A stretch of DNA of 64,000 nt from an uncultured virus (IMG/VR IMGVR_UViG_2684622643_000005) (IMGVR_UViG_2684622643_000005:1-64000), one strand, 5' to 3'. Shown: positions 1 to 64,000, counted from the first letter of the stretch. Notes: generated from the sequence alone by a model not told the origin. Numbers and translations: made by a program.

Positions 1-222
1 TCATTGGCAACGGATCACGCCGCTGGCGATTTCGTCGTCGATGGAGCGCAGCGCATCGGCATCCTGGTGCATCTGCTCGATCACCTCGAGCAGGCGCTGC
101 GCCAGCTTCGGATCGTTCGCCCGCTCGACGGCGCGCATGACCTCGACCGCAGCCGATTCATGATTGTTCGCCATCTGCTTGAGAGCCTTGCGCAAGCGCT
201 GCTCGGTCCATTTCATCGACAT
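1..222 (-). CDS. Host hypothetical protein (73 aa)
   Basis: Outside att; plausible helical ORF with host-like codon usage. Confidence 0.6.
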   Translation of the reverse strand: MSMKWTEQRLRKALKQMANNHESAAVEVMRAVERANDPKLAQRLLEVIEQMHQDADALRSIDDEIASGVIRCQ

Positions 223-411
223 GTCGCTTCACCCAGACTGCATATACGGACCCGCCAGGAACGACAGGCTCGCTTAAGAGCGCCGGACCCGGAACAAGTT
301 CAACCTGCCGTCGCGCCCATGAGGGCGGATTGGGTACCGGAAAGGCAAACGGAGAAGAGATCGTGAAGCGCAAACGAAAACGCCAGGCACAAGGCCTGGC
401 GCTTCGAAATA

Positions 412-488
412 TGGGGTGGACGATGGGAATCGAACCCACGACACCAGGAGCCACAATCCTGTGCTCTACCAACTGAGCTACGCCCACC
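412..488 (-). tRNA. Host tRNA-His (GTG), distal copy
   Basis: Reverse complement GGTGGGCGTAGCTCAG...GATTGTGGCTC...GTTCGATTCCC...CCA; identical to 62701-62777. Confidence 0.95.
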
Positions 489-548
489 ATATCGTGAATC
501 GTGCCGGACGTTCCGGCTTCAACCGCAGCGGCCGGACAAGCCGAGCCT

Positions 549-609
549 GAAGGTGGTGCGGACGGAGAGACTCGAACTCTCACGCCTTGCGGCGCTGGAA
601 CCTAAATCC
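549..609. repeat. att direct repeat (3' part of tRNA-Leu), left prophage boundary
   Basis: 61 bp GAAGGTGGTGCGGACGG...CCTAAATCC identical to 62557-62617. Confidence 0.95.
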
Positions 610-739
610 TGTCTCGCACCTCAGAAGCGCTTATATTACAACAGTTTACGCCGACCGCAATCACTTAAACTGTGCCAATCGTGAAATTCCTTTTCACGTT
701 TTCCATTTCCGTGCTTCACGTTTCCGTCACGGTCAATAT

Positions 740-1003
740 TCAGCGGTCCGACTCATAGGCCGCAACGCCGGTCCCTACCGCCCGCCATTCGTCCTGCGCC
801 ATCCGCGCATCACAGATGAATACCTCGACCTCCCCACCTTCTTTCGGCTCCGCAGGGCGGATCGCTGCATGCCGGAGAATCGTCTGCATGTCTGGGACGT
901 AGCTGCTCTCCGAGCCGTGGAATGACCAGATGCCGAACTTCCCAGCTCCACCCACCTGGTGGTCGAGTTTCACCGACCAGCCCTTGAATCGAATGACCAG
1001 CAT
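740..1003 (-). CDS. Phage hypothetical protein
   Basis: ATG at 1003 with GGAG upstream; last gene of the late operon. Confidence 0.65.
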   Translation of the reverse strand: MLVIRFKGWSVKLDHQVGGAGKFGIWSFHGSESSYVPDMQTILRHAAIRPAEPKEGGEVEVFICDARMAQDEWRAVGTGVAAYESDR

Positions 1004-1038
1004 CGCCCTGCTCCGTAGGAAAAGGCCGTAGTCTACTC

Positions 1039-1299
1039 CTACTGGCATGCTCTGTTGGCAGCCAGCAGTTGGGCTTCATACCCGATCCGCTGCCGACGCT
1101 CTGCCAGCAGCGCGCGGACCTTGGTCTGTAGGTCGTCGCTCTTCTTCAGCCCAGCCGCTGCCCAGGCCGGCACCTCGACCGCGGGCGCTCGGCACGGCAC
1201 CGCCACCGGCACATCTACGCGCACCGTGCGCGGCTCGGCTTCCTGCCGGCCGGCGCATCCCGCCAGCGCGAACACCACCAGCATCAGCACTATCCTCAT
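1039..1299 (-). CDS. o-spanin-like lipoprotein (Rz1-like)
   Basis: Signal peptide with lipobox LAGC, Pro-rich, directly after the i-spanin. Confidence 0.8.
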   Translation of the reverse strand: MRIVLMLVVFALAGCAGRQEAEPRTVRVDVPVAVPCRAPAVEVPAWAAAGLKKSDDLQTKVRALLAERRQRIGYEAQLLAANRACQ

Positions 1300-1664
1300 A
1301 GACCCAACTCCTGATCAATGACCGCCTCGGCGGCCGCACACTGCTCGCCGGCGGTTCGTTCACGTAGCAGGCGCTGGGCTCCGGCATACTGCTCGGCGGC
1401 CTGCTGTCGTCCCCGATCCACAGCTTGCGCGGCATCCCGGGCGCGCTGCTCGTCGGCCAGGCGCAGCGCGGCAACATGCCGGACCTGCTCCGCCACTGCG
1501 GACTCCAACTCTCCCCGGGAGGCACGGCAGGCAGCCAGATCCGCGCTCGCGGCATCCAACTGCGGCCGGTAGTGTCGCGCGCCGAGCCAGACACCGCCGG
1601 CGGTGCCGAGGCCGACCAGCAGCAGGCAGGCCAGCGCGATGGTTGCCCAGCGCCAAGAGATCAC
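1296..1664 (-). CDS. i-spanin-like protein (Rz-like)
   Basis: N-terminal TM helix plus coiled coil, overlaps the endolysin stop. Confidence 0.8.
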   Translation of the reverse strand: MISWRWATIALACLLLVGLGTAGGVWLGARHYRPQLDAASADLAACRASRGELESAVAEQVRHVAALRLADEQRARDAAQAVDRGRQQAAEQYAGAQRLLRERTAGEQCAAAEAVIDQELGL

Positions 1665-2095
1665 GACAGCGGCTCCAGGAACAGCGCACGCTCCGCCGCT
1701 CGGCGCCTCACCAGGCCGTCCAAGCGCTTACCACCCGCATTCACCCAGCGAGGGAACTGGTCCGCTGCTCCCTGGTAGTCACCCTTGTTCAGCAGCTTGA
1801 GCAGAGTGGACGACGCAAGATTGGCTGCGCCCAGGTTATAGACGAAGCTCATCAGGGCATCCCACTGGTTCTGGTTCAGTGGCACCTTCACCAGCCTGTC
1901 TAGCTCTGGCTCGAAGCGCCGAAGGTCGTTCGACAGCATCCGCTCGGCCTGCTCAACGGTGATCGTCATGTAGCGGGTGACGCCTCGCGTGGTGCCGTAG
2001 CCAATGGTCCAGACACCCACCGAGTCCTGGTAAGCGGACAGGCGCAGGCCCTCGAAGGATTTGATGAGGTCTATGCCTCGTTGGGATGTACGCAT
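1661..2095 (-). CDS. Endolysin, GH24 (T4/P22-type) lysozyme
   Basis: FEGLRLSAYQDSVGVWTIGYG (E-x8-D-x5-T) and GLVRRRAAE motifs. Confidence 0.93.
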   Translation of the reverse strand: MRTSQRGIDLIKSFEGLRLSAYQDSVGVWTIGYGTTRGVTRYMTITVEQAERMLSNDLRRFEPELDRLVKVPLNQNQWDALMSFVYNLGAANLASSTLLKLLNKGDYQGAADQFPRWVNAGGKRLDGLVRRRAAERALFLEPLS

Positions 2096-2425
2096 TTACG
2101 GGTCTCCAAAAACGACGAAGCCCGCTCAATGGCGGGCTTATCTTCGTCGGGAAGGTGTTCGGGTCAGCTACCGGTCAGGATCGCCAGCAGCACGGGAGAC
2201 GACAGCCAAGCGGCGGCTCCACAGGCGAGGATCAGCAGGCTGACCCCGATGCAAAAATTCAGGAAATGACTCGTTGGCATTTTGACCTCCAGCCAGTCTT
2301 TAACCTTCAGCAAGATTGGTCTACGATTCACGTATGTTCTGCTCCTTGTCCTTCCCAAGGGGTGGAAATAAAAACCCCCGGCACGCTGTGAACGTCCGGG
2401 GGTTTTGCTTTTCTGTCTTGCGCGA

Positions 2426-2758
2426 CTACCAGTCGGTTTCGATGCTCAGAGAAACCCTTGGATGGTCGAGTTCGGTATACATGCTTTTCACTGTTGCCTT
2501 TGTGATCCGCCCACCCGCCTTCATCTTTCGGGTGAAGAACGCGGCCCGATCTCTCTTGATGTAGCCGATTTGTACGTCAGTCGGGAGGAACAGGGTGAAC
2601 CAGCGCCGGACATGCACGTAGACGGCGATGGCATTGGGGTCGTGCGGGTTGTCCGGTTCTGGCACTAGCTTGACTTCCATTCCGGGGCGCACAGCCAGGC
2701 GTATTCTGCCGCTACGACCTTCGAATCCTGTGCCCGTGACAATCACGCTGTACTGCAT
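2426..2758 (-). CDS. Stand-alone HIRAN-domain protein
   Basis: VTGTGFEGR, LVPEPDNPHDPNAIAV and IGYI motifs typical of HIRAN. Confidence 0.8.
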   Translation of the reverse strand: MQYSVIVTGTGFEGRSGRIRLAVRPGMEVKLVPEPDNPHDPNAIAVYVHVRRWFTLFLPTDVQIGYIKRDRAAFFTRKMKAGGRITKATVKSMYTELDHPRVSLSIETDW

Positions 2759-2833
2759 GGCAATCCCTTATTGATCAGTTGTCAGCAGGTCACGACGCTA
2801 TCAATCGCCCGTGCATGACGCCAGACCTCGAGG

Positions 2834-3181
2834 TCACAGTTCTCTTGTCCAGTCGCCGAGCCCCTTCGCCTTCATCTTTTCGAAAGTCTGGCGCGCACGC
2901 TCAACCAGCATGGGAGCCAGGGGGACACCCTGCTCGTCTACGAGAACCTCAACGAGTGAGCACCTGCATCCCTCTGAATTGCCATCACGCGCATACCACT
3001 CCCTTACCTGATCAGCAGTGAAAAGCTTTCCATGCCTTGCCGCGTGAGAGGTTCGGGTATCTGGACGAAGGGCCGATAGATGCATAAACAAAGTCCTGCA
3101 ACCGTAGCTGCTGGACGCGCTATTCAGCTTAGCCATTCGATTCGCATGGATGCTCGCTGAGTCGATTTCCTTTTTAGCCAC
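2834..3181 (-). CDS. Short protein resembling the C-terminal part of MuF/minor head proteins
   Basis: TRTSHAARHG and GCRCS motifs. Confidence 0.55.
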   Translation of the reverse strand: MAKKEIDSASIHANRMAKLNSASSSYGCRTLFMHLSALRPDTRTSHAARHGKLFTADQVREWYARDGNSEGCRCSLVEVLVDEQGVPLAPMLVERARQTFEKMKAKGLGDWTREL

Positions 3182-3199
3182 CCCAGCCCCTCATGAACG

Positions 3200-3228
3200 T
3201 TGACGAATGCTGGCGTTTATTCCATATT
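3200..3228 (+). promoter_or_regulatory. sigma70-like promoter of the antirepressor module
   Basis: TTGACG-N17-CATATT immediately before the structured RNA. Confidence 0.6.
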
Positions 3229-3233
3229 CCGCC

Positions 3234-3410
3234 TGCCGCTGCAAATTCAGCGGTCGGGCTTGGCCGCCCGAATCGGTAAGGCGCACAGCGCCGCAGGGCG
3301 TTTTTTTGTGCCCTCGCTTTATGGCGGGCTGTGCGTGGGACACCTTCGGGTGTGCCGGGAGCCTTACCCCCGGTCGGCCAACCCGCGTACAGTTCGCCTC
3401 CCTCTTCTTG
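3234..3410 (+). ncRNA. P4 CI / IsrK / C4-type antisense regulatory RNA and its target leader
   Basis: Hairpins GCCGCTGCAAATTCAGCGGT and CGGGCTTGGCCGCCCG; downstream complementary segments (GGTAAGG/CCTTACC, TTGGCCG/CGGCCAA, CGCACAG/CTGTGCG); upstream of a Bro-N gene. Confidence 0.65.
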
Positions 3411-3454
3411 GTCGCAGAGATGGCGAACTCCCAAACAGGTAAGGAGTCCTCATC

Positions 3455-4315
3455 ATGCAAACCGCTCAAGTAATTCCGTTCCAGTTCGACGCTCGCGAAG
3501 TCCGCACCATGCTGATCGATGATCAGCCTTGGTTCGTAGCGGCTGATGTTTCCTGCGCCTTGGAATACCGAATTGCCGGTGACATGACGCGCAATCTCGA
3601 CGATGACGAGAAGGGTACGCAGATTGTGCGTACCCCTGGCGGCGATCAGGAAATGCTGGTCATCAACGAGTCTGGGCTGTACTCGGCGATCCTGCGCAGC
3701 CGCAAGGCCGAGGCCAAGCGCTTCAAGAAATGGGTGACCGCCGAGGTGCTTCCTGCGATTCGCAAGTATGGTCGCTATGAGGACTCCAGCAACAAGATGG
3801 CAACCCTGGTTGGCGAAACCATCGGCACCGACGGCTTCCATATGCTCGGCTCGCTGATCAAGGGCAAGGTCGCCGCCCTCCCCGTCGAAGTCCGCCGCCG
3901 CGCCACCGCGAAAATCTGGTCACAGACCCATGCCGCATTCGGGGTTCGGTCTGCCACAGACATCCCCGCCAATCAGTTGGATGCGGCCCGCAACTTCGTC
4001 GCCGCCTACAGCGTTCACGAAGGCGAATGGCTGCCGAAGCCTGAAAAACGCTGCGGCACCATGCTCAACGACCACCAGCTCTACGACGTGTACTTCGTCT
4101 GCCACCACTTCCAGTACCTGTTCGAAATCTTCAAGCGCCACAGCCTCTACAGCCTCCTTAGGCAGCACGGCTCCCGCGCAGGCGTAGAGATGATCGACCA
4201 CTTCAAGGATGGCTACATGGGAGTCTGGAAGCTCAGGAAGGACTTCGACGGCGAGTTTGACGCTGTACAGCGGCGGCTAGGGCTCAACCGGTATTCTGGG
4301 CTCAGCATCCGCTAG
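3455..4315 (+). CDS. Bro-N domain antirepressor-like protein
   Basis: PWFVAADV, INESGLYSAILRSRKAEAKRFKKWVTAEVLPAIRKYG Bro-N signature. Confidence 0.88.
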   Translation: MQTAQVIPFQFDAREVRTMLIDDQPWFVAADVSCALEYRIAGDMTRNLDDDEKGTQIVRTPGGDQEMLVINESGLYSAILRSRKAEAKRFKKWVTAEVLPAIRKYGRYEDSSNKMATLVGETIGTDGFHMLGSLIKGKVAALPVEVRRRATAKIWSQTHAAFGVRSATDIPANQLDAARNFVAAYSVHEGEWLPKPEKRCGTMLNDHQLYDVYFVCHHFQYLFEIFKRHSLYSLLRQHGSRAGVEMIDHFKDGYMGVWKLRKDFDGEFDAVQRRLGLNRYSGLSIR

Positions 4316-4429
4316 TGGTTTTCCCCGCGCCGGCTCGAGGGCCGGCGTTCGGGAGGATATGCAGCAGTTGCTGCTCGGTGATGGGCATAGACAACCTCAC
4401 TTCAGGTAGAATTCTGCCGCCTTGTAACT

Positions 4430-6091
4430 ATGGATGAATGCAAGCCAATGAAACGCTCCGCCTCGTTAATTGCTTTTCTGCTCCTATCAGCCTCCCTGCA
4501 CGCCGCTGAACACCCTCAAAAGTCTCTTGCCGCGAGATCAGCGGTAGAGCTAGCGCCATTCCAGTGGTCTTGGATGGATCCTGTCTCATACGATGAAGCA
4601 GGTCTTCAAAAAACGGCGGCCAAAAAAGATCCGCTTCGACCATTCTTCTTAGCGTTCAGACTTCTTGTGGAGCACGAAAAAACCGGGGAAGAAAAAAGTC
4701 TGACCAGTGCAAAGAGAGTACTGGACTTCATGCTTGATGAATATCAGCCAGCAACTAGAGAGGCAGATGGGACTCGATGGTTCTATGGCTTTGACTATGA
4801 CCGAGGCATCAAGGCGCCTTGGTGGTCAGGAATGGATGGCTTCTTCGGACCAATGACACTGTTTGCAGGGTGGCAAGCCACTGGTGAAGAGCGCTATCGA
4901 GAAGCCGCATTGAAAAGCGCGAAACTCATGATTCGACAGCCAACCGAAGGCGGATCTCTTTGGAGAGATGGTGACTCCTGCTGGATTTCAGAATACTCCT
5001 GGAATGGGATAACTAGGGATAAAGAGTACCATGTGCTAAATGGCCACCTTTGGGGGCTTCAGGCGCTCTATATGCTAGCAGAAGCATCTGGTGATAAAGC
5101 CCTAAACGAAGCATACCAATGCGCGCGCAAGGGTACGCTTGACAGACTCCCGGAGTTCTATAACTCGACAGGAAGTTGGACTTGGTACCAGCTTGTCCCA
5201 AAGGTTATAAACCCAACACACTATAACATATTAGAAACCGCACAGTTCAGAGCGCTGCATGCAATAACCAGAGACAACGCTTATAAAGACCCGGAACAGC
5301 GCAGAATCGCGGCATTTCAAAAAGCATATCCTCTATACTTAATCGAAACAAAAAAAGGACTTGAAATACAGTTCTCAATGATGGGGGCGCCAAATGCTTA
5401 CTGGACAGATACTTACCCGGTTACAGTAAGCTGTACTGTTGGAAACAAAACCGTAAGCCAAACCAACAAAGACGCCTACAGCACCAAACCAATTCATGAA
5501 CGGATGATATTACGACTTCCAGTCAATAAAGTTCCGAAAAAGTGCTCAGTATCCGTGAAAAGCAGCATGGATATCGCCATGTACACTCAAAGTAAGTTCA
5601 AAACGATCAAATCACCAGTTGAAGATTTTGTAAAATTCACACCATTACCATCTATGCAAGCCTCAAGTCTTCAAGAAGGAATTATACACATCACCACAGA
5701 GAAAGGTGATACCGCAAAGCCCGGTGAGGGAAGAGTCATGTTTGATGTAAACCGAGATCTATCAGAGTCAGAAATGATTGGCATGGTAATACATACAACT
5801 GAGGACTCTCAGCTAGGAATTGTTCTTGATGGCGCAAACGAAAAACGGGCAAGCAGCTACTACCCCGTAATAAAGTCAGGAAAAGACAATATAGTAATCT
5901 TCAACAAGCTTGGATTTGATAAAGGCTCAGAGCTAGAAGGCCACATAGCTAAAATTATGCTTAGGTTCTATACAAAACCTAACGAAAGGGACAGAGACAT
6001 AGAAATCAAGGAAGTATCAGTTATCAGAAATACTGCAAACCTTGAAGATTTCTTAAGACGCAACCAGTCAGCAAATTTCCATCAGCAGTAA
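4430..6091 (+). CDS. Secreted D-glucuronyl C5-epimerase-like protein (moron); start may be 4448
   Basis: Signal peptide MKRSASLIAFLLLSASLHA; motifs WWSGM, SEY, VLNGH, WYQL, HYNILETAQF resembling the C5-epimerase C-terminal alpha/alpha barrel; low GC. Confidence 0.65.
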   Translation: MDECKPMKRSASLIAFLLLSASLHAAEHPQKSLAARSAVELAPFQWSWMDPVSYDEAGLQKTAAKKDPLRPFFLAFRLLVEHEKTGEEKSLTSAKRVLDFMLDEYQPATREADGTRWFYGFDYDRGIKAPWWSGMDGFFGPMTLFAGWQATGEERYREAALKSAKLMIRQPTEGGSLWRDGDSCWISEYSWNGITRDKEYHVLNGHLWGLQALYMLAEASGDKALNEAYQCARKGTLDRLPEFYNSTGSWTWYQLVPKVINPTHYNILETAQFRALHAITRDNAYKDPEQRRIAAFQKAYPLYLIETKKGLEIQFSMMGAPNAYWTDTYPVTVSCTVGNKTVSQTNKDAYSTKPIHERMILRLPVNKVPKKCSVSVKSSMDIAMYTQSKFKTIKSPVEDFVKFTPLPSMQASSLQEGIIHITTEKGDTAKPGEGRVMFDVNRDLSESEMIGMVIHTTEDSQLGIVLDGANEKRASSYYPVIKSGKDNIVIFNKLGFDKGSELEGHIAKIMLRFYTKPNERDRDIEIKEVSVIRNTANLEDFLRRNQSANFHQQ

Positions 6092-6153
6092 AAAAATCGG
6101 CGCATATTCAATTACCGCATATGCGCCGATAATATTCTATATCTCCCTGATTC

Positions 6154-6393
6154 CTACACGCCGCCCGTCTCCGGCAGCGGATACCTGGCCTTGATCTCCT
6201 CGACCTTGGCGGCCCAGGCGCTGTAGTCCGGCTCGGTACCGGCCTTGATCGCAGCGAATTCAGCCTCGGTCTTGAGCGGGTCACTCTCCAGGCGGTAGGC
6301 ATTTGCTCGCGCCACGGCTGCGGCATCGTACTCAGCCTGCCTGCGCTCTTGCGCCTGCTGTTCGGCGGTCTTTACCTTGCTCCAGTCGATCAT
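6154..6393 (-). CDS. Tail fibre-associated small protein
   Basis: MIDWSKVKT...SDPL...IKARYP; follows the fibre genes. Confidence 0.7.
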   Translation of the reverse strand: MIDWSKVKTAEQQAQERRQAEYDAAAVARANAYRLESDPLKTEAEFAAIKAGTEPDYSAWAAKVEEIKARYPLPETGGV

Positions 6394-6692
6394 CGCGGTA
6401 ACTCCACAGGTCCATCGGCATCGATCAGCAGCGGTTCAGGGAAGCGAGCAGCGGCACTGGCATCATCGGCCAGCGGGAACCGCAGACTCAGCTCCAGCCG
6501 GCCGGCACGTCGCACTGCGGGACCAGCAAACCACTTCGACCCGATAGCCTCGGCCGGCAGTTCACCGCCGTCCGGGAGCGGAGTGAAGTCGAACGCCTGG
6601 CCATTCACGATGAGCACATCGCCATCTCTGCTCAGTGACAGGCGCTCGTCGCTGCCTGGCAGTGGTGCGTACGGTGACAACTTGATGATCAT
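6390..6692 (-). CDS. Tail fibre assembly-like protein
   Basis: Coupled to the fibre gene; FDFTPLPDGGELPAEAI type typical of Pseudomonas phage/pyocin tail ends. Confidence 0.65.
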   Translation of the reverse strand: MIIKLSPYAPLPGSDERLSLSRDGDVLIVNGQAFDFTPLPDGGELPAEAIGSKWFAGPAVRRAGRLELSLRFPLADDASAAARFPEPLLIDADGPVELPR

Positions 6693-7501
6693 CAGAACCA
6701 CCTCCCGATGGCGACGACCCTGTTATTCCTAGTCTGAGCGCCTGATGTGAATGATGCCGACGATATGCAGAAGAACCCCACCCCAGCCGTACCCGCGGAT
6801 GGATTGAAGTAGGTCGCTCCCTGGTTTCTCGCCGACACGCCAGAGTCATAGTCTCCACCAGCACCAGAAGCGGAGACAGCCCCAGCGATGGGGTACGAGG
6901 AACTAAAGCTCGCCGGGTACGACCAGTTCGCACCGACCGACGTGACCCCAGCGGTGAAGGTGAGAGTGTTCGTCCAACAAATCTGCGTCCCATCCGCGAA
7001 CCGCACATACTCCCCGTTCGCGTTACTCCCGCGATCAATCACCGCACCGGTCGGTACGCCGCTCGACTGCGAAACGGCGCCGAGGATGCTGTCTCGCGAA
7101 TACAGCGCGCCCGAACTACCGAGCGCTTCGCGGACAGCCGCACTGCCGAGGCCGAGATCCCCCCGCGCTGCCGCCGCATTTGCAGAGAGCGCCCAGGGCT
7201 TAATCCCCGCCAGGGTTGCCCCCCACTGGCTGGCGATCAGGTTGAATCGATCCGACAGGTCCTTGTCGTAGCCCAGGATCGGCGCCACCGCATAGGCCTG
7301 GCCGCTGGCCGTGCTGCCCTGGTAGTTGGGCTTGATCGAGATGACCGTCGAACTGGCGACGTTTGTGACCTCGTACCAACGTCCATCGGGTCCGCGAAAT
7401 GCGTCGCCGACTCGGGCATTGGACGAGAACTGTGTGCCGGTACCGGTAACGGTCGGGCTATTTGCGGTCACCGCCACGGTTCCGGTTGAGTACCACGCCA
7501 T
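6692..7501 (-). CDS. Tail fibre / receptor-binding protein
   Basis: MAWYSTGTVAVT N-terminus, NGEYVRFADGTQICW fibre motif, C-terminal AIGRWF. Confidence 0.85.
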   Translation of the reverse strand: MAWYSTGTVAVTANSPTVTGTGTQFSSNARVGDAFRGPDGRWYEVTNVASSTVISIKPNYQGSTASGQAYAVAPILGYDKDLSDRFNLIASQWGATLAGIKPWALSANAAAARGDLGLGSAAVREALGSSGALYSRDSILGAVSQSSGVPTGAVIDRGSNANGEYVRFADGTQICWTNTLTFTAGVTSVGANWSYPASFSSSYPIAGAVSASGAGGDYDSGVSARNQGATYFNPSAGTAGVGFFCISSASFTSGAQTRNNRVVAIGRWF

Positions 7502-7513
7502 AGAGTTCTCCTG

Positions 7514-8200
7514 CTATGCAATGGCCAGAAGAGGCCATGGGAAAGGTGTTCGTATTGCGTCTTGCCCAGGTCCGCCGACTTGAACAGTTGCTACGACAGT
7601 GTTTCGGGCCGAAGTAACAAACCCAATGGAGCACTCTCCAGTATCACCTTGGGGCGGTTGCGCCTGTACATTGAAATGACTAACCAGAAAATACCCATCG
7701 GTCCCATGCGGCCACGGCGCTGACCATGAATGCAACGTGTAGTACCCAAGATAATTGCCATTCGTGCCGTAATAATTCAGCAGCTGGGTACCACTTATGA
7801 ACCGAACAAGATCCCTATTACTGTCAAATACCACTCTTGACTGATTGTCAAATATTTGCATCCCCCATCCGCCAGTTTTCGGCATGAACACCGCGCATGC
7901 CTTCCACTTCCCTCCCAGTACGACACCGCTTGTGTCTTGAAACACCTTCACGTAGAAGCTGAAACCCGTCCAGTTCCCAGACGAACCAGCATGTTGGAAC
8001 ATCGTTATGTGATGCGAACCATTAGGGCAAAAGAAAACAAACGGCGGGAACGGGCTCTGCACCGGAGATGGGTACGAGACGTTGATGATCTGGGCATTAG
8101 TGGCTGGGTAGGTACCAGACGCAACCAGATGCAGACAAGGGTGGTCCTGATCGATTATCACCTGACCGGCATTCCCAACAAACTTCGCACCGAAACTCAT
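7514..8200 (-). CDS. Tail tip accessory protein
   Basis: Located after J; GMQIFD...VVFDS repeat motif. Confidence 0.65.
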   Translation of the reverse strand: MSFGAKFVGNAGQVIIDQDHPCLHLVASGTYPATNAQIINVSYPSPVQSPFPPFVFFCPNGSHHITMFQHAGSSGNWTGFSFYVKVFQDTSGVVLGGKWKACAVFMPKTGGWGMQIFDNQSRVVFDSNRDLVRFISGTQLLNYYGTNGNYLGYYTLHSWSAPWPHGTDGYFLVSHFNVQAQPPQGDTGECSIGFVTSARNTVVATVQVGGPGQDAIRTPFPWPLLAIA

Positions 8201-8484
8201 GAGAACATCACCGCATATAGAGTGTAATTCGCTGTTACATCACCGGACCAACCAAACGTAATAGTCGAGCCGCTAATGGTATGCCTGGGAATCCAAGATC
8301 TAGAATCCGGCGTATTGCAGACGACAAACATGACACCTTTAGAACCGTCGAACCCAGGGACCGTAACTGAAAGTCCCTGGGGGATGTTCCCCAAGTCCCG
8401 GCGATAGACCATCCTCAATGAATAATTATTGCTGTCAAAGAGTATTGAGCCGCCGGCTGAACGTGTTCTCATTCCGTAACTCAT
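8197..8484 (-). CDS. Tail tip accessory protein
   Basis: Overlaps the J stop; MSYGMRT...ILFDS. Confidence 0.65.
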   Translation of the reverse strand: MSYGMRTRSAGGSILFDSNNYSLRMVYRRDLGNIPQGLSVTVPGFDGSKGVMFVVCNTPDSRSWIPRHTISGSTITFGWSGDVTANYTLYAVMFS

Positions 8485-11400
8485 ACGTCAAGATTCCCGA
8501 TCTGGACTCGAAGCACCAAGTTTCCGTCATACACTTTTATTGCCTCTGCCGTCTGGCGCATAAACCCTCCCGACGTTGCGCTGTTCATTGTGAACGCGCC
8601 GCCCTTATCCAACTTCCATAGCGGCTCGCCGTTGGCACCGAGGGCGGTCGACTGAATCACGTTGCCGATCTTCGCGTTCGTAATCGAACCGTCCTGAATC
8701 ATCGCGTTGTTGATGAACATCTGGCCTCCGACGATCGAGACCGGCGCCACGGTCTGCCCGCTGGAACTGTTGAACCAGAGGAACCGATCAGCCTGGAACG
8801 CCATGGTCGTCACGCTCGTACCGCTGTCGAAGCCCAGTTGCCAGCCAGCGGCGTACTTCTGGCCATTGGCATGCGCCTGGAGCTTCACGCTGTAGAGCGC
8901 CTTGACGTTTCCATCCAGCGAGGTAACCGCTTGAGATGTGGTCTGGATGTTCGCCTCGTTGGTATCGGTGCGCGCACTGACGGTATCCATCCGCTGCCCC
9001 AGGGCGCTGTCCGCGTTGGCGCGGACGGTCTGTTCGGTGCTGATGGCCGAGGCGTTGCTCGCAACCTGGCCGGATAGCTGATCCAGCCGCTGGACGGTCA
9101 CGGCATTGTTCGACGCAACGACCGACTCCACGGTGGCGATCCTGCCCTCCGCGGTCCCGGTACGCGCTTCAAGCAAGCTCGTCCGCTTCGCCTGCGCTTC
9201 GTCCTCGTTCGCCCGCACGGTGACTTCGGTGGCGGCTCGAGCAATGGTGTCCCAGCCCTTCAGCGCATCGGCCTTCTCTCCGGTCGCCGGCTCCCGGCGG
9301 GCGGCAGCCTGCAGAACATCCAGGCTCGAAGCCGCCGCTTCGACCTTACCGTCGAGCTCGGTGATATCCGCGGTGTTGGTGGCCACCTGCTGGGCCAGGC
9401 CGTTGGCCGTCTCGATCGACTGTCCGATGTCGGCCCAGTAGGTCGCGTTCGGCGGCGAGGCGTTGAGCGGCACCGTCTGCTTCGCTTGATACAGCCGGTT
9501 GCCGACCCGCACGATATCGTTCTTCGCGTAGGTCTTCGTCGGGTCGTAGGCCAGCACATCGGTCAGATTGTCGATCTGGTCCTGCAGGCCACTGATATCG
9601 ACCTGCATCTGATCGATTTCGGCGAAGAACTGCTCGCCCAGCGCGGACTCGACGTACTCCTTGGTGATCAGCTCGTTGTACTCGCTCGCATCCGTCGAGC
9701 TTATGCCGTCGACCCAGGCCGACCAGGGGCCGACGTTGCCGGTCCTGTCGATCAGCCGCCCGCGGAAGGCCAGGCGAGCGCCGGCCGCCAGCGAGGTCAG
9801 CGTGTGGGTATCGGTCGGGTATGCAAACAAGCCCAGGGCAGTTGCGTTCTGTTCGCTGCCGCCTGGGGTAACCGACTGTTGGATCTCGGTGTAGGCGGTG
9901 TCCGCCGCACCACTGGCCGGGAATCCCCACTCCAGGCCGATCTTCCACGGTCCGCTGGTGGTACGCAGGAACGCCAGCGCCGGCGGCGCGCCGGTCTTGC
10001 CAGTTATGTTGGTCAACACCGAGTTCGCCGGGATCGACGACACGTTCATGGAGTTAACGGCGCGCACACGCGCAAGGTATTGGCCGGTGTATACCCCGCG
10101 GACCTCGACCATCAGTTCACCCGTACGCGGTACCTTGACCCACTCGCGCGATCCCCAGCGCCACTCTACATCGTACGCTACCGCGCCCGGTGCCGCGTCC
10201 CAGGCGATGGTCATGATAGTGACCGCCAGGCCTTGCTCGAACGCGATGTGCTGCGAGATCAACACGCGCGCAGGCGGATCTTGCACGCCGGATGGGAGGA
10301 CGCTGATCGGTCGAGAGTCGATGATCGCCCCGTGATCAATCGCATCAAACTTGCCGGGCTCGTGCTGGATAACCTCAAGCTGGAATTGCTCCCAACTTGG
10401 TCTGGTCACGTTCTTGACGTAGAACTGCATCAGGGCCAGGTCGTCGTAGTCGATCGCCCAGCCGCTCTCGGGGAAAGGCTCTTCGCTGAAGTCAGCCACC
10501 ACCGTTATGACGCGCCCATCCAGGCCTTGAATCGCTCTGGCTTCCGAGCGCCCGCTGGGCAAGTTGACCCGCAGTCGCGCGCCGACCGGGATATCCACAT
10601 CTCGGTCCACGGTGATCGCTCGCCCTGATACCGCCGAGATCCTGCCGCCGTTCGCACGACCGGCAAGCATGGGGTCTGCCAGAGCCACCACCTGCCCGGG
10701 GCGAGGGATGAATCCATCCAGGCCAACCTTCCAGACGGCACCACGAGTCTGCAACTGCTCAGTCATAAGCGCCCACTGCCCCGCCCGCTGCGCCTGACCC
10801 TGGCTGGTGCAGCCAAGAGCCCCGACCGATACCTCCCTGACGATCCCGCCAAGCTCGACAATCGCATCCTCGTCGAAGACCGGCTCCTTGTCTGTCTCGA
10901 ACGCATTGGCAGGATTGTCCCAAGAGACCATCGCCAGCGAATGGCGGTCTCGCGTCCGCGTTCCCGAGTACGCAACCACGCCATCGTTCAGAATCTGCGA
11001 AGCGGTGTAGGTGTAAACGGGGTCCTGCGGCATATCGGCGTTGACAGTGATCTGGCTACCATCCCAGAACGCCAACCCATGAAAGATTGCAGCGAGATCC
11101 TGAAGAACGGCATACGCCTCCTCTTGCTTCTGAAGATAGAGGTTGCAAGTGAACCGTGGCTCTTGACCGCCCTTCCCGTCCGGCACCAGCTGGTCGCAAT
11201 ACTGCGCAATGCGATAGAGGGCCCAACGGTTGACCATGCTCTGGTCGATGCGCTCGCCCAGGCCGTAATAGGGGTTCAACACCAGGTCATAGAAGACCCA
11301 GGCCGGATTGTTGGAATAAGCCTCCTTGAAGGTGCCGTCCCAAACGCCATTCGTGGTACCGGGGCCGCCGGTAAAATAGGTCCGAGTCTCAGGGTCATAG

Positions 11401-12188
11401 TTCATCGGGACCCGCACGATCCGCCCGCGCATGAGCGCAGAGAACTTCGGAAAGTCGCCCCCGAACTGCTGGGCGTCATACTCCACGCAGCCAAGGGCGG
11501 TGAGCGGAAACTCCTGGTTGCTGTCGACAACTTCAGCTATCGCAGTCAGCACCATGGTGTCCTGGACCAGAGAGCTGTTCGCCTCCGGCGTGATCCTCCG
11601 CACGCGTACCGCCCAGTGCCCTCCTGCCGGCAGGTTGATCCGGTGGGATCGGTAGTAGGTCGTAACGTTCTTCCGGTCGACAAACGTGCTGAGTACAGTC
11701 TGGTAAGGAGCGCCGTCCGTGGCGACATCGATCGCGTACTCAATGCGCACCCCATTGATGTTCCCGGACGAGTCCTGCGCCTGCAGGTTGGGCCAGGACA
11801 GGCGCACGCGTACCGCATCCGCCGTAGCGTTCGTGACGGTGTAGATGTAGGGCTGCGTGCTGAGCAAGGTCTGGCCCACCGCAATCTCGTTGCTGGATTC
11901 CGCTACGCCCTCTAGTCGCTCCTGATTTAACTCACCTGGACGAAACTGCCACTTCACGTCGGGGTAGTTCAGCGTCCCGTCTTCGGCCTGGATCGGAGTG
12001 CCATCAAGCTTGATCGACTTGAGCCCATTGACTGGGCCAACAATCGGTCCCCAGCTCAGGAGATACACGATCCGAGCAGTGGACAGGGAGGCAACGCCGT
12101 TCTGGGCAATGTGCGGCTGCTTCGGCTTGGAACTGCCCCCCTTGCTTCCACGCAAAGGCTGATGGCGTTTTTTGGTCACAACAGACAT
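8481..12188 (-). CDS. Central tail fibre / tip attachment protein (lambda J-like)
   Basis: 1235 aa; NNPAWVFYDL, EPRFTCN, FN3-like and coiled-coil segments, IQDGSITNAKIG C-terminus. Confidence 0.93.
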   Translation of the reverse strand: MSVVTKKRHQPLRGSKGGSSKPKQPHIAQNGVASLSTARIVYLLSWGPIVGPVNGLKSIKLDGTPIQAEDGTLNYPDVKWQFRPGELNQERLEGVAESSNEIAVGQTLLSTQPYIYTVTNATADAVRVRLSWPNLQAQDSSGNINGVRIEYAIDVATDGAPYQTVLSTFVDRKNVTTYYRSHRINLPAGGHWAVRVRRITPEANSSLVQDTMVLTAIAEVVDSNQEFPLTALGCVEYDAQQFGGDFPKFSALMRGRIVRVPMNYDPETRTYFTGGPGTTNGVWDGTFKEAYSNNPAWVFYDLVLNPYYGLGERIDQSMVNRWALYRIAQYCDQLVPDGKGGQEPRFTCNLYLQKQEEAYAVLQDLAAIFHGLAFWDGSQITVNADMPQDPVYTYTASQILNDGVVAYSGTRTRDRHSLAMVSWDNPANAFETDKEPVFDEDAIVELGGIVREVSVGALGCTSQGQAQRAGQWALMTEQLQTRGAVWKVGLDGFIPRPGQVVALADPMLAGRANGGRISAVSGRAITVDRDVDIPVGARLRVNLPSGRSEARAIQGLDGRVITVVADFSEEPFPESGWAIDYDDLALMQFYVKNVTRPSWEQFQLEVIQHEPGKFDAIDHGAIIDSRPISVLPSGVQDPPARVLISQHIAFEQGLAVTIMTIAWDAAPGAVAYDVEWRWGSREWVKVPRTGELMVEVRGVYTGQYLARVRAVNSMNVSSIPANSVLTNITGKTGAPPALAFLRTTSGPWKIGLEWGFPASGAADTAYTEIQQSVTPGGSEQNATALGLFAYPTDTHTLTSLAAGARLAFRGRLIDRTGNVGPWSAWVDGISSTDASEYNELITKEYVESALGEQFFAEIDQMQVDISGLQDQIDNLTDVLAYDPTKTYAKNDIVRVGNRLYQAKQTVPLNASPPNATYWADIGQSIETANGLAQQVATNTADITELDGKVEAAASSLDVLQAAARREPATGEKADALKGWDTIARAATEVTVRANEDEAQAKRTSLLEARTGTAEGRIATVESVVASNNAVTVQRLDQLSGQVASNASAISTEQTVRANADSALGQRMDTVSARTDTNEANIQTTSQAVTSLDGNVKALYSVKLQAHANGQKYAAGWQLGFDSGTSVTTMAFQADRFLWFNSSSGQTVAPVSIVGGQMFINNAMIQDGSITNAKIGNVIQSTALGANGEPLWKLDKGGAFTMNSATSGGFMRQTAEAIKVYDGNLVLRVQIGNLDV

Positions 12189-12243
12189 TTTCGGTCTCCA
12201 GAAACAAGAAACCCCGCCGAAGCGGGGTCTGGCAGCAGTCGTG

Positions 12244-12822
12244 CTAGAGCTGGTCTTCCGTGTAAACCCCGCCCGACTCGACGGCGCCGCCGATCTCTCG
12301 CTCGCCGTAAAGCACTGGGTATGGGTTGCCCTGAGCGATAGTGGTCATGGCACCACCGAATCCATAGCTCGGGTTATTCCCATCCTCGTTCTTCGCGGCG
12401 GAAGCCTGAGTTGACGGGGCCAGCATCTGGGCAACTCCGCCGAGTGCCAGGCCGGCGCCGCCAGCCATCATTGCAACGCCTATTGCCGAAGTGGTGCCGA
12501 ACGTGAAATAGCCCGCCACGACCAACGCCGCCCCCAGGACCGTCTGAAAAATCCCGGAACTCTTGCTGCCCTGGATGACTGGAACGATGCGGATGACCGA
12601 CTCGCCGGCTCCGGCCAGGTCAAGTTCCTCTTCGCGAAGATTTCGCCTCCCTACGAAGACCGCAAACCGCATCCCACGCTCTTCTGCGGTTCGCATGAAC
12701 TTCTCGAAACCATCTACCATGCTGGCCAGGGCAATGGTGGCCTCTCGCGGCCCTGACACATCGAGCACATACTCACGGCCAAATTCACGGCGCAACGCGC
12801 CATACAGGCGGATGGTCTTCAT
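12244..12822 (-). CDS. Tail assembly protein (lambda I-like)
   Basis: IRLYGAL, IRIVPVIQGSK, QGNPYPVLYG. Confidence 0.9.
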   Translation of the reverse strand: MKTIRLYGALRREFGREYVLDVSGPREATIALASMVDGFEKFMRTAEERGMRFAVFVGRRNLREEELDLAGAGESVIRIVPVIQGSKSSGIFQTVLGAALVVAGYFTFGTTSAIGVAMMAGGAGLALGGVAQMLAPSTQASAAKNEDGNNPSYGFGGAMTTIAQGNPYPVLYGEREIGGAVESGGVYTEDQL

Positions 12823-13601
12823 TCAGAGAAGTCCTTGTGACGAAGGATCAGCCGGAGCCTGTTGGCCATGGACCAGCCATAGATTTCGCGTGCAGCCGCG
12901 CGACCCGCCATGTGGTGATAGATGAACGGCCCTGATCCGCCCAGCGCCGGGGCCTCTTCGCTTCGCAAATGAGGTTCAGCACCAAGGTAGATCGCGGCAT
13001 GGTTCGGGTGATGGCAAGGCCGCCCCGGAGTTGGCACTTGAAACACCAACATGTCCCCTCGCCGCAGGTCGTCAACGCGATAGAAGCCGGCCCTCTCGTA
13101 ATTGTCCTCGTACAGGCTTGAGCCTTCCTTGTCCTCCCACCAAAGGTCCTTGCGCTCAAAGTTCGGCAGCGTCAACCCAGCTTCTCGCTCGTACCAATCC
13201 CTGCAGGCCCCCCAGCAGTCGAGCAAGCCGTGGGAAAACTCTCGACCAAGCAACGGAGCACGATAACCGGAGGGCTTGAACCAAAGCATCTCCCCGCTCG
13301 GCAGACCGATGATGCCCCACGGCAATCCGTGAAGCTCACAACTGACCCTGTCAGCCATGCTCGGGGTGGGAGCCTTGTCCGGATGGCTATGAATGACGGC
13401 AATCACTTCGCCGCGGTCCTCTGCTGCCGCGTAGTCCCGGTGATCCATGACGAAGTTTTCGCGATCACTGACCGCCAGGTTGCCACAAGGCACGTATTCT
13501 CGGCCGCTGTCGGTCTTGAGCAATACGCCACACGCCTCGCTCGGGTAGACGCTTTCGGCGTGCGCCAGGATCTGACACTGCAGCTTTTGACTGATGCGCA
13601 T
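12819..13601 (-). CDS. Tail assembly protein (lambda K-like, JAB + NlpC/P60)
   Basis: EACG, HSHP JAB motif, DCW and NHAAIY. Confidence 0.9.
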   Translation of the reverse strand: MRISQKLQCQILAHAESVYPSEACGVLLKTDSGREYVPCGNLAVSDRENFVMDHRDYAAAEDRGEVIAVIHSHPDKAPTPSMADRVSCELHGLPWGIIGLPSGEMLWFKPSGYRAPLLGREFSHGLLDCWGACRDWYEREAGLTLPNFERKDLWWEDKEGSSLYEDNYERAGFYRVDDLRRGDMLVFQVPTPGRPCHHPNHAAIYLGAEPHLRSEEAPALGGSGPFIYHHMAGRAAAREIYGWSMANRLRLILRHKDFSE

Positions 13602-13603
13602 GC

Positions 13604-14305
13604 TTACCTCGACGAAACGATCAAACTTGCCCCCAAGGAACCGCCGAAGCGGTTGGTATTGCCACGCAGCTTGCAACTGCTCCAGCGGCCACCACACCGG
13701 TCGAGAGCTGGGTTGTCGGTAGGCTCGTCTTTCTTCGTGAAGAGGGCTGCGCCGGTATAACCACAAGCCTCTCCACGGTACTGACCTCGGCACGCCCATC
13801 TACAAAGCTTGGTGATCTGCTGGGCCGGCAGCATCTGACCCTCCATGTCGATGGGGCTACTGAGCGCGAATGTGACTTGATCCCGGGTTTCCTCGGTCTT
13901 CTGCTCAATGAACCAGATGCCCACTCGAGCCTCGTCGGCTGCATCGGGGTTGCCATCAGGGAAGTTCGCGGCATCCAGATAGTGCCGCCAAGTCTCGATC
14001 ACCCGCACCCTGGCGCCACAGAGGTCTCGCAACTGAAGGCAGATGGCCGATATCGCTCCTCGAATGCCGGCGAGTTCGTTTGCCAGTTGGAGGGTCGGCG
14101 ACGCGGGTCGACCATCGCCGCGGATATCAAAGCCTTTTGCGGTGATTTGGATCGGCTCGTACACATTGCCCTGCCAGACGATTTCCCCTTCCTGGGCGTG
14201 ACCATGGAATCGCCAGAGATTTCCGCCAAGGCGCGTCGCATCCACCTCAAACAGCCGGATCAGGTTCCCCGGCTCAAGCTTCTGCACATCAGCATTGAAG
14301 GCCAT
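13604..14305 (-). CDS. Minor tail protein (lambda L-like)
   Basis: YLDAANFPDGNPDAD and C-terminal four-Cys motif. Confidence 0.9.
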   Translation of the reverse strand: MAFNADVQKLEPGNLIRLFEVDATRLGGNLWRFHGHAQEGEIVWQGNVYEPIQITAKGFDIRGDGRPASPTLQLANELAGIRGAISAICLQLRDLCGARVRVIETWRHYLDAANFPDGNPDAADEARVGIWFIEQKTEETRDQVTFALSSPIDMEGQMLPAQQITKLCRWACRGQYRGEACGYTGAALFTKKDEPTDNPALDRCGGRWSSCKLRGNTNRFGGSLGASLIVSSR

Positions 14306-14500
14306 GTTTTCTCCAGATATGAAAAAGCCCGCAACAGGGCGGGCTGGAAGGTTGTACAGCGTGGATGAAATGCCAGTGGCAGCCGCCCTACCGGGGTAGT
14401 AGCGTCGTGCCTTCATGCAAGGGTTTCCCGACCCTGAGCGTGCCGGCCCAGGGATCGGGAGGCGCCAATGTCGGCGCGGTTAAAGACCTAGGAGGTCGAA

Positions 14501-14737
14501 ATGAGCGTTAATCTGGAACAACGTATATCAGCAATTGAAGCCATTTTTGCCACGCATGCCTCAGCCAACACTAATGCGATTATCGAGCTCATCAGTGCCG
14601 TGAAGGAAATTCCAGGATTCGAGGCGGCATCACTTAAGAAGGGGCTGCTTGATGCTCGATCGGTAAGCATCGAAGGCGGAAGCCAAGAGCATTACAACCA
14701 ACTAATCGACAACTTCATAGAAGCTATTGAGAGATAA
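14501..14737 (+). CDS. Hypothetical moron protein, antisense to the tail operon
   Basis: AGGAGG RBS, lower GC, between tail M and L. Confidence 0.7.
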   Translation: MSVNLEQRISAIEAIFATHASANTNAIIELISAVKEIPGFEAASLKKGLLDARSVSIEGGSQEHYNQLIDNFIEAIER

Positions 14738-14877
14738 GCTTAATACCGGCCATATATCTCCCTGACTTATCGAAAAGGATGCGATATTGAAGCTTCTTTT
14801 CTTTGCCATCCTTTTCGGTTTTTCCTGCTTCTCTGCTCATAATTTTCTCCCGCGGCATAGCCGCTCATGGTTGGTTG

Positions 14878-15225
14878 TTACGGGTAGAAGACCTGAACGA
14901 ACGTGAAGCCCAGTTCGTACAGGCCTCCCCCCAACGGCCTCAGTTTGTATCCATTGCACCGGTATCGACCCTGTACGCCGCCAGGGGGTGTCCATAGGAA
15001 CGACTTATACCCCTCGTGCCGGTCCAAAAATGCGCGGGCGCCCAGGAGATCATCACCAGCCTCCAGGCGCCCGATGATCGTCATCCCATCCCAGGTCTCG
15101 GATCTGGTGTTGATCCCCGTTCCGCCGGACTGAACGTATCCATCCCCGAAGTCGTTCTGCCAGGTGCGCTGGGCAATCTCGCCGGCAGTTCCAAGGCGGG
15201 TGCAGTAAGAAAAGGTCTCAGCCAC
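14878..15225 (-). CDS. Minor tail protein (lambda M-like)
   Basis: FGDGYVQ, FLDRHEGYKSFLWTPP. Confidence 0.9.
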   Translation of the reverse strand: MAETFSYCTRLGTAGEIAQRTWQNDFGDGYVQSGGTGINTRSETWDGMTIIGRLEAGDDLLGARAFLDRHEGYKSFLWTPPGGVQGRYRCNGYKLRPLGGGLYELGFTFVQVFYP

Positions 15226-18200
15226 TTATCGCCTCCAAAGCAGACCGTTCTGCCCCAACTCTTCCCGAATGACGCTCCGGACCTCCTCCCGCAAGGCCAG
15301 CCCGGCAGCCTCTCCCTGCATTCGAGCTTCCTCTTGGCTCATGCCCGGCTGGGCATTAACCGTGACCGGAGCGTTGATAGTGATCGACGGCACCTGTCCA
15401 GCCCCAGCACTCGCGCCGCCCGCCCTGCTGAGGAAATCAGTCAGATCCCTGTTTTGGTTCGGGCTGAGCACCCGCTCACCAGCATCAAGCAGCCAGGTAC
15501 TCTCCTTCGGGATGTTGTCGATGCCGCCGTGCGCGATGCCCGCGAAGGCCGCCGAAGAAACTCCAGCAACCATTGGCGCGGTAGCTGCGGCAGCAGCCGC
15601 AGCAGCACCAGCAGCAAGGCCAGGGCCAACAATCGGGATAGCAGCCGTCGAGGCAAACGCTGCTAGCTGTGCCTGGAACGCCGTTGCCTGAGCATTGGCG
15701 ACCAGCCCGATTGCCGCAGTCGATTGAGCCGTCTTCCCTACGACCAACTGCACCGCCTGGTAGACCAGCCACTGGGCGGCCATGTCAGCCAGGGCCTTGA
15801 TGACCGACTTAGCCAGGTCCGCAGCCATGTCACCGAACGCATCTCCAAGGCTCTTGGTCCGCGTGACGATATCGGTGATTGCATCACCCAAGCCGTTGGT
15901 AGCATCGCCAAGGGCGCCAGACACGAAGTCAGAGGCCTGCTTCGAGTAGTTCTGTGCATCCTCCACGTAGGTTTCCCATGCGGAGCGGGCTCCGGACACC
16001 CAGTCCCCCTGAGCCTCAAGTCGAGCATCGTAGTTTGCCTGCAACTGCTCCAGCATTTGCTCATGGTGCTTCTGTTGAGCCTGGAGCTCTTGCTGGTACT
16101 CGTCGTCGCTCATCCCGACCGATCTGTCTGCGTAGCGGTCGGCAAGATCCCTGCGGGCCTTGGCGTAGCGATCATTTTCCTCGTTCAGCTTGTCGAACAG
16201 CCCCCTCTGGCTATCGCTCATCCCCATCCCGAGGATTTCGCGTTGCCCTTCGAGCTTGAGATTGCCCAAGCTCTCGTCCATCGCGGACTTGATCTCTCTG
16301 AGCCGCTTCACGAACGGATTGGCCGCGTCCACTGCGGAGTTGAACGACTTGGCCGCCCACTCGATTCCCTTCGCATACTCCTGGCTCGTGACCTTTCCCC
16401 TGTCCTTCAGGGTGTTGAGGGCCTCGATGTTCTTCCTGTACTCATCCGTCGCAGTCGCGGTAGGGTCGATCTCCTTCTTGAGGTCCAGATACCGCTCCTC
16501 AGCCTGCTTCAGCCCCTTCGCAGAGTCCTTCAACAGGTCCTTCTGGGACTTGGTCGAGGCATTCGCCTTGTCCACGGCTGCGGCATAGTCCAGGGCGCGA
16601 TTTTCATCGTCAGGACTTAGCTTCAGGATGCCAGCGCTGATCTGGGCGCGGAGCTTCTCTACCTCGGTCAGCTTGCCAGCGACAACACTCTGCTTCTGCA
16701 AATTATCCAGATAGCTCGCGCCAGCCTTATCCGAAGCGAACCTTGCACCGTCCAGTTCTCGCTGTGTCTTCTGGATGGCAAGGCGCAAGGACTCTGCTTT
16801 CTCCTTTGCCTCGTCCAGAGAAGGACCAAACGGAACGTCGGTATTGTCGTCAACGCCCTTCTGGAACCGCTCTTGAAGCGCCTCAGCATCCTTCAATTGA
16901 TCCTGAAGGCCCGCCAACTGCTGCTTCAACTGGTCATAGCTGAGCCCGGAAAGATCCTCCGGAATCATCGTCCGAGCTGCCTGGCGGATGCGGGTGGAGG
17001 CGTCTTCGAAAGCATTGGCCGCACGACCAGCATTGCTCTCGGCCTTGTCCCCGAAGTCGACGAAGGACAAGGCTACCATCCCCAGAGAGATGATCAGCCC
17101 CGGCCATCCAGCAGCAATCCTGAGAATCCCCGCGCCTGCTGTTCTCAGGGCATTTAACCCTGCCCCCAAAGCTGTGCTGGCCGCGAACCATCGGCCCATT
17201 GCGGCCGTCGAGGCAGTTTGAGCTGCGGTAAGTTGCAAGTTCGCCGCAGAAAGCGCTTCGGTTGCAGACACTCGCTGAGCAAGGGCTGCAGTAACCGCCT
17301 GCGAGCCCGCCACGGTGGTGGCCGTCAATTGCGCCTCCGCAGCCTGAAGCTGCTTGATGATGGCCGTTTCGGCTAGCCGTAACTCGGCCATTCGAGCGAC
17401 AGACTGCTGTCGGCCAATCTCTGTGATTTGGGCCTTCAGCCGCTGGCCTTCGAGTTCGCGCTCAGCCACAAGCGATGCCTGCACCGCCCGCAAACGAGAG
17501 ATTTCGGAGGCTTGTCGCTCCCGGTCAGCAGCCACCTGCGCACGAGCAGAAGCCACGGCCTGGCGTGCTCTGTCTAACTCGGCAACGGCCTCAGCCTTCA
17601 CCGCCTGGGCGCGTCGCACCTCTCCAGCCGCAGCAACCGACGCGGCATAGGTCTGCTCCTGGGTCACCTTGACGTCTGCGATCTTGGCAGCCGTCGCACC
17701 TACCAGAGCGCCAGCAGTACGTCCGATCGCCAGGTACAGCCCAGTATTCAGGACCTGGACGAAGGACTGCACGTTCGTAGAGTCAAGCGACTTCGACAGG
17801 GAAACCATGGCTTCCGTAAAAGCCTTGGACACCCCGAGAGTGCTATCCAGGCTGCCGATCGCCCTGGTCGCGCTGTTCTCCAGAACTTGAAACGCGCCAG
17901 CGATGGTAGTCTGGGCGCGCGCAAACTGGTCATCAATAGCTCGGGTTTGAGACAGAATCGCCTCGAAGACCTGCTTGGAGGTCAGCTTGCCCTGTTCGCC
18001 AAGCTTTCGAAGGTCTCCAACCGCAACCCCGAGACCGTTTGCGACGGCCTGGGCCAAGCCCGGAGCCTGCTCGAGTACCGAGTTCAACTCCTGGCCTCGG
18101 AGCACGCCAGAGGCAAAGGCCTGTCCGAGTTGCACCAGCGCACCTTCCGCAGCGGCAGCGGAAACACCACTGGCCGACATGGCCTTGCTGATGTTCTGGG

Positions 18201-18615
18201 TCACCTGGACAACTTGCTGTTGATTTACCCCGAGGTCGCCAGTTGAAGCGGCAATCCTCTGGTACAGCTCCGCAGTGCCCTCCAAGGATGACCGCGCATT
18301 CTGAGCGACGGAATACACTGCATCCATCGACTGACTGAACTGAGCCTGACTTTCGCTGACCTGCTTGATGCGGTTCTCAATAGAGACCCAGGCTTGCGAA
18401 TATCCAACAAGCTCTCGGGCGCTCAGATAAGCAGCCGCCGCAACACCAATAGACTTGATAGCGCTAACTGCTGTCGAACTCGCCCGCTGCGTGCTTTGCT
18501 CAATCCGCGCCATGCTGCGCGCAGTGTCTTGGGAGGCGCGATTCATGCTCTGCTGAAATCCCCCAATGCGCGCAATGAGGTCGAGCGTCAGCACACCAAG
18601 GGAGCGAGAGGCCAT
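15226..18615 (-). CDS. Tail tape measure protein
   Basis: 1129 aa, Ala-rich helical; QLGQAFASGVLRGQELNSVLEQAP tape-measure motif. Confidence 0.95.
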   Translation of the reverse strand: MASRSLGVLTLDLIARIGGFQQSMNRASQDTARSMARIEQSTQRASSTAVSAIKSIGVAAAAYLSARELVGYSQAWVSIENRIKQVSESQAQFSQSMDAVYSVAQNARSSLEGTAELYQRIAASTGDLGVNQQQVVQVTQNISKAMSASGVSAAAAEGALVQLGQAFASGVLRGQELNSVLEQAPGLAQAVANGLGVAVGDLRKLGEQGKLTSKQVFEAILSQTRAIDDQFARAQTTIAGAFQVLENSATRAIGSLDSTLGVSKAFTEAMVSLSKSLDSTNVQSFVQVLNTGLYLAIGRTAGALVGATAAKIADVKVTQEQTYAASVAAAGEVRRAQAVKAEAVAELDRARQAVASARAQVAADRERQASEISRLRAVQASLVAERELEGQRLKAQITEIGRQQSVARMAELRLAETAIIKQLQAAEAQLTATTVAGSQAVTAALAQRVSATEALSAANLQLTAAQTASTAAMGRWFAASTALGAGLNALRTAGAGILRIAAGWPGLIISLGMVALSFVDFGDKAESNAGRAANAFEDASTRIRQAARTMIPEDLSGLSYDQLKQQLAGLQDQLKDAEALQERFQKGVDDNTDVPFGPSLDEAKEKAESLRLAIQKTQRELDGARFASDKAGASYLDNLQKQSVVAGKLTEVEKLRAQISAGILKLSPDDENRALDYAAAVDKANASTKSQKDLLKDSAKGLKQAEERYLDLKKEIDPTATATDEYRKNIEALNTLKDRGKVTSQEYAKGIEWAAKSFNSAVDAANPFVKRLREIKSAMDESLGNLKLEGQREILGMGMSDSQRGLFDKLNEENDRYAKARRDLADRYADRSVGMSDDEYQQELQAQQKHHEQMLEQLQANYDARLEAQGDWVSGARSAWETYVEDAQNYSKQASDFVSGALGDATNGLGDAITDIVTRTKSLGDAFGDMAADLAKSVIKALADMAAQWLVYQAVQLVVGKTAQSTAAIGLVANAQATAFQAQLAAFASTAAIPIVGPGLAAGAAAAAAAATAPMVAGVSSAAFAGIAHGGIDNIPKESTWLLDAGERVLSPNQNRDLTDFLSRAGGASAGAGQVPSITINAPVTVNAQPGMSQEEARMQGEAAGLALREEVRSVIREELGQNGLLWRR

Positions 18616-18756
18616 TTAGCTTTTCTCCGGACAATAAAAAACCGCCCGAAGGCGGCTTGCATAGGGATTTTCTACTTCTTCAGATAATCATCCCCATTGA
18701 ATATGATTTTCGGCCAATTTTAGTTTGGCCGATGCCAGTACAGACATGCCCATATC

Positions 18757-19068
18757 TCATATCTCAGACCGACAATGTCGACATAGCTTAGCCTCCTCTC
18801 TGACGGCTTCCGCGCAATATGGGCATTTCTTAAAACCATTCGATATACCGACATCCACTGCAGCCTGACGAGACGAGCGTTCAGATGCTTGCTTATCTTC
18901 CCCTAGAATAAATATAAGAGGTATGGCGATTATCGGAGCGAAGAAACCAAAGACAAACCATAGGGCTATACTTCTTCTGCGAGATGCTGCCAGATACGCA
19001 GAGATTGACGCCAACCAAACCCCGAAAAACAAAATATAAACCCAATTATTATAAACTTCCTCAAACAT
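18757..19068 (-). CDS. Membrane protein with C-terminal zinc ribbon (moron)
   Basis: Two TM segments, KKCPYCAE...CRHC; low GC. Confidence 0.75.
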   Translation of the reverse strand: MFEEVYNNWVYILFFGVWLASISAYLAASRRRSIALWFVFGFFAPIIAIPLIFILGEDKQASERSSRQAAVDVGISNGFKKCPYCAEAVREEAKLCRHCRSEI

Positions 19069-19104
19069 ATCTTACCTGCCGATTAAATCAGAAACTAAAA
19101 CAGC

Positions 19105-19434
19105 TTACCGACCAAATCTTGCAGGGGATGGAGAGGAACCTGCCATGCTATACCCTGTAACCTTTCCATCTGGACCAAGAATTACCGAAAGCCCCTGGGT
19201 TTCGGTGCCAGCCCCCATAAACCCAACATAGGCATACCCCCAGGTAAGTACACGGCTCCCATCTGAATTGTATTGTTCCGCCATGGGCTTGCCAAAAATC
19301 GAAATCAACTGATCCTGAGTTGTTTGTCCCTGCACAATTCTATCCACCTGCTCCTGCGTAATCTCTTTTCCACTAGAGGCGCATCCACTTAAAACAGCAG
19401 TTAGAACTATTGAAGCAACCAATATCTTACGCAT
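19105..19434 (-). CDS. SmpA/BamE-like lipoprotein (moron)
   Basis: Lipobox LSGC, GQTTQDQLISIFGKP motif; low GC. Confidence 0.75.
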   Translation of the reverse strand: MRKILVASIVLTAVLSGCASSGKEITQEQVDRIVQGQTTQDQLISIFGKPMAEQYNSDGSRVLTWGYAYVGFMGAGTETQGLSVILGPDGKVTGYSMAGSSPSPARFGR

Positions 19435-19531
19435 TAACAACCCTCCCGGTGGTGATCGCTCGGAATCTAGCACGGAGCCAGCATCCTGGCCAACCGGAGC
19501 GCCAGCACAGGAACCCAGCATCCTTGCCAGG

Positions 19532-19830
19532 TCAAACCCATGCGGCCATGGCTTGCTCGAGCGAGATACCCACCGGCTCTACCGGCCCCCGAACATGGGG
19601 ACGGAAGTCGTCGGGTTCGCACTTCACACCCCCTACCTTGGCCTGAATCGCGGCTAACTGAGCCAGCACCCACTCCAGGCGATAGCTCCCGTTGAGGGAG
19701 CCACGCTTTTTCAGGTAGGCAACCCACGCCCTGTACTCATCGTAGTCGATGCGCTCCTTCGCCTCGCGAATGGTGCAACCGCCGATGCCGTTCAGCACGA
19801 GTTCATGCCAAACCTCATCGGCGGGCGTCA
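19532..19830 (-). CDS. Tail assembly chaperone, frameshift (GT-like) extension
   Basis: -1 frame open from the slippery A AAA AAC at the end of the upstream chaperone. Confidence 0.75.
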
Positions 19831-20178
19831 GTTTTTTTCGTCACCCGGCGCAGTGCCATTGACCTCCGCGACAGCCTGCAAGAGCAGGAAGCCCAACGCA
19901 GGGTCGAGGTTGAACGCAGTTTCGTAGGGAATCTCCTCTTCACCACCCTCACCCAGTCTTACGCTCTCGGCCAGGTAGCGCGCATTCTGGCTCTTCTTGT
20001 CGTCGTCTTGGGCGAACAGGCGTTCCATGGCGCCGAAACTGCTGCGCTTGATGAATACATCGAAGGTGTCCGTGACCGCCTTTTTCTTACCCGGCGGAGT
20101 GTGCGTCCAGGTGATGCTTTTCTTCACCAGTCCATCGCCCAGGACCGCGCCAGCGGCCACCAGATCGGCTAGTTTCAT
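19828..20178 (-). CDS. Tail assembly chaperone (G-like)
   Basis: Between tail tube and tape measure genes; ends GAA AAA AAC TGA. Confidence 0.85.
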   Translation of the reverse strand: MKLADLVAAGAVLGDGLVKKSITWTHTPPGKKKAVTDTFDVFIKRSSFGAMERLFAQDDDKKSQNARYLAESVRLGEGGEEEIPYETAFNLDPALGFLLLQAVAEVNGTAPGDEKN

Positions 20179-20187
20179 GTCTGCTCC

Positions 20188-20691
20188 TTACGCGGTTTTC
20201 GGAATCCACTGCCCTGCGCCAGAGCGCTGGATCGTGGCCTGGGTGGCGACCAGGGTGTTGGCTGCAAAATCGAACGGGAAGTCGCTGACGTAACCACGGA
20301 AAACGAACCATGTACGCGTCGGCGGAAGATCAAAGTCCCAGTCTCCATTGCTGTCTTGGTCTGCGGACGGGCTTACACCGACACCATCTGACCAGCCGAC
20401 AGCAAAGACAATATCCTGGTCACTGTCATCCTCTGAGAGCTGAAAGAGCCGAACATGGCTCGCATTCCGCGGATCTGCATTCAGTCCGAGAGTGGCTTGA
20501 CCAGGGGTACGCATGCCCTTCTTGTATTTGCGCGAGGTCTCGCTCAAGCACGGGTCCTCGATCTGATCCGCCGGGTTTCCTCCGGGGTTGAAGGAGGTTG
20601 CGCACTCGATCTCCATCACCGTAAAAGGACCAGATCCAGAGCGGGGCGGAACAAGGGCATAGACCTGAGTTCCTTGGGTAAGCATCGACAT
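20188..20691 (-). CDS. Major tail tube protein
   Basis: Gene position; [28 protein letters not shown]. Confidence 0.88.
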
Positions 20692-20754
20692 AACGTCTTC
20701 TCCTGTAGCAGGCAATAAAAACCCGCGCGGTGGCGGGCTGATTGGTTTAGGTGT

Positions 20755-21123
20755 CTATCGCTGGACTATCCAGTCGATGTCAAAGCTGACTCGGTAGGTC
20801 TTGGTATCAGGATCAACAGATTCCCCTCCCCAGCGGACTACATAGGCTGAAAGCTCAATTGCATCCCTGATGGCCTTTGCTGCATCTCTGGCTTCCGCAG
20901 CGGTGGCTGAGAAAATGTCCACCTGGAGGGTGAACCCATCGGCGTCAGGGCGCCCCCATAGGTAGTTCTCCGGCGATCCAGATATGGTCTGCCATGTTGC
21001 GTACGGCTTGACGACGAGCTGGGGGGCCAGGCCAAACTGATACATCCTCAGCGGGGACGCACCGAGAATCGCGGTAACAGCGGGACTACTTGAGCAGACC
21101 TTAAAGATTGGCGGATGCATCAC
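20755..21123 (-). CDS. Tail terminator protein
   Basis: Position; PYATWQTISGSPENYL, LQVDIFS. Confidence 0.82.
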   Translation of the reverse strand: MMHPPIFKVCSSSPAVTAILGASPLRMYQFGLAPQLVVKPYATWQTISGSPENYLWGRPDADGFTLQVDIFSATAAEARDAAKAIRDAIELSAYVVRWGGESVDPDTKTYRVSFDIDWIVQR

Positions 21124-21593
21124 CTCCCCCTTAGAGCCTTGTCTATTTCGCCATCAAGCTCGGATATGAATTTTTCAGTAACGGGCTCAATGTTTTGAGA
21201 CAGAGCAGGCCGCATGAATGGCTTCGCCGGCGAGTACTTGGTGCCGAACTCCAGATAGCGCCAGTGCCTGGTGTCGCCACCAGGATTTCCGCTTGCATCC
21301 TTGCTGTACTGGTTTCGACCAGCGCCGCCGCGCACTCCAACCTTCATCACCACCCCCCCTTCACGCCGCCCCTGCTTGGCGGACTCTTGAGTGATGATGT
21401 TCTTCCAGATTTTCTCTGGTGTTTCGGGATCATCGACAAGTCGCGCCTTTTCTCGTGCGGCATCCCTGACAATGTTCATCGCCCTGCGGGCTGCTTTTCT
21501 CAGGCCGTTCTTTTGGAGGCGCGGGCCAAGAGTTCTGAGTTTCTCGAGCACGCCTTCAAGCCCGGTGATGCTGAACTCAACGCCGTCAGCCAT
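21120..21593 (-). CDS. HK97 gp10-like tail completion protein
   Basis: YLEFGT...PAKPFMRPAL. Confidence 0.88.
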   Translation of the reverse strand: MADGVEFSITGLEGVLEKLRTLGPRLQKNGLRKAARRAMNIVRDAAREKARLVDDPETPEKIWKNIITQESAKQGRREGGVVMKVGVRGGAGRNQYSKDASGNPGGDTRHWRYLEFGTKYSPAKPFMRPALSQNIEPVTEKFISELDGEIDKALRGR

Positions 21594-22203
21594 GGACTCT
21601 CCGGAACGCAAAGCTGGTGATGCCTTCTCGGCCAAGTTTCGACTCCTGGTCGTTTAGCTCGACACATTCGAAACCTTGACGCTCGCACCATCCGATCAAA
21701 CCGTGCATCGTGTGGTACCAGATATGCTCACCCGGCTTGTAGTGCTTGGAGGACAGGCAGTCAGCCTGATCCTTATAAATCGGCATCGACACGAACAGCC
21801 ACTCGCCAACATGGTCGAGCAGCTTCTCCGGCTCGGGAATGTGCTCCAGGCTGTCCCAGCAGGTCACGGCCTCTGCGTGGTGCTGGTACGGGTCGTAGTA
21901 GCGCTCCTGCGCCCTCAGCCAAGCCACCGCTTCCTGATTCACGTCAAAGCCCATCGCGCCGGACTCTGTGACGAAACGGCCTCCGCCGATACCGATGTCT
22001 ACCACTTGGCCGGTAAAGTGACGGCGCACCAGATCAATACGGGCCTGGGTCAGCGCGGCGCCCATCGGGGTAGCGTCAAGCACCTGATACTTCTCGAAAT
22101 ACGGCCCGCTATAATCCATCGGCGGGCGCGGGTGGAAGCCCATGCCAAGTTCTTCAGACCAGAGCAGGCAGTCGGTCAGCCCAGGCGGCAAAGCGTGCGT
22201 CAT
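21586..22203 (-). CDS. Class I SAM-dependent methyltransferase
   Basis: VVDIGIGGG motif I, GFDVN, WDSLEHIPEP. Confidence 0.8.
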   Translation of the reverse strand: MTHALPPGLTDCLLWSEELGMGFHPRPPMDYSGPYFEKYQVLDATPMGAALTQARIDLVRRHFTGQVVDIGIGGGRFVTESGAMGFDVNQEAVAWLRAQERYYDPYQHHAEAVTCWDSLEHIPEPEKLLDHVGEWLFVSMPIYKDQADCLSSKHYKPGEHIWYHTMHGLIGWCERQGFECVELNDQESKLGREGITSFAFRRVHG

Positions 22204-22981
22204 GATCGGCGATCCTTTTGTCACAAGTGTGCTGTTTCATGGTGCAGCGGCAGAACCTGTCAGGAACCGCGAAGGTGATGCGGGACAGGTCCATGCATTT
22301 GTCGGTGATGTGCTCCGGCGAGTTGTATCCGCCCTGGCCGCCACAGATGATCCAGGACGGCACCCTGGCGGCAATGCTGGCCGGAACGATCCAGCCGATG
22401 CCGCCAATCACGGCATCTGCGTGCTGGAGCAGCGCCAGCAGTTGTTCAACCGGCAGTTCGCCCTTGTGGAACTGGATGTCTGCCGGCGGGAGTGGATCGA
22501 TGGCCCATTCCTTGCCCGGCTCCAAGTCCGCAACGGAAACCACTTTCCAGCCCCTGCGGCGCATCTCTGAGGCAGCGCTGGCGATGTACTCAGGCAGTGG
22601 GTTGCGCGTGTCTGCGCGCCACTCAGCGCGAACCGTTGCAGGCCGTACCAGCACATACCGGCCCTCAACCGGCGAAGGCCTGAAGTCCGGCAGGTCGAAC
22701 TCGCCGGGTTCGCAGCGGAACGCCTTGCGCAGGCCTTGGATGATCGGATCGCGTCCGTAGGCAATCCGCAGTTGTCCGCCGCCGACAGGGCGGTGCCAGT
22801 CGTGGTGGCGTTGGAGGTTCTTGGCCTGGGTCCTGAGCTGCGTAGTCGGGCGGACGCATTTCACGTCGAGGTCGCGATAAAGCTCCGGCCAGGGCGTCTC
22901 TAGGAATGCGCCTGGGTAATTCTTCACGAAGGCCCTGGCGAAGATGTTGTCACCCAAGCCGAGCATTCCACGGATCAGCAC
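22154..22981 (-). CDS. GT-B glycosyltransferase, GT9 (heptosyltransferase)-like
   Basis: GLGD N-terminal motif, LLALLQHADAVIG, late CxC-x5-C. Confidence 0.7.
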   Translation of the reverse strand: MLIRGMLGLGDNIFARAFVKNYPGAFLETPWPELYRDLDVKCVRPTTQLRTQAKNLQRHHDWHRPVGGGQLRIAYGRDPIIQGLRKAFRCEPGEFDLPDFRPSPVEGRYVLVRPATVRAEWRADTRNPLPEYIASAASEMRRRGWKVVSVADLEPGKEWAIDPLPPADIQFHKGELPVEQLLALLQHADAVIGGIGWIVPASIAARVPSWIICGGQGGYNSPEHITDKCMDLSRITFAVPDRFCRCTMKQHTCDKRIADHDARFAAWADRLPALV

Positions 22982-22984
22982 AGA

Positions 22985-23344
22985 TTAGCCGGCCAGCTTG
23001 CTACGCAGTTCGTAGCCCATCAGCGGCCAGATTTTGGTAACGGCGTTCTGGCGCGCGATCTTGCGGCCCAGCTCGGCGTCGAAGTTCTCTGGACTGGCGC
23101 AGGCCGACTCGCCCGTGACGGTGAAACCGTTGCGCAGCACCAGGACGCAGAACGTCAGCAGGCCGAGCGATCCATGTACGCCCGCGACCACGGCGTCAGG
23201 ATTGCAGTCAGGACGATGGCTCACGCCATCATCTGCGGTGAAATAGTACTCGCCAGCTATGTTCGCCTCGATGTCCGCCGGAGTGATGCGCGGGGCGTTC
23301 AGGCCCTTGGCCTGGATTTCTTGCTCGATTGCTTGGTCGGTCAT
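22985..23344 (-). CDS. Phage N4 Gp49/Sf6 gp66-family protein
   Basis: LTFCVLVLRNGFTVTGESACASPENFDAELGRKIA. Confidence 0.8.
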   Translation of the reverse strand: MTDQAIEQEIQAKGLNAPRITPADIEANIAGEYYFTADDGVSHRPDCNPDAVVAGVHGSLGLLTFCVLVLRNGFTVTGESACASPENFDAELGRKIARQNAVTKIWPLMGYELRSKLAG

Positions 23345-23361
23345 TTCATGATCTCCAGAAA

Positions 23362-23392
23362 CGACGAAGCCCGCACTTGGCGGGCTTTTCGT
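23362..23392. terminator. Intrinsic terminator-like hairpin
   Basis: GAAGCCCGC-ACTTG-GCGGGCTTTTC. Confidence 0.6.
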
Positions 23393-23428
23393 TGGGTGGT
23401 TCGGGTTAGGCAGCGTCGAGCCCGAGAG

Positions 23429-24001
23429 TCAGTTGCAGTTGGCCGCGCCAGTGCTCGACTTACCGAGCATATTTCTGACGACTTCGTTCAGCTCGCCAGG
23501 CGGCGTGGTTTCCACGACCTGGAGAAGCTCGGCAGCCCTTGCGTGCATTCCCGTTTCCTTAGCTCGGTTTATTGCCAGATGAATCATCGCGGCGTACATC
23601 CCTGATGATCTGGCGCATGAATCAAAAAATGCATCGGTAGCCTCTGGCTTTGGCTGCTTCTCCTTGGCCATATCAGCCGACTCGGCGAGAACCGACTTGA
23701 CGAGGCCAAGGTCGAGCACAGAAAACACCTCAGGCTCATGCTGCTGGGTTAGCCCAGCGAATCGCTTGAGGGCGATCTTCTCAGCATCAGCAAGGCACGT
23801 GTTTACGGGCTGAACTACTAGATTGACAGCAACCGATCTCAGCAACCCGTGAGCTGAAAGAGCTTCCAGTCGCGACTTCATGTTCTGAGTTTTCCCCACC
23901 TTCATCAGTCCGTGGCTGAAGGTCAGGCAGTAAAGCACTGACTGGCCCGCATAACGGCCTGCAATTTCTTGCAGAAGACTCCATCTGCTTGTATCGCGCA
24001 T
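23429..24001 (-). CDS. Hypothetical protein with GIY-YIG/T5orf172-like N-terminus
   Basis: LYCL...MKVGKTQNMKSRL; GAGG RBS. Confidence 0.55.
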   Translation of the reverse strand: MRDTSRWSLLQEIAGRYAGQSVLYCLTFSHGLMKVGKTQNMKSRLEALSAHGLLRSVAVNLVVQPVNTCLADAEKIALKRFAGLTQQHEPEVFSVLDLGLVKSVLAESADMAKEKQPKPEATDAFFDSCARSSGMYAAMIHLAINRAKETGMHARAAELLQVVETTPPGELNEVVRNMLGKSSTGAANCN

Positions 24002-24117
24002 CTGACTTACCTCGCTCATCAGGCGAATAGAAACGCAGCCGGGACAACGGATGAGCGGACGCTGTCGTTCGAGAGCGACTCTAGGCTGCGTGTTAGGTGC
24101 CCACGCGGGCGAAATCG

Positions 24118-24474
24118 TTACTGGCCGTCGGTTAGGCCGTCGGAACAGCGCAGCCGCCACTCACGGCGAGCGGTGACATCGGTCTCTGCGCTGGTGATGT
24201 TGTAGACTCGGCCATCCCAGATGACACGCCAGGTGTAGAGTTCCAACCGCTCAACGGGGAACCATCGACAATTGATCCTGGCAGTGGTCTCCGCCTGCGT
24301 AGCATCGGCAGCGATCAGCTCGCGACCTGGGCCAGTCAGAACCTCGGCGGGAAGGTCGGCGCGACCGGAGAACAGAACGGTCTCCCAGGTCGTCACCATT
24401 TCCCCCGTATCAGGGTCTTGTGTTTGTACCTGCCGCTGAAACTGAATGCGATGGCGCATACGGTAGGCCAGCAT
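24118..24474 (-). CDS. Head closure / head-tail adaptor
   Basis: RMRHRIQFQR, RVIWDGRVYNI; position. Confidence 0.88.
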   Translation of the reverse strand: MLAYRMRHRIQFQRQVQTQDPDTGEMVTTWETVLFSGRADLPAEVLTGPGRELIAADATQAETTARINCRWFPVERLELYTWRVIWDGRVYNITSAETDVTARREWRLRCSDGLTDGQ

Positions 24475-24795
24475 TCAAACCCCCAAGCCGCATCGGTACG
24501 GCATCAGCTTCACCTCGGCCGCCTTACGCAGCGTCGCGATTTCATCGGGAGCAGCCTGATAGCTGGCCTGAAGCAAAAGAAGCACTCCGATGACCACGCT
24601 AGGCGGAAGTCCCGGTTCGCTACTGACAGCCTCACTGCTCTCTTCGCAGTTGCAAAGGCCATCAAGGGACTGGCGCCACATGAACTGGCAGGCCTCGTCC
24701 TCCGCTCCATCCAGCAGCAACTGGAGCTTGGCGTCATCCCAATCGTGGATCACATCAAGAAAGGACTTTGCCGTATCAAGCGGGATCAGGCTCAT
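24475..24795 (-). CDS. Head-tail connector (HK97 gp6-like)
   Basis: LDTAKSFLDV...DDAKL, LMPYR; position. Confidence 0.88.
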   Translation of the reverse strand: MSLIPLDTAKSFLDVIHDWDDAKLQLLLDGAEDEACQFMWRQSLDGLCNCEESSEAVSSEPGLPPSVVIGVLLLLQASYQAAPDEIATLRKAAEVKLMPYRCGLGV

Positions 24796-25372
24796 TCAGC
24801 GCGTCCTCCAGCGGTCTACGCGCGAAACAGGTAAGCGCCGTTTCGCGTGTGCAATTGATGATTTCTATCCCAGGGTTCTTGCGCTTCAGGTTTTCGAACT
24901 CTACCGGCCACTCGGATATCTTCCCTGCACTACCCAGCCCTCTGGGGTGATCACCATGCCAGTGAGACATCCCGCCAGTTTTCTGCATGTCGTAGCCGAG
25001 AAGGATGATTCGCTTGGCGCCCCTGGCTATGGCCAAAGAAACTGCGCCGCCGCCTGAGTTCCTGTAGTGCTCAATGCGTGCCGTTTTGATGCCGAAGGGA
25101 TTGGCGCTGAGTGTCAGAAGCTCACCGCAGAAGTTTGCTTTAGCCTCGGCGGCGTATCTCTCCCACCAGACTTTATCCATTGCCCACAGCGCATCAGCCC
25201 AGGGAGTCAGTCGGAACGTTGTGTTCGTGCAGATGGCCGCCCTCTGCGGCGAGGAGTTCCGCCACTCTCGGACTCGTTCGCAGTCTTCTGCTGTGAGGCT
25301 GGGGCCACTTGCGAGGCAGACAGCGACTCGCCAGCCACAGGCTTTGGGATCTCTGATTCCACAATCTGGCAA
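24776..25372 (-). CDS. Sialyltransferase/Maf-like (GT29/GT42-fold) glycosyltransferase; no good start, probably expressed by frameshift
   Basis: CLASGPSL, ICTN, NSGGGAVSLA..GAKRIILLGYD, HWH, IINCT..TALTCF. Confidence 0.65.
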   Translation of the reverse strand: MPDCGIRDPKACGWRVAVCLASGPSLTAEDCERVREWRNSSPQRAAICTNTTFRLTPWADALWAMDKVWWERYAAEAKANFCGELLTLSANPFGIKTARIEHYRNSGGGAVSLAIARGAKRIILLGYDMQKTGGMSHWHGDHPRGLGSAGKISEWPVEFENLKRKNPGIEIINCTRETALTCFARRPLEDALNEPDPA

Positions 25373-25494
25373 AGTCCGCGCGCCACCAACTGGCGAGCCA
25401 GGTACTCGGATGCGAGGTATGCATCACCACCAGCCTTTCTCACACGACCGCCATCCAGGTAGGAACGAACCGGCTTGATCATTACGTCAGACAT
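25207..25494 (-). CDS. Small capsid-adjacent protein
   Basis: GAGGTG RBS; directly after the major capsid gene; basic low-complexity tail. Confidence 0.7.
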   Translation of the reverse strand: MSDVMIKPVRSYLDGGRVRKAGGDAYLASEYLARQLVARGLCQIVESEIPKPVAGESLSASQVAPASQQKTANESESGGTPRRRGRPSARTQRSD

Positions 25495-25538
25495 AATCAC
25501 CTCAAAGAAAGAGGGGCCGGGAGACCGGCCCCTTCCAG

Positions 25539-26726
25539 TCAGCTGGCGGTCAGCGAACCAGTGACAAACGCCTCAGGCCGATAGACCGCGAAGGCCAGTC
25601 GCTCTTCAGCGCGGATGGTTACCATGTTTTTCTCGAAGTCCTTGTCGTTCTCGGTGGAGACCAGAACCTCGATATCCATGCGGTCGAAGATCTGGGCGCC
25701 GAGCGAGAATGCCCCGGTCAAGAACTCGTCCTGAGTGATGGCCTGGGTTTCCACCACCGGCAGACGCCAGAGGGTCGGAGTGGTGCCGTTCTGCGGGCTG
25801 CCGATGATGTAGCGGTTCTCGGCGTCCTTGGTCAGCTCGATCAGCGCCCAGTCGATGGGGTTGAGCACGATACCGCTGGCCGGGAACTCGGCCAGTTGCG
25901 CCTGAAGGATCGCCAGGCGGATGCGGTCGATTCGCTGCTCGGCAGTCACCACTACGCCGCTCGGCGGAGCGTAGGCCTGTGCCTGCGGAATGATGCCGTG
26001 CAGATTGGCACCGGTTCCGTTTCCGTAGAGCAGTTGACCTTCTTCGACCAACATCAGGCCGTAACGAGCGCGCGCATCGATGTAGCTCTGCAAGGCCGAT
26101 GCGTCGTCCAGGATCTGGCGACTTGCCTTGAACAAGTGGGCGATGGTGCGAACCGGCGCGTTTTCCAGCTCGAAGGTCAGGTCCGAGTACGGCTTCTGGG
26201 TGCCTTCCGAAACAGGAGCGGCATTGTTGACGAAGCCGGTCTCGCGAACGTACTCGACGGAGTTCGATTCAGTGGTGCCCGGCGCAACCAGGTCGCGGAT
26301 GGTCAGTCGACGCTGCGGAGCGGCAACGACACCGGGGCGACGATCAGGAGCAACCAGGGCACCGCCAGAGCTGTCGATGGAGGTGATGGCCGAGCGCGGC
26401 ATGGATACGCGATGCGAACCGCGCAGGGAGCTGGTTACACCCTGCTCTTTCAGGCTCTCTGCGACCATTTGGCCGGCGGTCTTCGGTGCTTCCTCGCCGC
26501 CGTCACGCTTCTCGTTGGCCAGCATGGCTTGTTCTGCGGCGCTCAGCCGTGCTTGCAGTTCGCCCTGAGCGGTCAGCAGTTCGTCGACCTTGGCTCGGGT
26601 TTCCTTGTTCATCTCGCCGAAGTTGGCGATTTGGGTGTTGACCTGTTCGGCCTGGGCCTTGATCTGATCGCCGACCTGCTTGAGGCTGGTGTTCAGTTCG
26701 CCGATTTGTTTCTCGAAGTCGCTCAT
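25539..26726 (-). CDS. Major capsid protein, HK97 fold
   Basis: Coiled-coil delta domain, GGALVAP, QLLYGNG, IRAEERLA. Confidence 0.96.
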   Translation of the reverse strand: MSDFEKQIGELNTSLKQVGDQIKAQAEQVNTQIANFGEMNKETRAKVDELLTAQGELQARLSAAEQAMLANEKRDGGEEAPKTAGQMVAESLKEQGVTSSLRGSHRVSMPRSAITSIDSSGGALVAPDRRPGVVAAPQRRLTIRDLVAPGTTESNSVEYVRETGFVNNAAPVSEGTQKPYSDLTFELENAPVRTIAHLFKASRQILDDASALQSYIDARARYGLMLVEEGQLLYGNGTGANLHGIIPQAQAYAPPSGVVVTAEQRIDRIRLAILQAQLAEFPASGIVLNPIDWALIELTKDAENRYIIGSPQNGTTPTLWRLPVVETQAITQDEFLTGAFSLGAQIFDRMDIEVLVSTENDKDFEKNMVTIRAEERLAFAVYRPEAFVTGSLTAS

Positions 26727-27613
26727 TGCGATTCTCCTTGGAGGAATTTAGTGATGTCTTGTGCTGCCCGTAGTGCAGCGGAGAGGTCAGGAGCGACAGC
26801 GCCAGGCATATCGGTCGGGGTGTCACCACCCCCGCCAGCAGCGCCAAGCATGCTGGTCTTGAAGTCATTGATGAGTTCATTGCGCTGGCTTCGCGGCATG
26901 CCGCTGCGAGCCAGAGCGGCATCCATCCGGCGCTTGGCCAAGATGGCTTCACTGCGGTTGCTCGGCGCACTGGAGATCTCGTCGGATTCCAGGAAGGCAT
27001 CTGCCCACCCCTTGTCGACGGCTTCGCGCCCGCCGATCCAGGTCTCGGCGTCCATCTGCTTCACGATGTCGTCGATATCGATGCCGGTGCGCTGCGCGTA
27101 AATGTCAGCCAGCGTCATGTCGAATGGCTCCAGCCAGTCGGCGATCTCACGCAGGTCGTTCCGATTGCCCATGGCGATCAGCCAGGCGTTGTGGATCATC
27201 AGGAAGGCGGCGCGGCCAATGCGGATTTCATCCCCTGCCATGGCGATAAAGGAGGCGGCAGAGGCAGCCAATCCGATGATGTTCACCGAGACCTTGCCCT
27301 TGTGCTCGCGCAGCAGGTTGTAAATCGCCAGCCCCTCGAACACGTCGCCGCCCGGACTATTGATATTCACGGTCACATCGACATCGCCGCCGATGGCGCG
27401 CAGCGCACCGGCAATGCGTTTCGCGGTTACGCCCTCGCCGGTCCACCAGTCATAACCGATGGGCTCGTAGATGGTGATGGTGGTGTCGGGGTTATCGCCG
27501 GACGCGGCGCGAAGCTCAGGACGCCATGCATCCAGCGCTTTTGGCGCCAGGTCGCACTGGACGCCCGAGCGCGGGCGAGCCTCCGGCGCTGCCGGAAGAT
27601 TTCGCAGAGTCAT
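26723..27613 (-). CDS. ClpP-like prohead protease
   Basis: INSPGGDV, GLAASAAS, MIHNAW. Confidence 0.93.
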   Translation of the reverse strand: MTLRNLPAAPEARPRSGVQCDLAPKALDAWRPELRAASGDNPDTTITIYEPIGYDWWTGEGVTAKRIAGALRAIGGDVDVTVNINSPGGDVFEGLAIYNLLREHKGKVSVNIIGLAASAASFIAMAGDEIRIGRAAFLMIHNAWLIAMGNRNDLREIADWLEPFDMTLADIYAQRTGIDIDDIVKQMDAETWIGGREAVDKGWADAFLESDEISSAPSNRSEAILAKRRMDAALARSGMPRSQRNELINDFKTSMLGAAGGGGDTPTDMPGAVAPDLSAALRAAQDITKFLQGESQ

Positions 27614-27616
27614 GGG

Positions 27617-28921
27617 TTACTCCTGTGGTTCTGGCTGGCTGAGCCAGTTCATGAGTGCGGCGCGAACCGCCTGGCTCTCATTGGATTGACCGAGTTGGTC
27701 GAGGGGGACAAGGTTGGATTGCACAGTCAGGATGTCGCCGCCGGGAAGCTCTGGAAGGTTCTCTTTCCGGCGACCTTCATTGCGAGTCATGAATCCGTTT
27801 TGCGCCATGGTGCTGTACCAGGCAGCGCGACCCGCGCTATCAGCTTTCAGGAATCCCTCAAGGGAAAACTCGGCGTAATAGCGAATCCGCTCGGGCGCAG
27901 TTAGCAGCCGCTTGTTGACGCACTGCTGAATCTGATTGGTGATCGAACTGATCGAGAATGTCAGGAACGCGAGCATCTGCTGTTCAAGCCCGGTCCCCCA
28001 GTTACTCCCTTTGTCGGTCTGACCAATCATCCAGGGCGGAACCCCGAACCATCTGCAAATCTCGATCACTCCATGCTCTCGCGTCTCCAGCAACTGAGCA
28101 TCGACTGGGTTGATGCCGATAGTCTCAGGGGTAATACCCTGCTCCAGTACAGGGGACCTCCCAGCGTTCATAGCGCCAGATATGGACTTCACGTACTCCC
28201 TGAACTCCTCCCTCTGCGCAGGCTGGAGAATGCGGTCGACCTTGAATGCGACCGTGGGGAGCAGTCCGTTCTTGAATGTGCCGTTGGCGGCATCCTCCGC
28301 CGACATGACCGAACCGAAGACATCGACGCCATACCGGATGGCAGAGAGACCGACTCTGCCATCCAGCGTGAACGCCGGGATGTGCAGCATGTTTGTGCGC
28401 TCGATCTCTCTACGGGCACCCTTCTTTGGCGTGTAGAAGTACTTCAGCCGACCGTTGTCATCACACTCCAGGTCGACCCTCGATGGAAGCAGGAAGTCCA
28501 GCGCAGCAGGCCTACCGGCAGCACGACGAATCTCCGCGTATGCGTTCCCCCAAAGCAACATCGATGCGACCATGGCTTGCCAGAACTGGAAGGCCGTCAT
28601 GTCGTCATTGGGGCTGTTGTGAACAACATCGTAGAGCGGGAACGACCGAGCATCGACTCTGCTCCCGTCCGCTTTCCGCTCGTACACTCCAAGCGGCAGG
28701 CCGGCGACAGAAGTAGAGATCAAGCGAACGCAAGCCCATACCGCGGACAGCTTCATTGCCTTGTCGACAGTGACCTTCTTCCCGCTCGAGGACTCTCGCC
28801 CCAAGAACTGCGACCAGAACGCGCCATCTGTCAGGCGGATGGTCTTATCCCCCCAACCGAACAATGAAGACCTGGGCGCAGACGTAGCACTGCTCAGGAC
28901 TTTTCCGAGACTCTTACTCAC
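27617..28921 (-). CDS. Portal protein (HK97 family)
   Basis: SAVWACVRLIS, LWGNAY, ICRWFGVPP, MTRNEGR. Confidence 0.95.
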   Translation of the reverse strand: MSKSLGKVLSSATSAPRSSLFGWGDKTIRLTDGAFWSQFLGRESSSGKKVTVDKAMKLSAVWACVRLISTSVAGLPLGVYERKADGSRVDARSFPLYDVVHNSPNDDMTAFQFWQAMVASMLLWGNAYAEIRRAAGRPAALDFLLPSRVDLECDDNGRLKYFYTPKKGARREIERTNMLHIPAFTLDGRVGLSAIRYGVDVFGSVMSAEDAANGTFKNGLLPTVAFKVDRILQPAQREEFREYVKSISGAMNAGRSPVLEQGITPETIGINPVDAQLLETREHGVIEICRWFGVPPWMIGQTDKGSNWGTGLEQQMLAFLTFSISSITNQIQQCVNKRLLTAPERIRYYAEFSLEGFLKADSAGRAAWYSTMAQNGFMTRNEGRRKENLPELPGGDILTVQSNLVPLDQLGQSNESQAVRAALMNWLSQPEPQE

Positions 28922-29078
28922 TGGTCAGCCCCTTGCGAATGAACGCCGCGATAGCGAATGCTGACGCTGCACCGGAAATGAGCGCCCAGCCGAGCCCCAG
29001 CAGCACAAAGGTTCCGGCTACGAAAAGAGCCAGACCAAGGACGCCGAAGAAGAGGTAGAGGCCAGTTGCGATGTTCAT
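28914..29078 (-). CDS. Small membrane protein between terminase and portal
   Basis: 54 aa MNIATGLYLFFGVLGLALFVAG..., overlaps both neighbours; absent from the ORF track. Confidence 0.65.
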   Translation of the reverse strand: MNIATGLYLFFGVLGLALFVAGTFVLLGLGWALISGAASAFAIAAFIRKGLTSE

Positions 29079-30766
29079 GCGATGATGGGATTCCGTATGG
29101 CGTTCATGAAGTCGTCGCCGTCATCAACTCCGGCAACCAGGGCGCGCCCCATAGCCATGATCAAGGTCACTGGACCATCGATCTTGCAGTTGGGGTCGTT
29201 GTCGTTTTCCTTGCGCGGGTAGATGTTTTCCTTGGCGTCGATCTTTGCCGCCACGTTGCCCATCATCCAGGTCATGACTGGGTTCCCGTCATGCCAGAGC
29301 GTCCGCGCTATTACCCTTGCCTCCACCTCCTTCATCGGGTCGCTCATGTTCTTCACTGTCTGGTTGAAGTCCACGACCGGGATGGATGTGTTGGAGAGTC
29401 GGGTAATCAGGTAGTTGGCCTGCCAGTCGTCGAAGGCAACATCTTGCAGGTCGATCTGTTTTGCCAGATCAAGGATGTCTGCCTCGATGAATGCGTAGTC
29501 CGTCATGCTCCCTGGCGTCAGGGTCAGATGACCCTCAAGCGCGAAGTTCTGATACTTCTCGTTTTCCTCGGCAGCAGCTTCGGGGGCATAGAACCGCGGG
29601 ATGCAGTAGAACTGACCAGCTTTCTCGAACAGCATTACCAGGGCGGCCACGTCTTTCTTGCTCGCCAAATCGAGCGCCATCCAGCAGCGACATCCGGCCA
29701 TGTCCGCAACCGTTAATTCACGCTTCTGACGCTGCCAGGCCAGCATGTTCATCCAGACCGTCCTAGCCCCCACCCACTGGTTCAGGTGCTTGGTGCGGAA
29801 GGCGTTCTGCTTCGACGCCGAACGCTTGGCCTGCTGGAGCTGAGCCAGGAGGAAGTCAGGGAAGACCGACACTCCGTAATTCGGATTGGCCTTGATCAGG
29901 CTGGCCGGGTCATCCCACGGGTCATCCTCGTCGATCGTGTAGATGATCCCGAAAATCGTCTCATCGATCGTCTGACCCTCGAGAATGCGGATCACATCCC
30001 GTCGCTTCTCGTAGCAGGGTCCGCCGAGATTCGATCCCGCCGTCGTGATGATCGACAGCAAAGGCTGCTCCCGAGCGCCCATGCCGGTCTGCATGGTGTC
30101 AACCAGGGCATCCGTGTCGTGTTCGTGGTACTCGTCCACCAGGGCCGCATGGGGACTCGCACCGTCCCCCGGGTTGCCGATAACCGTCTCGAACTTCGAC
30201 ATGTCCTCCATGACGAACATGGGGCCAGGGTTCTTCTGGTTGCCAGAAAGCTCGATACCGAATCGGTTACGCAGGTTCTCCAGCTTGTGCGCCATCATCC
30301 ACGCTGGACGGAAAACCTCGAAGGCCTGCTTCTCGGTGGTGGCGCCGGAGTAGACCTCGGCTCCCGACTCGCCATCTGCGGCGAATAGGTAAATGCCTCG
30401 TGCGGCAAGACGGGCCGACTTCCCGTTCTTCCTGGGAATCTCTTCGTAGGCCTCGCGGAACCTGCGCTTGCCGGTGTCCTTCTTCACCCAGCCGAAGATG
30501 TTGGCCTCGATGAATACCTGCCAAGGCTCGAACACTAGCTTCGACTTCGAAGAGCTCCATTTGCCTTTGGTGTGAGGCATGAGCTGCATGAACTTGACAG
30601 CACGATCTGCCTTGGCCTCATCGAAAACGTATGGCCAATCGTCATCGCCCTGGCGGTCCAAGTCATTCAGGAAGCGCTGGCATGCAAGCTTCACATACCG
30701 GCACGCAACGATAGCCCCACCCACGACATCGCTAGCGTACTGTCGCGCAATGTCGCTGGGGGTCAT
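29075..30766 (-). CDS. Terminase large subunit
   Basis: Walker A PRKNGKS, Walker B LVDEYH, ALDLAS and KIDG nuclease motifs. Confidence 0.96.
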   Translation of the reverse strand: MTPSDIARQYASDVVGGAIVACRYVKLACQRFLNDLDRQGDDDWPYVFDEAKADRAVKFMQLMPHTKGKWSSSKSKLVFEPWQVFIEANIFGWVKKDTGKRRFREAYEEIPRKNGKSARLAARGIYLFAADGESGAEVYSGATTEKQAFEVFRPAWMMAHKLENLRNRFGIELSGNQKNPGPMFVMEDMSKFETVIGNPGDGASPHAALVDEYHEHDTDALVDTMQTGMGAREQPLLSIITTAGSNLGGPCYEKRRDVIRILEGQTIDETIFGIIYTIDEDDPWDDPASLIKANPNYGVSVFPDFLLAQLQQAKRSASKQNAFRTKHLNQWVGARTVWMNMLAWQRQKRELTVADMAGCRCWMALDLASKKDVAALVMLFEKAGQFYCIPRFYAPEAAAEENEKYQNFALEGHLTLTPGSMTDYAFIEADILDLAKQIDLQDVAFDDWQANYLITRLSNTSIPVVDFNQTVKNMSDPMKEVEARVIARTLWHDGNPVMTWMMGNVAAKIDAKENIYPRKENDNDPNCKIDGPVTLIMAMGRALVAGVDDGDDFMNAIRNPIIA

Positions 30767-30767
30767 C

Positions 30768-31148
30768 TCAGAAATCCTCGAACTCGTCCTTCTCCTTCGG
30801 CTTTTCCAGGCCGAACTTCTGGCGGTCGGACGGCGTTAGTCCAAGCCGGGCCAGGTTTCCGATCAGATGGGTGTACTTGCCAACCGCGAACTCTGTCGGG
30901 TTGGCACGGTATTCAGCGAGCAGGTTCGCGGTGACCTCCAGGATGATCCGGTCCGATCCCGTCAGAACGCCCTTGATCGACTGAGCGCACAACTCTTTCC
31001 ATGCGAGACGAGCGGGGCCTTGCAGATGGATGGGCGCTTCGCCGACCTCCCCCTCTCCCTTTGCCGGCTCCTGCCGGTAGCGCTGGGGGTTTTTCTTGTC
31101 GGCGCCTTTGAACTTGGCGACGACATCTGGCTGTTTGTGTCGTGCCAT
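30768..31148 (-). CDS. Terminase small subunit
   Basis: LGLTPSDR motif; directly upstream of terL. Confidence 0.85.
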   Translation of the reverse strand: MARHKQPDVVAKFKGADKKNPQRYRQEPAKGEGEVGEAPIHLQGPARLAWKELCAQSIKGVLTGSDRIILEVTANLLAEYRANPTEFAVGKYTHLIGNLARLGLTPSDRQKFGLEKPKEKDEFEDF

Positions 31149-31360
31149 CTTGAAACCTAAATTCTGTGGAAATGGAAAGTGACTTGGGGGCGCGGTGTCC
31201 TAACGAAAGGTTCTAAGGTTTTGACCCGCCCCACCCCTATAAATGAGACTTTTTCTCATTTAACTCGATTTTTCGGTAAAACCGCACGAATCCAGTGAAA
31301 ACCACTGCCATTATTCGTAAATATCTCGAATCGTCGTGCACAATCGCTTATGGAACCCGA

Positions 31361-31675
31361 CTATCTCCTAGATGCCGCCGACTCCCTCGCCGTCTTCCTC
31401 GCATGACATGGGTGGCCAGCAATAGCCATCAGGTTCGAGTCATCATCAGTGCCGCCTTGGCTCAGCGGGATGATGTGGTCCACCTCTGTGGCGATCCTCT
31501 TCACTCCCTTGCACTCTGAGCACTGGCACATGTAGCCATCTCGCTTGAGGATGCGCTCACGCTTGCGGCGCCACGGCCTGCCACCGCGCCCATTCCCCCA
31601 TGCTTTGTCCTCTACCTCGTGCTTGGTCACTCCCTTGGCCTTTGGCTTGGTGTGACGCTGAGGGAGGTCAGGCAT
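31361..31675 (-). CDS. HNH endonuclease (terminase-associated)
   Basis: RDGYMCQC, VDHIIP, SNL..CH..KT. Confidence 0.88.
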   Translation of the reverse strand: MPDLPQRHTKPKAKGVTKHEVEDKAWGNGRGGRPWRRKRERILKRDGYMCQCSECKGVKRIATEVDHIIPLSQGGTDDDSNLMAIAGHPCHARKTARESAASRR

Positions 31676-31913
31676 TGAGGCGCTCCCGATTCGGCGGAGT
31701 CCAACCTTGAAGCCTGGCTTGTGCTGGCCTGAGGAATGAGAGCTTGCCACCCTGCCATTCATCAGGATGGAGAGCCAGGAGGCCAGATCGCAGTAGGGGT
31801 TCCAGAATCTTTATCGCGCTCTCTACTTCTTCGCTGTATCCGGTTACGTCATCGCGGGCCCAGGCACGACCGGGGTTGATCTCGACGCCAGCAGGAATTG
31901 GACGGTTCTTCAT
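31668..31913 (-). CDS. Phage hypothetical protein
   Basis: Translationally coupled to neighbours. Confidence 0.55.
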   Translation of the reverse strand: MKNRPIPAGVEINPGRAWARDDVTGYSEEVESAIKILEPLLRSGLLALHPDEWQGGKLSFLRPAQARLQGWTPPNRERLNA

Positions 31914-32161
31914 GTCGGCTTTCCTTCATCAGACATCCCGATGAGCTTCGCGACCATCAGGGCTTCGGCGAAATCATTTGCGTTGGCATCTCGCCAACGG
32001 GATAGCCCGCATACGTGGTAGATCAACTCCCGTCCAGGGAGCGGGCTTTCGGGCCGCTCGATCTTGTAGCGAACCTGGACAACCAGCTTGCCAAACCAGC
32101 CGCGGCGCACCCGGACAGAAGCTATCTGGGTCTCCCTGGCGGATCCCATAAATGCCGACAT
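31910..32161 (-). CDS. Phage hypothetical protein
   Basis: GGAG RBS; coupled downstream. Confidence 0.55.
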   Translation of the reverse strand: MSAFMGSARETQIASVRVRRGWFGKLVVQVRYKIERPESPLPGRELIYHVCGLSRWRDANANDFAEALMVAKLIGMSDEGKPT

Positions 32162-32439
32162 CAGATCGGCTCTCCACTCAGGTAGCTGGTGGGCACGGCT
32201 TCAGGATCATCACCATCCTCGGCGAGGGCCTGGATCAGCAGATGCAACAGTTGGTTGGTCTTTCGCTGTTCTTCGAGCAGGTTGCGTAGGATGACTCGAG
32301 CCTCTTCGCCGGTATCAGTCATCACGCACCTCCGGTCGCTTTGGGTTACTGGCCATAGCAGAGGCCGCCCGCTCTACGGCAACCCGCGCCCACTTCTTCG
32401 CCCATTCGCGCGTCTTGTTGCAGAAGGTGCATTCGGCCA

Positions 32440-32691
32440 TCAGATTTGTCCTTTCCCGCGTGTGCCGGCCACCAGGTCCCAGCTAAACGGCTCGATACAC
32501 GGCTCTTTCGACTCCACTCCTTCCCCGCAAAGCCTCACACGCTCATTGTCGAGTGCAAACGTGACCGTGACCGCTGGCATGAGACCGTCGTTGCTGATGC
32601 TCAAGGAAAGCTGACCAGGAAGCGGTTCCCCGTTGGCGTCACACAAGATCAGGCACGTGCCGGTGTTCTTCAGTAGAAGCGGAGCATCCAT
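32440..32691 (-). CDS. Phage hypothetical protein
   Basis: ATG overlaps the holin stop. Confidence 0.55.
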   Translation of the reverse strand: MDAPLLLKNTGTCLILCDANGEPLPGQLSLSISNDGLMPAVTVTFALDNERVRLCGEGVESKEPCIEPFSWDLVAGTRGKGQI

Positions 32692-32975
32692 CAGTACACC
32701 CTCAGAATGTGGGCCAGATTCCCCCGCGCACGACACACAAGGCCGAGCAGGATCGCCAGCACCAGGGTCAGCCAAGGGGAGACAGGATTCAGTCTGTAGC
32801 CGTGTAGCGCATCGAGCATCACACTCAGGGCGAAACACCCACTACCAACGCACAGCAGGTATGCGAGCCAAGACACTCCCCGGCGATACCTCGCGCCTTG
32901 CCGGCGGTATGTCGCCAGCCGCATGCAGATAGCGCCGCAAATCATCGCAGCCACCAGAGTCCAAGGGTCAACCAT
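32691..32975 (-). CDS. Putative holin/antiholin (three TM)
   Basis: Hydrophobic helices, RARGNLA C-terminal motif. Confidence 0.75.
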   Translation of the reverse strand: MVDPWTLVAAMICGAICMRLATYRRQGARYRRGVSWLAYLLCVGSGCFALSVMLDALHGYRLNPVSPWLTLVLAILLGLVCRARGNLAHILRVY

Positions 32976-33336
32976 TACGACCTCCAAAGCGGTCCGCAAT
33001 GAAGCGGAGCCAACCAGGCGTCTTCCCCCCCTGCACCCACTCCAGCAAGCTGGTGCCCACTGCGACGCAGAACAATGCCCCGCCACACGCGACCAGGCCC
33101 GATGTTCTGGCCCACTCTCGCCCGATGACTTCGCCGGCGACGTAGTAGCCAACGATCCAGGACACGACGAAGTAACCGAGGCGCGCCCAGGCCGAAATGT
33201 CCTTGGCGTACACCACGAAGAAGATAGCCCCAGCAAAAGCCCCGATCACTGCATTGGCATCAATGCCAGGGATCAACGCAGACGCACCAATACCGACCAA
33301 GCCGGCGACTGCTACCGCACCACTCGGCTCGGCCAT
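32968..33336 (-). CDS. Putative holin
   Basis: Multiple TM helices, GAFAGA; first CDS after Q and the tRNAs. Confidence 0.78.
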   Translation of the reverse strand: MAEPSGAVAVAGLVGIGASALIPGIDANAVIGAFAGAIFFVVYAKDISAWARLGYFVVSWIVGYYVAGEVIGREWARTSGLVACGGALFCVAVGTSLLEWVQGGKTPGWLRFIADRFGGRNG

Positions 33337-33389
33337 ATTCACGTACTCCAGATGCAGAAAGCCCAGGTCATTGCCTGGGCCTTGTAGTG

Positions 33390-33465
33390 TGGTGCCGGCA
33401 GCAGGAGTCAAACCCGCAACCCTCTGATTACAAATCAGCAGCGCTCCCTGTTGCGCCATACCGGC
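33390..33465 (-). tRNA. Phage tRNA-Thr (TGT)
   Basis: GCCGGTA...CTGA TT TGT AA TCAG...GCCGGCACCA cloverleaf; T-loop TTTGACT. Confidence 0.85.
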
Positions 33466-33469
33466 TTAT

Positions 33470-33544
33470 TGGCTGACGCGGATGGGATCGAACCATCGAC
33501 CAATCGGGTAACAGCCGACCGCTCTACCTCTGAGCTACACGTCA
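33470..33544 (-). tRNA. Phage tRNA-Asn (GTT)
   Basis: TGACGTGTAGCTCAG...GTCGG CT GTT AC CCGAT...GTTCGA...GCCA. Confidence 0.88.
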
Positions 33545-33555
33545 TTGAATCGAGT

Positions 33556-33632
<77 letters not shown>

Positions 33633-33740
33633 GGAATAGGTACCGGGCGAACCCGGCGTCACGCCCGCAGAGCAAGTAGCCGGGGCTTTCGCCTTGATCA
33701 CCAGTGGTGACCCTTGCTTTCTTCTGCCGCATGCGTGATT

Positions 33741-33845
33741 TGGAGTGACCGGGGCTGAATCCGACATGGCGGTGAACTGGCCATAACGCCCACTGAACGT
33801 TGCCGCCGCGTATCCTCTTAGCGCATCAGCCTGCGCATTCACTCC
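33741..33845 (-). ncRNA. tRNA-like structured RNA, copy A
   Basis: Closing stem GGAGTG/CACTCC; shares GAATGCGCAGGCTGATGCGC with 48384-48403. Confidence 0.6.
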
Positions 33846-34053
33846 GTGCCGGGCTTCCACCGGCTCCCACTTCACTTTAACGCCTGCGTGTCCAAGGCGA
33901 TCCCGGCCGCGTAGTCGCAACCCGAAGGATTCAGATTAGTACCACTGCCGCCCCAACCAGGAGCAGCAGGACCAGCGCGCCACCGCCGATTCCCTTGAGC
34001 AGCCAAACATCTTTCGATTCGGCAGACATTTCAGAACTCCGCATTGAGCTGGA

Positions 34054-34083
34054 AACGAAAAAGCCCCGGCAGATGCCAGGGCT
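34054..34083 (-). terminator. tR'-like terminator after the late promoter
   Basis: GCCCTGGCATCTGCCGGGGC followed by TTTTTCGTTT. Confidence 0.7.
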
Positions 34084-34129
34084 TCAGAGCCACCGATCCT
34101 CACAACGCGCAAGATCGACAGGATGGGGA

Positions 34130-34159
34130 AATATTCGCTCAAACGCTCATTGAATGCAA
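34130..34159 (-). promoter_or_regulatory. Putative late promoter (pR'-like)
   Basis: TTGCAT-N17/18-(G)AATAT(T) just after the Q-like gene and before the terminator. Confidence 0.5.
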
Positions 34160-34162
34160 GCC

Positions 34163-34741
34163 CTATGCTGCTTCGCCGAAGATGATTCCCTCCGCCATCA
34201 GAATTTCACCAGCCGCAACCTCTGCCTCCTTGAGCATTTCATTCAGGACGCTATGAATTCCAGAGCGCCAACGGCGCCTGGTCTGCTCTGGACGACCCTC
34301 AGACTCCCAGTTGTTCATGTCGTAGAACACGGCATCGAGAATGATCATGTCGGTGGAGCGCTTGCCTTCTGCGCCCTTCAGCTTAGGGATAGCCCAGGTA
34401 TAGACAGCCATCCCAAGGAACCTGCGTGGCGCTGGAGTCGCGACCAGGGGAATAAGGGTCTCGATTGCAGCCTTCTTCTTCTCACGGTGAGTACTGTACT
34501 TGGCCACCAGTGCGTTCCAGTGCCGAGGCTTGAGCTGGCTGTGTAGCCTGGCATGCACCCAGCAATCGGCATCGATGCGCTTGATTCCCGAACTGTTAGA
34601 GGCCCTGATCAGCCCTGCCAGCCCCTCACTTTCTGCGTAACCCGGCTGGTAGAGCTTCTGCCAAGCTTGCTTAGCAGTGTTGTCGATGGTTTCCGCCGCC
34701 AGGGCGGAGACGACCGCTGACAGAATGCTGGTGTAGATCAT
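34163..34741 (-). CDS. Late antiterminator (Q-like)
   Basis: Position after ninG and before promoter/terminator/holin; C-terminal helical DNA-binding-like region. Confidence 0.65.
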   Translation of the reverse strand: MIYTSILSAVVSALAAETIDNTAKQAWQKLYQPGYAESEGLAGLIRASNSSGIKRIDADCWVHARLHSQLKPRHWNALVAKYSTHREKKKAAIETLIPLVATPAPRRFLGMAVYTWAIPKLKGAEGKRSTDMIILDAVFYDMNNWESEGRPEQTRRRWRSGIHSVLNEMLKEAEVAAGEILMAEGIIFGEAA

Positions 34742-34808
34742 GCTTCCCCCTTGATCAGTCCGTACTCTCGAAGGATTACCCATTGCTGGGAGACGTATTC
34801 GGCTAGCG

Positions 34809-35126
34809 TCATGCAGGTTTCGCCTCCTTTCGGAAGGCGGTGGCGACGATCAGGAATTGCACCATGAAGGCAGATGCGCCGAGCATGGGATGCCCACTGA
34901 AGATCAGCGCGTAAACGTAAAAAATTGAGGGAAGGAGTTGAATCCAGAAGGTCCGGCGGATTCGCTGGCTGATTTCGTCCTTGACCATGCCGCAGAGCAC
35001 GCCTATCCAGGGCAGCACGTTCATGATGACGCAGACGTAGAAGGCGAATTGTGACAGCTGCGCTACGCCGGACAGCAGGGAAAGGCTCAGCGTCATGCTG
35101 ATAATGATCGAGATGGCGGTTTGCAT
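34809..35126 (-). CDS. Membrane protein
   Basis: Four hydrophobic segments; coupled to ninG. Confidence 0.65.
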   Translation of the reverse strand: MQTAISIIISMTLSLSLLSGVAQLSQFAFYVCVIMNVLPWIGVLCGMVKDEISQRIRRTFWIQLLPSIFYVYALIFSGHPMLGASAFMVQFLIVATAFRKEAKPA

Positions 35127-35722
35127 TAGGCGATCCTCTTCTTCAGCTCGCGCACCTTGGCGCGGTAGTGGGCCTTTATGGCCTTCAGGTCTTCTACGGT
35201 GTACTTGCGGACGGAGTTGTCCGCCTCCAACTCCTCGACAGCGGCCAGACCGATCCGAGCGATCAGGCCGACCCGGTAATCCACTGCATTGCCGGAGAGA
35301 TAGCGGTTATCCAGCTTCCGCTGGGCGTGGCAGTTGTTCTCGTTAAAGCGGAGATGCGGCGCGGCTCCGGTCGACCTGTAGTGCCCGGCATCCGTCTGGT
35401 TTCCAGACCAATCCAGGGGCAGGCCGCTGGAGATGCAGACGTGACCGGCGATGCGGTCGCGCCACCGAATGAACTCGTTGAACGCCTGCTGAGCCTCGCG
35501 CAGGTGATCCGACCGACTCTTCAACTTCTCCTTCCGCGCCTTGATCTCCCGGCGGTTGCGGTCGGCGATGGCCTTCCTGGCCGGAGCCTGGTGCTTGTCC
35601 TTGGTGGCCAGGGCGCAGGCTGGGGAGCACACGCGCTGCCCCAGGCGCTGCGGGATGAACTTGGTGCCGCACTCGGTGTTCTGGCAGATCTTGGGCTTGA
35701 GCTGGCGGGTGGAGAGGCTCAT
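35126..35722 (-). CDS. ninG: NinG/Rap recombination endonuclease
   Basis: AFNEFIRWRD, CISSG, DAGHYRSTGAAPHLRF. Confidence 0.88.
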   Translation of the reverse strand: MSLSTRQLKPKICQNTECGTKFIPQRLGQRVCSPACALATKDKHQAPARKAIADRNRREIKARKEKLKSRSDHLREAQQAFNEFIRWRDRIAGHVCISSGLPLDWSGNQTDAGHYRSTGAAPHLRFNENNCHAQRKLDNRYLSGNAVDYRVGLIARIGLAAVEELEADNSVRKYTVEDLKAIKAHYRAKVRELKKRIA

Positions 35723-35828
35723 ACGAACTCCCAAATCAGCGCAGCCGAGGCGAACCAAAGAGCCGATGCAATCTGACCAGTGATGAGCGACAAAAAGGTC
35801 ATACCGAGAATGAAGATGGTGAACTTGC

Positions 35829-36089
35829 TCATACCTCCACCTCCCTGCTCTTCTGCTGCTCGGGCTGGAAGTCCCACTTGAGTGGCATCAGTTCGTGATC
35901 CCCGTATGCCAGTACTTCTCTGCCGACTTCGGGATGTCGCACTATCCATCCGGCGGATGGGGCGACGAACCCACGGGCGATCTCGTCGCCTTTTTTGAGT
36001 TCGCGCTCCAGCTCAACCACAGAACCCGCCGGGAGCGCAGAGTCGTAAACCATGGTCATAGCCATGTCGCCAACCTTGAACTTGCTCAT
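35829..36089 (-). CDS. Phage hypothetical protein
   Basis: MSKFKVGD start; coupled. Confidence 0.65.
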   Translation of the reverse strand: MSKFKVGDMAMTMVYDSALPAGSVVELERELKKGDEIARGFVAPSAGWIVRHPEVGREVLAYGDHELMPLKWDFQPEQQKSREVEV

Positions 36090-36673
36090 GCGAAAGTCCC
36101 CATCTGATCAGCCGCCGCCATGGCGTCAGCCTCGGTTTCGAAGTGAGAGGAAAGGACCAGCCTCCAGCAGGCGGCAAACACGTCGCGGTAAAGCGGCTCA
36201 AAAGCTGTGTCGTCCATGCTCGCCCAACTGATCGACTTGGCTTCCTTGCGAACGCCGTCAGGCGTATGGATCAGGTGGAAGTGACCGGCCTCAATGGTGA
36301 TCCACTCGCGGAACGCCTCGCGGCTCTTCTCGACTGCCGGGAAGCGGCCCGCTCGATCAGCCTCAAGCTTGGCGATGTACGCGGCGACGGCGTTCTGCAA
36401 TTGGCCAGGACGCCCATTCAGATCCTCGAAGTACTTGGCCAGCCCGCGGATGCCACGCATCTCCTGGCGCGGCACCAGGCCGCCTTTCGGCTCCCAGTAC
36501 TCCCATGCGAGATCCAGCATGGCGAAGAACTTGCCGTGGAACTTGGCATTGCGCATCCGGGTGAATTTCCCGTGGACGACCTGGCCGGCCTTCCACTTCT
36601 GAACGGTTTCGCGATCTGCCTCGGTCGCCGGGACCAGGCCCTGGGCTGTGCGGATGAGAGCGAGTTCAGCCAC
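36086..36673 (-). CDS. DUF1367-like nin-region protein
   Basis: RNAKFHGKFFA, AFREWITIEAGH, KSISWASMD. Confidence 0.75.
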   Translation of the reverse strand: MAELALIRTAQGLVPATEADRETVQKWKAGQVVHGKFTRMRNAKFHGKFFAMLDLAWEYWEPKGGLVPRQEMRGIRGLAKYFEDLNGRPGQLQNAVAAYIAKLEADRAGRFPAVEKSREAFREWITIEAGHFHLIHTPDGVRKEAKSISWASMDDTAFEPLYRDVFAACWRLVLSSHFETEADAMAAADQMGTFA

Positions 36674-36896
36674 GGTCCGTCTCCTGCCGGTGATCGCCGG
36701 GAAGGCAAGCCATAACTTCCTGCCCATGACTACGAGCGACAAGGCAGGTCATGTCCGTGTTGGGGCTGTAGAAGTTCCAGGCTGTTCCATTCCCGGAGAA
36801 TCGGTCATAGAGATGGATAGCCAGCGCGGCGAAGCTCATTCCGATGATTGCTGCCAGCATGTAAGTCCAAAACTTGTCGATCTTCTTGTCAGCCAT
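36666..36896 (-). CDS. Small membrane-anchored hypothetical protein
   Basis: One TM helix; coupled. Confidence 0.6.
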   Translation of the reverse strand: MADKKIDKFWTYMLAAIIGMSFAALAIHLYDRFSGNGTAWNFYSPNTDMTCLVARSHGQEVMACLPGDHRQETDRG

Positions 36897-37164
36897 TGCT
36901 TTCCCTCCGCTCACAGTTCTTGCACCGTTGCCAGCTACCAGCCGAGAACATCGGCGCCTTGTCGGTAGTGACCGCATCAGCACCACAGAGAGCGAACCAG
37001 TACTTTTCTCGCCCGTGCGGGCCAATGGTGTCGGCAAAGACCAGCTCGAAGTGGTGGGCCTTATTCCCGCAGAACGGTGCTTTGCCCCACCCTTTCTTTC
37101 CCTGGAGCGGACCGTCCGCAACCTGAGCTCCAGGCTCGTCGAGGAGTCCGAAGAAGTCAGTCAC
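36889..37164 (-). CDS. Phage hypothetical protein
   Basis: Coupled; His/Cys motifs. Confidence 0.6.
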   Translation of the reverse strand: MTDFFGLLDEPGAQVADGPLQGKKGWGKAPFCGNKAHHFELVFADTIGPHGREKYWFALCGADAVTTDKAPMFSAGSWQRCKNCERRESNG

Positions 37165-37411
37165 GGGGCGCCCTCCCCTGGAACCAGACCTTATGGGGAG
37201 TGATACCGGGGATCATCTCCGCACGGCGACGAAGAACCTCGGCGCGTTCGTGAGGAACACCAGTCCTGTCCGAAACCCCATTGCGATAACCATGCATGTA
37301 GGCTGCCGTTGACCGTTCGGCACGCTGGCCGTCCTTGCCAGCCATGTAGCCCTGAACCATCTCCCAATCGGCGTCCGAGTACATATCTGGCTTGCGATAG
37401 TTCGGCATCAC
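37157..37411 (-). CDS. Phage hypothetical protein
   Basis: Coupled; repeated GY..G motifs. Confidence 0.6.
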   Translation of the reverse strand: MMPNYRKPDMYSDADWEMVQGYMAGKDGQRAERSTAAYMHGYRNGVSDRTGVPHERAEVLRRRAEMIPGITPHKVWFQGRAPRD

Positions 37412-37608
37412 ACAGCCCTCCGCTCAGTCAGTTCCGCACAGTCCCGGCATTTACGAACACCAGGGATGATCGAGCGCCGCGCTACCGGGATATCCTCGCC
37501 GCAGTCTTCACATTCGGACAGGCTCTCGCCGACGTACTTGACTCGGGAGTACAGGAGTTCAGCGAGTTCACGCTCGGCGTAATCGTTGGCGATGTCTACG
37601 ATATCCAT
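37408..37608 (-). CDS. TraR/DksA C4-type zinc finger protein
   Basis: N-terminal DxxDxA, CEDCGEDIP..RR...CRDC. Confidence 0.88.
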   Translation of the reverse strand: MDIVDIANDYAERELAELLYSRVKYVGESLSECEDCGEDIPVARRSIIPGVRKCRDCAELTERRAV

Positions 37609-37609
37609 G

Positions 37610-38119
37610 TCACTCGCCCTCCCCTTGCAGGCTCTTCAGCAGTGCCTTGAGTTGGCGATAGCTTTCCATCGACTTGGCGCTCGATTCGCGCTCCTGCTCG
37701 ACTGCCAGCGCGACGTCCTCGATGCGATCAGACAGGCGCTTCATGTGCTCGGCCATGCCGGCGAGCTCGTTTGCCAGTTCGCCTAGCATCTCCAGCGGGG
37801 AGGCGGAGCGCTTCGGCTCGGACTGGGTTTCGATCTTCTTCGCGGGCTCCGCCATCTTCGGCTCCTGATGCTTGGTCTTTTTCTCGACTTGGATTCGTTG
37901 GTAGTGGTCAGTACCAGTGCGGCGGATCAGTCCGGAATCGACAAGATCGCGCAGACAGCCCTGGACAATCCGAACGTCCGGCGTGCTTCCAGTCATGTTG
38001 CGGAGCGCGGTGAGCACCTGGAACGAACGCCAGGGCTCAGAGATCGGTACGCACTCGTAGACCTTCTTCGCGATTCCAGTCTGTCCCTGCATGAGGGACT
38101 CCTGTTTTGCGGGCGTCAC
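37610..38119 (-). CDS. Winged-helix plus coiled-coil hypothetical protein
   Basis: CLRDLVDSGLIR wHTH-like segment; GGAGG RBS. Confidence 0.65.
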   Translation of the reverse strand: MTPAKQESLMQGQTGIAKKVYECVPISEPWRSFQVLTALRNMTGSTPDVRIVQGCLRDLVDSGLIRRTGTDHYQRIQVEKKTKHQEPKMAEPAKKIETQSEPKRSASPLEMLGELANELAGMAEHMKRLSDRIEDVALAVEQERESSAKSMESYRQLKALLKSLQGEGE

Positions 38120-38231
38120 TGCTCGATCCTCCCTTCAGGCCAGATGCTCTTCACGACCTCTACCGGGTCGCTTTCGTCCATTACGATCATGGTGAAGCGC
38201 TTGGCGCCTACGATTACGGTCCAGGATCGTT

Positions 38232-39617
38232 TCATTGGCCCGCTCCTTTGCTGCCATAGCGGTCAGACAGCCGAGTTACTTTCTGCGGCCTATCGGCCTC
38301 AGCAGGCCGCCATTCAGCGGATAGGTTTTCAAAGCGGTTGTACTGACCCAAGAACGCAGCACGTACCGTCCCCGTTTCAACGTCGCGCCCCTTTGCGACG
38401 ATGATCTCGGCCACCCCTTTGAACTCGGTATGCTCGTTGTAGACCTCGTCCCGGTAGACGAAGAGGATGATGTCTGCGTCCTGCTCAATGGCGCCGGATT
38501 CGCGGAGGTCGGACTGGATCGGGCGCTTGTTAGGGCGCTCCTCACACTTTCGGGAAAGCTGGCTTAGGAGAATCACAGGAACGCCAAGTTCGTTTGCCAG
38601 GAGCTTGAAGCCGCGGCTGATTGAGCTGATGACGTTGACGCGGTTCTCCCCCTCCCCGTCCATGAGCTGCAGGTAGTCGACCATCAGCATGTCGAGTCCA
38701 TAGCGCATCTTGTGACGGCGCGCCATGGCGCGAACTCGGCCGATCGTATTCAGGGCTGGCCTGTCCGCGAGGTACAGGCTGGACATGCTGATAGTCCGCG
38801 ATGCGGCACCCAGCTCGGCACCGTACTCCTCGCATGCGGTACCGTTTCGGATCATGTTCAGCGGAATCTTTCCGACTGAAGCAACGGCGCGGTCAATGAG
38901 CTGCCCATTGCTCATCTCAAGGCTAAGCGCCAGCACTGACTTCCGCTCCTTGAGCGCCGCATGGATCGAGCAGGACATTGCGAAGGTTGTCTTGCCCATC
39001 GCTGGTCGGCCAGCGACGACAATCAGTTGGCCCGGCAGGAACCCGCCGATCTTGGCGTCGAGATCAGTCAGCCCAGAAGAAATACCCATCAGGGTTTGTC
39101 CGCTCCGATAGCGGTCGTGGCGCTGCTGCCAGACCTCAACCTGGGTTGCCAGGACATCTGAAGCCTTCTGAACGTCAACGCTAGTTTCGCCAGCATCCAC
39201 TGCCATGATTGCGGCATGAGCAGCAGAGACCTTTTCAGCGGTCTCCTGGCTCGAACTGGCAATCTCGGAAATGTCCTGGGCAGCGATATGCAGTGCCCGA
39301 TCAACAGCGCGCTCACGGACGATACGGGCATAGGTCGAGGCGCTAGCAATACTCGGAGTGTTCTTCACGATCTCGCAGCAGTAAGCCAGTGCCGGGGTCT
39401 CGCTAGGAAGCGCTCCAAGCTGCTCAGCTACGGTCAGGAAGTCGACCGCCTTGTTGGCAGAGCGTACCGCCATGATCGCCCGGAACACCTCAGCGTTGTC
39501 TGCGAAATAGAACGACTCCGGGGTCAGCTCATCGGCAAGAACGTCGATTAGCTCCGGACGCTGCATCATCGCGCCAAGAACCCCGTGCTCGGCTTCGAGG
39601 CTGTAGGGATCACGCAT
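38232..39617 (-). CDS. DnaB-like replicative helicase
   Basis: AGRPAMGKT, SLEMS, VDYLQL, LSQLSR, SDLRESGAIEQDAD. Confidence 0.95.
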   Translation of the reverse strand: MRDPYSLEAEHGVLGAMMQRPELIDVLADELTPESFYFADNAEVFRAIMAVRSANKAVDFLTVAEQLGALPSETPALAYCCEIVKNTPSIASASTYARIVRERAVDRALHIAAQDISEIASSSQETAEKVSAAHAAIMAVDAGETSVDVQKASDVLATQVEVWQQRHDRYRSGQTLMGISSGLTDLDAKIGGFLPGQLIVVAGRPAMGKTTFAMSCSIHAALKERKSVLALSLEMSNGQLIDRAVASVGKIPLNMIRNGTACEEYGAELGAASRTISMSSLYLADRPALNTIGRVRAMARRHKMRYGLDMLMVDYLQLMDGEGENRVNVISSISRGFKLLANELGVPVILLSQLSRKCEERPNKRPIQSDLRESGAIEQDADIILFVYRDEVYNEHTEFKGVAEIIVAKGRDVETGTVRAAFLGQYNRFENLSAEWRPAEADRPQKVTRLSDRYGSKGAGQ

Positions 39618-40320
39618 GGTAATTGCCCTCCACAACCTTGACGAAGTTGGAGGGAGCAATCAGCCAGTCGAAGCAGCAGCGAAACACTTTCCCGTCGCGA
39701 CCCGTCACCCTCCCCATCAGGAAATCACTGGCGCGAACGGTATCGAAGTAATCTCTCCAGAAGCCAAGGTCCTGATGGACTTCGCTGTCATTCCAGCGAG
39801 CCTGCACCTTCGACTTCCGATCTTTGTTGATCAAGACCACGGTCGGCAGCTCTGGAAGCACTTCGTTGAACAGGTCGACAATCGCCTTTACCGGGCAGGC
39901 AGTCTTCTTGGAATTCGCATCTTCGGCAGCAGCGGTTGCTTCTACTGACGGTTCACTTGATGGTTCTATTACGGTTCTGGGGGCACCAGGTGCCGGGGTG
40001 GGCGGCACGTCGTGCCGGGGTGGGGCGGCATCTGGTGCCGGGGGGCATGTCGTGCCGGGGGCATAAGATGCCGGGGTAACGGTGTACCAAGTGGATCGGC
40101 CATTGCGCTGGTGACTGATCAGTATCTTTGCATCCTCCAGCCAGCGAAGCGCGTTGCGCACAGCGCGCTCTGACAGGCAGGTACGCTCTGCAATCTTGGC
40201 AACGGACGGCCAGCAAACGCCGTCATCGTTCGAGTTGTCAGCCAACGAGATAAGAACGGCTTTCTGTGGGGCGCTCATTCCCTGAAGCGGCCAGCACTGA
40301 GTCATGATTATCGTGCTCAC
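39610..40320 (-). CDS. Replication initiator (O-like, N-terminal HTH)
   Basis: KAVLISLADN...CWPSVAKIA, Pro-rich linker, FDWL...KVVEGNY. Confidence 0.85.
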   Translation of the reverse strand: MSTIIMTQCWPLQGMSAPQKAVLISLADNSNDDGVCWPSVAKIAERTCLSERAVRNALRWLEDAKILISHQRNGRSTWYTVTPASYAPGTTCPPAPDAAPPRHDVPPTPAPGAPRTVIEPSSEPSVEATAAAEDANSKKTACPVKAIVDLFNEVLPELPTVVLINKDRKSKVQARWNDSEVHQDLGFWRDYFDTVRASDFLMGRVTGRDGKVFRCCFDWLIAPSNFVKVVEGNYHA

Positions 40321-40913
40321 CAGTCAAGCTCCTCTTCTTTCTCATCGACGAGGCTAGGCTGTTCCTGGGGCGCGCTCGCACCTGGGTCCTTTTCCGGAAC
40401 AAAGCCCAGCAGTTCTCCTCTCAGGCAGATGATTGCCCCGTACAACCAGCTATTGGGATTAGCTCGGCCGCGATACCAGATCTGTCCGTCCTTCTGGTAC
40501 ATGTAGATGCCGCTGAACTTCGCAGCCTCGTTCAAGGCCTCGACTCGTTCAGCCGCTTCTGCACAGAGGAAAGCGTTATGAAGCCGTTCCTTTTCTTCTT
40601 CTTCGTAACCGTCAGAGGTCAAAGCAAAGCCACTGCTGTAGCCCTGAATGATGCTGGCTATCGACTTAAAAGGACCTGCGAAGAATTCTCTGGAATGGTT
40701 AACTCGCCTGTCAGCTAAGCCATCGTGAATCTCGGCCTCAACATCTTTCGGATCTTCAACTTGGCCAAAACACAAAAGCTTGAATGGGAGTGGCGAGCTT
40801 GTAGAACTGGATAGCTCGTCGCACCGCTGCAATGGAGCACGCTCCGTCATACCTATCTTGTAGATTCCCGGCATTGCGGCGTTGCCCAGACAGTAGATGA
40901 ACCCGTAGTTCAT
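40317..40913 (-). CDS. T5orf172/GIY-YIG domain protein
   Basis: GFIY...YKIGMT, EAEIH, REFF. Confidence 0.8.
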   Translation of the reverse strand: MNYGFIYCLGNAAMPGIYKIGMTERAPLQRCDELSSSTSSPLPFKLLCFGQVEDPKDVEAEIHDGLADRRVNHSREFFAGPFKSIASIIQGYSSGFALTSDGYEEEEKERLHNAFLCAEAAERVEALNEAAKFSGIYMYQKDGQIWYRGRANPNSWLYGAIICLRGELLGFVPEKDPGASAPQEQPSLVDEKEEELDW

Positions 40914-40916
40914 GGG

Positions 40917-41114
40917 TTATGCTTCCTGTGTGTTGTGTTTTTCCACGCGTGTTTCGGCTGCCACCGATCCACGCACCGACAAAGCCCTGTAGTAGTCGCT
41001 CAGGGCTTTGTTGTATCTGCGCCTCCACTCACTCGAACCCATGCCCGCCAGCTCTTCAGCAGCGTTAGCCATTGCGGCGTAGTCAGAGTTCGTGAGACGA
41101 GGGCGCATAGTCAC
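40917..41114 (-). CDS. Phage hypothetical protein
   Basis: Coupled to the cII-like gene. Confidence 0.5.
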   Translation of the reverse strand: MTMRPRLTNSDYAAMANAAEELAGMGSSEWRRRYNKALSDYYRALSVRGSVAAETRVEKHNTQEA

Positions 41115-41575
41115 TTCGCCCTGTGCAGTTCGAGCACGGCCCGAACCTCTTCATGCCTGGCGGACATGTGCTTGGCATGCAAGGCCAAAATCTCTTTCGC
41201 TTCGTCAGCGCTGATCTCCCCGTCCTCCAGGGCCAGAGCGATCATCTGATCAACCCGGCCACGCTTAACCGCTGTACGCAGCGAACGGTGGTGCAGGTCT
41301 ACGTTGTCCAGATCGCCCGCTTCCGGCGTCCGCACAAACACTCCCCCATACATCGCGCAGATGTAGTCCGGCAGATAGGAAGTCCCCATCTCCTGCTCCA
41401 GGACGTACAGGTCGCCGTCGCTCAGGGGCTTCACGCCCGCCGTTTCGTACATCTGGTTCTCCAGGCGCTTCAGCGGAATCCCCAGCCGCGCGGCAGCGCA
41501 ATCGCGACCGCCCGGATAGGCATTGGCTACCGTGGTCATTACCTTTCTGCGGGTCTCTAGTACGGGCGTTTTCAT
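41111..41575 (-). CDS. CII-like / YmfL-type regulatory protein
   Basis: YPGG..AAARLG HTH, ALEDGEISADE; position after cro. Confidence 0.72.
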   Translation of the reverse strand: MKTPVLETRRKVMTTVANAYPGGRDCAAARLGIPLKRLENQMYETAGVKPLSDGDLYVLEQEMGTSYLPDYICAMYGGVFVRTPEAGDLDNVDLHHRSLRTAVKRGRVDQMIALALEDGEISADEAKEILALHAKHMSARHEEVRAVLELHRAK

Positions 41576-41718
41576 GCTCTAGTTCTTCCCATGAGGTCGG
41601 TGCTATACGCTGTCAGCCGTGAATTGAGGGGACGGCGAAAGCCAGCGCTTCGAATGTGGAGTCCGGCGCAACCGTGGTAGCTTTTTGCTTCCACACGAAA
41701 AGGCCGCGGAGGCCGGAC

Positions 41719-41979
41719 ATGACTGACGAAATCGACAAGATCGTTGCGACGATCAACGCGCAGAAAGGCGAACTGATGGGCATCAACGCCTTCCTTATGG
41801 CAATGGCACGCTCGCTAACACCTGCGGAACTCGGGAGGGTTCTCGACGGGTTCGATAACGAAATTGAGCACATGCGATCGTTCTTGGCGTACTCGCAGCT
41901 TCCGGACGAAGTCATTGGGGGTCTCGAGGGTTATGTGAAGACTTGGAACGCGATTCGAACGAGGCCAAACCAGTCTTGA
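41719..41979 (+). CDS. Hypothetical protein antisense to the cro operon
   Basis: GGAGG RBS; plausible helical protein. Confidence 0.6.
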   Translation: MTDEIDKIVATINAQKGELMGINAFLMAMARSLTPAELGRVLDGFDNEIEHMRSFLAYSQLPDEVIGGLEGYVKTWNAIRTRPNQS

Positions 41980-42256
41980 GAGACTGCGCCCAGAAAGCGT
42001 CTCGGCTCTCCTCGTCATCCTTCAGCGCTTTCTCGGCAGTCACTTTCTCTGGCCCGGCCAGAACCATTTCGCGGGCCAGCTCGATGAAGCGCAGCGCATC
42101 CTCTTGGCTCATGCCTGAGTCGAACTGGATGTAGGCCGTTGGCCACTTGTCGATCAGCCGGATTTCACTGGAGCTCTTCCTCGACGACGTGGCGCCCAGG
42201 AAGTAGGCCATCGCCAACGAGGTCCCAAAGATCAGGATTTGCATGAATTCGGTCAT
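41912..42256 (-). CDS. Hypothetical protein with N-terminal TM helix
   Basis: GGAGG RBS after cro. Confidence 0.55.
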   Translation of the reverse strand: MTEFMQILIFGTSLAMAYFLGATSSRKSSSEIRLIDKWPTAYIQFDSGMSQEDALRFIELAREMVLAGPEKVTAEKALKDDEESRDAFWAQSLKTGLASFESRSKSSHNPRDPQ

Positions 42257-42288
42257 GGCTGGCCTCCCGGCCGGTAGATTGGTCGGGG

Positions 42289-42489
42289 TCAGGCAACGGC
42301 CTTGGCGGAGTGAGATGGGAAAGCCTTAACCTCCTCAGCCGAGTAGGTTCCGTCTGCGTTTTCGGTGACATAGATGTCACGCCCGACCCGCAACGCCTTG
42401 TTCAGTGCGCCCTGGGTCAGTCCCAGCAGCGCAGCGGCCTTGGTCTGGCCCTTCTGGGCAGAAAATTCTTTGAGAGGAATGCGGTGCAT
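42289..42489 (-). CDS. cro: Cro repressor
   Basis: GQTKAAALLGLTQGALNKAL and EEVKAFPS, closely resembling lambda Cro. Confidence 0.9.
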   Translation of the reverse strand: MHRIPLKEFSAQKGQTKAAALLGLTQGALNKALRVGRDIYVTENADGTYSAEEVKAFPSHSAKAVA

Positions 42490-42513
42490 AACCCAGGTCT
42501 CCATGGTTTATCC

Positions 42514-42586
42514 ATGGACAAAGTATTGCCGGCGGTTATTTCAAAGTCAATGCCGGCGGCGATGGATACCTATCGCCTGCGGGAAT
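42514..42586. promoter_or_regulatory. OR-like operator region
   Basis: Three related imperfect palindromes (TATTGCCGGCGGTTA, AATGCCGGCGGCGAT, ATCGCCTGCGGGAATA) between cro and cI. Confidence 0.65.
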
Positions 42587-42597
42587 ACCCTTCGCAC

Positions 42598-43377
42598 ATG
42601 AGCGACAAGAAACGTGAAATCTCCCAGTGGGAGAAAGAGGAATGCGCAAAGCTGAAAGCTGCGCTGGAAGAATTCAACGCCGGGAAATCCCGGAAGGACA
42701 GCCTTACCCAGGGGAAAATCGCCGAAGCTCTCGACATGAGTCAGGGCTCCGTGAGTTCCTATCTCAACGGGTACAACGCGCTCAATGCGAGGTTTGCTTC
42801 GTACGTTGCCTCGCAAATTGGGATTCGTATCGAGTCATTCAGTGAACGGCTGGCGGCGGAAGTTGGGGAGATGGCCAAGGCTGTACATGCAGAACCCGCA
42901 AAGGGGAATGTCATCCCTGCCGACTTTTCAAGGCAGAGGACAAAGAGCGGGTTCATTGTCGTCCCCCAATACGATATCGCTGCCTCCATGGGGAAAGGCC
43001 TGGCGCGCCCAGAATTTGATGTCGTTATCGACTCGATTGTCGCGAGCATCGATTACTTATCTCGCAACGTCAGGTACTCAGCGCCAGACAACCTCGCGCT
43101 AATCACGGGATATGGCGACAGCATGCAGCCTACGTTTTCGGACGGAGACATCCTTCTAGTCGATACCGGCATCACTGAGATAAAGATAGATGCCGTCTAC
43201 GTTATGGCCCTGAAGGATGAGCTTTACATAAAGCGGATGCAGCGAAGGGCAGATGGCACCTTTCTGATGATCTCAGACAACAACGCATACCCACCAATCG
43301 AGGTATCCAGCGCCGAATTAAAAAGATTCCAGGTGCTCGCTAGGGTCCTGCTGGCCTGGAATGCGAAGAGACTGTGA
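42598..43377 (+). CDS. CI-like repressor (HTH + S24 autopeptidase)
   Basis: TQGKIAEALDMSQGSVSSYLNG HTH; GDSMQP and YIKR. Confidence 0.92.
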   Translation: MSDKKREISQWEKEECAKLKAALEEFNAGKSRKDSLTQGKIAEALDMSQGSVSSYLNGYNALNARFASYVASQIGIRIESFSERLAAEVGEMAKAVHAEPAKGNVIPADFSRQRTKSGFIVVPQYDIAASMGKGLARPEFDVVIDSIVASIDYLSRNVRYSAPDNLALITGYGDSMQPTFSDGDILLVDTGITEIKIDAVYVMALKDELYIKRMQRRADGTFLMISDNNAYPPIEVSSAELKRFQVLARVLLAWNAKRL

Positions 43378-43406
43378 TGGACACCTGATGTTCAAGGAGA
43401 GAAACG

Positions 43407-44057
43407 ATGGTCGACTGGCACGCTGAATTTGGGGATAGCCGGATTTTCCACGAGAAGCGCATAGACCGAAGGTCTGTCGATGAGCTTGCAGGACTGGCGG
43501 CTGGGATCACTGCTGATGGGCATATCAATCAGCAGGAGGCCGAGTTCCTACAGGATTGGATCGCTACGAACCTGGTCCATCTTGACGATCCAGTGACCAA
43601 CCTCCTCTACAGGAGGCTCTCAGACATGCTGTCCGATGGCGTGTTAGACGCTGATGAGTCTGCTGAACTGCTTGAGATTCTTAGAGGATTTGGTGGCCTC
43701 TCTGCTTCCAAGCCGAAACCAAGCGACAATGTCTTTACTCCATCGAATGCTCTTCCGCTCAACAATCCAGCTCCCAAGCTTGAGTGGTCGGGCCATCTCT
43801 ACGTTTTCACTGGCGTCATGGTCTACGGCCCCAGGAAGCATTGCGAAGAGATCGTCGTCAACCGCGGCGGGGGAATAGCTCCGGGCATCAGCAAAAAGGT
43901 GCACTACCTGGTCGTCGGCGAGATAGGCAACGAGCAGTGGCTTCACAGCACCTACGGAACCAAAATCAAGCGAGCTGTCGAGTTGCGGGAGGAAGGCCAT
44001 CCCATCGCGATCATCAGCGAGAAGCACTGGCAAGCCTCGATGTTCAACCTGGTCTAG
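43407..44057 (+). CDS. BRCT-domain protein
   Basis: VFTG, RGG, SKKVHYLVVG, GTKIKRA, IISEKHW; N-terminal ADG....E tellurite-resistance-like helices. Confidence 0.8.
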   Translation: MVDWHAEFGDSRIFHEKRIDRRSVDELAGLAAGITADGHINQQEAEFLQDWIATNLVHLDDPVTNLLYRRLSDMLSDGVLDADESAELLEILRGFGGLSASKPKPSDNVFTPSNALPLNNPAPKLEWSGHLYVFTGVMVYGPRKHCEEIVVNRGGGIAPGISKKVHYLVVGEIGNEQWLHSTYGTKIKRAVELREEGHPIAIISEKHWQASMFNLV

Positions 44058-44096
44058 GTGAGGCGAGGCGTCATCGCATATGGGCCGCAGGCTCAC

Positions 44097-44141
44097 AAGC
44101 ACCGCATCATAGGCAAGGTCATCTGGAGGGGGGATCTCTAA
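44097..44141 (+). pseudogene. Remnant C-terminus of a second S24 repressor gene
   Basis: Reads KHRIIGKVIWRGDL*. Confidence 0.55.
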
Positions 44142-44263
44142 AGGATGTTGCGGGAGTACCGGAGGATCATTGGGCAATAGCGGAGTCATTACGTTTTCGT
44201 TCCGGTCTGGGATCGTGGGGTACTGATAAACACTGAGCCAGATCGCAAGCAAAAGCCAAATAG

Positions 44264-45439
44264 ATGGATAGGGAAATGACAGAACTTGAGTTACCAGCCG
44301 TTGAGCGACCTGGTGAAGCGGACCTCGATGCGATGACCTTTGGTAGAGCTCTCCATGAGTGGGCTCGAAGGCATGGAGCATTGGCGTTTCGAGAAGTTGC
44401 GCCTGCAGCAGAGGTTATGCCGCTGGAGCGAATCTTCGATACAGATGCGGACTCGGCCAAGCGCATATCTCAAGCTCTGCACCGATTGAAAATTACGGCG
44501 ATCACTGCAGATGGGGAAAATGGAACGGTTTCTGTCCTCTGCAAGAATGCAATCTCGTCTCAGATCGACAAGAAGCTGCCGAAGCGTGTTCACGAAATTG
44601 ATATCACCTATACCGGGAAAACCACGGTAGAGGTAAATCCGCCAGCTATCCCATTTTCAGGCTCTGCGGGGTCACCCGTTTGGTTTTCGCATGGAGGGAG
44701 AATTGCCTGCGGCTCTTCTGTAACGTCCAGTCAAGTGTTTGACGCAGGTACGCTTGGCTTTCTAGCACGTCTAGCAGATGGTCGTCTTGTTGGCTTTTCG
44801 AATAACCACGTGACCGGTGAATGCAACCATACCCCGCCAGGTATGCACATTCTTAGTCCTTCCCCGCTCGATGCTACTCCATCCAGCCCACCGCCATTGG
44901 CCATAGGCTCTCATTTCGCCTTGGTTCCGCTTCACAGCGGAGATCCAAATCAGATCAGCCTTCAAGAAACTGACGCAGCGATTTTCTTGATCACCGAGCC
45001 AGATTGCGTCTCTTCGATGCAAGGGAACGGCTTCTATGACACTCCAGCTGAAACTATTCCCTTGCATGCGGGACTAAGAGTCAAGAAGGTTGGCAGAACG
45101 ACAGGACTGAGAGTTGGCACGGTTTTGGGTGAGATGGTTGTCCCGTTCTTCATCCCTTACAAGTCCAGCAAATTCCAGTCTATAGTATATTTCTCTGGCG
45201 TCTGGGCGGTTGAGGGCGACGGCGGAAACACCTTCTCTGAAGGTGGTGACAGCGGATCTCTCGTTGTTACTGCCGATGGAACGAAAGCGGTCGGAGTGGT
45301 CTTCGCGGGAGGTGGTAATGTGTCATACATTCTCCCTATCGACAAAATCCTCGACCTTTTCACTATGACGCTAGTGTCAGGACACAACTCGGAGCTAGCA
45401 AATGAACAGCCGTCAAGCAGCAGCGACGTTACTGCGTAG
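44264..45439 (+). CDS. Trypsin-like serine protease (Nal1-like architecture)
   Basis: GTLG, SNNHV (His), DAAI (Asp), KVGRTTG, GGDSGS (Ser). Confidence 0.85.
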   Translation: MDREMTELELPAVERPGEADLDAMTFGRALHEWARRHGALAFREVAPAAEVMPLERIFDTDADSAKRISQALHRLKITAITADGENGTVSVLCKNAISSQIDKKLPKRVHEIDITYTGKTTVEVNPPAIPFSGSAGSPVWFSHGGRIACGSSVTSSQVFDAGTLGFLARLADGRLVGFSNNHVTGECNHTPPGMHILSPSPLDATPSSPPPLAIGSHFALVPLHSGDPNQISLQETDAAIFLITEPDCVSSMQGNGFYDTPAETIPLHAGLRVKKVGRTTGLRVGTVLGEMVVPFFIPYKSSKFQSIVYFSGVWAVEGDGGNTFSEGGDSGSLVVTADGTKAVGVVFAGGGNVSYILPIDKILDLFTMTLVSGHNSELANEQPSSSSDVTA

Positions 45440-45614
45440 GCTGAACCTGCCTGAAGGAACAGCAAACGTGGTGGTTGATGATCAACACGACCCAGCTGAG
45501 CTGACAGTGCTCGTATTCTGCCCTCCAAAGCCGATGCTTGTAGTGGATGAGTGGGAGGGGCACCCGGTTCGTATACTGTTTACTGGCGCTCCGCCAATGG
45601 CCCATCTCCACTGA
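45402..45614 (+). CDS. Small partner protein overlapping the protease gene
   Basis: GGAG RBS; followed by a terminator. Confidence 0.6.
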   Translation: MNSRQAAATLLRRLNLPEGTANVVVDDQHDPAELTVLVFCPPKPMLVVDEWEGHPVRILFTGAPPMAHLH

Positions 45615-45617
45615 GAT

Positions 45618-45641
45618 GAAGCCCCGCACCGCGGGGCTTTT
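45618..45641 (+). terminator. Intrinsic terminator
   Basis: GAAGCCCCGC-ACC-GCGGGGCTTTT. Confidence 0.7.
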
Positions 45642-45770
45642 CGTTCCAGGATGCCCTCCACTCCCGGCTCTGCGCTGAACTGACGACAGCCATGCCCCGG
45701 CGCTGCCCTTCCCGCCTGACACCACAACCAAAGCCCGCCTAGCGCGGGCTTTTTCATGGGCGCAAGAAAA

Positions 45771-45816
45771 TATATCTCCGCCGGTATTGACTTATGTATA
45801 TCCGGCGGCTATAGTT
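45771..45816 (+). promoter_or_regulatory. pL/OL-like promoter-operator
   Basis: TTGACT-N17-TATAGT overlapped by operator-like CCGCCGG/CCGGCGG palindromes. Confidence 0.7.
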
Positions 45817-45861
45817 AATCCATAGCCGCAGCCAATACGCGGCCCAGGCCACCGAGCCGAC

Positions 45862-45875
45862 CGCTCTTTCGACAA
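45862..45875 (+). promoter_or_regulatory. boxA-like (nut) sequence
   Basis: CGCTCTTTCGACAA shortly after pL. Confidence 0.55.
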
Positions 45876-46405
45876 TTTGGGAACCCTCTGCTGCGCCAAC
45901 GTCGCGAGACGCTGGAAGAGGCAAAAGACGCAGCCCGAGCTGGGCCGGACAGTCCAGCCGTGCAAGCCCATGCGTTGCACGCGACGTCGCTCAAGTCACC
46001 TGTCAATAGACCAAAGAAGCAAACGCAGGAGTGGGAATGAACCCAGACAAGGAGAAGCGACCGAGATGACACCAATAGGAGGAAACAGCCAATGCAGTAC
46101 TAAGCCCAGCCGATGTTCGGGTCGGCAATCCGCGCGTACGTGCCCTACTCAACGGGCCGCCGGGCTGCACTCAAGCGCGGAGTAACACTGATACCCCATG
46201 ACCAGCGCTGTATGCCGATTGAAGGCGTTGCGAGGGAAGCCCAAGGCCAAACACATCGAGTCCGAGCTGCTATCGGCAGTGGTGAGGACACACCACCCGC
46301 GAGTTGTAGAAGCCCAGTTAGGCGAACGCGGTGATTTGAGCGCTGCTAAATGCAGCGCTTTCCAGGGCCTCCTTCGATAGGCGGTCGCGGAAAGCGGAGA
46401 CTGAA

Positions 46406-46927
46406 ATGAGTGAAACGCTAACCCAGGAGAGGCTCAAGGAGCTTCTTCGCTATGACACGGAAACCGGCGAATTCACGTGGCTGGCAAGGAAAGGATCACG
46501 AGCACTTGTCGGCTCGAAGGCGGGAAGCAATGACGGCCAGGGGTATATCCGAATCGCCATTGACGGCCGCCGATATAGGGCTCATCGCTTGGCTTGGCTG
46601 TATTGCTACGGCAAATGGCCTGCGGCGCAGGTTGATCACCTGAATCATCGGCGAGATGACAACAGGCTTTCAAATCTTCGCGAGGCGTCCCACTCCGAGA
46701 ACCAACGGAATGCAAGTCTTTGCAGGAGAAACACTTCTGGAGAGCTTGGGATAAGCCTCGAAATCAGTCGCCAGAAATGGCGCGTCCTGATCTCGATTGA
46801 TGGGACAGGGAAGCGAAAGCACATCGGCTATTTCAGCTCTATCGAAGATGCCCGATCTGCGCGCGACGAGGCCTATGAGCGGCACGGATATCACCCGAAC
46901 CACGGGGCGAAGCCACCTGCCGCATAA
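46406..46927 (+). CDS. HNH endonuclease with AP2-like domain
   Basis: AHRLAW, VDHLNHRRDDNRLSNLR, HIGYFS. Confidence 0.88.
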   Translation: MSETLTQERLKELLRYDTETGEFTWLARKGSRALVGSKAGSNDGQGYIRIAIDGRRYRAHRLAWLYCYGKWPAAQVDHLNHRRDDNRLSNLREASHSENQRNASLCRRNTSGELGISLEISRQKWRVLISIDGTGKRKHIGYFSSIEDARSARDEAYERHGYHPNHGAKPPAA

Positions 46928-46991
46928 ACCCCGATTTCACTGGCTGGCCCTCCACCGAGGGCCAGACGGGAAGTCAACGAGGAGATAGGTC

Positions 46992-47321
46992 ATGGCCCGC
47001 CAGAACGATATTGAAACCATTAAGGATTTGTTGCATCGCGGCGAACTCACTGCCGACCAAGCAAATGTCCAGATGGTTCGCAACGATCGGTTCCGCATGG
47101 TGATCAATTCGCTTCCTGCAAGTGTGCGCAAGGCTCTCAATGCTGCGGTGAAAACTGGTGAGCTTGGGCACATGAAGAAAGATGGCCACAAGCCTGAGTG
47201 CTATTTCCACCCTACCTTCAAATATCTGGCTGTTGAGGCCCGCAACAAGCGGGAGTGTGAAATCGCAAGAGCAAGCCGCAGTGCTTTGGCAAGCATGAGT
47301 GACATTGTGTCACTTGATTGA
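46992..47321 (+). CDS. Phage hypothetical protein
   Basis: AGGAG RBS. Confidence 0.65.
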   Translation: MARQNDIETIKDLLHRGELTADQANVQMVRNDRFRMVINSLPASVRKALNAAVKTGELGHMKKDGHKPECYFHPTFKYLAVEARNKRECEIARASRSALASMSDIVSLD

Positions 47322-47389
47322 TCGGATACCCAAGATTCCCTTCGCAAGAGGGGCATCGAAGAAGTCAACACGCCCTGGAGGGCAAGACG

Positions 47390-47596
47390 ATGAATGAAAA
47401 GGCCTTACTGGCTTTACGTCAGTCTCTTCGAATCATCCGCAGGGAGAACGACGTACACCGAGCGCGCATCGAGTACTACGAAACGGTCGGGATGTTGCGC
47501 GGATTGCACTACGGCGGAGCGATCGATTCCTGGCAGCTATTAGCTCTAACCGAGCTAGCAGGAAGCGCATACATCAACGCTGGCAAACCCTATTAA
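47390..47596 (+). CDS. Phage hypothetical protein
   Basis: GGAGG RBS, MNEKALLALR. Confidence 0.6.
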   Translation: MNEKALLALRQSLRIIRRENDVHRARIEYYETVGMLRGLHYGGAIDSWQLLALTELAGSAYINAGKPY

Positions 47597-47606
47597 GGAG
47601 ACTGAA

Positions 47607-47813
47607 ATGGCTCAATTCAATATCGATTCCCACCTGAGCGACGGCAAGAGCCTGCAATGGCTTGCCTTGCCGGACGCCGGTGAACAGCCTCTGGACGTTG
47701 AGGTGAAGGTTCGCCAGGCGGCAATGAAGAAGTTCGGACAGTCCGTCTTCTTCAATTGCTGGGAGCACGTAGTTGCAAGCAACGGCTACATCACCGTGCG
47801 GATGCATGCGTGA
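47607..47813 (+). CDS. Phage hypothetical protein
   Basis: AAGGAG RBS. Confidence 0.65.
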   Translation: MAQFNIDSHLSDGKSLQWLALPDAGEQPLDVEVKVRQAAMKKFGQSVFFNCWEHVVASNGYITVRMHA

Positions 47814-47830
47814 TGCAAGGAGTCGACCCG

Positions 47831-48018
47831 ATGACAATCATTCACGAATGCGACCGGTGCAACGCGCCCGGTCGCGTGATCGAGACGTCCGACGGATTCC
47901 GCTGCGAGGGTTGCTACGAGGATGCGCAGGAGCAGGTGCGCAGCGAGGCGAGCTGCCCCGAGTGTGGGCGCCTGGGGTGACGGCTACAGGAATTTGTTAC
48001 GCCTGCGAGAACACTTGA
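47831..48018 (+). pseudogene. Cys-rich zinc-finger gene apparently frameshifted at a G-run
   Basis: CxxC pairs continue (CYAC) in another frame after CTGGGGTGA. Confidence 0.5.
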
Positions 48019-48060
48019 GAACACTGCCACGGTTCGCCGGGGCATCACCTAGGAAAGGAC

Positions 48061-48300
48061 ATGAACAGCAAGCAACGCCGACAAGCCTACCGCGCCATGC
48101 CCAAGCCAGGCGCCGTCGTCCGCTGGAAGTCGGCCATCACTGGCAAGGTGCGCGAAGGCGTGATGGTCGGGCCGTCCGATATCTACACGAACGAACACCC
48201 GAACGCCTCCAAAAGCAGGCCGACACCGAGCACCCACCGCGTGGCCGTCAGGATTGCCGGCGGCAAGTGCCACATCCTGGTTCGCCACCTGATCCGCTGA
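48061..48300 (+). CDS. Phage hypothetical protein
   Basis: AAGGA RBS. Confidence 0.6.
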   Translation: MNSKQRRQAYRAMPKPGAVVRWKSAITGKVREGVMVGPSDIYTNEHPNASKSRPTPSTHRVAVRIAGGKCHILVRHLIR

Positions 48301-48362
48301 ACACCGCCCGCGCCTGCCGGGTTCCCCAACGCAGGCCCGATCCACATGGCTCCCCATCGCCA

Positions 48363-48578
48363 GGCTGTATCGGAGAGTGGTCTGAATGCGCAGGCTGATG
48401 CGCGACGAGAATCATGGTTTTGCCGCCATGAGACGAACGTCATAACTGTAAATGGTTGCTGGCCAGACTGCCGCTGTGAACCGCGTACACGAATCGATGC
48501 GTGGCATGAAACGGAACACATGATGTCACCACCAGCATGCCGGAGATCAGCACCGGCCAGACCACTCCCCCATACAGC
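48363..48578 (+). ncRNA. tRNA-like structured RNA, copy B
   Basis: Long closing stem GGCTGTAT.GGAGAGTGGTCTG/CAGACCACTCCCCATACAGCC; 20-nt motif shared with copy A. Confidence 0.6.
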
Positions 48579-48731
48579 CAATTACCAGCCCCCGGGCAAG
48601 AGAGGAATCCATGCCAACCCTTTTTGAGTTCGCTGCAATGTGGGGAATTCTGCTTCTGACGATGTTTTTGCCGATCCGTTTGAAGCGTCGCCCTATTCAA
48701 CCGCAAGACGCCTGACAGGCAGGAGAACAGA

Positions 48732-49037
48732 ATGAGAAAGCACACGCCGGGGCCGTGGGGCATCGAACGCCTTCATGGAGAAATCAACGTGATCTCCTGC
48801 AATGAGCGAGATGGCGCTGCGAAAGATATGGGTATTGTTTATGTCCTTGCTCGCGATGTTGGCGGAATGATTCATGGCGAGCAGTTTGACGACAGAAGCG
48901 AAGTCGAAGCAAACGCCCGCCTGATGGCTGCGGCGCCTGATCTTATGGATGCTCTAGTAGCTCTGGTTGAGCGCGAGCAAACCACACCAGAGCTTTGGGA
49001 AGCAGCAAGAGCCGCAATCGCCAAGGCAACCGCCTAA
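48732..49037 (+). CDS. Phage hypothetical protein
   Basis: KHTPGPW...EANARLMAAAPDL motif common in early phage proteins. Confidence 0.75.
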   Translation: MRKHTPGPWGIERLHGEINVISCNERDGAAKDMGIVYVLARDVGGMIHGEQFDDRSEVEANARLMAAAPDLMDALVALVEREQTTPELWEAARAAIAKATA

Positions 49038-49073
49038 CCGCGCCCTGGCGCATACACGCACTGGAGGCAAGAT

Positions 49074-49418
49074 ATGTGCAATTTCCAGCGAGGCACATAT
49101 GAGTGCCGTGGAGATGGCTACTTATGGGATGCAGATAACGACGGCTGGGACCCTGATGATGAGTCTTGGCCTTGTCCGGGCTGCAACACCTTGGAGTATC
49201 TAACCATCGCCAAGGAAGAATCGGAGAGTTGCAGCTTCTTCGTTGACTGCGGCGACAGCGGAACCGGCGAGGACATCTGGCGCCGTAAGCTCAACTGGGC
49301 TCTAGGTGCAAACCCTGAAGAAACTGAGCGCGTACTGAAGATTCTCGGACCAATCCACTGTCTCGTTCATGACAAGACATCGCCCGATGGCTTCATCGTG
49401 AGCATAAACAACGTATGA
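49074..49418 (+). CDS. Phage hypothetical protein (Cys-rich)
   Basis: GGAGG RBS. Confidence 0.65.
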   Translation: MCNFQRGTYECRGDGYLWDADNDGWDPDDESWPCPGCNTLEYLTIAKEESESCSFFVDCGDSGTGEDIWRRKLNWALGANPEETERVLKILGPIHCLVHDKTSPDGFIVSINNV

Positions 49419-49446
49419 CTTCCCCGGCAAGGACGCCACCCTTCAA

Positions 49447-49574
49447 TGGGGATGAGTCCCGCGCAGCGGGAGATGTACTAGGTACCTGCGGCCGTCCCTG
49501 CTTCGGCATACGAAATGAGTCACTGAATGGGTCCGCGCCAAGTCAGTCGCCGGTGAGATTCCGGCACATCCCCA
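49447..49574 (+). ncRNA. tRNA-like structured RNA
   Basis: TGGGGATG/CATCCCCA stem, D-like hairpin TCCCGC-GCA-GCGGGA, T-like hairpin GCCGG-TGAGATT-CCGGC; terminator at 49590-49612. Confidence 0.5.
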
Positions 49575-49847
49575 CCCTACCCCTCATTAGCCCGGCAAGT
49601 CCGGGCATTTTTTCGCCGTCCCAACACGCCGTCTGCCGCTTGGGCAGCGGGTGGCCGTCGCCTACTCGGTTTGTCTGTGGGCTCAACGTGAGGGTTTGAC
49701 CATGTGAACTGCCGCCCGAGCAGGCCTCAGTAATGCTCCAGACAACCGAAAGCCCGGCGCAGACGTTGCCGGGCTTTCACTTTCTACCGCCTGTATGACG
49801 GGAGCGATTCGGAACGCTGCCGCATGCACGCGAACGCGAGGTGAGAC

Positions 49848-50213
49848 ATGAACACCGCATTGAAATACGCCCAGGAACGCTGGGACAACGCGCTACCGCC
49901 CGACGATGACGGCGACCGAGAGTATGTCACTGAGCAAGTCGGCAAGCTTCTGAACTGCGAGGACGGTGATTGCGTGCCGTTCCATGATCGGAAAGAAAGG
50001 CCCTTTATCGGCCCTGAGTTTACGGTCTACGGCTTTGCCGGATTCGTCCCTGAGTGGCTTGCCGAGGTCGACGGCAAAGAGTGCCCGATGACTCAGCTAC
50101 TGCTTGCAGTGCGCCGCGGCGACCTGGAACTGGCCCAACGCATCTGGTTCCGCGCATTCGAAGCAACGCTGATCGAGAACGCTGAACGAATGGTTAGGGA
50201 GAGACGAGTTTGA
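49848..50213 (+). CDS. Phage hypothetical protein
   Basis: GAGGTG RBS; stop codon supplied by the IS end. Confidence 0.75.
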   Translation: MNTALKYAQERWDNALPPDDDGDREYVTEQVGKLLNCEDGDCVPFHDRKERPFIGPEFTVYGFAGFVPEWLAEVDGKECPMTQLLLAVRRGDLELAQRIWFRAFEATLIENAERMVRERRV

Positions 50214-51523
50214 CTGCTCCCCTCCCTGAAGGAAGGGGATTCCCAATTCACAGAGAACTGGACAGCGGTACTTGACCGATGCCGCTTACATTCTCTCCAA
50301 GGGCTAACACCGCCAGCCCGGCGGCTCTAATGTTGATCGCTGCGTTCACGTCGCGGTCATGTTCGGTGCCGCATTCCTGGCATGTCCAGCTACGGATATC
50401 CAAGGGTAAGCGCACAAGGGTATGACCGCAGCAGGAACAGCGCTTCGAACTGGGATACCAGCGGTCGATGGCGACGACCTGTCGGCCAGCCCATTCACCT
50501 TTGTACTCCAATTGTCGCGCAAACTCTCCCCAGCCGACATCGGCAATGGATTTACTCAGTCTCGGATTGCGGATCATGTTCTTTACGGCTAGGGATTCGA
50601 CGCAGACCACTTGGTTCTCGTTAATCAGTCTGCGGGACAGCTTGTGCAAGCGGTCCATGCGGCAGTCGGAGATTTTTGCGTGAATACGGGCCACTTTCAG
50701 CCGGGCCTTGGAGCGGTTCTTCGAGCCGAGCTTCTTCTTGCTAAGCCTACGCTGCGCCTTAGCTAGGCGAGCTGCGTATTTCGCGGTATGGCGGGGATTG
50801 CCGATCCGTTCGCCATCGCTGGTGACGAACAGGTCTTTCAGGCCCAGGTCGATACCGATCATCTTCGGCGTGACGGGCAGAGCCTCGAACTCGAACTCGC
50901 AGAGGCAAGACACATAGTAGCGGCCTGCGGAGTCCCTCGAAACGGTGACGGTGGAAGGCTCGCTCGGAAGCGGTCTGCTCCAGCGTATATCAAGAGGAGT
51001 CCTGGACTTGGCCAGGTACAGCTTGCCGTCCCGGTAGCTGAACGCCGACCGGGTGAACTCAGCGGACTGCCGATGCTTCTTGCTTTTGTACGCAGGGTAC
51101 TTCGTGCGGCCTGAAAAGAAGTTTTTGAAGGCGGACTGCTGGTGGCGAAGGCACTGCTGCAAGGGGACGCAGGAGACCTCGTTCAGCCACGGAAACTCGC
51201 CGGAGCGCTTGAGCCTGGTGAGTGCCGCGTTGGCCTCCAGATACCCGACCTTCTCCTGCCGCTGGAAGAACGCATCGGTTCGCCAGCGTAGGACATAGTT
51301 GTAGACGAAGCGCGTACAGCCGAACGTCTGAGCTAGCAATTGCGCCTGCTCAGAAGTCGGATAGAAACGGTATTTGTACGCACGGTTAGCCATGCGTCAC
51401 ATTTTACCATCGTTAATGTAAAGGTAGTCACGACGAAACGGAGGAGGCGGGAACAGGGGCGCTCTGCGAGCGCCGTGCTATCCCTACCCCGCACTAGAAG
51501 TACGGGGTTTCCCGCGAAAACTG
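50210..51523 (-). mobile_element. tnpB-only IS200/IS605-family element (IS1341-like)
   Basis: Subterminal hairpins at 50219-50238 and 51487-51507, right end GAAT...TCAA, left flank TCAT, no tnpA. Confidence 0.88.
50248..51393 (-). CDS. tnpB: RNA-guided endonuclease TnpB
   Basis: AYKYRFYPT HTH, GIDLG / VESL / DRDVNAA RuvC D-E-D, CSCC...CQEC zinc finger. Confidence 0.95.
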   Translation of the reverse strand: MANRAYKYRFYPTSEQAQLLAQTFGCTRFVYNYVLRWRTDAFFQRQEKVGYLEANAALTRLKRSGEFPWLNEVSCVPLQQCLRHQQSAFKNFFSGRTKYPAYKSKKHRQSAEFTRSAFSYRDGKLYLAKSRTPLDIRWSRPLPSEPSTVTVSRDSAGRYYVSCLCEFEFEALPVTPKMIGIDLGLKDLFVTSDGERIGNPRHTAKYAARLAKAQRRLSKKKLGSKNRSKARLKVARIHAKISDCRMDRLHKLSRRLINENQVVCVESLAVKNMIRNPRLSKSIADVGWGEFARQLEYKGEWAGRQVVAIDRWYPSSKRCSCCGHTLVRLPLDIRSWTCQECGTEHDRDVNAAINIRAAGLAVLALGENVSGIGQVPLSSSL

Positions 51524-52081
51524 ATGAGCATTGACTGGAACACGGCACCGGAGGGTGCGACTCATTGGGAGCCAACAGGACCTGATTTCTATGAAGGATG
51601 GATGAAGAAAGAAGGGACTGACTGGTTTTATTGGAGCGAATCAGGACACAAATGGATAAACGGGATTTTGACCTGCGATGTGTCCGCTGAGCGTGAGGCG
51701 ACATTCGAGGCTAGACCGCAAGAGGCCTGGGACGGCCAGGGCCTGCCGCCGGTTGGGACGGTGTGTGAGTGGCACGAGTCTGATGGCTGGGCTTATACAG
51801 AAAGCAAGGTGGTCGCCTATACAGATGATGGGCTATTCGTCTGTATGCAGAAACAAGGCCGTCGGCCTGAAGTACTGCGGATAGATAATTGCGATTTCCG
51901 CCCCATCCGCACCCCCGAGCAGATCGCCGCAGCCGAGCGATGGGCTGCGATTCAGCAGATGCTGGCCTTTGCTGACGTGAAGTACGGCGCCGGCGAACTG
52001 ATGTCCCCGAAGGAGTACGTAGAGACAGCCGTGGCCGCGCTCTATGACGCCGGCTACCGCCGCCAGGAGTCATCCACATGA
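51524..52081 (+). CDS. Phage hypothetical protein
   Basis: MSIDWNTAPEGATHW, WDGQGLPPVGTVCE. Confidence 0.75.
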   Translation: MSIDWNTAPEGATHWEPTGPDFYEGWMKKEGTDWFYWSESGHKWINGILTCDVSAEREATFEARPQEAWDGQGLPPVGTVCEWHESDGWAYTESKVVAYTDDGLFVCMQKQGRRPEVLRIDNCDFRPIRTPEQIAAAERWAAIQQMLAFADVKYGAGELMSPKEYVETAVAALYDAGYRRQESST

Positions 52082-52671
52082 CCATCACCATAGACCTGAA
52101 AGAGGCCGCCAAGACAACGTTCTTCGCGGCCTTTTTCTTGGGCAGCATCCTGGCCTTCGCCGTGGCGTTTGTTGAGGTGGCGGGGCTATGAAGCGCGCAC
52201 CAGTCGATTTACTCCGCAAGGCCATAGAGGCCGCCCAGGTGCTCAAAAATACGGGCGTTCTGTTCGTGCCCATGCCTGTCCTTAGCCAAGAGGACCATGA
52301 GCAGCTAACCAGTGAAATGCTGGCTCGGCTGACAAAGCTTGAGGAGGACGAGGAATGAACCCCCGCCGCACAGCAATCTGGCTAGGCAGCCTCTTTGGCG
52401 GCCTGCTGTACCTGTTCATTCTCGCAGCCGGCCCGATATGGGGCGGGATCATCACAGCAGAATCTACGCACCTGTCCGCAGCAGGCCGGTAATCCGGATA
52501 ACTGCGGCTTCCCCAGCGGGCGGTGGGCGGCATGAAGAAAACACCCGCAGCAGCGGCTTCTAGCGCAACGCTATTCATCCCGCAGGGGTGACGCTGCCGA
52601 GTGGCGCCGTAAGCGCTTTTCCCTTCTAACCCCTCCCTTCATTGGCTGCGCATGCGCGGCGAGGATCACTC

Positions 52672-53418
52672 ATGCATACCCAAAACATGCGGCTATGGGA
52701 TCAGGTTCAAGCAACCGACCCATCTGCCACCAAGAGCGCAAAAGTCGATGGTCAGCAGATCACGTCGATCAGCGGCCAGCACATGATCATGAAGGCTACC
52801 CAGATGTTCGGCCCTGTCGGGATCGGGTGGGGCTGGACGGTCATCGAGGAGCGCTTTGACCAGGGCGGCCCGATCTTCCGTGAAATCACCGACGCTGACG
52901 GAAAGAAGGTCAGCGAACTAATTGGTCACGAAGTCGGGCACACCGTGCGCATCAAACTGTGGTTCGAATTGGACGGCAAGCGCGGAGAGGTAGAGCAATA
53001 CGGTTGCACGCCGTTCTCCTACCGGTCCAAGTGGGGAATCACCACCGACACCGAGGCTCCGAAAAAATCACTAACGGACGCCGTGAAGAAATCTCTTGCG
53101 ATGCTCGGGTTCAGCGCGGACATCTTCCTTGGCTTGTTCGACGACCGCGACTATGTGGAAGCACGTCGTGAAGAGGAGCAGATCGCCAAGGCCGAGGACC
53201 AGCAGGCCGCAGAAGAGCAGGCGAATGAAGAGCGCCTCGCCTACATCAAATCGATTATCGAGACGATGCAAGGCGCCCAGTCCCAGTACGAACTCAAGAA
53301 GATCCACGACGTTGCCGTGCGCAAGCTCACTGCGCGCAAAGACGATAGTGGCGTCAAGCGCATTGCTCGCGAATTCTCCGAGCAGATCAAGCGATTCACC
53401 GAGGAGAAGGCGGCATGA
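52672..53418 (+). CDS. Rad52/Sak-like single-strand annealing recombinase
   Basis: FGPVGIGWGW, KKSLTDAVKK...LGFSADI; clustered with Gp157-like and SSB-like genes. Confidence 0.72.
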   Translation: MHTQNMRLWDQVQATDPSATKSAKVDGQQITSISGQHMIMKATQMFGPVGIGWGWTVIEERFDQGGPIFREITDADGKKVSELIGHEVGHTVRIKLWFELDGKRGEVEQYGCTPFSYRSKWGITTDTEAPKKSLTDAVKKSLAMLGFSADIFLGLFDDRDYVEARREEEQIAKAEDQQAAEEQANEERLAYIKSIIETMQGAQSQYELKKIHDVAVRKLTARKDDSGVKRIAREFSEQIKRFTEEKAA

Positions 53419-53912
53419 CCCAACTCTACAAGCTCACCGAGCAGTTTCTTGAACTTGCAGCCCTGGCAGAAACGGCTGATGAAGGCATGGCTGTGGCTGT
53501 CCGGGACACCATGCAAGCAATCGGGGGAGAGTTCGAAGAAAAAGGAAAGGCCCTGGCAACGGTCGTCCTGAACATGGATACCGACGTCGAAGCGCTCGAC
53601 CGTGAAATAGAGCGACTGAACGACCGGAAGAGGGCAATAAAGGCTCGCCAGGACTCGATGAAGGAATACCTGCGGGAAAACATGGAAGCAGCCGGCATCA
53701 AGAAGATCAGTTGCCCCCTCTTTTCCATCACCTGCGTTGAGGGGCGAGAGATCGCCGTGATCGACGACGAAAAGAAGCTGCCCGACGAACTGGTCAAGGT
53801 GAAGGTCGAAACCAGTCCTGACAAGAATGCAATCGCGCGGGCTTTGAAAGACGGCAAGGACGTACCCGGCGCTCATTTGGAGCGGGCGAAGTCTTCAATC
53901 AGGATCAAGTGA
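53415..53912 (+). CDS. Siphovirus Gp157-family protein
   Basis: LYKLT, coiled coil, PDKNAI..ALKDG..VPGAHL. Confidence 0.82.
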   Translation: MTQLYKLTEQFLELAALAETADEGMAVAVRDTMQAIGGEFEEKGKALATVVLNMDTDVEALDREIERLNDRKRAIKARQDSMKEYLRENMEAAGIKKISCPLFSITCVEGREIAVIDDEKKLPDELVKVKVETSPDKNAIARALKDGKDVPGAHLERAKSSIRIK

Positions 53913-53922
53913 GGAAAGCAGC

Positions 53923-54234
53923 ATGAGCGTGAAATACGATGTTGTGGCAACCGTTGGCCAGTACGAGAAAGACGGCCAGACCAAATACCTGAGCCGAAAA
54001 GTAGGCGTGATCGTCAATACCAAGCATGGATTCCGCTTAAAGATGGACGCCTGCTTCAATCCAGCCGGATGTCCTCGCACCGATGATGGCGGCGTATGGC
54101 TCGCGCTGTTCGAGTCGAAGGAGAAGGAACAACAGCAACGCCAACAACAGAGCCAGCAAGCGGCACCGCCTGCCAGTAACGACTTCGACGACGACATCCC
54201 ATTCAGCCCGCTGCCATATCTAGCCGGCTCCTGA
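53923..54234 (+). CDS. SSB-like protein
   Basis: Gln-rich linker and DFDDDIPF acidic tip. Confidence 0.7.
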   Translation: MSVKYDVVATVGQYEKDGQTKYLSRKVGVIVNTKHGFRLKMDACFNPAGCPRTDDGGVWLALFESKEKEQQQRQQQSQQAAPPASNDFDDDIPFSPLPYLAGS

Positions 54235-54469
54235 CCCATGCAGGAGCCACCATGTACATCAAGAAAGACGTCATCGAGGTCATCAAGTACGCGGCGATGA
54301 TGGCGGCCTGCTCTCGCCAGTCCTGGGGAATCTACCCCATGAACCAGGGCTACAAGGCCATGCCCTTCCGTGGCGACTATCACCGCGTCGTCGAAGTCTG
54401 CCATCCCTGAACCATTCCTAATGCCTGACGCTGCATTGCGGCGCGGCGGACCATTGCCTGGAGAAAGTC

Positions 54470-54682
54470 ATGAGGCTGACCAGCATTCCACGCATCAAGA
54501 GCATCAACCTGAGTCAAAAACGTTTCGAGCGCCGCCGTCGCCTGTATGCACGAAAGATTCACTGGGAGCTATTCGGCGGGCCTCTAGGGGGGGCATGGCT
54601 ATGTACGCCTGGAACCCTGAAGTTCAGCATTCCAGGCTGGAGCGGCTACTACGACGGCGAAAACAAGTGGGTGGAAGCATGA
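54470..54682 (+). CDS. Phage hypothetical protein
   Basis: GGAG RBS; coupled downstream. Confidence 0.55.
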   Translation: MRLTSIPRIKSINLSQKRFERRRRLYARKIHWELFGGPLGGAWLCTPGTLKFSIPGWSGYYDGENKWVEA

Positions 54683-54885
54683 ACACTCACGAATTCATCA
54701 AGAAGCAGGTAGACCAGCAGTTGCAGCGCGACGGGTTCCCTTCGGGAATCTGCATGGTCATCGCCGACGAGGCGCTTGATTACTACAAGCGCAAGCAGAC
54801 CTTCCCCAAAGGCGCCTTCAACGAGTGCATGGTCTTCGCCCGAAAACGAGCGAAAGAGATGACCGGCAAGAAGAAGTCCGCCTGA
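54679..54885 (+). CDS. Phage hypothetical protein
   Basis: ATGA overlap; MNTHEFIKK. Confidence 0.6.
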   Translation: MNTHEFIKKQVDQQLQRDGFPSGICMVIADEALDYYKRKQTFPKGAFNECMVFARKRAKEMTGKKKSA

Positions 54886-55081
54886 CCCCGAACAGGAATA
54901 ACCCCATGCACCAGCTAACAGCGAATCACCGCCCTGGCGGTGTGACGGTCACCGGCTGGCCCGAAGAAAGCCAGCTCATGACCCCAGACGACATTCTGCT
55001 ATTCGCGAGAGCGGTGAGGCAGATAGCGATCAACCAGGCCCAGGGCGCCGAGGGTGTTCTGTGCTACCCGGAGGATGAGCC

Positions 55082-55291
55082 ATGCCCTTCGACGACAACG
55101 CCGCATACCGCCGCATAAACGCCCTCTGCTCAACCCCTGCGCCAGCCCGCTACCTCAACCTACCAACAGGCATCCACTGGGTCGTCATCGACAGCCTGGG
55201 CAATGTCCTGCAACTCGAAAACATCGAGCGCCGGCGCCGACTGATAACCGTTTCTGACCTCGAAACCGAGGCCTGGAGAAAGCTCCCATGA
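55082..55291 (+). CDS. Phage hypothetical protein
   Basis: GGAGG RBS; coupled. Confidence 0.6.
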   Translation: MPFDDNAAYRRINALCSTPAPARYLNLPTGIHWVVIDSLGNVLQLENIERRRRLITVSDLETEAWRKLP

Positions 55292-55656
55292 CCGAAGAGA
55301 ACGCTTGGACCGGCGAATGCTGGTCCGCCAACGACGAAGACTTCAACTGCGTGAGCCTGGCCGACCTGCTCAACGAGAACGAAGACCTCAAGCCAGGAGA
55401 CACCGTATACCGAGCCCAAGCGATCAAGCCCGACCCGACTGGCTATGTGCATGCAAGGGATGTGATCGAGTTGCTCGGAGAGCGCGCATGGGATGACGGT
55501 GGAGAGCATGCAGAGGGCTGGCCAGATATCGGCAAGGAAGAAGAGGAGGAGCTCAACCAGTTGCTGGAGAGCTGGATTCGCAAACACTGCCCTACAACGA
55601 CCTGGTGGCGGGTGAAGGATTCGACCCCGTACGTCCTCACCGAATCCGACTTCTGA
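55288..55656 (+). CDS. Acidic phage hypothetical protein
   Basis: ATGA overlap. Confidence 0.65.
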   Translation: MTEENAWTGECWSANDEDFNCVSLADLLNENEDLKPGDTVYRAQAIKPDPTGYVHARDVIELLGERAWDDGGEHAEGWPDIGKEEEEELNQLLESWIRKHCPTTTWWRVKDSTPYVLTESDF

Positions 55657-55673
55657 CCCAGGAGCAACGACCA

Positions 55674-57077
55674 ATGAACAAAGCGAATGAATGCACCTGC
55701 CCTTCTGGCGACGGCTCCCTCGTCCATCCGTGCCCGGCACATCCTGCGGTAGAGCAGGTAGGCGGGGATGAGCGCGCGGCGTTTGAGGCTGCTTTTGCTG
55801 CAATGGGTAGGCCGGTATGTCGTGCTGATTACGACCAGGACGCCTACGGAACCCCATTCGATGATGGCGGATGGACTGGCTGGCAAGCCCGCGCCGCCCT
55901 GGCGCAACCCTCCCCGGTGCGCTCGAGCCTCTTGATCAACGGATACCAGTTGCGCGCCGCCCTGGACTTCATTGCGCCGGATGGCACTGCCGAGCAACTG
56001 AAAAGCGAGGCCTGCATCGAGTGGCGCCAGCAGGATGCCGATTTCCTCGAAGCAGGCCTATACGCCTTCTGCGCTGAGTATCCCGAAGAAGGCGGCGTCT
56101 TGTTGGATGAGGAGCCAACCACTGCGCAACCATCCCCGTTGCAGTCCGATCAGGCAGAGGCGGAGCGGCCGGCATTGTGGGCTGTACATGCCCAGGGGCC
56201 GGACGAACTGTACGCAGCATTCAGCCGCGAAGACGCGGAGAAACATGCCGCCGAGCTGAACGCCCTGCCAATGCCTGAAGGGATCGCGGTTGGCGCCGTG
56301 GTCGTTCCCTCCCCCTGGCCGGCTGTCCAGCACTGGCAGTATCTGGCCGAACAGGAGCAAGACCACAAGAACGAGATCGCCGGGCGCCTGCGCCAGCTCG
56401 AGCGCATCTGCGAAGGGCTGCCGCAAGACGCCATCGATGGCGGCTGGACCGTGCAAGGCATTCGCGGCTATGCCAAGCGCTTGGAGGATCAACTGAAGGC
56501 CGCCCTGGCCAGGGTCGCGGAGCTGGAACGCGGCAAGGTCTACGTCGAAGCCCGGCAATGCGACGAGTGCCAGCATGGCGGGATCAACGATTCCGCCACG
56601 GGCGTGGCTGCCTGCCACGAATGCGATTGGACCGGACCAGAGCCGGAAGAGGATAGGTGCCCTGGTTGCCAGAGGGAGAATTGCATGGCCGCAGCCTGCC
56701 CGCAGTGTGGCGCCCGATATGTCCTTGTTGCCAGCGAAGAGATAGCCGCCCCTGTAGCCCAGGCTCAGCAACTCAACGACCTGGACAAACAGTGTCGCGA
56801 TGACGTGGCACGTGCGCTTGGTTTGCGCCCGAATCAGGAGCGCGGCTTCGCCTGGTCCTACCTGTTGGCGTCGATCAAGTCATGCGTGAAGGCCTCCGGG
56901 GATAGCGCCCAGGCTCAGCACAGCGTGCCGGAGGGGCTAGCCCTGATCCCGGCTCGCGAGACGGAGGCAATGCACGATGCCGTGATGGCGCTGCTGTACA
57001 AGGGCGTCGCCCGCACCGATACGCAGAAGCTGCTGGATGCGTACATCGCCGCCACGCCCGGCAAGGAGGGGGTGTGA
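55674..57077 (+). CDS. Mosaic multi-module early protein with Cys-rich segment
   Basis: AGGAG RBS; repeated AQPSP/AQAQ linkers; several CxxC. Confidence 0.7.
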   Translation: MNKANECTCPSGDGSLVHPCPAHPAVEQVGGDERAAFEAAFAAMGRPVCRADYDQDAYGTPFDDGGWTGWQARAALAQPSPVRSSLLINGYQLRAALDFIAPDGTAEQLKSEACIEWRQQDADFLEAGLYAFCAEYPEEGGVLLDEEPTTAQPSPLQSDQAEAERPALWAVHAQGPDELYAAFSREDAEKHAAELNALPMPEGIAVGAVVVPSPWPAVQHWQYLAEQEQDHKNEIAGRLRQLERICEGLPQDAIDGGWTVQGIRGYAKRLEDQLKAALARVAELERGKVYVEARQCDECQHGGINDSATGVAACHECDWTGPEPEEDRCPGCQRENCMAAACPQCGARYVLVASEEIAAPVAQAQQLNDLDKQCRDDVARALGLRPNQERGFAWSYLLASIKSCVKASGDSAQAQHSVPEGLALIPARETEAMHDAVMALLYKGVARTDTQKLLDAYIAATPGKEGV

Positions 57078-57256
57078 TGGATACGTTGAAACCCTGCAAA
57101 TGTGGCTACGACGGATCCCTGGCTGGGATCAGGCATAAAGAGGGATACCTCTCTTTGCACTGCCAGAAGTGCAACCACTCAGTTCAGGCATTCACCGGCG
57201 AAGGCCTGGTAGATGCCTGGAACAAGTCGGTCAGCAAGGAGGTAGGTCATGAGTGA
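57074..57256 (+). CDS. Lar-like small zinc-ribbon protein
   Basis: LKPCKCG...CQKC...AWN. Confidence 0.55.
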   Translation: MMDTLKPCKCGYDGSLAGIRHKEGYLSLHCQKCNHSVQAFTGEGLVDAWNKSVSKEVGHE

Positions 57257-57860
57257 GGTGAAGCGGTTCGACCATGTGAACCACGCTCACATTGATGACT
57301 GTGAACATGTTGAGTCCAGCGAAGGGGCGTGGGTGACGGCCTCCGACTACGACGCCCTAGCTGCCAAGCTAACCATGGCTGAGGACGCAGCAGAAAAGGG
57401 AGATGCTGCTCGCCAGCAATGCGGCGGCATGGAAATGGAGATCGAGGAACTTCGCGCTGAACTAGCGGAACTGCGCGCAAGGGTGGTGGTTGTGCCGGAG
57501 CGAAAACTCCTAAATGCCGGAGTCCCAGGGCTGAATCGTAATAGCGGCTGGAACGCCTGCCTCGACGAACTGGCGCGCATCAACGGTATGACGGTCAGCG
57601 AGGGGCTTGTGCAGGGGATGGCCAAGTTCGCGCGCGAGATCATCTGCGGAGCCCTCGATGGCGGAAGCTTCGATGGGGCAGACATACAGGAAAGCGCTGA
57701 ACGCCATGGACTGATCGCCAAGCAGGTGATGAACGAGCCGTGCCGCGGCCCAGAAGAGTACTGCGCCTGCGCCTGGTCTACCTCGTTCCCGGCTGAATGC
57801 TACCGGGTAACTCCAGAGATTCGCGCCCTGCTGAGCGAGCAGGAGGGAGGGAAGCAATGA
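57249..57860 (+). CDS. Phage hypothetical protein
   Basis: MSEVKRF, GWNACLDE motifs; coupled. Confidence 0.7.
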   Translation: MSEVKRFDHVNHAHIDDCEHVESSEGAWVTASDYDALAAKLTMAEDAAEKGDAARQQCGGMEMEIEELRAELAELRARVVVVPERKLLNAGVPGLNRNSGWNACLDELARINGMTVSEGLVQGMAKFAREIICGALDGGSFDGADIQESAERHGLIAKQVMNEPCRGPEEYCACAWSTSFPAECYRVTPEIRALLSEQEGGKQ

Positions 57861-58597
57861 GAACACAGATATGGAGTTCTGGTGGAGGTACTCAAAGCTC
57901 AGCAATCGCAGCGTTGATATGTCAGGGGGAGCTTACTCCTGACCTGTCGATCATCGTTGACACTGAGCGCGAGATGAGCACGACATGGGAATACCTGGAT
58001 CGCTGGGTTCTACCAGCGCTTGATGCCGCTGGAGTCAAACTGAACAGAGTTGCCAAGAGCAGCTATGCGACCGTCGACCTGATGCGCAATGACGACGTGC
58101 TGATTCCGGCATTCACAACAGAAAGCGGGGCTGTAGGGAAGCTCCCGACATATTGCAGCAATGAGTGGAAACAGCGTGTTATGCGCCGCTGGGCAACCGA
58201 ACAAGGGGTTATTCAGGCTGACGTCTGGCTTGGCATGACAATCGACGAGCTACGCCGTGTGACACAGCCAGTTGGTAAATGGCAGCACAGATACCCGCTG
58301 ATTGAGCGGCGCATGACACGAGGTGATTGCATTGCAATGGTCAAGCGTATGGGTTGGCCAGAGCCTCCCCGGTCGGCCTGCTACATGTGCCCCAATATGA
58401 GTTCGCATGATCGGAGATGGCAGAAAGAGAATGCTCCAGCCGACTTTGAGAGAGCATGCGAGTTTGACAGGCAATTGCGACTCATTGATCAGGACCTGTG
58501 GCTGGTTGAAACGGCAGAACCTCTAGAGGAGGCTGACTTTTCGATTGAAAGCGACCTTTTCACCGGCAGGTGCGATTCGGGAATGTGCTTCAACTAG
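57857..58597 (+). CDS. PAPS reductase-like (PP-loop) protein
   Basis: SSGGGTQS, VDT..E, YPL, RSACYMCP. Confidence 0.75.
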   Translation: MRTQIWSSGGGTQSSAIAALICQGELTPDLSIIVDTEREMSTTWEYLDRWVLPALDAAGVKLNRVAKSSYATVDLMRNDDVLIPAFTTESGAVGKLPTYCSNEWKQRVMRRWATEQGVIQADVWLGMTIDELRRVTQPVGKWQHRYPLIERRMTRGDCIAMVKRMGWPEPPRSACYMCPNMSSHDRRWQKENAPADFERACEFDRQLRLIDQDLWLVETAEPLEEADFSIESDLFTGRCDSGMCFN

Positions 58598-58614
58598 CCA
58601 CCCATCGCCATCCA

Positions 58615-58630
58615 CTGTACGCATATACAG
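58615..58630. promoter_or_regulatory. LexA (SOS) box
   Basis: CTGTACGCATATACAG (CTGT-N8-ACAG) just upstream of a GATAAT -10-like element. Confidence 0.7.
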
Positions 58631-58668
58631 CAATTCGGATAATGGGCTACCCACTACCCGGATTGAAT

Positions 58669-58959
58669 ATGCGCACGAAACCCTTCCGCCCGCCGCGCCG
58701 GCATGAACTGGCTGGCCTGAAGTACTACCGTACCGCGTCAGCTTACAACTGGCTCGGCGTAGCTATAGCCCATCCTACACGCGCCATTGAGCTTCTGATG
58801 GAGCAGTGCGAGCCAGACGTGCTCTCGCCGATGTTCAACATCGAGATAGAGGCCGTGTTACGCCAGGCAGACGAGTATGCGCGATCTCGCGAAGTACTTG
58901 ACCGAGAGGTGCTGCGCGAAATGCTCATGCACCTGATCTCCAAAGCAGCGGGCGAATAA
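58669..58959 (+). CDS. Hypothetical protein, putatively SOS-regulated
   Basis: Directly downstream of the SOS box. Confidence 0.65.
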   Translation: MRTKPFRPPRRHELAGLKYYRTASAYNWLGVAIAHPTRAIELLMEQCEPDVLSPMFNIEIEAVLRQADEYARSREVLDREVLREMLMHLISKAAGE

Positions 58960-59132
58960 CCCCAACGAACCCAACCGTATCCGCCCCCCGGAGGACCAAC
59001 AGTGGACAACGAAAACGAAACCCTGGTCGCGCTGCTGGTCATCGCGCTGATCGTCTTCGGCATCTTCCGGATAGTCGGGGACTTCCAGAACCTCTACGAG
59101 CAGACAGAACAGAAAGGACAGGAGTTGAGCAG

Positions 59133-59471
59133 ATGGAGCAAGCAGTGAGACAGGAATTTGAAGACCGCTTCCCGATTCCTGAAGGCATCGAGTGGCGACC
59201 TAGCGACTATTTCCCCATCCACACAGAAAACGTCCACGAATACATATGCAGATGCGGACGCGCTTCTCGATACGCAGACATGTGGCAAGCCTGGAAAGCC
59301 AGCCGCGCGGCTCTGAGGGTGGAGTTGCCGCCATCGGTGACGATCGAGGAAGTCGCCGAGCATCTGGGCATGGACGACGTGGACGTTGTCGATATCGCCC
59401 ACATGGTGAATGGGGCCATTGCCGCATGCGCAGCGTTCATCAAGCAAGCCGGAATCGAGGTGAAGCCATGA
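59133..59471 (+). CDS. Phage hypothetical protein
   Basis: RQEFE...WQAWKASRAAL. Confidence 0.65.
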   Translation: MEQAVRQEFEDRFPIPEGIEWRPSDYFPIHTENVHEYICRCGRASRYADMWQAWKASRAALRVELPPSVTIEEVAEHLGMDDVDVVDIAHMVNGAIAACAAFIKQAGIEVKP

Positions 59472-59734
59472 AGGCATACGCACTAGTTCAAGGCCCACGA
59501 CGCAAGGTGCTCTATATCTCCGATTCCTGTTATTTGCTCTGGGAATTTGGAGGATCGCATTTCAAACCGGAACTTGGCTGGGAATTCAGGACCCTCCGGC
59601 AGAACAGAGCCATCTGCAAGGAAAACAATGCCTACATCGTTCGCCTCGACTTCAAGCTGGGCGATCCGATCAGCACGCCAAAAAGGAAGAAGCTGCCGCG
59701 CGAAGCTGGCATCGAGGTGAAGCAGAATGGATGA
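59468..59734 (+). CDS. Phage hypothetical protein
   Basis: ATGA overlap; MKAYALV. Confidence 0.55.
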   Translation: MKAYALVQGPRRKVLYISDSCYLLWEFGGSHFKPELGWEFRTLRQNRAICKENNAYIVRLDFKLGDPISTPKRKKLPREAGIEVKQNG

Positions 59735-60260
59735 GCCACTTTTCAACGAACTGCTGGAAAGCGTGAAGCAGGCGGACCAGATCATTTCCGACCACGCAGA
59801 GCTGCGGAGGCTGGCTGAAGAAGTGATCCGAATTGAGCGGAATGAGGATGAGCCGATCTCCGCTGCTTGGGAGCTATTCGATTCCGCCGCCAATCCACAA
59901 GCCATTCTCAAGCTGATTGCCGAGGTTGATCTGCTGAGCGCTCGGCTCAAGGCGGAGAACTGCGCCCATAAGGACACGCAGAAACACTGCGAGTTGTTGG
60001 AGCAGTACTTGAAGGAGTGCGCAAGCGCCCTGCCTGGCACCTACTACATGGACCCTCCAGACGGCGGCGATGTCAGCATTCCAGAGCAGATTCGGCGCAT
60101 GGCGAAGGACGCCGCGCGCTACCGGTGGCTGCGAGAGCGAGACCTCGAAACGATCAGACAAGGCGGCGTATTCGCCGGGATGACCCCGGAGAACATCGTA
60201 CTCAACCAGGAAGACCTAGACGCTGCAATCGACGCAGCCCTAGAAGGAGCAACGCAATGA
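59727..60260 (+). CDS. Ead/Ea22-like early protein
   Basis: AANPQAILKLI, KDAARYRWLR, LDAAIDAA. Confidence 0.65.
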   Translation: MDEPLFNELLESVKQADQIISDHAELRRLAEEVIRIERNEDEPISAAWELFDSAANPQAILKLIAEVDLLSARLKAENCAHKDTQKHCELLEQYLKECASALPGTYYMDPPDGGDVSIPEQIRRMAKDAARYRWLRERDLETIRQGGVFAGMTPENIVLNQEDLDAAIDAALEGATQ

Positions 60261-60649
60261 ACGACCGCACACTACTCGAACTGGCGGCGCGGGCGGCTGG
60301 AATTCCTGATGCATTGTATTTGGACTGTGTGGCACAGGATATGTACCACCCGAGAGACGGAGAAGCAGGCATTGAAGTAAACCATCGGGACACGCGATGG
60401 AGTTGTTTGGCTATTGACGGCGTATGGAACCCGCTCACCGACGACGGCGACGCGCTTAGGCTGGCGGTGAAGCTTCGCCTGGACATTACGTTCTACAACG
60501 GTTTTCAGGAGGTGGCCGCCGAGCCATCAAATGGTGACGGGATGAACCCTTGCCAGGAAGTGTTCACAGAAAACCCGTATGCGGCAACTCGGCGAGCCAT
60601 TGTCCGCGCCGCCGCCGAGATCGGCAAGTCTATGGGAGGTGGGGAGTGA
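60257..60649 (+). CDS. Phage hypothetical protein
   Basis: LLELAARAAG, WNPLTDDGDALRLAV, ATRRAIVRAAA. Confidence 0.7.
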   Translation: MNDRTLLELAARAAGIPDALYLDCVAQDMYHPRDGEAGIEVNHRDTRWSCLAIDGVWNPLTDDGDALRLAVKLRLDITFYNGFQEVAAEPSNGDGMNPCQEVFTENPYAATRRAIVRAAAEIGKSMGGGE

Positions 60650-61068
60650 GCGAAACCGCAGAAATGAAGACCTGCGAGCTTGAGGGGGCAGCGCTTGATT
60701 GGGCCGTTGCAATGGCTGAAGGCGAAGAGGTCATTGTCCATGGCATTGGACAGTACCGTTATGACGTGAGAGGCGGCATTCACTGCTGCAAATATGGCTG
60801 CACCTTTGGCCCTCGCTCGATTACTGAAGAAGTCGAGCGATACGAACCTTCGGACTCATGGGCTCAAGGCGGACCACTGATCACCAAGTACCTCATCGAG
60901 TTCGCAGTCGAGCACGCACGGACGATATGCGCCTGCCTTTGCGACGAGAACGGAATGTACATCAGTGGTTGCTCATATGGAGATACGTACCTGATCGCCG
61001 CATGCCGAGCCATCGTTACGGCCAAGCTAGGGGAAACCGTCAACGTCCCCGCCGAACTCATCAAGTAA
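60646..61068 (+). CDS. NinX/DUF2591-like protein
   Basis: LEGAALDWAVA, PSDSWAQGGPLI, LIAACRAIV. Confidence 0.72.
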   Translation: MSETAEMKTCELEGAALDWAVAMAEGEEVIVHGIGQYRYDVRGGIHCCKYGCTFGPRSITEEVERYEPSDSWAQGGPLITKYLIEFAVEHARTICACLCDENGMYISGCSYGDTYLIAACRAIVTAKLGETVNVPAELIK

Positions 61069-61242
61069 CCCAGCCGGGCGCCACTAGCTCTCCCTGAGCT
61101 AACCCGGCTGGGCTCCAAATCCTACCAGAAGGCCTGACCGAGCAGTTAACCCCCATATTGCCCGATGCGGGCGCCCTGCCCGGCCAAGCCTCCACGAATT
61201 CTACCCGCCAACCCGATGCCGTTGATCGGCCAAGGTCTCGCT

Positions 61243-61557
61243 ATGTCTTTGATTTCAGTTGAGGCGGCCGCCGGCATTCTCGGCGTGAGCCGCAGGACCG
61301 CGTACCGCTACGCGGACGAAAAGCTGATCCCGGTGGTCAGGTTCAAAAAGACCATCCGGGTCCACAAGGAAAAGCTCGAACAGATGCTTGAAGAGGAAGC
61401 CGCTGCTAGCATGCGCGACGCGGTCGGCGTACCGGAGGAAGTATGCCGTACAAGAGAAACGACTCCGCCTACTGGTGGATCTCTTTCAAATCAGCAACAG
61501 GAAAGCTTGTTAGACGCTCTTCTGGAACTGCCGACTACTCGGCGGCGAAAGCACTAG
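61243..61557 (+). CDS. Excisionase-like HTH protein
   Basis: ISVEAAAGILGVSRRTAYR; overlaps int. Confidence 0.75.
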   Translation: MSLISVEAAAGILGVSRRTAYRYADEKLIPVVRFKKTIRVHKEKLEQMLEEEAAASMRDAVGVPEEVCRTRETTPPTGGSLSNQQQESLLDALLELPTTRRRKH

Positions 61558-62552
61558 AGCAACAGGAGCGCGCGAAAGCGTGGAAGGAAAAGGAAATGGG
61601 CGTTAATCCGCCCAGGACCTTTGAGGAGGTGATCATTCCGTACCTGCAGCACGCTCGCCAGCATCAGCGCAGCTACGAAACGACCGTGCACCGCATAAAG
61701 CCGCTGCGCGAGTATTTTGCCGGACGCGTGGTCAACGATCTAGGGGGCCAGGACATCCGGGGATACGGAGCGCATCGGTTGGATGCCGGCGCATCCCCGG
61801 CAACCATCAACCGAGAACTCGCCGCACTGTCCGCGGCGATCAACCACTGCAACACAGAACTGGAGTGGGCCCTTCCTAACCCGGTGAAGGGACGGAAGAT
61901 GCGCGAGGCCGAGGGACGTGATCGTTGGCTGACCAGGGCGGAGGTCGAGGCCCTGTGCCGCGCCGCGCGCGTCCAGAAGTTTGGCCCGATGCTCGAGGAT
62001 TTCATCCGCCTAGCGGTAAACACCGGATGCCGGCGGGAGGAAATGCTTGGCCTGGAGTGGCGCAGAGTGGATTTCGCCAATCGACTGATCTACTTGGAGG
62101 CATCCCACACGAAGGCAGGCAAGCGCCGGAGCATCCCGATCAACGAAGGGGCTATGGCAGCACTAAAGCGACGAATGGCATTCAGATCCGAGACCAGTCC
62201 GGAATGCCCCTGGGTTTTTGCCAGAGCCAACGGCGATCGAGTGGTTTCGCTATCAGCCGGGTTCAAGCAGGCCTGCCAGGCAGCGAAGATTGTGGACTTT
62301 ACGATTCACGACCTGCGCCACACCTGCGCGGCATGGCTGGTCAGCGCCGGCGTTCCGTTGGCGGATGTTCGGGATCTGCTCGGACACTCGACAGTCGCGA
62401 TGACTGAGCGATATGCCCATCTTGCGCCGGCCAGGGTAAGGGATGCGGTTGGTGTTCTTGATCAAGTCCGTGAAAGTCGCATTTCACGTTCTGTTCACGC
62501 TGATAATCCAGCGCATCTACGTGGAGGGCCGCTGAAGCTCGTAAACACTTGA
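61443..62552 (+). CDS. int: Tyrosine integrase
   Basis: TGCRREE, HDLRHT, LLGH, TERYAH; ends at att. Confidence 0.96.
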   Translation: MPYKRNDSAYWWISFKSATGKLVRRSSGTADYSAAKALEQQERAKAWKEKEMGVNPPRTFEEVIIPYLQHARQHQRSYETTVHRIKPLREYFAGRVVNDLGGQDIRGYGAHRLDAGASPATINRELAALSAAINHCNTELEWALPNPVKGRKMREAEGRDRWLTRAEVEALCRAARVQKFGPMLEDFIRLAVNTGCRREEMLGLEWRRVDFANRLIYLEASHTKAGKRRSIPINEGAMAALKRRMAFRSETSPECPWVFARANGDRVVSLSAGFKQACQAAKIVDFTIHDLRHTCAAWLVSAGVPLADVRDLLGHSTVAMTERYAHLAPARVRDAVGVLDQVRESRISRSVHADNPAHLRGGPLKLVNT

Positions 62553-62556
62553 TTTA

Positions 62557-62617
62557 GAAGGTGGTGCGGACGGAGAGACTCGAACTCTCACGCCTTGCGG
62601 CGCTGGAACCTAAATCC
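62557..62617. repeat. att direct repeat, right prophage boundary
   Basis: Identical to 549-609. Confidence 0.95.
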
Positions 62618-62646
62618 AGTGTGTCTACCAATTCCACCACGTCCGC
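62562..62646 (-). tRNA. tRNA-Leu (TAG), intact integration target
   Basis: GCGGACGTGGTGGAATTGG...CTGGA TT TAG GT TCCAG, long variable arm, CCA. Confidence 0.95.
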
Positions 62647-62700
62647 GGGACACTGCTTGGAAATGAAAACGCCAGGCCCCGGGCCTGGCGCTTCGGAATA

Positions 62701-62777
62701 TGGGGTGGACGATGGGAATCGAACCCACGACACCAGGAGCCACAATCCTGTGCTCTACCAACTGAGCTACGCCCACC
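62701..62777 (-). tRNA. tRNA-His (GTG)
   Basis: Canonical cloverleaf with GTG anticodon. Confidence 0.95.
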
Positions 62778-62827
62778 ATATTACGACTTGCGGTAAAACA
62801 TCGCCTGCTTCTTGCCGATTCGCCGAA

Positions 62828-62904
62828 TGGCGCACCCGGCAGGACTCGAACCTGCGACCATCCGCTTAGAAGGCGGATGCTCTATCCAGCTGAGCTACGG
62901 GCGC
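62828..62904 (-). tRNA. tRNA-Arg (TCT)
   Basis: TCCGC CT TCT AA GCGGA anticodon arm, CCA end. Confidence 0.95.
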
Positions 62905-63182
62905 TTTATTCATCTGCATTCAATGCTGAGCGCAAACTTTAAGCTCTGGCAATCACAAAGTCAGCAACCGACTTGCTTTACCTCTTACCCTGCGTCCGGC
63001 TGTGCTCGGCAAGCGGGGCGCATGTTATACAGGGGGCGAAAGGCCGTCAACGGGTTTTTTAAAAAAATTCAGCTATATAAAGGAGTTACGGCAAATCCAC
63101 GGGTCGCCTCCTTTGCCCCGGGCGGCGTCCATGCGAAAATGCGCGTCCTTTTTCCACCCGATTCGATGGTTACCCTTCCGAC

Positions 63183-64000
63183 ATGACCGCACAACTGATC
63201 GACGGCAAAGCGATCGCCGCCAACCTTCGCCAGCAGATAGCCCAACGCGTGACCGAGCGCCGCCAGCAAGGCCTGCGCGTTCCCGGCCTGGCGGTGATCC
63301 TGGTCGGCACCGATCCGGCCTCTCAGGTCTATGTGGCGCACAAGCGCAAGGACTGCGAGGAAGTCGGCTTTCTCTCCCAGGCCTACGATCTTCCCGCCGA
63401 AACCAGCCAGGACGACCTGCTGGCCCTGATCGACCGCCTGAACGACGACACCGCCATCGACGGCATCCTGGTCCAGCTACCCCTGCCCGCCCACCTGGAC
63501 GCCTCCCTGCTGCTGGAGCGTATCCACCCGGACAAGGACGTGGACGGTTTCCATCCCTACAACATCGGCCGCCTGGCCCAGCGCATGCCCCTCCTGCGCC
63601 CCTGCACCCCGAAAGGCATCATGACCCTGCTCGCCAGCACCGGCGCCGACCTGTACGGCATGGATGCGGTCGTGGTCGGCGCCTCGAACATCGTCGGCCG
63701 ACCCATGGCTCTGGAGTTGCTGCTGGGTGGCTGCACCGTCACAGTGACCCACCGCTTCACCCGCGACCTGGCCGACCATGTGTCGCGCGCCGACCTGGTG
63801 GTGGTCGCTGCCGGCAAGCCGGGACTGGTCAAGGGCGAGTGGATCAAGGAAGGCGCCATCGTCATCGACGTCGGCATCAACCGCCAGGCCGACGGCCGAC
63901 TGGTCGGCGACGTGGAATACGAAGTGGCAGCGCAACGCGCCAGCTGGATCACCCCGGTGCCGGGCGGCGTCGGGCCGATGACCCGCGCCTGCCTGCTGGA
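63183..64000 (+). CDS. folD: Methylenetetrahydrofolate dehydrogenase/cyclohydrolase (runs off the window)
   Basis: [40 protein letters not shown]. Confidence 0.96.

Follow-up and report, generated by a model that had tools for sequence, protein, structure and literature searches.

Probable -1 frameshifting at a conserved proline C_CCN site joins a capsid-adjacent small gene to an enzyme gene in D3-like phages

The locus and its two reading frames

The DNA analyzed, referred to here as the window, was a stretch of 64,000 nucleotides whose source record is a viral contig of 64,037 bases, and the region described belongs to a D3-like (Detrevirus) temperate phage or prophage of Pseudomonas aeruginosa. 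D3 has long served as a model temperate phage of P. aeruginosa, and prophages related to it are common in clinical isolates. A 901-nt query taken around the junction matched 21 phage records (in 19 of these, over ≥80% of the query length), with identities of 99.9% to PP9W2, 98.8% to PMG1 and 88% to D3. The features of the locus are collected in Table 1. The major capsid gene is the immediate upstream neighbor of the small gene, whose ATG has a GAGG 6–7 nt ahead of it. The hairpin in the gap between these two genes is annotated as a rho-independent terminator in PMG1; among relatives, its stem is conserved and its loop is flipped (TCTC/GAGA). At the other end of the unit, the end of the enzyme gene and the start region of the Ad1 gene overlap by 20 nt.

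In public records, the enzyme gene is annotated inconsistently. It is given as 459 nt in D3, as 597 nt in PMG1, starting from the GTG equivalent of 25372, and as 405 nt in U7 and D14C, starting at the ATG equivalent of 25180, and the phi1 record has no annotation at this position. A frameshift is marked in none of these five annotated D3-like records (D3, PMG1, phi1, U7 and D14C).

Table 1. Features of the capsid–connector region of the window
Feature	Position	Strand	Details
Major capsid protein gene, HK97 type	25539..26726	-	Pfam Phage_capsid, E 5e-63; phrog_10; same annotation in D3 and PMG1
Terminator-like GC hairpin and T run, capsid/small-gene gap	25512..25533	-	9 pairs in scan
Small gene, 0 frame, orf6.5-like, 95 aa	25207..25494	-	ATG 25494; phrog_7993 over full length, E 1e-62
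N-domain, residues 1–45, DUF7210-like, common to both predicted products	25360..25494	-	Family HMM E 6e-23
TTG, sole ATG/GTG/TTG in the enzyme frame before ASGPSL	25370..25372	-	Candidate rival start
Candidate slippery heptamer C_CCA_AAG	25342..25348	-	Phased X_XXY_YYZ in the small gene's 0 frame
-1-frame segment after the predicted slip, MptE/Maf/CstII-like enzyme domain	24776..25345	-	189 codons and stop; phrog_4603, E 1e-71
Predicted hairpin, 1–2 nt after the heptamer (spacer about 1–3 nt)	25291..25340	-	-26.1 kcal/mol, z -0.76
In-frame ATG, start in some annotations	25178..25180	-	134-aa form without ASGPSL; clusters P0004–P0006
Head-tail adaptor Ad1 gene	24475..24795	-	phrog_40; D3 and PMG1 annotations
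Head closure protein gene	24118..24474	-	Next after Ad1

The PHROG family of the small gene, phrog_7993, is labeled as a family of unknown function. In an AlphaFold (AF2) model of the 95-aa protein, residues 1–45 were folded (pLDDT about 90) as four short strands, a helix and a strand, residues 46–95 were disordered (about 50), and Pro50-Lys51, encoded by the slip site, fell in the linker at the boundary between the two. The tail is rich in Ser, Ala and Pro and has a basic end, RRRGRP. The small protein of the window matched no Pfam family, DUF7210 included, even at E ≤ 1. Among 27 homologous small ORFs, 10 matched DUF7210 (PF23843) at E < 1, and the family's cut-off of 27 bits was passed only by the small ORF of locus L062 (28.6 bits) and the fusion protein P0178 (27.4 bits); the family HMM of the N-domain connects the window protein with all the DUF7210-matching relatives. 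An Atlas search with the N-domain gave leads of ≤0.85 only, to DUF7210 and DUF7302 clusters. The best fold matches of the N-domain model were GINS B-domains (Z 6.7) and bL9 N-domains (about 5), in the range that the tool calls uninformative; the C-domain of lambda gpFI (2lsm) was matched at Z 5.1 (44 residues, rmsd 1.6), inside the tool's noise range, and YqbF of a B. subtilis prophage (2hjq) at Z 4.4, in the uninformative range. A profile search of solved structures with the N-domain returned a single irrelevant match (E 1.2) and no sequence similarity to gpFI.

Between a stop upstream of 25372 and the one at 24776, the enzyme frame is uninterrupted. PHROG 4603, the family of the enzyme, is labeled alpha-2,3-sialyltransferase. 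The 198-aa enzyme frame of the window matched no Pfam family at E ≤ 0.01; relatives scored 17–44 bits against the MptE-like/DUF115 family PF01973, whose cut-off of 34.6 was exceeded only by P0124 (41.5) and P0226 (43.6). A naturally fused relative, P0025, which is 53% identical to the window enzyme, was modeled at pLDDT 96, and Foldseek matched this model to the Maf flagellin glycosyltransferase 5mu5 (E 8e-5, TM 0.55), the CstII sialyltransferase 1ro7/1ro8 (E 2e-4), the archaeal MptE pyrophosphokinase (HPPK) 8sd5 (E 3e-4) and thiamine pyrophosphokinases including 3lm8, with all matches between E 8e-5 and 1e-3 and TM 0.35–0.55. We infer a chemistry at the level of the fold: the label glycosyltransferase is reasonable, and pyrophosphokinase chemistry would be equally compatible with the modeled fold. 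The motifs ASGPSL and HWHGDH are invariant in the enzyme homologues. Across 35 homologues, A21, S22, G23, P24, S25 and L26 do not vary, and conservation extends to the strand ahead of them; in the P0025 model, this segment forms the first strand and loop of a Rossmann-like fold. Some relatives carry extra domains of sugar-modifying type, fused or following, such as a methyltransferase (P0245) and a TOD1/MUCI70 GT-like domain (P0260), and P0127, P0149 and P0178 have an extra domain of about 290 aa.

The sequence observations of an earlier note on this DNA were all borne out when the two frames were read against each other. The enzyme ORF has no ATG before its first motif: only TTG 25372 precedes ASGPSL, and no conserved Shine-Dalgarno sequence stands before this TTG/GTG among the relatives aligned. 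The two genes share 166 nt, from TTG 25372 to 25207, with the enzyme in the -1 frame. The CCCAAAG that the note had pointed out is correctly phased, the 0 frame reading GAG ATC CCA AAG CCT, and translation agrees that a -1 slip there would give PK-ACGWRVAVCLASGPSL, entering the enzyme frame before ASGPSL. The predicted trans-frame product is 50 + 189 = 239 aa long, and natural fusions are 230–249 aa. CCCAAAG occurs nine times in the window and 8.76 occurrences were expected from shuffles, so its presence is by itself not significant. Passages of the review by Atkins et al. (PMC5009743) describe C_CCA_AAG as highly shift-prone in E. coli and Z_ZZN as the minimal -1 motif. Neither tRNA-Lys nor tRNA-Pro is among the seven tRNA genes on the 64,037-base contig.

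The stems that the note had proposed downstream of the heptamer did not stand above chance: 34 of 200 shuffled sequences folded as well as the downstream hairpin, and z was -0.76 for both 72-nt and 201-nt folds. RNAalifold applied to 66 ungapped junctions of relatives (see below) found no family-wide stem or covariation, and in the subset outside the D3 group it found only a 7-bp stem, GCCGCUG/CAGCGGC. No consistent motif resembling a Shine-Dalgarno sequence was seen by eye near the slip site among the aligned junctions. A stimulatory RNA element is not supported.

Comparison of the junction among relatives

Enzyme homologues numbered 911 in a near-length search and 3,642 representatives at E ≤ 0.001. 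Loci were taken from the best 80 viral matches of more than 554 and from the best 80 matches with one genome per species; the window and six phage-record loci (L001–L006) were added to these two sets. Five loci without a recognizable enzyme motif (L004, L067, L091, L100 and L154) were dropped, and the remainder were classified by means of a profile built from the N-domain of the small gene. The best-80 loci were chosen by enzyme similarity. The counts that follow share ancestry and are not independent events. In 117 of the 162 motif-bearing loci so assembled, the enzyme lies in the -1 frame relative to the ORF of the N-domain; it lies in the +1 frame in one (L115), and 44 have no N-domain match. 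The 117 loci correspond to 94 distinct junctions. The phages and prophages with the -1 pair of small gene and enzyme include relatives as distant as about 45% identity.

No ATG, GTG or TTG is present between the upstream stop and ASGPSL in 58 of these 94 distinct -1 junctions. Of the 36 with such a codon, 27 belong to the D3 group, and in the other nine the codon is at least 69 nt upstream of the motif, within the part coding for the N-domain. Outside the D3 group, 58 of 67 junctions thus have no start at all.

For slip-site counts, one junction in which the motif had been misplaced (L093) was left out, leaving 93, and the search was limited to the permissible stretch of ≤30 nt. A phased C_CCN, that is, a 0-frame Pro codon preceded by C, is present in 90 of 93 junctions and a phased X_XXY_YYZ heptamer in 65; one or the other is present in all 93. 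The 28 junctions without a heptamer have the tetranucleotide only, and a tetranucleotide-only slip site is usually weak. In 84 of 93 junctions, the site is exactly 15 nt ahead of a conserved Trp codon. As a control, C precedes a Pro codon in 33 of 142 cases in the rest of the N-domain coding part, where 33% of third positions are C. Nine different C-ending codons precede the slip-site Pro among 66 sequences, so the C is retained while the encoded residue changes. The heptamers seen included C_CCA_AAG, C_CCU_UCG, C_CCU_UCC, C_CCU_UUG, A_AAC_CCU, A_AAC_CCC, U_UUC_CCU and C_CCC_CCG, and the loci lacking C_CCN have A_AAG_GGC (L116) or G_GGA_AAA (L117 and L151).

The heptamer does not vary among D3-group phages, nor do about 40 nt around it, and third positions vary upstream; double-coding DNA should look like this in any case, and the pattern does not decide the question. 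C_CCA_AAG is invariant in 34 distinct junctions, of which seven are outside the D3 group and have different flanking codons. The nearest outgroups (L045–L047, 82%–86% protein identity) keep the heptamer with CGC, ACC and CAC before it and ACA and CAA after it. A -1-frame TGA directly adjoins the CCC in L094 and L095, and the enzyme frame of L046, L105, L110 and L118 has a stop one to three codons before the CCC codon (in L046, a TGA two codons upstream of the heptamer). These stops leave almost no room for any other entry to the enzyme frame.

Of 91 -1 junctions, 89 have a 0 frame that is open for at least 23 codons beyond the motif. Among the 44 loci without an N-domain, this frame ends after five codons in 21, and it ends after four in the in-frame locus L167. 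The last 15 residues of the 0-frame product are basic in the -1 junctions, with a mean of 5.0 K+R versus 1.0 D+E; the end reads RRRGRPSA in the window and KKPGRKKK in AT-richer relatives, and overlies a variable loop of the enzyme. The middle of the tail, SASPAAQASPQTTAK, has its sequence forced by the overlap with CIASGPSLT. An open 0 frame with a basic end over a variable enzyme loop argues that the 95-aa protein and the trans-frame enzyme would both be functional products.

In-frame fusions of the N-domain to the enzyme were found in ten to eleven proteins by HMM and in eight more by eye in the alignment. At the DNA level, L167 has an in-frame fusion ORF of 249 aa between the capsid and adaptor genes; a scan with P0027 for the DNA of other in-frame fusions found none. 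The linker from the N-domain to ASGPSL is mostly 13–18 residues in the predicted -1 products (67 of 73) and 11–18 residues in 10 of 11 HMM-found fusions, the other being P0144 (HMM E 0.002) with 46. Stand-alone enzymes with no small gene and their own ATG 8–20 codons before the motif were also present (L054, L104, L137, L142, L144, L147, L149 and others). In a quick maximum-likelihood tree of 164 enzyme domains, 98 of 101 -1 rows fell in one clade of 123 rows, within which the in-frame and stand-alone forms were nested; this fits a -1 state that would have been maintained for a long time with occasional resolution. The joint occurrence of frameshifted, fused and separate forms is the classic comparative signature of programmed frameshifting.

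Interpretation of the junction

Comparison of the loci demonstrated, at the level of sequence, the -1 arrangement, the missing starts, the conserved slip position, the natural fusions and the stand-alone forms. The small gene and the enzyme gene are therefore best read, with good though not complete confidence, as probably one recoded unit giving 95-aa and 239-aa products through a -1 slip. The core claim of the earlier note, that a slip fuses the N-domain of about 50 aa to the enzyme, is strongly supported by the comparison of junctions. Both comparisons that the note had suggested turned out in its favor: the heptamer is kept or replaced by another Z_ZZN or X_XXY_YYZ at the same aligned position, and in-frame fusions exist in relatives, found by HMM, by eye and, for L167, in DNA.

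Under the frameshift reading, ribosomes would initiate at ATG 25494, and most would stay in the 0 frame and make the 95-aa protein, in which a DUF7210-like N-domain precedes a disordered, basic-ended tail. Some would slip back one base at C_CCA_AAG, right after the N-domain, most likely by re-pairing of tRNA-Pro from CCA to CCC and of tRNA-Lys from AAG to AAA. These ribosomes would read on as GCC UGU GGC UGG in the -1 frame, and their product would be a 239-aa protein consisting of the N-domain and a nucleotide-dependent enzyme of MptE/Maf/CstII fold. In relatives having C_CCN only, the slip would be made by the P-site tRNA-Pro alone. That slippage takes place is what we infer from these comparisons, and the minority share that the note gives to the fusion is a supposition.

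A reading without recoding, in which a separate enzyme of 198 aa is started inside the small gene at TTG 25372 (GTG in D3 and PMG1), is improbable, though less so than the other rivals. All 27 distinct D3-group junctions have a TTG or GTG at this position, which lies 24 nt upstream of the heptamer; the Leu codons used there (CTT, CTG and TTG) all preserve it, and CTC, a common Leu codon that would destroy it, is unseen. The PMG1 annotation starts from the equivalent GTG, and the starts of stand-alone enzymes elsewhere, about 8–20 codons before the motif, are at a similar distance. However, the GAGG that lies 3 nt before the GTG in D3 has been lost by synonymous changes in the window and in many relatives, and the enzyme frame shows no conservation of the residues encoded from the TTG up to the slip site. 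The nearest outgroups keep the heptamer but have CTG at the position (L045 and L047) or are cut off by the downstream TGA (L046), and 58 of the 67 junctions outside the D3 group lack any start. Initiation at TTG 25372 may occur in place of slippage or alongside it in the window phage.

Two further explanations are each given very little weight. The enzyme might begin at ATG 25180, as a protein of 134 aa, with the ASGPSL region untranslated in the enzyme frame; this is the first ATG of the frame and the start used in the U7 and D14C annotations and in the 134-aa clusters P0004–P0006. Such a protein would miss the first strand and loop of the modeled Rossmann-like fold, and the invariance of ASGPSL and conservation of the preceding strand in the 35 homologues, which include forms with their own upstream ATG, make this start hardly credible. 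Just as slight is the chance that the frame changes at the RNA level, by transcriptional slippage or editing, or that the enzyme is a decaying pseudogene or the junction an assembly error. Runs of four to six C are present in a few relatives (for example, L077) and nothing else specific speaks for a change in RNA, whereas most sites are just CCC with no long homopolymer. In contigs from RNA libraries (four runs from four studies), 24700–25700 lies inside single 17-kb contigs without an indel, although such contigs may derive from DNA and drop rare variants; they are evidence neither of transcription nor of a lack of slippage. Decay or misassembly is opposed by the recurrence of the arrangement in 93 distinct junctions with a conserved enzyme domain.

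Relation to known systems

The fold of the fused relative P0025 appears, from its model, to be shared with Maf, CstII (GT42) and MptE-like (PF01973) proteins; unlike these, the enzyme domain of the window is much smaller (about 175 aa) and it is 12%–15% identical to them. The small gene lies directly downstream of the major capsid gene, as does the gene of lambda gpFI, a packaging chaperone whose C-domain is the capsid-binding part; yqbF also follows the capsid gene in its B. subtilis prophage. A passage of PMC13595911 describes gpFI as a bridge between the capsid and the terminase–DNA complex. The domain order of gpFI and YqbF differs from that of the proteins described here, and GINS B-domains and bL9 score as well as or better than these two against the N-domain. 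The weak modeled resemblance of the N-domain to the gpFI C-domain is an attractive lead for the capsid tether proposed in the note, gene position being the other hint; by such a tether, the N-domain may target the enzyme to capsids or the packaging machinery. It is rather unlikely, though conceivable, that the fusion is an enzyme targeted to virions or procapsids, in which a gpFI-like N-domain docks on the capsid or the packaging machinery and a Maf/CstII-like transferase of nonulosonic acid or another glycosyl group modifies either the 0-frame protein, on its Ser/Thr/Pro-rich tail, or proteins of the capsid. If so, phages of Gram-negative bacteria would have a programmed glycosylation of virions, and the frameshift would set the ratio of enzyme to scaffold.

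A literature search of CC-licensed PMC papers and bioRxiv found no report of a frameshift between a small gene and an enzyme of this kind and no mention of DUF7210, and a term search of the PRFect paper found no mention of the small gene/enzyme frameshift. Programmed -1 frameshifting as such is known; what is new, in the sense of unreported in the literature searched, is the pair of genes and the proline C_CCN site shared by the family. If real, the frameshift would add a new gene class to the few programmed frameshifts of phages, and hundreds of prophage annotations would have to be corrected. Small gene and enzyme would then make up a two-product unit, a basic-tailed small protein and an enzyme with the same putative targeting domain, placed between the capsid and connector genes across phages of Beta- and Gammaproteobacteria. 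Proline C_CCN sites with variable A-site extensions would also provide a natural series for work on minimal -1 sites in bacteria.

The copA gene of E. coli uses the C_CCA_AAG heptamer. Passages of the literature confirm frameshifting in copA but do not name its site. The heptamer of the window is identical to such E. coli sites, whereas the host here is Pseudomonas.

In lambda, frameshifting in G/GT gives two products that share their N-terminal part. Passages of two papers (PMC5009743 and PMC10885494) list this tail chaperone frameshift together with those of T7 gene 10A/10B and the major head protein of phage A2 among phage -1 frameshifts. The unit described here differs from lambda G/GT, T7 10A/10B and Lactobacillus phage A2 in that the shared part is a DUF7210-like domain of 50 aa, the trans-frame part is a domain of enzyme fold and not a chaperone or capsid extension, and the constant of the family is C_CCN on a Pro codon with no supported stimulator. 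As in those three systems, a phased site would yield two products with a common N-terminal part from one start, and the arrangement lies in a late structural operon, is conserved and has relatives in which the two parts are fused or separate.

The basic tail and neighboring elements

The short protein made without slippage ends in a basic, AT-hook-like stretch, which reads RRRGRPSA in the window and KKPGRKKK in relatives. The 0 frame remains open for at least 23 codons beyond the enzyme motif ASGPSL only in frameshift-type loci, those in which the enzyme frame lies -1 to the ORF encoding the DUF7210-like N-domain. The basic end and the retention of this open frame suggest that the short product may bind DNA or RNA.

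A strong hairpin separates the small gene from the capsid gene (see table). Its stem is kept in relatives, but its 4-nt loop is flipped (TCTC versus GAGA); the hairpin probably lowers the expression of all downstream genes relative to that of the capsid protein. The tRNA genes of the window may be tied to the integration site or may be phage-borne tRNAs.

Positions of the tail, hairpin and tRNA genes in the window
Feature	Position	Strand	Remark
tRNA-His(GTG)	412-487	-	near one contig end
0-frame tail of small protein	25207-25345	-	alignment A6
Strong GC hairpin + T run	25512-25533	-	between capsid gene and small gene
Thr-Asn-Gly tRNA cluster	33390-33632	-	mid-window
tRNA-His(GTG)	62701-62776	-	near other contig end; tRNA-Leu and tRNA-Arg alongside

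Exceptional loci and record quality

At a single locus, L115 on the Neopusillimonas aromaticivorans chromosome, the enzyme is read in the +1 frame, not the -1 frame, of the ORF with the N-domain, although this enzyme groups as sister to that of L052. An additional indel, decay or a sequencing error could account for the +1 frame. Enzyme frames lacking both a start codon and a detectable upstream N-domain were found at L114, L130, L132, L134 and L135, from Lysobacteraceae, Omnitrophota and Paceibacterota bins, and these may be more frameshift cases in which the upstream domain has diverged.

Among the D3-like phage records, that of phage PACT201 (L004) has almost no annotated genes in this region and carries many single-base insertions across it compared with all other D3-like phages, which look like uncorrected sequencing error. 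In the other five (L001, L002, L003, L005 and L006), the enzyme gene was given three starts (459, 597 and 405 nt) or was unannotated. Product names in the D14C record are off by one gene.

Additional domains in relatives

Some relatives have a further domain, C-terminal and about 290 aa long, which is either fused to the enzyme, as in P0127, P0149 and P0178 (about 520 aa in total), or encoded by the next gene, as downstream of the enzyme gene at loci L051 and L053. This domain had no match in Pfam. Two other relatives are fusions, of the enzyme to a methyltransferase (P0245) and to a TOD1/MUCI70 glycosyltransferase-like domain (P0260). Together, these additional domains hint at a multi-enzyme modification module adjoining the capsid gene.
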